From Bellilinea caldifistulae (GTDB lineage Bacteria > Chloroflexota > Anaerolineae > Anaerolineales > Anaerolineaceae): a stretch of 32,000 nt of DNA. This document shows, one piece after another, positions 1 through 32,000 of the stretch. The notes below the pieces were generated by a model, which saw only the letters and a program-made list of their open reading frames with translations, was not told the origin of the DNA and made no database searches. Every line of letters starts with the position of its first letter. Position 1 is the first letter of the stretch. Location of the stretch: NCBI RefSeq assembly GCF_001306055.1, contig NZ_LGHJ01000024.1:63938-95937 (forward strand). The letters run 5' to 3'. A program made the translations under genes and the position numbers.

Positions 1-1
1 C

Positions 2-394
2 TCGGTGAGCGATTTACCGCTGGTGCTGTCGTTCAGTTATGACCGCGGGCGTAAGACGATGATGGGGGTCAGCCCAAGCCGCATGGCCGAGGCTGTGACA
101 GACTGGGCGGTGGATGTGTTGGGGATCAACTGCGGGCGCAGTTTGGAGGATAATCTGGCCAATTTGAGGGAGCTGCGGGCTGTAACTTCACTACCAATCT
201 GGTTCAAACCCAACGCTGGCTTGCCGGTCAGCGATGAACAGGGCCGGCTTTCCTATACGATTCAGCCGCAGGACATGGCCGAGGCGCTTCCGGCGTGGCT
301 GGAGGGCGGGGCGCAGGTCATCGGCGGGTGCTGCGGCACCAGCCCGGCGCATCTGAGGGCAATTTCCGGGGCGGTTCACCGCTTGAGGGCGTAA
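2..394 (+). CDS. Homocysteine S-methyltransferase-domain protein, C-terminal fragment (5' end lies upstream of the window)
   Basis: The frame is open from the window edge to TAA at 392-394. The tail ...AQVIGGCCGTSPAHLRAI... carries the GGCCG Cys-Cys zinc-ligand motif typical of the Hcy-binding S-methyltransferase domain (MetH N-terminal module / MmuM / BHMT type). The GTG at 5 in the ORF track is not a credible true start. Confidence 0.8.
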   Translation, partial: SVSDLPLVLSFSYDRGRKTMMGVSPSRMAEAVTDWAVDVLGINCGRSLEDNLANLRELRAVTSLPIWFKPNAGLPVSDEQGRLSYTIQPQDMAEALPAWLEGGAQVIGGCCGTSPAHLRAISGAVHRLRA

Positions 395-405
395 GGGGTT
401 TATTC

Positions 406-2124
406 ATGCTGGCTGTACTTGCCTTCGCGCTGATTTTCTTCCCCCTGTGCGGTTTGTATGGGAGGGCATATCTACGGCTGGCGGCGCGCATTCTGAGGTT
501 TGAACCGGGGGAAGACAACCCTACCGTAACCCTGCTGGCGGGGATCATTGCCCTGACGACACTGGCGGGCGGTCTTTCTCTGGCGTTACCGCTGGATTGG
601 CGGGCTTTCAGCGTGCTGATTCTTGGGGGGGCGGCCATTTTTCTGGTCGGCTCGCGCGGTGGCTGGCTGACTCTGCGGCAGCCGACCTTACCGCGCCTGA
701 GCGGCTGGAATTGGATTGCCGGGCTGGTGCTGGCGTTGGCCCTGCTGACCGTGCTGGAAAACGCCACTCACCAGGTTGCCAACCCGGATACCGGTATCTA
801 CCATGCTCAAGCCATTCGCTGGATGGAAGAATTCCCGGTGGTGGCAGGGTTGGGAAACCTGCACAGCCGATTTGCCTATAACTCGCACTGGCTGGTACTG
901 AATGCGGTATTCAGTCTGGCTTTTTGGGGCGGACAATCGCTGCATCTGGTGGGGGCAATGCTGTTTGGGCTGGCTGTGTGGGATTTTGGCAACGGCCTGC
1001 GGCGCTGGCTGTTGGGTGAACGGAGCATTGCCAACGGTTTAAGGACGCTGCTCCTGCCGCTTTCGTTCTATTTGCTGGGTTCACAGACTTCCTCGCCCGG
1101 TACGGATTTACCGGTCATCCTGATATTATGGCTGATCATTCCATTGTGGCTGGAGCAGGGTTCGATCTCACCGCCACAGTCTTCGATCCGCGCGCTTTTG
1201 ATCTTCAGCGCAGCCGTCTTTTTGTTGACGGTGAAACTTTCAGCCTTGCCGTTGTTGCTGCTGGCGGGCTGGCTGATGCTGGTGGATGTCCGGCATCAAC
1301 CGGGACGAATTTTACGCTGGGGATTTTTAGGATTGTTTTTACTGCTGCCCTGGCTGGCGCGGAATGTGATCCTCTCGGGGTATTTGATCTATCCTTTTCC
1401 TGCGCTGGACTGGTTCAATGTGGACTGGAAAATCCCCTACGAAACGGCTTTACGCGAGTCGCAAATCATCCGCGCCTGGGCGCGCCTGCCGAATGTGGAT
1501 GCCAGCCGGGTATTGGAGATGCCGCTGGTCGAGTGGTTGCCGGTCTGGTTCAGCGACCGGACGACCAATCAGCGCCTGATCCTGCTCCTGGCGGCCATCT
1601 CGCCGGCGGGAATGGGTGGAGTATGGCTGCTTGCCCGCTTGAAGAAGGGGCACTGGACCGGTCAGGAAAGTGGGTGGATAGGTGCGTATCTGTTTTCGAT
1701 GGCGGGGGCGCTCTACTGGCTTTTCAATGCGCCGGATTTACGCTTTGGGTACGGTTGGGTGATTTTATTGATCGCCCTCCCACTGGCAGGCTTGATGAGC
1801 AGACTGGTGGGCGGCTTGCAGGGCAGTCCGGAGTTGATGGTCAAAATTTTGCTGGGGGTTGGGATGCTGGCGGTTCACCTCTATTTCCTGACGGCTTCTT
1901 TTGAGGGCAGGACTTTTTCTCAACGCTGGCTGCTGCCGCCGGATTACCCGCTTCATGCTACCGTTCCCTGCCCGTTGGAAAACGGGACGGTGCTGTGCGC
2001 CGGTGAAGAAAGTTATACGCAATGTTATTACCATCCGTTCCCCTGCATCCCCAAGCCGATTGAAGGGGTGGAGATGCGCGGAACGGATTGGGGGGATGGG
2101 TTTCGCGCAGTGTCTGTGCCATAA
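406..2124 (+). CDS. Large polytopic integral membrane protein with Cys-rich C-terminal extracytoplasmic tail (function unknown; envelope polymerase/GT-C-like architecture only)
   Basis: ORF 295..2124. Bases 295-405 largely overlap the preceding gene, and the first ATG after its stop is 406 (MLAVLAFALIFFPL...). Many hydrophobic helices run through ~aa 520, followed by CPLENGTVLCAGEESYTQCYYHPFPC (6 Cys). I can name no catalytic motif. Confidence 0.7.
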   Translation: MLAVLAFALIFFPLCGLYGRAYLRLAARILRFEPGEDNPTVTLLAGIIALTTLAGGLSLALPLDWRAFSVLILGGAAIFLVGSRGGWLTLRQPTLPRLSGWNWIAGLVLALALLTVLENATHQVANPDTGIYHAQAIRWMEEFPVVAGLGNLHSRFAYNSHWLVLNAVFSLAFWGGQSLHLVGAMLFGLAVWDFGNGLRRWLLGERSIANGLRTLLLPLSFYLLGSQTSSPGTDLPVILILWLIIPLWLEQGSISPPQSSIRALLIFSAAVFLLTVKLSALPLLLLAGWLMLVDVRHQPGRILRWGFLGLFLLLPWLARNVILSGYLIYPFPALDWFNVDWKIPYETALRESQIIRAWARLPNVDASRVLEMPLVEWLPVWFSDRTTNQRLILLLAAISPAGMGGVWLLARLKKGHWTGQESGWIGAYLFSMAGALYWLFNAPDLRFGYGWVILLIALPLAGLMSRLVGGLQGSPELMVKILLGVGMLAVHLYFLTASFEGRTFSQRWLLPPDYPLHATVPCPLENGTVLCAGEESYTQCYYHPFPCIPKPIEGVEMRGTDWGDGFRAVSVP

Positions 2125-2194
2125 AGGGCACCCATTGTGAATCAAAAAATAGGGGAAATCCCGCATGACAGCATAAGCCTGCGGAGGTATAAAT

Positions 2195-2223
2195 TTGCAT
2201 GTCGGTTGATACAGCCGTATTCA
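2195..2223 (+). promoter_or_regulatory. Possible sigma70-type promoter for the small membrane protein gene
   Basis: TTGCAT (2195-2200), 17-nt spacer, TATTCA (2218-2223), ~30 nt upstream of ATG 2255. Both hexamers are imperfect. Confidence 0.3.
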
Positions 2224-2254
2224 AATTTTCAAAAGGAAAGGATGCTCTCAGATC

Positions 2255-2584
2255 ATGAACCAAACATATCAGCAAAGCGAGGATACGGGAAAGCCTTTTC
2301 AGGGTCTCAGGAACTTAAGCGTTATTTGCAGTATTCTGGGGTATCTTTCGTTTCTCGGTGGTTTTGTGATGGCAAGCATGACGAGTCACAATGCGTATAA
2401 TTCGTATGATGATCCTGTTTTACCCTTTGTTTTGTGGTTTAGTGTGGGATTCGTGGGCGGTATCGGGTATTTGATTATCGCGGATGTACTCAAATTGTTC
2501 GTTTCCGCCAAAGAAAATCTGGATGAGTTGCTGATCAGCGCACGCGAAATTGCTACTCACCTGAGAGAGGCGCGTGAAAAATAA
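2255..2584 (+). CDS. Small hypothetical membrane protein (2 predicted TM helices plus C-terminal amphipathic helix)
   Basis: 109-aa ORF with two hydrophobic segments (LSVICSILGYLSFLGGFVMA; VLPFVLWFSVGFVGGIGYLIIADVL). It has a purine-rich AAAGGAAAGGA upstream and a strong terminator right after it. It is AT-richer than its neighbours. No family recognised. Confidence 0.6.
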   Translation: MNQTYQQSEDTGKPFQGLRNLSVICSILGYLSFLGGFVMASMTSHNAYNSYDDPVLPFVLWFSVGFVGGIGYLIIADVLKLFVSAKENLDELLISAREIATHLREAREK

Positions 2585-2592
2585 TCCTTCAA

Positions 2593-2623
2593 AAACAAGC
2601 CCCGCTTCAAGCGGGGCTTGTTT
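2593..2623. terminator. Bidirectional intrinsic terminator between convergent genes
   Basis: Perfect stem AAACAAGCCCCGC (2593-2605), loop TTCAA, stem GCGGGGCTTGTTT (2611-2623). A/T runs on both sides give a U-tract in either orientation. It sits between the stops at 2584 (+) and 2626 (-). Confidence 0.8.
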
Positions 2624-2625
2624 GA

Positions 2626-3219
2626 TCAGGGGGACAACACATCCAGCGGATTGATGTTCTGCCCGATACGCTTGTCAAAGATGTTCAGGTGGGTATGGTA
2701 ACCGCAATCGCGGTTGCGGCAGGATTGCCCGCGCCAGTCCACCGTGTAGCCGTGGTTGCTTTCATATCCAACCGTCTCGCCAATTTGCAGGTTTTGACCA
2801 ACCTCTACAACATAATCGCCGTGCAGCATGAGCACCTGCCAGACTTCGTTTTCAAGGATTAAGGTGGTGTTGCCGTACTGGTCAATGTAGAGAGCGGTAA
2901 CCGTACCGTTGATCGGCGCCAATATGGGAGCGCCTTTGCCGGCGGTCAGGTCAATGGCAAAATGCCCGTAGGATTGCCCGTGTGGACCCTGAGTCAGAAT
3001 GTATTCGTCATACGGGGCGCGGATCGTCAGTGGATCGGGAGGGGCATTGGCGGGCGGGGCGGGCGGGGGGGAGGTGGTTGGCTGGTCTGGGGTGGCTGGG
3101 ATGTGAGTCAGCGGGGTTGCGCTGGCCGTCTGGCGGTCATGTAACAGGTTAAACAGTAGAAACAGCATGATGACCAGGGCTGTGACCGATAAACTGTTGG
3201 AGGATGGAGAGCGGGACAT
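2626..3219 (-). CDS. M23 family (LytM-type) metallopeptidase, membrane-anchored with Pro-rich linker
   Basis: N-terminal TM (LSVTALVIMLFLLFNLL) and a Pro-rich linker (TSPPPAPPANAPPDP). It has the HxxxD motif (HFAID) and the HxH motif (HTHLN) of peptidase M23. AAGGAG lies 7 nt upstream of ATG 3219. Confidence 0.85.
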   Translation of the reverse strand: MSRSPSSNSLSVTALVIMLFLLFNLLHDRQTASATPLTHIPATPDQPTTSPPPAPPANAPPDPLTIRAPYDEYILTQGPHGQSYGHFAIDLTAGKGAPILAPINGTVTALYIDQYGNTTLILENEVWQVLMLHGDYVVEVGQNLQIGETVGYESNHGYTVDWRGQSCRNRDCGYHTHLNIFDKRIGQNINPLDVLSP

Positions 3220-3260
3220 GCGGTTTCTCCTTATGAATTAGAAAAAATGTTCTATATTTG

Positions 3261-3269
3261 ATTATATCA
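3261..3269 (-). promoter_or_regulatory. Extended -10 promoter element for the M23 peptidase gene
   Basis: The minus strand reads TGATATAAT (TGnTATAAT extended -10) about 42 nt upstream of ATG 3219. There is no good -35, which is compatible with the extended -10 class. Confidence 0.4.
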
Positions 3270-3333
3270 TAGTTCTCGATCCGTTGTTCCATCCATTTCA
3301 CGAGGAATTACGAAAAGAGTAATCTGGTTTACC

Positions 3334-3361
3334 TTGACAGGATCGAAAAAGTCGTTATACT
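3334..3361 (+). promoter_or_regulatory. Sigma70-type promoter of the ArsR-MFS operon
   Basis: Consensus -35 TTGACA (3334-3339), 16-nt spacer, -10 TATACT (3356-3361), ~30 nt upstream of ATG 3391 in an AT-rich divergent intergenic region. Confidence 0.55.
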
Positions 3362-3390
3362 GTTGTTTATCGTAAAAAATAATTTTAGCG

Positions 3391-4035
3391 ATGAAGAGAT
3401 GTCAAATGGAAAAATCTTCTCCCCCGGCATTTGTCATTCGAGATATGGAAACCATGCGGGTCATTTCCGACCCGATTCGTGCCCAAATCTTTGAAGCCTT
3501 ACTTCATCAAGCCCAAACCGTGCGGCAGGTGGCCGAAAAACTGGGCATGAGCGCCAGTAAGTTATATTACCACTTCAATTTGCTCGAAAAATTCGGCTTT
3601 ATTCGCGTACAGGAAACCCGTCAGGTGGGTAACTTGATTGAGAAGATCTATGCGGTAACTTCGCCGACCATTGATGTGGATCCGGATTTGTTTTCCTTCC
3701 CATCCGGAGAGCACAATGAGCAAATTCTCACCATTATACGGGATACGATTGATGCCACCCGTGAGGATTTGTTGCGCAGTTTGCAAGCCCGTCTGTACGC
3801 ATTGGAACAAGGTCAGCCGCCAAAGCCCCGGCGGGTTGTTCTCAATCGCCTCCGCTCCAACCTCAGCGACGAACAGGCGGCTCGCCTGCTGAACAGAATC
3901 GAAGAATTACTCAAGGAATTTGAGCAATCCGATGAAAAAGAAAGCCAGGACAATCAGCCTTATTCGCTGATGATTGCTTTTTATCCAAGTTTTTATTACC
4001 CCGCCGAAAGTCATTCGGGCAACTCGGAGGAATGA
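3391..4035 (+). CDS. ArsR/SmtB-family winged-helix transcriptional regulator
   Basis: ISDPIRAQIFEALLHQAQTVRQVAEKLGMSASKLYYHFNLLEKFGFIRV is a typical ArsR-type HTH. The C-terminal ~110 aa are helical and acidic. An alternative start at ATG 3406 is possible. It overlaps the MFS gene in ATGA. Confidence 0.85.
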   Translation: MKRCQMEKSSPPAFVIRDMETMRVISDPIRAQIFEALLHQAQTVRQVAEKLGMSASKLYYHFNLLEKFGFIRVQETRQVGNLIEKIYAVTSPTIDVDPDLFSFPSGEHNEQILTIIRDTIDATREDLLRSLQARLYALEQGQPPKPRRVVLNRLRSNLSDEQAARLLNRIEELLKEFEQSDEKESQDNQPYSLMIAFYPSFYYPAESHSGNSEE

Positions 4036-5414
4036 TGAACACCGATTGGCAACCGCGCAACATGCGTACTTTTCTGGTCATCTGGATAGGTCAGGTGATC
4101 TCGATTATCGGTTCGGGTCTCACCAGCTTTGCGTTAGGTGTGTGGATCTTTCAACAAACCGGCCAGGCCACTCCGTTTGCGATTACGGTTTTGTTCGGGA
4201 CATTGCCACGTATCTTACTGACACCGCTGGCGGGCTCGCTGGCAGACCGTTGGAATCGACGCTGGTTGATGATTCTGGCGGATAGCGGTAATGCGCTGGT
4301 CACGCTGGTGGTGGTATTTCTGGTGATGACCGATTCATTACAAGTCTGGAATATTTATCTGGTAGCGCTGGCCGGTGCATTGTTTGCCGCTTTTCAAGAA
4401 CCGGCTTACACCGCCTCGATCACCATGCTGGTACCGAAAAAGGATCTGGCGCGTGCCAGCGGTTTGATGCAGGTAGCCCAATCTATGGAGATGCTGGTTG
4501 CGCCATTGCTGGCGGGGATTCTCTTTGGAGTGATTGGGTTGAGAGGCATTGTTCTGATTGACTTTCTCACCTACTTTTTTGCGGTGGGCGCTTTGCTGAT
4601 TGTGCGCATTCCGCAGCCGCCGCTAACCACTCAGGCTGAGCAGGATGGGCGGGGTAGAATCTGGCGAGATGCCCTGTTTGGCTGGCAGTACCTGCGGCAG
4701 CGCCGGGGTTTGTTCAATTTATTGCTGTACTTCGCACTGGTCAATTTTCTGTTGAACCTTGCCAGTGTCCTGACCGGGCCGCTGGTGCTTTCGTTTTCTA
4801 CCCCGGCTGTGTTGGGTGCGGTTCAGACGGCCACTGGTTTTGGTATGCTGATTGGCAGTTTGGTTTTGGGGGTATGGGGCGGCCCAAAGCGGCGGATTTA
4901 CGGGGTGATGGGTTTTATCGGGTTGGGCAGTCTGGCTGTTTTGGTGATTGGCCTGCGGGCCAACCCCTTCTGGATTGCGGGCGGCTTCTTCGTGTTCCTT
5001 TTCTCGATTCCGATTGCTTCGGGATTAAGTCAGGCGATTTTTCAGACCAAAGTGGCTCCCGATGTACAGGGCAGGGTATTTGCCATCCGCAGCCTGATCT
5101 CCCGCTCGATCATGCCGCTGGCTTTTTTAATGGCGGGTCCGCTGGCCGATCAGGTATTCGAACCGTTGATGCAAGCGGGCGGATTGCTGGCCGAGAGTTT
5201 GCCCGGCACGCTGATTGGGGTCGGTGCCGGGCGGGGCATCGGCCTGATGTTTGTGATCTCCGGTATTCTTTTAATGGTGGCGACAGGATTTGCTTTTCTG
5301 AATCCCTCCATCCGTAATCTGGAAATTGAATTACCGGATGCCTTACCGGAAGAAACCTTAACCAAACCCATGCCGGAGCAAGTCCCGCCGGTGACTGCAC
5401 TTGCGGAAGATTGA
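4032..5414 (+). CDS. MFS transporter (EntS/MFS_3-like efflux family)
   Basis: 460 aa with ~12 hydrophobic helices. The N-terminus (FLVIWIGQVISIIGSGLTSFALGVWIF, LAGSLADRWNRR) resembles the MFS_3/DUF894 efflux group. Its start overlaps the ArsR stop (ATGATG at 4032-4037, GGAGG at 4026-4030). Confidence 0.9.
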   Translation: MMNTDWQPRNMRTFLVIWIGQVISIIGSGLTSFALGVWIFQQTGQATPFAITVLFGTLPRILLTPLAGSLADRWNRRWLMILADSGNALVTLVVVFLVMTDSLQVWNIYLVALAGALFAAFQEPAYTASITMLVPKKDLARASGLMQVAQSMEMLVAPLLAGILFGVIGLRGIVLIDFLTYFFAVGALLIVRIPQPPLTTQAEQDGRGRIWRDALFGWQYLRQRRGLFNLLLYFALVNFLLNLASVLTGPLVLSFSTPAVLGAVQTATGFGMLIGSLVLGVWGGPKRRIYGVMGFIGLGSLAVLVIGLRANPFWIAGGFFVFLFSIPIASGLSQAIFQTKVAPDVQGRVFAIRSLISRSIMPLAFLMAGPLADQVFEPLMQAGGLLAESLPGTLIGVGAGRGIGLMFVISGILLMVATGFAFLNPSIRNLEIELPDALPEETLTKPMPEQVPPVTALAED

Positions 5415-5433
5415 AATTTACCAGACATACCCA

Positions 5434-6375
5434 TCAGAGCGTTTGATCCGGTTTGTTTTTGCGCAGGTTGACCAGCAGGGGTAAGAACAAAGCCCCCGGC
5501 AGACTGGCGCCTACAAACAGCAATCGCATCATCAGGCTGAGGGTGAGGGTATTTTCCAGTGGCACGCCCCCAAAAGTGTGATAGAGGTAGGAAATGGAAA
5601 CTTCTTGCAAGCCCAGTCCGTTAATCGAAATCGGCAACAGGGTGATGAAGTAGGACAAACTCCACAATCCGCCAATCTGCCAGAAATCGAGCGGTGAATT
5701 CATGGCCTTCAACAACAGGCTAACGCTGATAAAAGTACACCCCATGTGACCCAGGGTGGCGGCAAAAGCCCCTATCAGGCCGAGCGGGTGGCGCAGCCAG
5801 TGCCGCAGGCTGGCGAGAACCTGGCTGAGGAATTGCCTGATTTTCTCAAACCAGCGCGAGGAGAAGGGAAGAAATCCCGCTAATAGTCCGCTTAAACCGG
5901 CGGTCGGGTTATTCAAAATACTGAGTAAACCGGCCGGCAGCATCACCATCATGCCGGCCATGCCGATCAACCGGTCGGCGACCAGCGAAGCCGCGCTCAA
6001 ACCGGCATCTACCCGCAGCATGACAGCCCCCGCCAGCCGGACGACATCGCCCCCGATTGTGGAAGGCAGAAAATTGGAGGCAAACAAGCCGACAAAAACC
6101 AGTTCAAAGATTTCCTTGAAAGAGACCGGGGCCTTTGCCGAGCGTAGCAGAACGTACCAGCGTAGCACCACACACACGCGGGAGAGCAGCATGATTCCTA
6201 GGGTCAGCAAGAACACCGGCAGTGGGATACGCCTGACGGCGGCAACGACTTCCTCCCACCCCTGCTGACGCACCAAACCGATTAACAATATCACGGAAAG
6301 AAGCGTCCCTCCCAACTGGAAGATTGGTTTCCAGTTGAAAGACCGGCTGGTTTTGGCAGGGGGTTGATGGCTCAT
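5434..6375 (-). CDS. Flippase-like membrane protein (lysyl-phosphatidylglycerol synthase TM-region / UPF0104 family)
   Basis: The start is set at the internal ATG 6375, which overlaps the stop of the upstream gene as ATGA (6372-6375). The N-terminal pattern KPIFQLGGTLLSVILLIGLV...LLSRVCVVLRWYVLL and ~8 TM helices are typical of the LPG_synthase_TM family. Confidence 0.75.
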   Translation of the reverse strand: MSHQPPAKTSRSFNWKPIFQLGGTLLSVILLIGLVRQQGWEEVVAAVRRIPLPVFLLTLGIMLLSRVCVVLRWYVLLRSAKAPVSFKEIFELVFVGLFASNFLPSTIGGDVVRLAGAVMLRVDAGLSAASLVADRLIGMAGMMVMLPAGLLSILNNPTAGLSGLLAGFLPFSSRWFEKIRQFLSQVLASLRHWLRHPLGLIGAFAATLGHMGCTFISVSLLLKAMNSPLDFWQIGGLWSLSYFITLLPISINGLGLQEVSISYLYHTFGGVPLENTLTLSLMMRLLFVGASLPGALFLPLLVNLRKNKPDQTL

Positions 6376-8366
6376 TTTGGCACCAGCACTTGCAGGTTTT
6401 GCTCCCCAAAATAGGCTTCTTCGCCATAATATTCTAAAATTGGAAAGGCGATGCGGTCCACCCACAGGTTATTTTCTTCGGCAAAGGGGTCAATTTTTGG
6501 CCTCTGATAACCGGGGTTCAGGCGGTCTACAATGATCATTGAAAACCGCCGGTTCCGCAAATCGGCGTAGAACCGTTCCAGGAGGGTGCGGTTATTGGAG
6601 ATGGAAGCCTCGGAGAGCAAAAGCAGTTCATAATCGGCCACCAATGGGACATCTTTGACGTAGCCAAATGTCAGCAAGTGACGCTGGGAGATAAACAAAA
6701 CCTCACCTCGTCGAGCTGCACTGCCAATCAGCTGGTTCAGGGTGTTCAAAGTGACCCGGGCTTGCTGCAGATCTTTGGGGGCTGGTAGTGAAAACTCAGC
6801 CAGTGACCAGACCACCGGTACACTGAGGGCCAGTAAGAGCAAGGCGGTGGGGCGCAGGGGGGTGGCGGATAAAGAAATCTGATCGGGGGTGGCTTTGCCG
6901 AACAGGAAGTACGCACCGATCAGCATCAACACCACAAAATAAGCATCCAGATTATGCAGATTACTACCGCCGCCGATTTTGGTACTGACCACCAGCCCGC
7001 CAATCAGCAGCACCGCTCCAATTCCTGCCAGGCCGAGTAATCGCAGGGGATGCCAGCCGGCCGCCTGCCGCAAGGTGTTGAGGGCGATTAGCATCAGTAA
7101 TGGCAGCGAGATGATCAAACCCAGCGGTAAAATCCCCCACCCGGAAGTGGCGCTGGGCATTAAACGATGCCAAAGCAGTGAGGAAGTAAAACTGGAAGCG
7201 AATAAACTGGGGTCCTGATTACCGGAAAGGGGAATGTAGGCTGCCTGAGCGGCAAGCGCAGTGAGGAGACCAGCCGACCCCCATAGCAGCGGACGGGCAA
7301 AATAGGCAAAAAGATTGGGATGGTTCTGGTAGGGCGTTTCGAGAAGGTAAATGGAGATGGCCAGCATGGCCGGTACGGGAAACCAGTTGACCCGGCTAAG
7401 GCCGGCCCAGATGGACGCAATGATTACCATCCCCAGCGTCTGAAACGGGCGGCGGCGATGATAACCGAGCAAGACCGGCAGGATGCACAGATGCAGGTGA
7501 TAATAAACCGGCCCCTGCATCAGAAAGAGAAAAGCCCACAATGTCGTACCCGCCACCAGCGGGGCGGAGCGCAGGCCAAGCCGGCGGCTCAATGCCCAGC
7601 CGGTAGCCAGATTCATGCCGATCCACAAGATAACCTGCCAGAGGCGATGAAACCACAATGGTGAATCGGGGATGAGGTAGGCTAAACTGAGCAGCAAGTA
7701 TCGGGAAGCATGCAGCGGAGAAAGTGGGACTGAGAAGCCGTAGATTTGTTTCGCAAACGGCAATGAGGCGTAGTAGTACCGGCTGGCCTCCGACCAGCCC
7801 AGGGTAAAAGGATAGGGGCTGACTTTGGCTGCGTAAGTCAATAAAACGGCCAGAAAGCCGCCAATCAGCATTCCCACACTGAGCGCCCAGAAATAACTGA
7901 TCCGCCCGGCTGCAATCAGGAACAGGCAAGTTACACCGGCGGCCATCCAGAGGAGCCACAGACGGTCGGTGAGGGCGGTGAAGTGCTTGACAAACAAGAA
8001 GTCCATCAAAAAAGCGGTCAGCAGCCAGCCGGCAACGTAGAACAGGTAGTTCCACCATCCCAACCGGCTGAAAAATTGAATCAGCCGTTCAGCAAAGAAG
8101 GTCAGGCGAGGGCGGCTGCCGCTTTGTAAAGCGAACCACAGCAGCAGGCAGGTCAGGCTGATGAAGAAGCAGACGGCGATCAGCACACTCCACTGCCACG
8201 AGTAACGTACAATAAACCAGCCCGAAAAACGGCCTTTTTCAAGCAAATCTGGCAGAGTCAGCAGACCAAAAATACCGCCCAGCAGCAACCACACCCGGAT
8301 TGCCAGCAAATTCCGCACCGGTTCGGCGGGCAGAGGCAGGGCAGCGGTTTCAACGGTCTGATTCAT
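6372..8366 (-). CDS. Large GT-C-like membrane protein (putative polyprenyl-phosphate-sugar-dependent glycosyltransferase) with C-terminal soluble domain
   Basis: The start is set at ATG 8366 (MNQTVETAAL...), a 17-nt overlap with the GT2 gene. About 14 or more TM helices are followed by a ~150-aa hydrophilic C-terminal domain. The functional call rests on architecture and on its position between a GT2 and a flippase-like gene, not on a named motif. Confidence 0.7.
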   Translation of the reverse strand: MNQTVETAALPLPAEPVRNLLAIRVWLLLGGIFGLLTLPDLLEKGRFSGWFIVRYSWQWSVLIAVCFFISLTCLLLWFALQSGSRPRLTFFAERLIQFFSRLGWWNYLFYVAGWLLTAFLMDFLFVKHFTALTDRLWLLWMAAGVTCLFLIAAGRISYFWALSVGMLIGGFLAVLLTYAAKVSPYPFTLGWSEASRYYYASLPFAKQIYGFSVPLSPLHASRYLLLSLAYLIPDSPLWFHRLWQVILWIGMNLATGWALSRRLGLRSAPLVAGTTLWAFLFLMQGPVYYHLHLCILPVLLGYHRRRPFQTLGMVIIASIWAGLSRVNWFPVPAMLAISIYLLETPYQNHPNLFAYFARPLLWGSAGLLTALAAQAAYIPLSGNQDPSLFASSFTSSLLWHRLMPSATSGWGILPLGLIISLPLLMLIALNTLRQAAGWHPLRLLGLAGIGAVLLIGGLVVSTKIGGGSNLHNLDAYFVVLMLIGAYFLFGKATPDQISLSATPLRPTALLLLALSVPVVWSLAEFSLPAPKDLQQARVTLNTLNQLIGSAARRGEVLFISQRHLLTFGYVKDVPLVADYELLLLSEASISNNRTLLERFYADLRNRRFSMIIVDRLNPGYQRPKIDPFAEENNLWVDRIAFPILEYYGEEAYFGEQNLQVLVPK

Positions 8367-9321
8367 GGATCCGGTGATGGCCTGGCAGGAGTTTGCGGAT
8401 GGTGTAGGTGGGTTTGCCCTGCGATTCGTGGTAAGTGCGCACCAGCAGTTCGGCAATCAGCCCCATCAAGATGGACTGAAAGCCGAGAATGAACACCATG
8501 GTGCTCATCTGGAAGATGGGTGAATCCAGCACCGGGATTTGGAAAAACACCCGCCGCACAAATAATACCAGCAGGGTGATCAGGCTGATCAGAATCAGAA
8601 TGAAACCCGCCCCGCCGAACAGGTAAATGGGTTTATTACCGTAACTGCTCAGGAACTTGACCGTGATCAAATCCAGAATGACCTTGATGGTGCGTTCCAA
8701 GCCGTATTTGGCTTTGCCGAACCGGCGCGGGTGATGGCGCACGGGCACTTCGAGGATCTTTGCCCCAACTGAGTGGGCATACACCGGGATAAACCGGTGC
8801 ATTTCCCCGTACAACTTGAATCCGGTGATGACCTCGCGGCGATAGGCTTTGAGCGTGCAGCCGTAATCGTGTAAGTGAACGCCGGTTGTTTTGGAAATCA
8901 GCCAGTTGGCGATGCGTGAAGGCAGTGTACGGGTGAGAAATTGATCCTGACGGTCTATCCGCCAGCCGCTGACCACATCATAACCCTCTTGCAATTTTTC
9001 CAGCATGTGGGGAATGTCAGCCGGGTCGTTCTGCAGGTCGGCATCCAGCAGAACGATCATTTCACCGCAGGAGTGGTCAATGCCGGCGGCGATGGCAGCG
9101 GTTTGCCCAAAGTTGCGCCGCAGCAACACACCCCGCACGTGATCGGGATCGGATTGGTGAAGTCCTTCGATGATGCGCGGGCTGGCATCCCTGCTGCCGT
9201 CATCTACCAACACCATTTCCCAGGTCAGGTTGAGCGGGTCTAAGGCCTGATGGACTGCCTGGTGCAGTAAAGGTAGGGATTCTTCTTCGTTATATACCGG
9301 GATGATCACCGAAAGGTCCAT
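8350..9321 (-). CDS. Family 2 glycosyltransferase, polyprenyl-phosphate sugar synthase type (ArnC/GtrB/DPM1-like) with two C-terminal TM helices
   Basis: MDLSVIIPVYNEEESL, VLVDDGSRD and LDADLQNDP (the DxD motif) are GT2 hallmarks. The C-terminal helices are IYLFGGAGFILILISLITLLVLF and MVFILGFQSILMGLIAELLV. ATG 9321 is preferred over the TTG 9327 used by the ORF track. Confidence 0.9.
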   Translation of the reverse strand: MDLSVIIPVYNEEESLPLLHQAVHQALDPLNLTWEMVLVDDGSRDASPRIIEGLHQSDPDHVRGVLLRRNFGQTAAIAAGIDHSCGEMIVLLDADLQNDPADIPHMLEKLQEGYDVVSGWRIDRQDQFLTRTLPSRIANWLISKTTGVHLHDYGCTLKAYRREVITGFKLYGEMHRFIPVYAHSVGAKILEVPVRHHPRRFGKAKYGLERTIKVILDLITVKFLSSYGNKPIYLFGGAGFILILISLITLLVLFVRRVFFQIPVLDSPIFQMSTMVFILGFQSILMGLIAELLVRTYHESQGKPTYTIRKLLPGHHRIHESDR

Positions 9322-9359
9322 CACCAACCTGTGCCTGCGGGAATTTTGGAAGAATTAAA

Positions 9360-10508
9360 TTATACGCCCACTTTTGCCTTTATACCGGTCAGCATTACCG
9401 GCGGAAAGGGGATGCCGTTATACCGTTCGAGCGAGTTGGTGTATGCCCCGGCCGGGAAGATGTACAGGCGGTCGCCCAGCGTCAGGCTGGCCGGCAGGTA
9501 CACCTCGCTGCGAATGACGTCGGCACTGTCGCAGGTTGGGCCACTGACGATGAAAGGAATCCGTTGCTCGTCTTGTTTTTTGCTGAGGATGTTGTAGGGA
9601 AAGTGAAACATCTCCAACCCTTCAATCAAGCCGTGAAAGACGCCGGTGTCCACATACAGCCATTCATGACCATTGCGGCGGGCGCGGTTGATGACCGTTG
9701 TCACCATCACGCCGGCATCACCGACCAGCCCGCGGCCGGGTTCAACCCATAACTCAGCCTGACCGCCGAACCAGCCCTGCCAGCGCAGTAGAACTTCTCG
9801 GGCGATTTCCTCAACCGCAGGGACGGGTTGGTCGAATTGGGAGGGAAATCCACCGCCGATGTTGATACAGGAAAGCGGGCTGCCGTTTTGCTGGAGGGCT
9901 TTCCAGAGCGGGCGCAGGCGTTCCAGCGCCCGTACCCACGCCAGCGGATCGCTGTTTTGCGAACCGACATGGAAAGTCAATCCATGGGGTTTCAAACCCA
10001 GCCGGATGGCTACTTCGAACAACCGCAGAGCTTCTTCCGGGGAGATGCCAAACTTGCGTTCCAGCGGCCAAAAACTACCTTCGTTATCCACGGCGATGCG
10101 CGCTGTCAGCAGTGCACCGGGAGCAAGGCGCGCCAGTTTTTCCACTTCCAGTTCCGAATCAAAGGCAAAAACCCGCACGCCAAACCGATAGGCCTGCTCG
10201 ATGTGTCGCGGGATTTTGGTCGGCGCGCTGAAGATCATCCGTTCAGCAGGCACGCCCGCAGCCGCCAACAGCTCAATTTCACCCCATGAAGCCACATCAA
10301 AGTCAATCCCTTCCTCAGCAAACAATTGCAGCACCTGCGGATGATTATTGGCTTTGACGGAGAAAAAGACCCGTCCGCCCGGAAAAGCAGCCCGAAAACG
10401 GCGCGCGTTCTCCCGCAGGCGGTTTTCATCCAGAACCAGAAAAGGGGTTTCCTCAATCCGCACCCCGGATAATAAGCGGTGAATTTCGTCCAAAGAATAC
10501 AGGCTCAT
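9360..10508 (-). CDS. Type III PLP-dependent decarboxylase (Orn/Lys/DAP/Arg decarboxylase family 2)
   Basis: PLP-lysine motif FFSVKANN, plus FHVGSQN, IGGGFPS, EPGRGLV and active-site SGPTCDSADV. ATG 10508 is preferred because GGAG lies 5 nt upstream. The ORF-track start 10535 has no SD. Confidence 0.85.
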   Translation of the reverse strand: MSLYSLDEIHRLLSGVRIEETPFLVLDENRLRENARRFRAAFPGGRVFFSVKANNHPQVLQLFAEEGIDFDVASWGEIELLAAAGVPAERMIFSAPTKIPRHIEQAYRFGVRVFAFDSELEVEKLARLAPGALLTARIAVDNEGSFWPLERKFGISPEEALRLFEVAIRLGLKPHGLTFHVGSQNSDPLAWVRALERLRPLWKALQQNGSPLSCINIGGGFPSQFDQPVPAVEEIAREVLLRWQGWFGGQAELWVEPGRGLVGDAGVMVTTVINRARRNGHEWLYVDTGVFHGLIEGLEMFHFPYNILSKKQDEQRIPFIVSGPTCDSADVIRSEVYLPASLTLGDRLYIFPAGAYTNSLERYNGIPFPPVMLTGIKAKVGV

Positions 10509-10632
10509 GGCAACTCCATTTCTAAATTCATTCAATCTACACCCACAAAAACGGGGATATTATAACCGTACTTTCAGTACAATAATAATAACCGTTTGAA
10601 TGGATTGCATAAACGTGGAAGGGAGGTGTGGA

Positions 10633-11520
10633 ATGAAGCTTCAACGGTTAGGATTACGCCAAATGGGGCGGGCTCTTCTGGTCATTGGGTTTTGGCTGGC
10701 CGGTTGTGCCGTTCCGCCGCCTCCGGCTACCCCCACCGCGGAAGTGAGCGAACCAACCGCCACGCTTACCCCAGTATTTACCGCAACACCGCTTCCCTCA
10801 CCAACCCCCAGCCTGACCCCGACGCCGGCGGCCAATGATTTGAGCCTGCCGTTGCGGGTGGCATTGTATTACCCGTGGCTGCCTGAGGACTGGGCGCAGA
10901 TCAGCCCACTGCCGGCTCGCGGCAAATATGATTCCCGTGACCCGGCGGTAATTGAAGATCAGATAAAGGAAATGAAACGGGCGGGTATTCAGGCCGCTGC
11001 CATGTTCTGGAAGGACGAGGAGGCGCGCCCTTTCCTTTCGGCCATTCTGCAGGCCAGCCGAGAGAAAGATTTTTACTGGGGAGTGCTGCTGGATTTGGAA
11101 AAACAAAGCGATCCATCTGCCGCCCTCATCCAGCAAGTTCTGGATGATCTGGCTCAATCCTTTGGCACCCACCCCAATATCTGGCGGCTGGAACGCCGAA
11201 TTGCCCTGATTGTGGATGTGGATGAGGTGGATGATGGCTGTGGAATGGTCAGTCGCTGGCTGGAAGCCAACCGTGAACAGAAGTTTTACCTGATCATGCA
11301 GGTTTTTCAAAATTACGACCGCTGTTCGAGCCAGCCGGATTTATGGGTGGATTTGTATCCCCAAACCCCCATTGATCCGCCGCCAACCAACGCTCAGACC
11401 CTGCTGGTCAATAGCTGGAACGGCAGTGATCTGGCTGCCCTGGAACGCAGCATGATGGAGTGGGGTGCTCAGGTGCAAGCCGCCGGTGCACCGCGCGGAT
11501 TACAGGTTGTCCGCGCTTAA
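10633..11520 (+). CDS. Lipoprotein with Pro/Thr linker and a possible glycoside-hydrolase-like (GH99-like) domain
   Basis: GGGAGG lies 6 nt upstream of ATG 10633. The signal peptide has a lipobox (LVIGFWLAGC) and is followed by the PT linker ATPTAEVSEPTATLTPVFTATPLPSPTPSLTPTP. VALYYPW...GKYDSRDPAVIEDQIKEMKRAGIQ resembles the N-terminus of GH99-type TIM barrels; this is a low-confidence functional hint. Confidence 0.75.
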   Translation: MKLQRLGLRQMGRALLVIGFWLAGCAVPPPPATPTAEVSEPTATLTPVFTATPLPSPTPSLTPTPAANDLSLPLRVALYYPWLPEDWAQISPLPARGKYDSRDPAVIEDQIKEMKRAGIQAAAMFWKDEEARPFLSAILQASREKDFYWGVLLDLEKQSDPSAALIQQVLDDLAQSFGTHPNIWRLERRIALIVDVDEVDDGCGMVSRWLEANREQKFYLIMQVFQNYDRCSSQPDLWVDLYPQTPIDPPPTNAQTLLVNSWNGSDLAALERSMMEWGAQVQAAGAPRGLQVVRA

Positions 11521-11538
11521 AACGATTGGGCGGGGGGC

Positions 11539-12447
11539 ATGAACGTCGAAGCCGCAGCCGTGTGGGGGGAAAGCGCCGATTACTACCTTGAAGTGCTGCG
11601 GCGCAATGGACAAGGGTACACTGCCCTGGTGGAGGAATTGCTCTTCAAAAACGAGGCGGTTTTGGTGGGCGCTGGCGATATTGCGATCTGCGGCGAAGAA
11701 GGTAGCCAGTACACCGCTGAACTATTGGATCAGATTCCCGGCACGGTTTTCACCGCAGGTGACAATTCCAATGAAGAGGGTTCAACCGCCAATTATCAGG
11801 TGTGCTTCGATCCGACCTGGGGACGACACAAAGACCGCATCTACCCGGCAGCCGGCAACCATGACTTACTCACCTCACAAGGCGCTCCCTACTACGCCTA
11901 TTTTGGTGAGCGTGCCGGGGAAGCGAGCAAGGGCTACTACAGTTTTGATCTGGGACAGTGGCATGTTATCGTCCTGAACAGTGTTTGTGAGTATGCCGGC
12001 GGGTGCGGCGAGGATTCGCCGCAAATGGAGTGGCTGAGAAAAGACTTGGCCGAACATACAAACCTTTGTACGCTGGCAATCTGGCATTACCCACTGTTCA
12101 CCTCGGGAACACGTGGCGGTAATGAGGTGGTGCGCCCATTCTGGAAAGCGTTGTACGAAGCCGGAGCAGATGTGATCGTCAACGGACACGATCACCACTA
12201 CGAACGATTTGCGCCGTTGAATCCGGATGGTCAACCTGACCCGGATCGAGGCATTCGCCAGTTTATTGTGGGCACCGGCGGGGCCGGATTGCGCGGGATT
12301 GGTGAGGTGGCTGCCCACAGCGAAAGACGCATCCTGTATACCTACGGCGTGTTGAAACTGGTGCTGAAAGGCAATGGTTATTACTGGGAATTTATGCCGG
12401 TAGCCGGCATGGGTGCAACCGACAGCGGCAGTGGTGTTTGTCACTGA
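11539..12447 (+). CDS. Calcineurin-like metallophosphoesterase
   Basis: All canonical motifs are present: GDIA, GDNSNEEG (GDxx), AGNHD (GNHD), WHYPLF, and NGHDHHYER (GHxH). No signal peptide. It is in the same reading frame as the upstream lipoprotein gene (see findings). Confidence 0.85.
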   Translation: MNVEAAAVWGESADYYLEVLRRNGQGYTALVEELLFKNEAVLVGAGDIAICGEEGSQYTAELLDQIPGTVFTAGDNSNEEGSTANYQVCFDPTWGRHKDRIYPAAGNHDLLTSQGAPYYAYFGERAGEASKGYYSFDLGQWHVIVLNSVCEYAGGCGEDSPQMEWLRKDLAEHTNLCTLAIWHYPLFTSGTRGGNEVVRPFWKALYEAGADVIVNGHDHHYERFAPLNPDGQPDPDRGIRQFIVGTGGAGLRGIGEVAAHSERRILYTYGVLKLVLKGNGYYWEFMPVAGMGATDSGSGVCH

Positions 12448-12557
12448 TAATTTGGGTATAATTGAGTAGCCGCAGATCGCAACATTTCCGCCGTTTTCGC
12501 CTGCCGCTTGAATTTGCGGTGTGAGCGTTCAACCTACTTGTTACGGGAGAGTGTCAG

Positions 12558-13514
12558 ATGATTGTTACAACCAAAGAATTATTCAAAGCCGCTTACGGCA
12601 AGTACGCCATTGGAGCCTACAACATCAATAATCTGGAACAGACGATGGGGCTGTTCCGCGGCAATCTGGACAGCCAGGCGCCGTTCATTATCCAGATCAG
12701 CAAAGGCGCGCGTTCGTACACGCACAAACTGATGCTGGAAGCCCTGATTCGAGCGGCGGATCAAATCTTCCCCGACGCCATTTTTGCCGTTCATCTCGAC
12801 CACGGCGATGAAGAGACCTGTTACGACTGTATTAACAGCGGTTTCTACTCCTCGGTGATGATTGATGCCAGCCACGAGGACTTTGAGACCAATATCGCCA
12901 TCACCCGTCGGGTGGTGGAAGCAGCTCATGCCAGGGGGATTGTGGTAGAAGCCGAATTGGGGCAGTTAGGCGGCGTGGAAGAACATGTCTCGGTGGATGA
13001 AGCCGACGCAAAGTTGACCGATCCCAAAAAAGCCCGAGAATTTGTGGAACGCACCGGTTGCGATTCGCTGGCGGTGGCGATTGGCACCAGCCATGGCGCC
13101 TATAAATTCAGCGGTTCCCAGGGCCTGCGCTTTGATGTGCTGGAGCAGATTCAAAAAGAATTACCGGGGTTTCCGCTGGTCATGCACGGCAGCAGTTCGG
13201 TTCCGCAGGAGGAAGTTGAGCGCATCAATGCCGCCGGTGGGCAGATTAAAGGCGCCAAGGGTGTGGATGAGAACAGCTTCCGGCGGGCAGCCGAACTGGG
13301 TGTGACCAAAGTGAACATTGATACCGACGGGCGGCTGGTGTGGACGCGGGTACACCGGGAGTACTTCCGCGATCACCCGGAAAACTTTGACCTGCGCCCG
13401 ATTGGCAAGGTGTTCATGGCCGAATACGCGAAATTCATTGCCCACAAGAATGAAAAACTGGGCAGTGCCGGCAGGCTGGAAGAAGTTCGTAAGTTGATTA
13501 TGGAAAAAGCCTGA
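12558..13514 (+). CDS. fba: Class II fructose-1,6-bisphosphate aldolase
   Basis: GAYNINNLEQ, IIQISKGARSY, zinc-ligand motif VHLDHGD, and GTSHGAYKF are typical of class II FBA / ketose-bisphosphate aldolases. GGGAGAG lies 6 nt upstream of the ATG. Confidence 0.92.
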   Translation: MIVTTKELFKAAYGKYAIGAYNINNLEQTMGLFRGNLDSQAPFIIQISKGARSYTHKLMLEALIRAADQIFPDAIFAVHLDHGDEETCYDCINSGFYSSVMIDASHEDFETNIAITRRVVEAAHARGIVVEAELGQLGGVEEHVSVDEADAKLTDPKKAREFVERTGCDSLAVAIGTSHGAYKFSGSQGLRFDVLEQIQKELPGFPLVMHGSSSVPQEEVERINAAGGQIKGAKGVDENSFRRAAELGVTKVNIDTDGRLVWTRVHREYFRDHPENFDLRPIGKVFMAEYAKFIAHKNEKLGSAGRLEEVRKLIMEKA

Positions 13515-13542
13515 AACCGAAACGTATTCATATTGCTGAAAA

Positions 13543-13570
13543 AGCCCGGTGGTGGATGGACTGCCGGGCT
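13543..13570 (+). terminator. Possible terminator hairpin after fba
   Basis: AGCCCGG (13543-13549), 14-nt loop, CCGGGCT (13564-13570), followed by TAATT. The loop is large and the U-tract weak. Confidence 0.35.
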
Positions 13571-13641
13571 TAATTCATCCCTGAGTAAAAAGCCAGTTTT
13601 AACAGATAGGGTATAATGGTTAAAGCAGGGAACGATCAAGC

Positions 13642-15378
13642 ATGTCATCTCAGGATCTGAACAGGGCGATTCAACTGGCGAGGGCGGGAGACAAAAAAGC
13701 TGCCCGACAGATTTTGCTGCGGCTGGTACAGGAACAGCCGACCAATGAAATGGCGTGGATCTGGCTGGCGGATACAATGCCGGACGATGCCCGGCGGATT
13801 GCTACCCTCAAACAATGTTTGAAGATGATTCCGCAGAGTCAGGTGGCACGCAAAGCCTTGCAGGTGCTGGAATCGGCTCAAAAGCCGGCTGCACCGCTCG
13901 AAAAGCCGGCCGAACCCCGGCCTGTTGTCCGTCCAGGGGGGACATCTCAATCCTTTGTGCCGCAACCGCCTCCCGAAGAGAGCGGGTTTGATGACCTGCT
14001 TTCACTGCGGGAAGAGGTGGTTCTGCCGGAGGAAGAAGGCAAAACGCCGCCCTTTGTGCTTGAAGAACCTGAACCGGAAGCGGCAGCACTGCAATGGCCG
14101 ACTGCCAACCAGCCAACTACCGGTCAGCCAACCGTGGAACCCTTTGTGGACACCGCGGCAATTGAGCAGCTGCGCCAGCAAGCTCAAAAGGTGACCTCTT
14201 CGCCGGTCGAAAAAGTTGTCGAAACCGGTCAGGAGGTCGGGAGGAAGGTCTCTTCCGTGCGGTGGGGGGCAATTTTTGGTGTCCTCCTCTTTGCGGTGGT
14301 GGTGGGGGTTGCGGCTTATTTCGTGTGGTACAGTCCCAACAGCCCATTTCGCTTGAATTCCCAACAACCGTTACCTCCGGAACTGGGGAATTATCAGCCC
14401 CCCAGAGAAACTCCCGTGATCGAAACACCGGTGGTGGTCACTCCCCTGGTTACTGAGGAAGTGCAGGCTACCGAAGCCGAGGAAGAGATCATCGGCACAC
14501 CACCGCCCCCCGGCATTTATTTGAGCGGAACGCCGGTCAATTCCTTTGATTGGTCGCCGGACGATACCTTTGTGGTGGTTTCGGCGGGCGGCGGACTTTC
14601 GGTGTACGATTCGCAGAATTATGGCACACTGCGCTACCTGGATCTGACCGGCAGTAAAGCGGCTTGCCGCATTTCGCCGGCCGTGGATCGTGCGGTTTGC
14701 GCTGGTCAATTGTTGTGGGCGTGGTCGCTGCCGGATTGGAATTTGGAGATTGAAGCGCCGCCGCCGAGCGGCTTACCCGGCAGTTGGATTGGCCTGTTCG
14801 ATTTTGTCACCTCGGATTTACTGACACTGGTTTATGAAAGCGATTTGCAAAGCGTGGAGATCTGGTCGCTGGGCATTCAGCAGCGGGATGGTGATTTGCT
14901 GCGTGCGCCCTCGCCCATTCAACGCTTGACCACTTCACCGGAAAGCGGCTTGATTGCGGCGGGCCTGTTCGACGGCCGGGTGATCATCTGGAGCTTAGAA
15001 ACCCGCCAGCCTGTCTTTCAGCGAAGCGTACAGGATCAGCCGGTGATGTGGCTGGCGCTCAGCGCCGACGGCAAACGCTTGATGACGGCTGCCTCCCTGC
15101 CGCCGGTGCGGATTTGGGAAATTCCCTCCGGTCGGCTGATTGCTGAAATTCAAACCGAGAACACTTTCACGGCATTGGCTTTTTCTGCCGATGGCGAAAG
15201 CATGGTTTGGGCTGATAAAAATGGCCTGGTGACCCATCAACAAATTAAGGACGGAAGCGTGTTGAGGCGGGTGGATGTGGGTGTGCCGGTGCGCGAAATC
15301 CGCTTTTCGCCCGATCAAACTCGGATTGCGGTTGTGACCACACTGGGGGATATTTATTTCTATGCGCTTGTGCCGTGA
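13642..15378 (+). CDS. Single-pass membrane protein: cytoplasmic TPR-like N-terminus, Pro/Glu-rich linker, TM helix, extracytoplasmic WD40-like beta-propeller
   Basis: N-terminus LNRAIQLARAGDKKAARQILLRLVQEQPTNEMAWIWLA (TPR-like). TM helix WGAIFGVLLFAVVVGVAAYFVWY. C-terminal repeats of WD40 type (SPESGLIAAGLFDGRVIIWSL, SADGKRLMTAA..VRIWEI, SADGESMVWADKNG, SPDQTRIAVVT). Confidence 0.8.
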   Translation: MSSQDLNRAIQLARAGDKKAARQILLRLVQEQPTNEMAWIWLADTMPDDARRIATLKQCLKMIPQSQVARKALQVLESAQKPAAPLEKPAEPRPVVRPGGTSQSFVPQPPPEESGFDDLLSLREEVVLPEEEGKTPPFVLEEPEPEAAALQWPTANQPTTGQPTVEPFVDTAAIEQLRQQAQKVTSSPVEKVVETGQEVGRKVSSVRWGAIFGVLLFAVVVGVAAYFVWYSPNSPFRLNSQQPLPPELGNYQPPRETPVIETPVVVTPLVTEEVQATEAEEEIIGTPPPPGIYLSGTPVNSFDWSPDDTFVVVSAGGGLSVYDSQNYGTLRYLDLTGSKAACRISPAVDRAVCAGQLLWAWSLPDWNLEIEAPPPSGLPGSWIGLFDFVTSDLLTLVYESDLQSVEIWSLGIQQRDGDLLRAPSPIQRLTTSPESGLIAAGLFDGRVIIWSLETRQPVFQRSVQDQPVMWLALSADGKRLMTAASLPPVRIWEIPSGRLIAEIQTENTFTALAFSADGESMVWADKNGLVTHQQIKDGSVLRRVDVGVPVREIRFSPDQTRIAVVTTLGDIYFYALVP

Positions 15379-15393
15379 TGATTTGTTCGTTGA

Positions 15394-18357
15394 ATGAATA
15401 CACAAATTGCCCTCTATCTGGTTGTGCTTAATTTTGCGGCTGTCCTGTCTTTTACGATGGCGGCTTATTCAAACTTGAGAAAATCAGTACCAGCCGCCCG
15501 CCCGTTTGGCATCTTGAGCGTGAGAATCGGCCTGTATACGCTTTTCTACATGTTCGAAATGATCAGCATCCCGCTGAATGTAAAAGAAGCCTTTTACACC
15601 CTGAAATATCTGGGCATCATGATGATGCCCATTGGTTTTGTTTGGTTTACGCTGGAATATACCGGGCGAAAATCGCAATTTACCCGCCGATGGTTGATTT
15701 TTACCGGTCTGATTTGCGCATTGGTCTGGCTGTTGGTGGCAACCAACCCGCTGCATAACGGCTTTTACAGCGATGCGCATCTGGAAATCCATCAAAGTTT
15801 CGTCATCATGGCTTTCCAGCCCGGTATCGTCTTCTACTTTTACATGGTTTATTTGATCTGTCTGGCGTTGATCTGTATGGGACTGCTGGTGGATTACTTC
15901 TTTCGTACCAGTTTTTACCGTCGCCAGCAGGTGCTGATATTGTTTTTGGGCGCCATGCTGCCGCTTTTGGTCGGTATTTACCTGTTGTTGAACTCAACCC
16001 CGTGGCGCAATATTCACCTGATTTCGGTTGCCTTTGCGGTCAGCGTACCGATCCTCTCCCTGGGTGTGTTCCGCTACCGCTTGCTGGATGTGGTGCCGGA
16101 GGTACGCACGTTGATACTGGAAGCGATGGATGACAGCGTAATCGTCATCAACCGCGACGGGCGAATTGTTGACCTCAATCCGGCAGCCGAACGTTTTTTG
16201 GGGGCAGCCATGCAGGAAGCCATCGGCGTTCCATTGCGCGAGTTCTTTCCCGAATGGGAAACGCTCAGCCGAGAGGCACAGGCGAACGAGCGTTACGAAA
16301 CCGAATTAGAAATCCGGCGCGGGGATGCAGCGAAATCACTGCGGTTGTCTTCGTGGAAGATGTCCACGTGGTGGGGCGGTTCGGCCGGGAGGCTGATTCT
16401 CTTGCAGGACATCAGCGACTTCCGCCGGATGGAAAAAGGTCTTCGGCAAGCCAAAGAAGCGGCTGAGAAAGCCACCCGCGCCAAATCGCTCTTTCTGGCA
16501 AATATGAGCCATGAAATTCGCACACCGATCAACGCGGTGCTGGGGATGACCAGTCTGCTGCTGAATACCCGTCTTTCGGAGGATCAAAGCGAGTATGTGC
16601 AGGCCATTCGCACGGCCGGCAGTACTTTATTGAATGTGATTAATGAAGTGCTGGATTATTCCAAAATCGAAGCCGGCCGGGTGCAATTACAGGAAGAGAG
16701 TTTTGATCTGGAAACCTGCCTGGAGGATGCGCTGGAGATGGTCGCTCCACAGGCCAGCTCGCGCGGATTGAATTTGACCTTTTGGATTGGCCCGGAAGTT
16801 GCCTGCCGCTTACGGGGGGATGAAGGCCGTCTGCGGCAGATTCTGGTCAATTTGCTCGCCAATGCGGTCAAATTCACCGAAACGGGCTGGGTTGATCTCT
16901 CTGTCGAACAGGTTGCCGAGAGTGGGCACGAGGGGCAGGAGCGGCTGCACTTTCGGGTGACCGACACCGGTATCGGCATACCCCCGGAACGGCTGCCGCT
17001 ACTGTTTGAGGAATTTTCACAGGCGGGCCATGAGGTTTCGCAGCGTTACGGCGGTACCGGTCTGGGACTGGCTATTTGCCGCCGTCTGGTGGAGGCAATG
17101 GGCGGAAGAATTTGGGCGGAAAGCCAGCCGGGCGCGGGTTCAACGTTTCAGTTTATTGTGCCGTTTGGCTGTGATGGTTCCAAGCCGGCCTACCCTCACC
17201 TGAGGGGTAAAAAATTACTCATCCTCACCGCCGACGAAAATACGCGGCGGATGCTGGAATCGTTTGCCGCCCGGCGTGGCATGGAGGCATTCAGCCCGGT
17301 TGGTCATGCTCAGACCCTGGCGTTCCTTGCGGATTCTCATTTGTATGATGTTGGCGTGGTGGACCAGCACTGGCAAGGTGATCGGGGGAGCGTAGAATTT
17401 CCGCAGGCGTGGAAATATCTAACAGCGAGGGGCGCGCCGTGGCTGTTGTTGAAACAGTACGGCAGTTCCAAAATCGTTGAAAAAGACGAAGAAAATTTTA
17501 CCTCCATCCTCTATTCGCCGATTAAGTTCTCTCAATTGAGCGCCCTGTTGGAGCAACTCTTTGCGGCCGGTTCTACTCAGGAAACGGAAAAGAGAAGGGC
17601 TGCCGGTAGTTCATCCAACGGGATGGGTGAATTTTCACAACGGTATCCCCTGCGGGTGCTGGTGGTAGATGACAATGCCCTGAACCGCAAGGTGGTCTTG
17701 CTATTTTTGCAACAACTGGGTTATCAGCCGAGCGGAGCTGCCAGTGGAGCGGAAGCATTGGCGCTGCTCCAGTCCCGGCTTTATGATCTGGTGCTGCTGG
17801 ATGTGCAGATGCCGGAGATGGATGGGCTGGAGGCAGCCCGCCGTATTCGCTCCCTTATAGCGCCGGAACAGCAGCCCTATCTGGTTGCCCTGACTGCTTT
17901 CACCTTTGAAGATATGCGTCTGCAAGCGCTGGAAGCGGGCATGGATGATTGTCTGCACAAGCCCCTGACTCTGGATCAATTGAAGAAGGTGCTTCGCAAG
18001 GTTTCAAAGCAACGCCAGGGCAAAGGACTGGAATCGGAGAATCCGATGCTGACAGTACCATCCAGCACCATCTTGCAGGAATTGGGGGAAGAGGGCGAAG
18101 AAATTGGCAATCTTTTCCGTGAGGAAATTGCCCGAAATTTACCCCGGCTGGATCTGGCAATGCAAACCGGGGCATTCGAAGAAGCCGGAGAGATTGCTCA
18201 CTCGCTCAAATCGGCCTGCGCATTTTTGGGGGATCAGGAAAATGCGCAGCGGTGTGGGGTGCTGGAAAAACACACGCGCAACGGTCATTTGCCTTCTGAG
18301 GAATGGATGAGCGAATTTTTCCAGCGGCTGCGGGATAGCTACCTCAAGCGGGTGTAA
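15394..18357 (+). CDS. Hybrid sensor histidine kinase: 7TM sensor, PAS, HisKA, HATPase_c, degenerate receiver, REC, Hpt
   Basis: Seven N-terminal hydrophobic helices (HisKA_7TM-like) and a PAS domain ([26 protein letters not shown]). H-box [12 protein letters not shown] (His codon 16510-16512), N-box [13 protein letters not shown]-boxes DTGIGI and [12 protein letters not shown] domain [12 protein letters not shown]...[13 protein letters not shown]...HKPL. Hpt motif [11 protein letters not shown]. Confidence 0.92.
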
Positions 18358-18425
18358 AATAGATGCTTACCGTTTCGTTCCTGATAGGGGAACAATTGAC
18401 GATTCTTCTCAGGATTGAGGCTTGA

Positions 18426-19988
18426 ATGCAAAAAGATCAAATACTGGCAATTGACAACGGGACGCAAAGCATCCGCGCGATGATCTTCGACCTGCAGGGT
18501 AACATGACTGCCAAAAACCGCGTCCCCATTCAGCCATATGTTTCGCCGGCGCCGGGATTTGCCGAACAGGATCCGCTTGTCTTCTGGCAGGGAGTTTGTC
18601 GCGCCTGTCAGGGTTTGTGGAAGCTGCCGGGCGTGCAGCGGGAAAGGATTGCCGGGGTAGCCCTGACCACTCAGCGTTCAACGGTGATCAATGTGGACCG
18701 GGAGGGAAAGCCCCTTCGTCCAGCAATTGTCTGGCTCGATCAGCGGCGTACCGAGGGGTTGAAGCCGGTGGGAGGGTTGTGGGGTCTGGTGTTTGGTCTG
18801 ACCGGCATGACCGAAACGGTCGCCTACCTGCAAGCCGAGGCTGAAGCCAACTGGCTGCGGGTTCACCAGCCGGAGATCTGGAAAAGCACCCATAAGTACC
18901 TGCTGCTTTCCGGCTATCTGACCTACCAACTGACCGGAAAATTTGTTGATTCGGTGGCCTGTCAGGTGGGGTATCTGCCCTTCGATTACAAGAGACAGTG
19001 CTGGGCTGGACCGCTGGACTGGAAATGGCAGGCCGTTCCGATGGATCCCGCCATTCTGCCGGATCTGGTACCGGCTGCCGGTGTCCTGGGCGAAATCACC
19101 TCGCACGCATCTGCCGAAACGGGCATCCCCGCCGGACTTCCGCTGATTGCTGCTGCGGCGGATAAAGCCTGCGAGGTGATCGGAGCGGGTTGTGTTCAGC
19201 CCCAGATTGCCTGTCTGAGTTACGGCACGACAGCCACCATCAATACCACTCACCGCCGCTATGTGGAGGCCATTCCGCTCATCCCGCCTTATCCCTCGGC
19301 GGTACCCGGAGCGTATACGCTGGAAATTCAAATTTATCGCGGCTTCTGGATGGTTTCGTGGTTCAAGCAGGAATTTGGGCTGCCTGAACAGCAGCAAGCC
19401 GAGATGCTGGGTGTGGAGCCGGAGGAATTGTTCGATCACCTGGTTGATCAGGTGCCGGCCGGTTCGCAGGGTTTGGTATTGCAGCCGTACTGGTCACCCG
19501 GCTTAAAAGTTCCGGGCCCGGAGGCGCGCGGGGCCGTGATTGGCTTTGGGGATGTGCACACCCGCGCTCATTTCTACCGCGCCATTCTGGAAGGGCTGGC
19601 TTACGCCTTGCGGGAGGGCAAAGAACGCACCGAGCAGCGGACGGGGGTCAAGATCAAAGAGCTGCGCGTGGCCGGCGGAGGCAGCCAGAGCCGTTGTGCC
19701 ATGCAAATCACCGCCGATGTGTTCGGCTTGCCGGTCTCGCGTCCGCATGTGTATGAAGCCTCCGGTCTGGGTGCGGCAATGGACGCGGCGGTCGGGCTGG
19801 GAATGTACCCGAATTTTGAAACGGCCGTTGCTCAGATGACCCGTACCGGCGATACGTTTGAACCCGATCCCAAAGTTCATGCACTTTACGATGAACTCTA
19901 TCGGGCCGTTTATAAAAACATGTACGCCCGCTTGCAACCGTTATATAATCAGATACGCAAAATTGTCAGACAGCATCCAATCACATAA
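18426..19988 (+). CDS. FGGY-family carbohydrate kinase (xylulokinase/glycerol-kinase-like; substrate not assignable)
   Basis: N-terminal [17 protein letters not shown] and C-terminal [25 protein letters not shown] are FGGY N- and C-domain signatures. GAGG lies 5 nt upstream of the ATG. Confidence 0.9.
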
Positions 19989-19995
19989 CCGGAGC

Positions 19996-22422
19996 ATGGT
20001 AAGAAGGAAAGCATCTGTTTTCGTTTTATGGGTTATTCTTGCAGGGGGAGTTTTTGGGTTAGCGTTTTACCAGGCCGATTCACCGACGGCAAAGGCTTAT
20101 GCCCTTCCGCAAATGCAGGCAACGACCGCACCGCCGCAGAGGGATCAGTCCCGGCGGGTCTTACGGGTTGGCGGGGATCAAAGCTACCCGCCTTATGAAT
20201 ACCTCAATAACGGCGTCCCCACGGGTTTCAATGTGGACCTGATTCGTGCGGTGGCAGCCGAGATGGGGTATGAGGTGGAAATCACGCTTGGCCCGTGGAG
20301 CGAGGTGCGGCAGGGATTGCTGGACGGCAAGTACGACCTGCTGATGGGAATGGTGCCGACCAGTGAGCGCGAAAAAGATTACGATTTCAGCATCCCTTAC
20401 ACCTTCATTACCTTTGATCTGTTTGTTCCAACCCGTTCCTCTGTGCGTTCGCTTGAGGATCTCAAAGATCAAGCCATTGTTGTGCAGGCTGGCGGACTGA
20501 TGCAGGAATACCTGCGCGAGGAAGGGTTTCCGGGGGAAGTCATACTGGTGCAGGATATTGTCAACGCGCTGAGGCTGGTCAACGAGGAAGCCTATCCGGC
20601 GGCTTTGCTGAATCGTCTGCAAGGTCAGTTTCTCATCCGTGAACTGGGCCTGACCAACATTCGGCGGGTCGGTTTAGATGTGCAATCGCGAAAGTATTGC
20701 ATTGCCGTTCAGGACGGTAATAAAGAACTGCTTGCCGGCTTGAATGAGGGGTTGTATCTGGTCAGTTCCAGCGGCAAATTGGGCGAGATTCAAGAACAAT
20801 GGTTTGGCGTCTACGAACAGCCTCCCTCCGCGGGTTACCGCCCGTTATTGATTGGGCTGGCGGTTATCGGTGGAATGTTACTGATCACTGGTGGGTTGTC
20901 ATGGTCACTGAGCCGGCAGGTGGAAAAGCGCACCCGTGAGCTCAAGCAAAGCGAAGAAAAGTACCGCCTGCTGGTGGAAAATGCCAGCGAGGGAGTGGTG
21001 GTTTCCTGCGGAGATGAACTGGTGTTTGCCAACCGGGCTGCGGCAGCCATTACCGGATACCCCGTAGAGGAATTAATTGGAATCAAGATTGCCCAACTGG
21101 TTCACCCGGATGATTACCTGATGGTGATGGATCGTTACCGGCGCCGTCTGCGCGGCGAGGATGTCCCGGCTTATTATGCCTTTCGATTGGTCAACCGCGA
21201 ACGTCAGGTGCGTTGGGTTCAGGTTCACGCCGTGGTGATTGAATGGGACGGTAAACCGGCAACACTGGATATGTTTGTGGACATAACCGAGCAGCGTCGG
21301 GCTGAGGAACAGGTGCAGCGGCAATTGCGTCATCTGGCAGCGCTGCGGGCAGTGGATATGGCGATTACTGCCAGCCTTGACCTGACCAATACGCTTCGGG
21401 TGGTTTTAGAACAGGCCACCGTTCAAGCGGGGGCGGATGCAGCCAGTGTGCTGCTGCTGGAAGACGAATCGCAGGAACTGGTTTTTGCAGCCGGGCAGGG
21501 TTTTCGGCGCGGAGTGGACGGCCGCATCCGCGTCCGTTTGGGGGAGGGTTTTGCCGGGCAGGCAGCTCTGAAGCGCCGCGCGATTCGAGTGGCCAATTTT
21601 GACGCGGGCGGAGATTTGTTTTGGACGCCCGAGCGAATCCGCCAGGAGGGTTTTGTCTCATACCTCGGCTTGCCGCTGATTTCCAAAGATCAGGTCAAGG
21701 GCGTGCTGGAAATTTTTCACCGCAGCGAGTGGAACACGGATCCGGCCTGGATGAACTTTGTTGAAGCGCTTGCCGATCAGGCCGCCATTGCGATTGATAA
21801 CGCTCAATTACTCAAAAACCTCAAAACGGCCAATCAAGATCTGATACTGGCGTATGATGATACGATTACCGGCTGGGCGCGCGCTTTGGAATTGCGGGAC
21901 GGAAATACCGAGGGGCATTCTCAGCGGGTTGCCGAACTTGCCGTGGAACTGGCGGCGGCCATGGGACTGCGCGGCGATATCCTGACTCACATCCGCCGGG
22001 GAGCCATTCTCCATGATATTGGCAAAATGGCCATTCCCGACAGCATCCTCAAGAAGAGTTCCGGCTTAACCGATGAGGAATGGCAGGTCATGAAGATGCA
22101 CCCGGTCTACTCGTATAATCTGCTTTCCCAGATTGAATTCTTGCGGCCGGCGCTGGATATTCCCTACGCTCATCATGAACGCTGGGATGGGAGCGGCTAT
22201 CCACGCGGGTTGAAGGGCGAGGAGATTCCGCTGGCGGCGCGCATTTTTGCGGTGGTGGACGTGTGGGACGCCCTGACCGATGACCGCATGTACCGCCCGG
22301 CCTGGAAGCCCGAAGAAGCGCTGGCCTACATCCGCTCGTTGAGCGGGACTCAATTTGACCCGCGTGTGGTCGAGGCTTTTTGTGCGCTGATCGAAAAGCG
22401 CTTTCGGGCGGGCGCTGCGTGA
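19996..22422 (+). CDS. Receptor-type HD-GYP phosphodiesterase: periplasmic SBP_bac_3 domain, TM, PAS, GAF, HD-GYP
   Basis: The start is set at ATG 19996 (MVRRKASVFVLWVILAGG...), just after the FGGY stop; the ORF-track start 19858 overlaps that gene. SBP type-3 domain (LRVGGDQSYPPYEY...GFNVDLIRAV). Second TM (LLIGLAVIGGMLLITGG). PAS (LLVENASEGVVV). GAF (LEQATVQAGADAASVLLL...GFAGQAA). HD at 22012-22017 (HDIGKM) and HHERWDGSGYP with GYP at 22195-22203. Confidence 0.9.
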   Translation: MVRRKASVFVLWVILAGGVFGLAFYQADSPTAKAYALPQMQATTAPPQRDQSRRVLRVGGDQSYPPYEYLNNGVPTGFNVDLIRAVAAEMGYEVEITLGPWSEVRQGLLDGKYDLLMGMVPTSEREKDYDFSIPYTFITFDLFVPTRSSVRSLEDLKDQAIVVQAGGLMQEYLREEGFPGEVILVQDIVNALRLVNEEAYPAALLNRLQGQFLIRELGLTNIRRVGLDVQSRKYCIAVQDGNKELLAGLNEGLYLVSSSGKLGEIQEQWFGVYEQPPSAGYRPLLIGLAVIGGMLLITGGLSWSLSRQVEKRTRELKQSEEKYRLLVENASEGVVVSCGDELVFANRAAAAITGYPVEELIGIKIAQLVHPDDYLMVMDRYRRRLRGEDVPAYYAFRLVNRERQVRWVQVHAVVIEWDGKPATLDMFVDITEQRRAEEQVQRQLRHLAALRAVDMAITASLDLTNTLRVVLEQATVQAGADAASVLLLEDESQELVFAAGQGFRRGVDGRIRVRLGEGFAGQAALKRRAIRVANFDAGGDLFWTPERIRQEGFVSYLGLPLISKDQVKGVLEIFHRSEWNTDPAWMNFVEALADQAAIAIDNAQLLKNLKTANQDLILAYDDTITGWARALELRDGNTEGHSQRVAELAVELAAAMGLRGDILTHIRRGAILHDIGKMAIPDSILKKSSGLTDEEWQVMKMHPVYSYNLLSQIEFLRPALDIPYAHHERWDGSGYPRGLKGEEIPLAARIFAVVDVWDALTDDRMYRPAWKPEEALAYIRSLSGTQFDPRVVEAFCALIEKRFRAGAA

Positions 22423-23757
22423 TCAGGCAGCCTGTGCAGCCAGGCGATCCAGGTATTCTTTGATCTGCGGCACGCCGGTCAATTTTTCGTAGAAAAAGTT
22501 GTTGACCAGATTGATGACCTCATCACGAGCGGCTTCTGCCTGTGGTGAAAGTTCCTGCCCCGGCACTTCATTGCCCAGAATACTGCGCAGTTTGAGCAGC
22601 ATGCGCACGATTTCGGTTTCTTTTTCACCTTCCAGTACATCCACAACGGTAACAATCAGCCTGTCGGTTTCCGAAAGCAGGGTGTGGAGCGGCAGGCTGG
22701 AACCGGCGGTGAAAGTATCGTCAATGGTGCGGATCAATGACCAGACCTGATACAGAACGGTGGCGGGCTCGTCAAACAATTCACGCAGGTAGGCAGCCTC
22801 TTCGTATTTACCGGTCAGGCGGAAGATGTTGTACATGCGCTTGGCGGCTTTGCCGTAATTTGGCGAGGCAGTCACGTATTTGCGTACTTCTTTTTCCAGC
22901 GCGGCCACATAATCATCCAGTGCGTTGCTGTCCACCTGTTTGGCCAGTTTGGTGAAAATCGGGATGGATTCGGCATCCAGATAGACTTCCTGAAAGTAGG
23001 GGTCGAGATACCCGTCCAGCGGGGTGATCTTGCCGTCCGGGGCTTCCCAGGTCACGTCGAGCATGTTGCTGGCGTTGACAAGAGTCTGGTCAATTGGGTC
23101 GGCAATCACCCAGTCCAGCTTGCACCAGCCGGGATCGTGCGCGGCCTGTTCCCAGCCGATTTCAACCGGTTCGCCCTGGACAAAAGTATCTGAAAGCCGC
23201 CCGGCTTCAATCTCGGCTGGTGTCCAGGCAATGGGGCTGCCGGCTTTGTGCAGGCGTCCGTTGTGTTCTACATTCTGCGGGTAGGAGCCGAATTTGACCT
23301 CAATCAGTTGATAAGTGTCGCCGCGGGCTGTAGAGAGGGCTTTTTCGCGCATGATTTTTGCCAGCACACGGCAGGCTTCCTCGCGGGTGGGGGCTTTGAT
23401 GTTGACCCGCTCGAAGAAATCGGCATCGCCGGGGTAGGACTGGATGCGCGACTGGGCGGCCGAGCCGGAAAGCGCCAGGGCGGTCTCGACCAGTCCGGGG
23501 ACATCGGAAAATTCGACCAGTTTACCAACCCGCCGGAAGTAATCCAATCGCTCCGGGCTGAAATCCAACAGGGTGATGCGGTGTCCGAAAACGCCCTGCC
23601 GCACGTCTATGGCGACATCGTCTTCTTTTCGCATGGAGCCCATTGCAGCCAGCCACTGCAAGGCCTCGCTTTCATCCAGTTCAACACCCATGCGCCGGGC
23701 TGATTCGATGATCTTTTTCAGGTTCTGGCTGGCACTTTCGGAAATTGAGTCATTCAT
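22423..23757 (-). CDS. Uncharacterised protein with Pol-beta-fold nucleotidyltransferase signature (OAS/CD-NTase-like spacing) and helical C-terminal half
   Basis: 444-aa ORF. AAGGAG lies 8 nt upstream of ATG 23757, embedded in the end of the exonuclease gene. The motif LSGSAAQSRIQSYPGDADFFERV (23472..23404) matches hG[GS]-x11-D-h-D-h. Candidate third carboxylates are in KLDWVIAD or NMLDVTW. No other family motif recognised. Confidence that this is a real CDS is high; confidence in the NTase function is about 0.45. Confidence 0.8.
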   Translation of the reverse strand: MNDSISESASQNLKKIIESARRMGVELDESEALQWLAAMGSMRKEDDVAIDVRQGVFGHRITLLDFSPERLDYFRRVGKLVEFSDVPGLVETALALSGSAAQSRIQSYPGDADFFERVNIKAPTREEACRVLAKIMREKALSTARGDTYQLIEVKFGSYPQNVEHNGRLHKAGSPIAWTPAEIEAGRLSDTFVQGEPVEIGWEQAAHDPGWCKLDWVIADPIDQTLVNASNMLDVTWEAPDGKITPLDGYLDPYFQEVYLDAESIPIFTKLAKQVDSNALDDYVAALEKEVRKYVTASPNYGKAAKRMYNIFRLTGKYEEAAYLRELFDEPATVLYQVWSLIRTIDDTFTAGSSLPLHTLLSETDRLIVTVVDVLEGEKETEIVRMLLKLRSILGNEVPGQELSPQAEAARDEVINLVNNFFYEKLTGVPQIKEYLDRLAAQAA

Positions 23758-23762
23758 CGCTT

Positions 23763-24365
23763 TTACTCCTTGGCAGAAACAGGATTGGATTGATCTCTTT
23801 CAAGCATGGCCAGCATGTTTTCGAAGAGGACTGCCTGATCGAGCGCATCTTGCAGGGCGTTGTGGGTCAGGCCATCTGCCTGACGGAAGAGGCGGTGCAG
23901 GTGGCTGCCGGATGTTTTCTCCCACGGCTGTCCGCTCAGTCCCATGTAAAAGGCTTTGATGTCGAGCGCTTTGTGGCCGAAGGGGTTTCGGCCCAGGTAG
24001 CGGATGAAGTAGGTGTGGACAAACATCCAGTCAAAGGGGGCATTGAAAGCCAGAAAAATGGGTTTGTGGGAAGGCGGTACAACCTGATGAACCCAGGTTT
24101 CGAATTTCAACAGGGCTTGTTCGGGGGGCAGACCGTTTTGACGCAGCGTTTCCATGCTCAAACCATGGACAGCCGCGGCCTGCGGGTCAACTGCATCGCG
24201 ATCGGGCCGGAGTTCCACATAAAAGGTTTGACGGGGCTGCACAACCGTGCAGGCGCCGATGGAAAGCAGGGCAAATTGATCGGGGGTCGGGCCGGCGGTT
24301 TCCACATCTACGCTGATGTAGGCGGGCATTTCGGCGCGTATATCACTCAGGGATTGATTGTTCAT
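23763..24365 (-). CDS. DEDDh-type 3'-5' exonuclease (DnaQ/RNase T/Orn superfamily)
   Basis: Exo I YISVDVETAG (D at 24308..24306, E at 24302..24300). Exo II FLAFNAPFDWMF. Exo III HNALQDA (H at 23864..23862, D at 23849..23847). ATG 24365 is preferred. The ORF-track TTG at 24401 coincides with a -35 hexamer. The start is uncertain by 12 codons. Confidence 0.85.
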   Translation of the reverse strand: MNNQSLSDIRAEMPAYISVDVETAGPTPDQFALLSIGACTVVQPRQTFYVELRPDRDAVDPQAAAVHGLSMETLRQNGLPPEQALLKFETWVHQVVPPSHKPIFLAFNAPFDWMFVHTYFIRYLGRNPFGHKALDIKAFYMGLSGQPWEKTSGSHLHRLFRQADGLTHNALQDALDQAVLFENMLAMLERDQSNPVSAKE

Positions 24366-24372
24366 GTCTGTC

Positions 24373-24401
24373 AGTATAACCTCCTTGCCGGTTAAATTCA
24401 A
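24373..24401 (-). promoter_or_regulatory. Sigma70-type promoter of the exonuclease/NTase cassette, positioned for a leaderless transcript
   Basis: On the minus strand: -35 TTGAAT (24401..24396), 17-nt spacer, -10 TATACT (24378..24373), 7 nt, then ATG (24365..24363). Confidence 0.5.
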
Positions 24402-24528
24402 TCATCTGGATTGTGGATGCCATTTTTTGAACCCCCGGTTTGGGATGAATCATCCTGCGTCCCTAACAGCCTTGCGGGAGACCGCCACGCTCGCCAGGGC
24501 GTTTACAAATGTTATGGCAGGGGCATTG

Positions 24529-25440
24529 TTATTGTTGTACCGGGCTGGGGTTTTGCAAAGGGGCGTTTGTCGGTTTCTGGCGGCTGATGTTGACCAGATA
24601 AATCCCGCTCAGTACGATGATGCCGCCGATCCATTGGGGGGGCAGCAGCGCTTCACTGGCCAGCGGAATGGCCATCAGGGCGGTCAACACCGGCTGGGCG
24701 ATCATGGTCGGTGAAACCAGCGAGGCGGGTAAATGCCCGAGCGCGTAACCGACCGAGAAATAGCCGATCACCTGCGAAATCAATCCGGCGCCGAGGAAAG
24801 CCAGCAGGGTGGGGGTGGAATAACCCCACAACGGGTTGCCGAGCAACAGGTTGGCTGCCAGTAAAATCAGGCTGGCAACGACGGTTATGAGAAAGACATA
24901 GGTGAGGGTGGAAAAGCGGGCGCGTCCGCGCTGGGTGGTGAGGAAGTAGGCAGCGTAAAACAGACTGGAAAGCACGGCTAACAGGTTGCCCTGATTCAAC
25001 TGCGGGCGGGCGAGGAAGTCACTGCCCAGCACCAGCGCAGCCCCGCCAATTGCCATGACCAGCCCCAGCCAGAAGCGGGCCGAAAGACGCTCGCGCCAGA
25101 TCAAAAAGGCAACCAGCGCCACCCACAGCGGGGCCAGGTTGTTCATCAAGGTGGCGTTGGCGACCCGCGTAAAGTTGATGGCGGTTGCCCAGGTGGCATG
25201 ATCGAGGGCGGTAAACAGCCCGCCTAAGAGCGGCAGGAACAGCCAGCGCCGCTCAATCCGGCGGGCCGAGACCGGCTGACGGAGAAAAATCACCAGAAAT
25301 ACCAGTGAGGCTACCGCCATGCGATAAAACGAGGTCACCGCACCGGGGGCATCTGCCCAGCGCACAAACAGAGAGGACAGGCTGAGTGCCAGGATGCCGC
25401 TGACCAGCGCAAGGTAAGGGAGGATTTTCGGTTGATTCAC
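24529..25440 (-). CDS. DMT superfamily transporter (EamA family, two EamA repeats)
   Basis: About 10 TM helices with the duplicated EamA pattern. The start is set at GTG 25440, overlapping the HAD gene stop as GTGA (25437-25440). The ORF-track start 25470 would overlap by 34 nt. Confidence 0.85.
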   Translation of the reverse strand: MNQPKILPYLALVSGILALSLSSLFVRWADAPGAVTSFYRMAVASLVFLVIFLRQPVSARRIERRWLFLPLLGGLFTALDHATWATAINFTRVANATLMNNLAPLWVALVAFLIWRERLSARFWLGLVMAIGGAALVLGSDFLARPQLNQGNLLAVLSSLFYAAYFLTTQRGRARFSTLTYVFLITVVASLILLAANLLLGNPLWGYSTPTLLAFLGAGLISQVIGYFSVGYALGHLPASLVSPTMIAQPVLTALMAIPLASEALLPPQWIGGIIVLSGIYLVNISRQKPTNAPLQNPSPVQQ

Positions 25441-26198
25441 GCAGGAGAGTCCACAGAGGAGGATGACCACGCCGCCAGCAAGGGCGGGATTTCCGCCAGA
25501 CTGCTGACCACGGCGGATGGTTGAATGGTATCGAGATGGTCGCGGTTGTCGGGGGTGTCGGCCCGGCGGGTGATCCAGATGCTGCGCATGCCGATTTGAT
25601 GAGCGCCCAGAACATCGGCGCCCAGCGTATCGCCGACCATTACGGCTTGCGGCGGACTGACGCCGAAGAAATCCAGCGCCAGCCGGAAGATGCGCGGGTG
25701 AGGTTTGCGAATGCCGACCTCGGCGGAGATGAGAATCTGCTCGAAGTAATTACGCAGGGCGGCTTTATCCACCAGCGTGTGGACATCCAGCGCATCGCTG
25801 GCGTTGGAGATCAACCCCAGCCGGTAGCCCTGCTCCAGCAGGCGGGTGAGGGTGGGATGGGTGTCTTCTTCGACCCGCCAGTGAGCCTGAGTGGTGGCGT
25901 AGAAATCATCCAGGGCGCGGCGCAGCAAACTCGGGGAGATGCTGTTCAAGCCGCTTTCGGCCAGCAGATCCCGCAGGATACGCTGGGTGGTGTATTCGAT
26001 GAACTCCGTTTCGCGCTGACGGTAATACTCGAACATGCGCTGCTGAAAGCGGTTGGCAAATTCTTCGCGTGGCAGGTTCAGGCCGTGCTGGCGCAGGGTG
26101 TCGCATAAGGCGAGCGTGGCGCGCGGAATCACCTCCAGCCACGAGGCATCAAAATAAATCAGCGTGCTGCCGAGGTCAAACAGGACAACGCGAATCAT
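25437..26198 (-). CDS. HAD-superfamily hydrolase (subfamily IA-like)
   Basis: Motif I VVLFDLGSTLI (the second Asp is replaced, as in dehalogenase/phosphatase variants). Motif II LISNAS. Motif IV MVGDTLGADVLGA. Cap domain between motifs I and II. Confidence 0.85.
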   Translation of the reverse strand: MIRVVLFDLGSTLIYFDASWLEVIPRATLALCDTLRQHGLNLPREEFANRFQQRMFEYYRQRETEFIEYTTQRILRDLLAESGLNSISPSLLRRALDDFYATTQAHWRVEEDTHPTLTRLLEQGYRLGLISNASDALDVHTLVDKAALRNYFEQILISAEVGIRKPHPRIFRLALDFFGVSPPQAVMVGDTLGADVLGAHQIGMRSIWITRRADTPDNRDHLDTIQPSAVVSSLAEIPPLLAAWSSSSVDSPA

Positions 26199-26217
26199 AA
26201 GCGGGGACGATCGTTTC

Positions 26218-27240
26218 TCAGTATCCCAGTTCGGGGTCGTACAGATTATACAGGATATTCCCGCTCAAGTAGCGTTTTAAATTCTCCAAAAACAAATCCA
26301 TTGCCCGTTTGCTGTAATGGGCGCTGATACCGGAAATGTGCGGGGTGATGATGACATTCGGCATTTTCCACAAGGGGCTGGAGGGGGGCAGCGGTTCTTC
26401 GGGGAAGACATCCAGCGCGGCGCCGGCGATGCGTTTTTCCTGTAAGGCGGCGATCAGGGCGGCGTGGTTGACAATTCCGCCACGGCTGACATCCACCAGA
26501 AAAGCAGACGGCTTCATGGCAGCCAGTTCGGCTTCGCCGATCAAACCGCGGGTTGCCGGGCTGAGCGGCAGGCAGACGACCACAAAATCACACTCTTTCA
26601 ACATCGAACGCAAAGCCTGAATGGGATACAGACGGGTGAACAGGTCGCCGTTGGGGTCGCCCAGACCTTCGGGCGTGTAACCGTTATCTTCGGGGTGGCG
26701 CACATCGCGTTTGGCTGCCAGAATGCGGCTGCCAAAGGCATGCAGCAGACGGGCAACCTCGCGCCCGATACTGCCGTAGCCGACAATGCCGACCGTGCTT
26801 TCACGCAGTTCCACGGCGCGGAAACGCTCCCAGCGGTCTTTTGGCCATTCGGCACGCGCCTGAAAAGCCGCCAGTTCGGGGATTTTATGTCCCAGTGCCA
26901 GCAGCATGAGCAGGACATGTTCGGCAACCTGCGGGGCGGCTGCCCCGCTCAGGGTGGTGATCTGGATGTCCTTCTTGCCCATCAAGGGGTGGTCGGCCAT
27001 GTGATCTACCCCGGCAAAGTGAAACTGCACCCAGCGCAGGTTGGGCACCCATGCCGGATCGGGCAGGATACGGTCGGTGTACAGGATTTCAACCTGTTTC
27101 CACAGGTCAAGGGGAATGTCCTCTGCGCTGCGCACCGTGTGGGTCATCAGGCGGATGCGCGGCGAAACCTGGATGACTCTTTCCGTCTGTTCGGGTGGAA
27201 ACGAAACGGTAAACAGGGTGGGAATGGGGGTTGTGCTCAT
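26218..27240 (-). CDS. D-isomer-specific 2-hydroxyacid dehydrogenase (NAD-binding; glyoxylate/hydroxypyruvate reductase or PGDH-like)
   Basis: Rossmann motif VGIVGYGSIGREVARLL. Catalytic R/E/H context VDVSRGGIV, ALDVFPEEPL, ITPHISG. Its start overlaps the CoA-transferase B stop as ATGA (27237-27240). Confidence 0.9.
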   Translation of the reverse strand: MSTTPIPTLFTVSFPPEQTERVIQVSPRIRLMTHTVRSAEDIPLDLWKQVEILYTDRILPDPAWVPNLRWVQFHFAGVDHMADHPLMGKKDIQITTLSGAAAPQVAEHVLLMLLALGHKIPELAAFQARAEWPKDRWERFRAVELRESTVGIVGYGSIGREVARLLHAFGSRILAAKRDVRHPEDNGYTPEGLGDPNGDLFTRLYPIQALRSMLKECDFVVVCLPLSPATRGLIGEAELAAMKPSAFLVDVSRGGIVNHAALIAALQEKRIAGAALDVFPEEPLPPSSPLWKMPNVIITPHISGISAHYSKRAMDLFLENLKRYLSGNILYNLYDPELGY

Positions 27241-28001
27241 GATCCTTTCAGGTAAATTCCTTGGGGGTCGAGTTCCTCGCGCAGGATGCGCAGTTCCTCT
27301 GCGGTGGGTGGCTCGGTGGTGAGCAGACGGGGGGCAGCCCGCAGCGGCCAGCCGGTGTTTTCCTGCGCCTGTTCGAAAGTGGCGCCGGGGTGCAGGGCGG
27401 TCAAAATCAACTCGCCGTTCTCGTCCGGCTCCAAAATGCCCAGGTTGGTGACGACCGCCTGCGGGCCTTTGCCGCGCACGCCGGTGGCTTCGCGTTCGGC
27501 ACGCCCGCCCAGGAAGCCAGCCGAAGTGCGAAAGTCCACCCGCGCCGGAAAACGTCGCTTCTGGTGGGGGGTGATGATGTAACAGCGGTTTGCCCAGGCG
27601 GCGATTTCCATCGAGCCACCCGAACCGGGCAGGCGCACTTTGGGGCGGTGGTAATCGCCGATCACCGTGGCGTTGATGTTTCCGTACTGGTCAATCTGCG
27701 CCCCGCCAAGAAAGCCGACATCCACGTAGCCGCGCTGCAAGTAGAGGCTGAAAATGTCGTACATGCCGACCACCGAGCACGCCCCGGAGACGAGGGTGGG
27801 GTCGCCAATCGAAAGCGGCAGGCGCGAGGGGCGCGCCCCGATCACGCCGGCTTCGTAAATCATCACCAGATGGGGAGCGTGGGTGCGCATGGCCAGATTG
27901 CAGGCCAGATTGGGCAGCCCCACGCCGACAAAAACCCGGTCGCCATCGCGCAGCAGGCGGGCGGCGTTGATGGTCATCAATTCGGAGGCGGTGTAGTTCA
28001 T
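27237..28001 (-). CDS. Family I CoA-transferase, subunit B (glutaconate/3-oxoacid CoA-transferase beta-like)
   Basis: The start is set at ATG 28001 (MNYTASELMTINAARLLRDGDRVFVGVGLPN...), with GGAG 9 nt upstream and a 1-nt gap after the subunit A stop. The ORF-track 5' extension to 28262 lies inside subunit A. Confidence 0.85.
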   Translation of the reverse strand: MNYTASELMTINAARLLRDGDRVFVGVGLPNLACNLAMRTHAPHLVMIYEAGVIGARPSRLPLSIGDPTLVSGACSVVGMYDIFSLYLQRGYVDVGFLGGAQIDQYGNINATVIGDYHRPKVRLPGSGGSMEIAAWANRCYIITPHQKRRFPARVDFRTSAGFLGGRAEREATGVRGKGPQAVVTNLGILEPDENGELILTALHPGATFEQAQENTGWPLRAAPRLLTTEPPTAEELRILREELDPQGIYLKGS

Positions 28002-28002
28002 C

Positions 28003-28908
28003 TCAATAATCTCCATAATTGACAGGATGGCTGAGACGCGGGCGGACGTGCAGGCGGCGGTGGGTTTCTTCGCCCAGCTTTTGCCAGTATTCGGTGCGGT
28101 CTTTGACGCCGTACACCCATTCCTCCATCCAGCGTTGGGTCTCTTCGGGCGATTCGCTGATTTTGTCCCATTCCAGGTAGAAGGCATTGTCACGGTCGTA
28201 GTAGCCCTGGGTGTAGGAAGGGTGGGCGCAGTACGGCACATGGCAGACCGCATCCACCACAAAATCGGGGATGAGGGTGCGGTTTGGGTCGGAGCGGATG
28301 ACGGCTTCGTCCACGATTTCTTCGGCGGTCAGAATGACGGTTTTGGCGGCAAAGGCGGCTTCCTTTTGCTCGCCGATGATCCCCCAGATGTGGGCATTGC
28401 CGTGCACATCGGCGCGCTGGACATGCACAATCGCCACATCGGGGGTGAGCGGCGGCACGGTGACCACTTCCCGGCCGGTGTAGGGGTCGGTGACGCGCCG
28501 GTAGTTCGGGTTGACCCGTTCCAGATCACCGGCGGCGGTCGGGTTCATCGGCATGAAGGGCAGGCCGGCTGCACCGGCTTGCAGGCGGGAAATCATGCTG
28601 AAGTGGGAGTATTCCTCCCATTCCAGCCGCCCGGCTTCGATTTCGGTACGCACAATCCGCAGGGAGCCGACGCCGGGATTGCCGATGTAGGAGAAGATGA
28701 TTTTACGGGCGCAGCCGGCGGCGACCATCTGATCGTAGATCAGGTCGGGTGTGGCGCGGGCGAGGGTCAGGTTCCTGCGCCCCTGGCGGATGATTTCATG
28801 CCCGGCGGCAAATGGGATGAGATGGGTGAAACCGGCGGCGTAGATCGTGTCACCGTCGTGGACGAATTGAGCGATGGCTTCGTTGAGGGAACACAGTTTG
28901 TTGGTCAT
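28003..28908 (-). CDS. Family I CoA-transferase, subunit A (glutaconate CoA-transferase alpha-like, ~300 aa)
   Basis: MTNKLCSLNEAIAQFVHDGDTIYAAGF...IIRQGRRNLTL...SYIGNPGVGS is a typical CoA_trans subunit A N-terminus. It is immediately followed by subunit B. Confidence 0.85.
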   Translation of the reverse strand: MTNKLCSLNEAIAQFVHDGDTIYAAGFTHLIPFAAGHEIIRQGRRNLTLARATPDLIYDQMVAAGCARKIIFSYIGNPGVGSLRIVRTEIEAGRLEWEEYSHFSMISRLQAGAAGLPFMPMNPTAAGDLERVNPNYRRVTDPYTGREVVTVPPLTPDVAIVHVQRADVHGNAHIWGIIGEQKEAAFAAKTVILTAEEIVDEAVIRSDPNRTLIPDFVVDAVCHVPYCAHPSYTQGYYDRDNAFYLEWDKISESPEETQRWMEEWVYGVKDRTEYWQKLGEETHRRLHVRPRLSHPVNYGDY

Positions 28909-28934
28909 GGTTGAATTGTACCAGAGGGGGGGAT

Positions 28935-29222
28935 TTATTCCGGGCCGGGGCGGCGGCGCTGGTCTTTTTCGCGGTTGGCGGGGTTTTCGCCGCCTTTGTT
29001 TTTCTTTTTACCGGTCTGACGCAGCAGGCGAAAGCGCTCGGTCGGCTGTTTGGGCGGTTTGGGGCTACGCCACCACAGGATGGCGCCGAGGAAGAAAAAC
29101 ATCACTCCCCAAAGGAAGAGCGCCGAAACACCGCCGGCTTCACTCTGGGCTGAAAAAACGAACAGCAGCAGCAGGAAACCGCCGACCAGTAAAAAGAAAA
29201 CGCCCACCCGATTGACCAGCAT
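28935..29222 (-). CDS. Small hypothetical membrane protein (2 TM) with polybasic C-terminal tail
   Basis: 95-aa ORF. VGVFFLLVGGFLLLLFVF and ALFLWGVMFFFLGAILWW are followed by KPPKQPTERFRLLRQTGKKKNKGGENPANREKDQRRRPGPE. Third-position GC bias resembles the neighbouring genes. No clear SD and no family recognised. Confidence 0.45.
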   Translation of the reverse strand: MLVNRVGVFFLLVGGFLLLLFVFSAQSEAGGVSALFLWGVMFFFLGAILWWRSPKPPKQPTERFRLLRQTGKKKNKGGENPANREKDQRRRPGPE

Positions 29223-29238
29223 GCCCGGTTTGACAAAC

Positions 29239-29271
29239 GGGGCAGACCGGTACTACGGGCCGGCCTGCCCC
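29239..29271 (-). terminator. Stem-loop downstream of the aldehyde dehydrogenase gene (possible partial terminator/attenuator)
   Basis: The minus strand reads GGGGCAGGCCGG, loop CCCGTAGTA, CCGGTCTGCCCC: a 12-bp stem with one G-U pair. It is followed by GTTTGTCAAA, a weak U-tract. It lies 12 nt after the stop at 29283. Confidence 0.4.
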
Positions 29272-29282
29272 GCAGGTTGGAA

Positions 29283-30869
29283 TCAGATGCGGCGGACGCG
29301 GGTTTGGATTTGCTCGTGCATGTACAGTTGCAGGTAATGCACGCCGCCAGCATTTTTGCCACTGGAGCCGGAGCCTTTCCAGCCGCCGAACGGCTGGTAA
29401 CCCGGCCAGGCGCCGGTAGTGGCGCCCTGCGGACGGTTGGCGTAAGTTACGCCGGCTTGAATGTGATCAAAGAACCACTCGGCTTCTTCGGGGCTGCCGT
29501 AAAAACCGGCGGTCAGGCCGTACTGTACATCGTTGGCGCGCTGCATGGCTTCTTCCAGATTGCGCACCGCAGCGATGGTGGTGATCGGCACGAACATCTC
29601 CTGCTTCCAGAGGTGATGTTCGGCCGGCAGATCAACCACGAGGGTGGGGGTGCAGAAGTAGCCTTTGGCGTACTCGCCTTCGGTCAGCACCCGCCCGCCG
29701 GTCAGGATCTTGCCGTGCTGGCTGAGTTCTTCGCAGAACTGCTGATAATCTTTGTAGGAACTGCGGTTAACAACCGGGCCGAGGTACACCTTGCGGTCGG
29801 TCGGGTCGCCGATGGTCAGTTTTTCGGTCAATTCCACCAGCCGCTGGACGAGTTGATCATAAACCGGCTCTTCAATGTACACCCGCGAGCAGGCCGAGCA
29901 TTTCTGCCCTTGGAGACCGAAAGCCGAGCGGACGATGCCCACCGCAGCGTCTTCAAGGTCGGCGTTGCGGCTGACAATGGCGGGGTTCTTGCCGCCCAGC
30001 TCCAGAATGGTCGGGCGCACCCAGCGTCCCTGAGCAAAGTCGCGGAAGATCTTCATGCCGACATCATACGAGCCGGTGAAGGTGATGCCGTCCACCTCCG
30101 GGCTGTCAATCAGCGCCTGACCGAGCGTGCTGCCCGGCCCGGTGACGTAGTTGAACACGCCGTCGGGAATGCCGGCATCGCGCAGGCATTCGGCGATCAG
30201 GCGCGAGGTCCACGGTGTATCGGTAGCGGGTTTGATGACGACGGTGTTGCCGGTGACCAGCGCGGCGGCAGTTGGGCCACCGGTCAGCGCGCAGGGGAAG
30301 TTGAACGGGCTGATCACCACCCAAACTCCGTAGGGGCGCAGGACGGAGAGGTTGGTGGACTCGAACCCCACCAGCGGGTCGCGTCCCATTTCGGTGATGA
30401 AGCCGTTGCTGGCTTCCATGCGGTCGCAGGCGTAGCGGAAGAGGTCGGCGGTTTCGGCGACATCGCCCAGCGCTTCCATGCGGTTTTTGCCGACTTCCAT
30501 TGCCACAACCACGCCCATCTCGTAAATGCGCTGGTCAATCAGATCGGCGGCTTTGCGCACTAAGGCAACCCGATCCTGCCACTTCATGCGGCTCCACATT
30601 GGAAAGGCTTTGCGGGCGGCGGCGAGGGCGCGCTGGGCATGCCCGGCGTTGCCTTTTTGGAAGATGCCCAGCACCTGATCGGTGTTGGCCGGGTTGCGGT
30701 CCTCGAATTTTTCGTCCGCATAGACATCCTGGCCGTCAATGATCATGGCGTGTTCTTTGCCGAGGTTGGCGCGTACCTGCGCCAGAGCGGCTTCGAACTT
30801 GTGGTGCAGTTCCTCGGGCGGATTGAACATGGTGGCGTACGTCAGCTTGAAGGTGCTTTCGGCTGCCAT
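29283..30869 (-). CDS. pruA: Aldehyde dehydrogenase family protein, most like L-glutamate gamma-semialdehyde (1-pyrroline-5-carboxylate) dehydrogenase
   Basis: The start is set at ATG 30869 (MAAESTFKL...), with AGGAGG 11 nt upstream. ALDH motifs: FTGS, ELGGKNP, catalytic Cys in GQKCSACSR. The EALGDVAETADLFRY segment and the C-terminus PFGGWKGSGSSGKNAGGVHYLQLYM match the pattern of Bacillus/Thermus-type P5C dehydrogenases. Specificity and symbol are inferred, not proven. Confidence 0.8.
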   Translation of the reverse strand: MAAESTFKLTYATMFNPPEELHHKFEAALAQVRANLGKEHAMIIDGQDVYADEKFEDRNPANTDQVLGIFQKGNAGHAQRALAAARKAFPMWSRMKWQDRVALVRKAADLIDQRIYEMGVVVAMEVGKNRMEALGDVAETADLFRYACDRMEASNGFITEMGRDPLVGFESTNLSVLRPYGVWVVISPFNFPCALTGGPTAAALVTGNTVVIKPATDTPWTSRLIAECLRDAGIPDGVFNYVTGPGSTLGQALIDSPEVDGITFTGSYDVGMKIFRDFAQGRWVRPTILELGGKNPAIVSRNADLEDAAVGIVRSAFGLQGQKCSACSRVYIEEPVYDQLVQRLVELTEKLTIGDPTDRKVYLGPVVNRSSYKDYQQFCEELSQHGKILTGGRVLTEGEYAKGYFCTPTLVVDLPAEHHLWKQEMFVPITTIAAVRNLEEAMQRANDVQYGLTAGFYGSPEEAEWFFDHIQAGVTYANRPQGATTGAWPGYQPFGGWKGSGSSGKNAGGVHYLQLYMHEQIQTRVRRI

Positions 30870-30951
30870 AAAAACACATCCCTCCTGTTGGTGGTAAATG
30901 GATTGGGGTGGAACGAAGGCGGGTGAAACGCTCACCCGTGCGGATAATTCA

Positions 30952-30980
30952 AGTATAGCCCACTCGCGCCGCTTCGTCAA
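30952..30980 (-). promoter_or_regulatory. Sigma70-type promoter of the dehydrogenase/CoA-transferase operon
   Basis: On the minus strand: -35 TTGACG (30980..30975), 17-nt spacer, -10 TATACT (30957..30952). This implies a ~75-nt 5' UTR containing a perfect 7-bp hairpin (CGGGTGA/TCACCCG, plus coordinates 30920-30938). Confidence 0.5.
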
Positions 30981-31020
30981 AGTGTGGCTGCGGGAGTTTT
31001 CTTCAATGCCCCCACCTGCG

Positions 31021-31054
31021 CCTCCCCCAAAACCGTCAGCGATTTTGGGGGAGG
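31021..31054. other. Perfect 12-bp stem-loop in the intergenic region (possible terminator of the PT-tail protein gene, or a structured element)
   Basis: CCTCCCCCAAAA (31021-31032), 10-nt loop, TTTTGGGGGAGG (31043-31054). It lies ~90 nt downstream of the minus-strand stop at 31143. There is no U-tract outside the stem on either strand. Confidence 0.4.
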
Positions 31055-31142
31055 TGGCAGTGGAAAATTTTCCGCTTGTACCGGCAAGTCTCGCTACCGC
31101 TGGCGATGACCGCCCGGAAAAGAAAGCCGGGGTCGGTTGATC

Positions 31143-32000
31143 CTATGGGTCGTGAATGGGCGGAGGGCCGGGAGGCGGCGGGTTGACCGGCGGTGTGTTG
31201 GTGGGCGGCGGTGGGGGTGGCGTGGCGGTCGGCGGAGTGGGCGTATCCGTGGGTAACGGTGTGACTGTCGGCGGGAGTGGTGTTGCGGTGGGTGGCGGTG
31301 TTTCGGTCGGCTCGGGAGGTGCGGCGGTGGGCGATGGCGTGATCGTCGGCGGGGCGGTCACAGTCGGCAGGGGAGTGGCGGTGGGTGGCGTGGTTGGGCT
31401 GGGTTGCAGCGGCGGCGGAGCGGCGGGCGGTTGAGTGGGACTGAGAGTGGCGGTGGATGTGGCGGTTGCCGTGGCCGTGAAGGTGGTGGTCGGCTGGATG
31501 GGCTGCAAGCCGCGGCGCGCCTCAGCCGTTGGAGTGGGTGTCTCGGTCTCCACAGCGGGCGGTTCAAAGTCGGCTCTGGTTTCCGGCCCAAATGGGCAGG
31601 GCTGCGGCCCGGGGCAGTGCGGCCCGCCCGGCAGCCAGCCGGAGTGGTTGAGAATGGTGACCGATACGCTGTTGCGATAGGCGGTTTCGGCCTGATAGGG
31701 CGCTTCAATCTCGTAATCATAACAACGGTTCTCGCCGGGCGGGATCGGTTCGGCGGGGATGATCAGCTGGTTGGCGCCCGGCAGGGGCTGCCACTCCTGC
31801 CGGCGTGGCTTGATCTCGATTTGATCGAAGACGGCTAAACCTTCCGTAAAGCGCTCGCCGATGTTACGCACGCAAATCCGTCCGTAAACGATCATAGTCT
31901 GTCCGATGGCGCCTTCCTTCCAGCGGGCGGCGGCGACTTTCTGGGCTTCGATGCTCGTGCCAGCCTGGGCGGGGCCGGTCAGGGTTGGGGTGGATGAGGG
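31143..32000 (-). CDS. Secreted/surface protein fragment with a ~140-aa C-terminal Pro/Thr-rich tail (5' end beyond the window)
   Basis: The minus-strand frame stays open from 31896 to the window edge at 32000 (translation PSSTPTLTGPAQAGTSIEAQKVAAARWKEGAIGQT then MIVYG...). The ATG at 31895 is therefore probably internal. A globular region (ICVRNIGERF...YDYEIEAP...SVSVTILNHSGW) is followed by the PT tail, ending ...PPPGPPPIHDP. Confidence 0.7.
   Translation of the reverse strand, partial: PSSTPTLTGPAQAGTSIEAQKVAAARWKEGAIGQTMIVYGRICVRNIGERFTEGLAVFDQIEIKPRRQEWQPLPGANQLIIPAEPIPPGENRCYDYEIEAPYQAETAYRNSVSVTILNHSGWLPGGPHCPGPQPCPFGPETRADFEPPAVETETPTPTAEARRGLQPIQPTTTFTATATATSTATLSPTQPPAAPPPLQPSPTTPPTATPLPTVTAPPTITPSPTAAPPEPTETPPPTATPLPPTVTPLPTDTPTPPTATPPPPPPTNTPPVNPPPPGPPPIHDP
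31146..31565 (-). repeat. Low-complexity Pro/Thr-coding tract (imperfect short repeats)
   Basis: It encodes EPPAVETETPTPTAE...TATATATSTATLSPTQPPAAPPPLQPSPTTPPTATPLPTVTAPPTITPSPTAAPPEPTETPPPTATPLPPTVTPLPTDTPTPPTATPPPPPPTNTPPVNPPPPGPPP. On the plus strand this appears as GGYGGNG-type reiterations. Confidence 0.75.

Follow-up and report, generated by a model that had tools for sequence, protein, structure and literature searches.

The locus analyzed here raises the question of what an exonuclease and a nucleotidyltransferase without a sequence-family match do together in a bacterial chromosome, and whether they constitute a minimal defense system, as an earlier note on this DNA had considered. 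In the window (the whole 32,000-nt stretch of Bellilinea caldifistulae DNA that was analyzed), the two genes lie in tandem on the minus strand, the exonuclease gene first and the gene for the 444-aa nucleotidyltransferase second (Table 1). The mechanical open reading frame of the exonuclease (23763..24401, minus strand, 212 aa) opens with TTG at 24401; the ATG at 24365 was chosen as the probable start, since this is where close relatives and E. coli Cap18 begin to align. No riboswitch or other RNA was detected by an Rfam scan of the window, nor by a sensitive search of positions 22200..24700.

Table 1. Features of the exonuclease–nucleotidyltransferase locus, in positions of the window
Feature	Position	Strand	Description or basis
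Promoter-like element	24373..24401	–	–35 TTGAAT (24401..24396), 17-nt spacer, –10 TATACT (24378..24373); consensus scan
Cap18-family DEDDh exonuclease	23763..24365	–	200 aa from probable start ATG 24365
Exo motif I, D20-V-E22 (metal ligands)	24300..24308	–	Read from sequence; invariant in 20 paired homologs
Exo motif II, FNAPFDW (N108, D112)	24027..24047	–	N108 and D112 invariant in 20 paired homologs
Exo motif III, H168-x4-D173 (H-N-A-L-Q-D)	23847..23864	–	Read from sequence; invariant in 20 paired homologs
Shine-Dalgarno-like AAGGAG	23766..23771	–	Within the final codons of the exonuclease gene; 8 nt to the ATG of the nucleotidyltransferase
Nucleotidyltransferase open reading frame	22423..23757	–	444 aa
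Nucleotidyltransferase core motif LSGSAAQSRIQSYPGDADFFERV	23404..23472	–	G98-S99, D111-x-D113
E153, candidate third catalytic carboxylate	23299..23301	–	Strand 149–158, after helix 125–142
Beta-rich insert, residues about 160–260	22978..23280	–	Model and homolog alignment
All-helical C-terminal domain, residues 262–444	22426..22974	–	Model and homolog alignment
Conserved basic/aromatic patch K303, R307, Y309, N310, R313	22819..22851	–	C-terminal domain

We compared the signals ahead of both genes among related loci. The promoter-like element ends 7 nt ahead of the ATG at 24365, and the arrangement TTGAWT-17-TATACT-7-ATG is kept in the four closest genomes (L001–L004). A TA[ACT]A[AT]T hexamer with its end 5–7 nt ahead of the exonuclease start is present at 21 further loci, compared with 0.84 loci expected, and a maximum of 5, in shuffled sequences. 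The short distance in this window and the recurrence of the –10-like hexamer imply that the pair probably has its own promoter and that the exonuclease mRNA is probably leaderless or near-leaderless. The description of the pair as an autonomous cassette with its own promoter is borne out, and no third partner is conserved with it (see below). As a possible ribosome-binding site for the ATG at 24365, an upstream AAGGAGG was considered and rejected: it falls in the promoter spacer, at a distance of 14 nt from that ATG, and is not conserved in L002–L004. At the gene junction, 5 nt separate the TAA of the exonuclease (23765..23763) from the ATG of the nucleotidyltransferase (23757), and 62 of the 64 tandem loci have a Shine-Dalgarno-like motif ahead of the nucleotidyltransferase start. 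The translational coupling proposed for the two genes fits this window, with its short gap and AAGGAG; however, the gap is 10 nt or less in only about 14–16 of the 64 tandem loci (median, 37 nt), and the term therefore needs softening for the family.

The sequence assigns the 200-aa protein to the DEDDh exonucleases of the Cap18/CBASS Exo family. It matched the PADLOC model PDLC00753 (‘Effector; Exonuclease’) with 219 bits (E = 1e-65, 175 of 184 model positions), a model with which exonucleases from within CBASS operons or adjoining them scored 298–309 bits, and it matched the E. coli Cap18 structure 7T2S over residues 10–186 (E = 1e-42). It is 51% identical to an exonuclease that neighbors a type II CBASS operon (SAVED, nucleotidyltransferase, ThiF, JAB) and 46% identical to one whose gene comes immediately after HORMA, TRIP13 and a TIR effector; these CBASS-linked exonucleases at 46–51% identity are plasmid-borne. 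A Cap18-type enzyme had been one of the options named beforehand, and the profile, the structure and the CBASS-linked relatives all point to it. The protein shares its fold and catalytic residues with the DEDDh enzymes RNase T and Orn, but it matches RNase T only at E = 7e-4, some 40 orders of magnitude short of its match to Cap18; similarity to the Rv2179c-like exoribonuclease Pfam family is likewise weak, and the NCBIfam RNase T and DnaQ models scored far under their cut-offs.

The complete DEDDh signature read earlier from this gene (D-V-E, FNAPFDW and H-x4-D) was located as claimed, and the catalytic set D20, E22, D112, H168 and D173 is kept in full. With a constant offset of +11 to the V. 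cholerae Exo, N108, D112, H168 and D173 correspond to N97, D101, H157 and D162. The pocket residues P15, V55, N97 and D49 of that enzyme are also kept (P26, V66, N108 and D60), E51 corresponds to Q62, and the counterpart of the stacking residue F120 is ambiguous, being either H131 at the constant offset or F129 of an NPFG motif. The 2'-5' specificity of Cap18-type enzymes comes from one preprint on proteobacterial enzymes that are ~45–51% identical to this exonuclease (10.1101/2025.03.04.641389), in which three CBASS Exo homologs are reported to cut 2'-5', not 3'-5', dinucleotides and to degrade a 2'-5' oligoadenylate pentamer, and one of the three neither to act on nor to bind DNA or RNA.

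The 444-aa protein yielded no match in Pfam, NCBIfam, PADLOC or PHROGs, nor among PDB sequences (phmmer and family profile), in agreement with the earlier note, which had read a Pol-beta nucleotidyltransferase signature in a protein that it could not otherwise classify. The signature itself is upheld by conservation and by a predicted fold. In an AlphaFold2 model (pLDDT 89.5, pTM 0.86), G98-S99 follows strand 90–97 and D111-x-D113 opens strand 111–121, and the modeled core runs in the expected order (strand, G-S, strand with D-x-D, helix, strand with E153). In a set of 29 diverse homologs, each of the residues G98, S99, D111 and D113 is retained by 28, the lone exception looking frameshifted, and the protein has >6,200 database relatives, with relatives in at least 561 species-level genomes; together, these observations indicate that the motif is not due to chance. 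Position 153 is E or D in 27 of the 29 homologs and G157 is invariant, and the secondary-structure order would place E153 as a candidate third catalytic carboxylate. In the beta-rich insert, D234, W237 and D248 are invariant, whereas K213, W216, D252, Q256 and Y259 are near-invariant; either D234 or D248 could be the third carboxylate instead of E153. The basic/aromatic patch is likely to bind NTP or phosphate, by analogy with the helical substrate-binding domains of PAP/OAS-type nucleotidyltransferases. The enzyme is predicted to be catalytically intact.

We compared the model with known and predicted structures using Foldseek. In the PDB, Megavirus Mg662 (4AMS/4XUL/4AMQ) was matched with E-values of 8.6e-7 to 7.2e-6 (probability 1.0, TM 0.47–0.58), and in BFVD, 15 giant-virus and virophage models were matched with E-values of 3e-14 to 2e-6 (TM up to 0.65). 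Mg662 and the virophage V21-like proteins are the best and sole significant fold matches, and these are nearly full length. On the basis of the model, the 444-aa protein is a Pol-beta-fold nucleotidyltransferase of the Mg662/virophage-V21-like fold family. The likeness to Mg662 and to the Sputnik V21, Zamilon and OLV5-type virophage proteins lies in the fold, with 10–17% sequence identity, and a profile of 29 homologs did not find Mg662 among PDB sequences. These proteins are hosted by eukaryotic giant viruses and virophages, in contrast to the bacterial chromosome here, and we know of no exonuclease partner for any of them. The PDB title for Mg662 of Megavirus chilensis reads ‘a Megaviridae ORFan gene encodes a new nucleotidyl transferase’, and a GTP complex is included; V21/OLV5 are listed with ‘no detectable domains’ (PMC3671162), and no functional study turned up in a literature search on Mg662, its PDB entries (4AMQ/4AMS/4XUL) and Sputnik V21. 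The resemblance to OAS, cGAS and CD-NTase enzymes that had been seen in the motif did not hold: CD-NTase profiles from Pfam, PADLOC and NCBIfam gave no match even at E-values up to 1, nor did the OAS/cGAS Pfam families (Mab21, OAS1_C), and the Foldseek matches to CdnE (6E0L and 7X4A; E 0.14–0.35, TM 0.16–0.24, rmsd >16 angstroms) and OASL (4XQ7; E = 0.47, TM 0.20–0.25) were insignificant.

We further examined how far the two genes are linked across genomes. Of 160 related loci, about 85 have the exonuclease gene next to that of the nucleotidyltransferase, and three orientations occur: the exonuclease lies directly upstream in tandem in 64 of 80 genome loci, divergently upstream in 14 metagenome loci (with 5 others in tandem), and convergently downstream in L084 and L154. 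Linkage across homologs, which had been set beforehand as a test of the pairing, gave a mixed answer: it is strong in the main clade, where 77 loci have space for an upstream gene and 64 of these carry the exonuclease (13 do not), but is sparse or absent in many remoter clades; about 50 of 70 loci in a sister lineage at 47–55% identity have no exonuclease nearby, and none was found at the loci of a Thermomicrobiales-like clade. Downstream genes of 179–182 aa in the latter clade were considered as diverged exonucleases and proved to encode PRC-barrel proteins. Given the many homologs without a nearby exonuclease, this enzyme is not obligatory for the nucleotidyltransferase; its retention in three gene orientations argues for a functional tie. 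No other gene family occurred in more than 10–12 of the 160 loci. In 10 loci, the nucleotidyltransferase gene is followed on its own strand by one encoding a 2H phosphoesterase (Pfam 2_5_RNA_ligase2), which is a further hint towards 2'-5' chemistry, although this association is confined to one sub-lineage and may be plain synteny. A literature search did not find a paper describing this exonuclease–nucleotidyltransferase pair.

The pair belongs to the core genome: it is inherited within Anaerolineae at 60–95% identity and is surrounded by metabolic and housekeeping genes. A convergent SBP-PAS-GAF-HD-GYP gene was considered as a linked component; as it is conserved in close relatives only, we took it as synteny. 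No receptor or effector gene linked to the pair was found.

We tentatively favor the idea that the two proteins are a synthase and a hydrolase for a 2'-5'-linked nucleotide product, acting in housekeeping signaling or nucleotide metabolism and not as an anti-phage island. The nucleotidyltransferase would join NTPs to form a linear or cyclic (oligo)nucleotide with 2'-5' linkages, and the co-expressed exonuclease would hydrolyze linear 2'-5'-linked products or intermediates, thereby holding basal product levels low or setting a threshold, as CBASS Exo does with cGAS-like enzymes; the receptor or target would be encoded away from the pair. The analysis establishes which family and fold the two proteins belong to, that the catalytic residues and the linkage are conserved, and how the operon is laid out; what the product is chemically, and which way regulation runs, is what we infer. 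A more specific version, in which Anaerolineae and some other Chloroflexota have a constitutive, non-defense 2'-5' second-messenger or oligonucleotide pathway with a Mg662-like synthase held in check by a Cap18-type exonuclease, is rather doubtful, if worth considering.

The same two activities could instead serve RNA 3'-end tailing and trimming, with a template-independent nucleotidyltransferase acting on RNA or tRNA 3' ends, like TENT/poly(A) polymerases, and the exonuclease trimming them. Trimming by RNase T and tailing by the CCA-adding enzyme act together in this manner. The FAM46/TENT5 poly(A) polymerases ranked next after Mg662 in Foldseek (E 0.008–0.07 overall; 6W38 and 8EXE, E 0.008–0.009, probability 0.38–0.54), but with TM scores of a mere 0.15–0.21. 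The weak similarity of the exonuclease to RNase T and to the Rv2179c-like family points in the same direction, as does the gene order LeuS, nucleotidyltransferase, ComEA, ComEC in a sister lineage, a core-genome place that fits RNA housekeeping. Since the exonuclease is far closer to Cap18 than to RNase T, and one Cap18-type enzyme in the preprint cited above was inactive on, and did not bind, DNA or RNA, we regard this explanation as unlikely.

Even less probable is a minimal CBASS-like anti-phage system, in which the nucleotidyltransferase would make an infection signal, the exonuclease would be the effector or threshold regulator, and any further effector would be encoded elsewhere. The label of the matching PADLOC model and the position of all characterized exonuclease relatives in or next to CBASS operons favor it. 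However, the nucleotidyltransferase matches no CD-NTase profile, PADLOC found no defense genes near the pair in the window, and effector, HORMA/TRIP13, E1/E2/JAB, CD-NTase and Cap regulator genes were absent from the window and did not recur in the 160 related loci. Relatives of the nucleotidyltransferase were found neither on plasmids nor on IMG/VR viral contigs, and the gene is kept through a whole bacterial class with housekeeping synteny. The suggestion of a minimal defense system is thus not supported. Modification of a small molecule or protein by the nucleotidyltransferase (compare aminoglycoside nucleotidyltransferases or AMPylating enzymes), with a separate or loosely related role for the exonuclease, is similarly improbable: it would accommodate the weak Foldseek matches to AadA and ANT(3'')(9) (E 0.09–0.3), the EamA transporter and HAD hydrolase neighbors on the same strand as the pair, kept in several lineages, and the many homologs without an exonuclease, but those matches are insignificant (TM 0.17–0.26) and have no Pfam or NCBIfam counterpart, the EamA/HAD synteny is confined to close relatives, and the linkage in three orientations speaks for a functional tie.

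The synthase–hydrolase reading takes its logic, a hydrolase restraining a nucleotide synthase, from CBASS Cap18/Exo, of which E. coli upec-117 CdnC-Cap18 and the S. marcescens and V. cholerae cGAS-Exo systems are examples. As in those systems, an exonuclease of the same DEDDh family is encoded beside a nucleotidyltransferase of the Pol-beta superfamily. In contrast to CBASS, the nucleotidyltransferase here is not a CD-NTase by sequence or fold ranking, the exonuclease gene comes first, the pair has no effector, Cap2/Cap3 or HORMA/TRIP13 regulator, and it is vertically inherited within the core genome of Anaerolineae and not located in a mobile defense island. The 2'-5' products of OAS and cGAS (Mab21) enzymes are balanced by 2H-family 2'-5' phosphodiesterases such as AKAP7, coronavirus ns2 and rotavirus VP3, and the pair may resemble this arrangement in concept, a Pol-beta-fold synthase set against a 2'-5'-specific hydrolase; however, the sequence and fold matches to OAS/cGAS are not significant, the hydrolase here is a DEDDh enzyme, and sensing of double-stranded nucleic acid is not evident.

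To our knowledge, Cap18-type exonucleases have so far been discussed solely as CBASS accessories. These results suggest that such an enzyme has been stably paired with a distinct, uncharacterized nucleotidyltransferase family outside any effector or defense context, in hundreds of genomes within one bacterial class. Both proteins are small and soluble, and the proposal is open to a direct test with NTPs and LC-MS. Should the chemistry prove ordinary, the module would remain a well-defined, conserved and probably leaderless operon that deserves a name. If the proposed chemistry is correct, 2'-5'-linked nucleotide signaling in bacteria would reach past immunity, and the CBASS Exo may derive from a housekeeping pathway or have been passed on to one; the pair would also open an orphan nucleotidyltransferase fold of giant viruses and virophages to study in a tractable bacterial model, and offer a first clue to the function of the Mg662 and Sputnik V21 orphan proteins.

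The coordinates in the earlier note all proved right when re-read from the window sequence, and they are listed in the table together with the predicted regions and conserved residues of the nucleotidyltransferase. Sequence comparison favours the ATG at 24365 (200 aa) over the TTG at 24401 as the probable start of the exonuclease, since it is at this ATG that its alignments with close relatives and with Cap18 of E. coli set in. The 444-aa product of the second gene was 100% identical to BECAL_00702 (hypothetical protein); Bellilinea caldifistulae belongs to the class Anaerolineae of the phylum Chloroflexota.

Features of the exonuclease–nucleotidyltransferase pair (nucleotide positions in the window; residue numbers for the 444-aa protein)
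Feature	Position	Strand	Characteristic	Source
Exonuclease DEDDh motif D-V-E	24308..24300	-		sequence
Exonuclease DEDDh motif FNAPFDW	24047..24027	-		sequence
Exonuclease DEDDh motif H-x4-D	23864..23847	-		sequence
Exonuclease stop TAA	23765..23763	-		sequence
AAGGAG	8 nt 5' of nucleotidyltransferase ATG	-		sequence
Nucleotidyltransferase ATG	23757	-	5-nt gap after exonuclease TAA	
Nucleotidyltransferase motif LSGSAAQSRIQSYPGDADFFERV	23472..23404	-		sequence
Nucleotidyltransferase N-terminal region			helical	AlphaFold2
Nucleotidyltransferase core	strand 90-97, G98-S99, strand 111-121 (D111-x-D113), helix 125-142, strand 149-158 (E153)			AlphaFold2
Nucleotidyltransferase insert	~residues 160-260		large, beta-rich	AlphaFold2
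Nucleotidyltransferase C-terminal domain			all-helical	AlphaFold2
G98, S99, D111, D113			each kept in 28/29 homologs; sole exception looks frameshifted	alignment
E153			E or D in 27/29 homologs	alignment
D234, W237, D248, R307, Y309, N310, R313			invariant in 29 homologs	alignment

The proposal that the pair has its own promoter was borne out by a –35/–10-like element (TTGAAT-17 nt-TATACT) that ends 7 nt 5' of the ATG at 24365. The element is retained in the four most closely related genomes, despite a difference of ~120 nt in the stretch separating it from the EamA gene upstream. Between the EamA stop and this element, the window carries ~120 extra bases (24402..24528) relative to the related loci L002 and L003, in which hardly any sequence separates the EamA stop codon from the element. 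A TA[ACT]A[AT]T hexamer ended 5–7 nt before the exonuclease start codon in 21 of 83 loci (shuffled-sequence control: mean 0.84, maximum 5), and the histogram of hexamer-to-start distances peaked sharply at 6 nt. These patterns imply that the operon is transcribed from a promoter of its own, often as a leaderless mRNA. An SD-like motif preceded the nucleotidyltransferase start in 62 of 64 tandem loci, where the median intergenic distance was 37 nt (≤10 nt or overlapping in ~14–16). An Rfam scan found no RNA element.

The exonuclease was shown to be a member of the Cap18 family. Pfam yielded only generic RNase_T and Rv2179c-like matches, and NCBIfam models for DnaQ and for RNase T gave scores far under their cut-offs; the PADLOC model PDLC00753 ('Effector; Exonuclease') matched over the full length with 219 bits. 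The best solved structure was 7T2S (Cap18 of E. coli upec-117, E=1e-42), compared with an E-value of just 7e-4 for RNase T. The nearest relatives in a plasmid search (46–51% identity) lay within or beside operons of CBASS anti-phage systems, one being convergent to a type II operon with SAVED, nucleotidyltransferase, ThiF and JAB genes and another directly 3' of HORMA, TRIP13 and a TIR effector; such CBASS-linked plasmid exonucleases scored 298–309 bits on PDLC00753. At a constant offset of +11 from V. cholerae Exo, the catalytic residues D20, E22, D112, H168 and D173 are retained, as are the pocket residues P26, V66, N108 and D60 (P15, V55, N97 and D49 in V. cholerae Exo), and E51 of the latter corresponds to Q62. 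The counterpart of the stacking residue F120 is ambiguous, being either H131 (constant offset) or F129 (invariant NPFG motif). Cap18 has been named as an uncharacterised 3'-5' exonuclease, and a catalytically dead mutant left protection against phage lambda unaffected (PMC9122588). CBASS Exo enzymes were reported to hydrolyse 2'-5' but not 3'-5' dinucleotides, to degrade a 2'-5' oligoadenylate pentamer, and to destroy the linear pppA[2'-5']pG intermediate, thereby setting an activation threshold; the S. marcescens enzyme did not interact with cGAS (preprint 10.1101/2025.03.04.641389).

Its partner was shown to have the Pol-beta nucleotidyltransferase fold, to retain the catalytic residues and to belong to the Mg662/V21-like fold family. 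The description in the earlier note, an unclassifiable Pol-beta-fold nucleotidyltransferase, holds: sequence-library searches (Pfam, PADLOC and NCBIfam among them) gave no match, and a search of PDB sequences with a 29-sequence family profile found nothing. A confident AlphaFold2 model (pLDDT 89.5, pTM 0.86), built on 29 diverse homologs, contained the classic Pol-beta nucleotidyltransferase core, with its motifs, and three other regions. A catalytically dead scaffold is unlikely because the active-site residues are conserved. Using Foldseek against the PDB, the sole significant matches were entries of Mg662 from Megavirus chilensis (4AMS, 4AMQ and the GTP complex 4XUL; E 9e-7 to 7e-6, probability 1.0, TM 0.47–0.58), titled 'a Megaviridae ORFan gene encodes a new nucleotidyl transferase'. 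FAM46/TENT5, AadA, CdnE, MiD51, NF90 and OASL came next at uninformative levels (E 0.008–0.5, TM ~0.2), and the suggested kinship with OAS/cGAS/CD-NTase enzymes was not upheld, since CdnE and OASL appeared only there. Among viral models, matches (E 3e-14 to 2e-6) came from virophages (Zamilon, a V21-like protein, YSLV5, Qinghai Lake virophage and Mavirus) and giant viruses (mimivirus, pithovirus, sylvanvirus, tupanvirus and klosneuvirus). A published listing gives V21/OLV5 as a protein of unknown function with 'no detectable domains' (PMC3671162), and a literature search did not find a functional study of Mg662.

More than 6,200 relatives of the 444-aa protein were found in a set of 5.8 billion proteins. 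The family forms 602 clusters at 50% identity, and relatives were present in at least 561 species-level genomes. By record label, the best 80 loci all belonged to Anaerolineae or Chloroflexota, except for a few MAGs assigned to Armatimonadetes or Actinomycetota. Two database relatives, P0236 (1291 aa) and P0169 (1067 aa), are fusion proteins with a C-terminal nucleotidyltransferase module; the former looks eukaryotic, with AbfB, F-box-associated, C-type lectin-like and PLAT regions, and the latter carries a PQQ_2 beta-propeller.

We examined 80 genome loci (60–95% identity), 77 of which had room upstream, and found the exonuclease directly upstream on the same strand in 64. EamA, HAD and HD-GYP flanks were retained in close relatives only, and in a clustering of all flanking ORFs other families recurred in at most 10–12 loci; therefore, the conserved unit is exactly two genes. 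Among 80 metagenome loci of the sister lineage (47–66% identity), 14 had the exonuclease upstream in divergent orientation, 5 had it in tandem and 1 had it downstream and convergent, while ~50 with room lacked it. A Thermomicrobiales-like clade (~35% identity) also lacks it, its neighbours being PRC-barrel and DUF1002. Conservation of the adjacency across genomes, as envisaged earlier, thus held for 64 of the 77 genome loci with room but not for the ~50 sister-lineage loci or the Thermomicrobiales-like clade. The pairing of the same two families in three orientations is good evidence that they are functionally tied, and many nucleotidyltransferase homologs can do without the exonuclease. One further locus, L084 (JADEXU010000272.1, a 7.3-kb contig labelled Nostoc sp. 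LEGE 12450), encodes a nucleotidyltransferase that shares 60% identity with its Bellilinea counterpart. Downstream of it and convergent lies the gene of a more divergent Cap18-like exonuclease (PDLC00753, E=4e-29), and ArgRS and HicAB are encoded on the contig as well. Its presence in a cyanobacterial assembly may reflect contamination with Chloroflexota DNA or the transfer of a segment.

Two associations are confined to sub-lineages. In 10 loci (L038, L045, L047, L052, L055, L064, L065, L066, L073 and L080; e.g. L045:7834-8397), a 2H phosphoesterase gene (Pfam 2_5_RNA_ligase2, E=6e-12) lay in the same orientation as the nucleotidyltransferase and 50–520 nt 3' of it, giving the order exonuclease, nucleotidyltransferase, 2H phosphoesterase. 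This arrangement is of some evolutionary depth, since the 2H proteins are only 43–79% identical to one another. A DUF3786 protein was encoded 3–27 nt past the nucleotidyltransferase stop in six loci (L015, L022, L042, L056, L072 and L079; e.g. L079:7321-8004), three of them without the exonuclease; L056 and L079 belong to one MAG (CAVUPD01), which therefore has two exonuclease-less paralogs.

The exonuclease–nucleotidyltransferase unit was shown to be conserved, under its own promoter, in a non-defence context. The nucleotidyltransferase stop codon (22423..22425, minus strand) abuts, with zero intergenic bases, the end (22422) of a convergent plus-strand gene for an 854-aa SBP_bac_3-PAS-GAF-HD-GYP protein; no terminator-like site was found between them (22420..22425), and this neighbour is retained only in close relatives (L001-L004, L017 and L053). 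The other neighbours in the window encode EamA, HAD, 2-hydroxyacid dehydrogenase, CoA-transferase subunits, aldehyde dehydrogenase, FGGY kinase and hybrid histidine kinase proteins, and PADLOC gave no match to the neighbours other than a trivial Rossmann-fold cross-hit. The CoA-transferase subunit ORFs as mechanically called (27237..28262 and 28003..28908) overlap by ~260 nt, and the TTG start of the downstream one is probably over-extended. In the sister lineage (47–55% identity), the order leuS, nucleotidyltransferase, comEA, comEC (L093-L117; e.g. L095:73-1575, L109:6418-7098 and L105:3025-5688) is a conserved core-genome one, usually without the exonuclease. Searches of plasmids and IMG/VR found no nucleotidyltransferase relatives. 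The setting of the nucleotidyltransferase matches that of a core gene passed on by vertical inheritance and does not match a defence island.

The most economical model, which we put forward tentatively, is that one enzyme of the pair synthesises and the other hydrolyses a 2'-5'-linked (oligo)nucleotide, because the characterised relatives of the exonuclease reportedly act on 2'-5'-linked nucleotides from a neighbouring nucleotidyltransferase and because one sub-lineage adds a 2H phosphoesterase. Both 2'-5' phosphodiesterases and 2'-5' RNA ligases are members of the 2H superfamily. That the pair tails and trims RNA 3' ends seems unlikely; the S. marcescens Exo was inactive on DNA or RNA (preprint 10.1101/2025.03.04.641389). 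A cryptic CBASS-like defence system is more doubtful still, and nucleotidylation of a small molecule or protein is similarly improbable. As in CBASS, a putative nucleotide synthase is paired with a Cap18-type exonuclease, but here the synthase comes from another nucleotidyltransferase family, an effector is lacking and the distribution is that of a housekeeping module. A literature search found no paper describing the pair or the 444-aa nucleotidyltransferase family. Under the synthase and hydrolase model, the nucleotidyltransferase would make the 2'-5'-linked (oligo)nucleotide, the exonuclease would hydrolyse it, and the receptor for the product would be encoded elsewhere.
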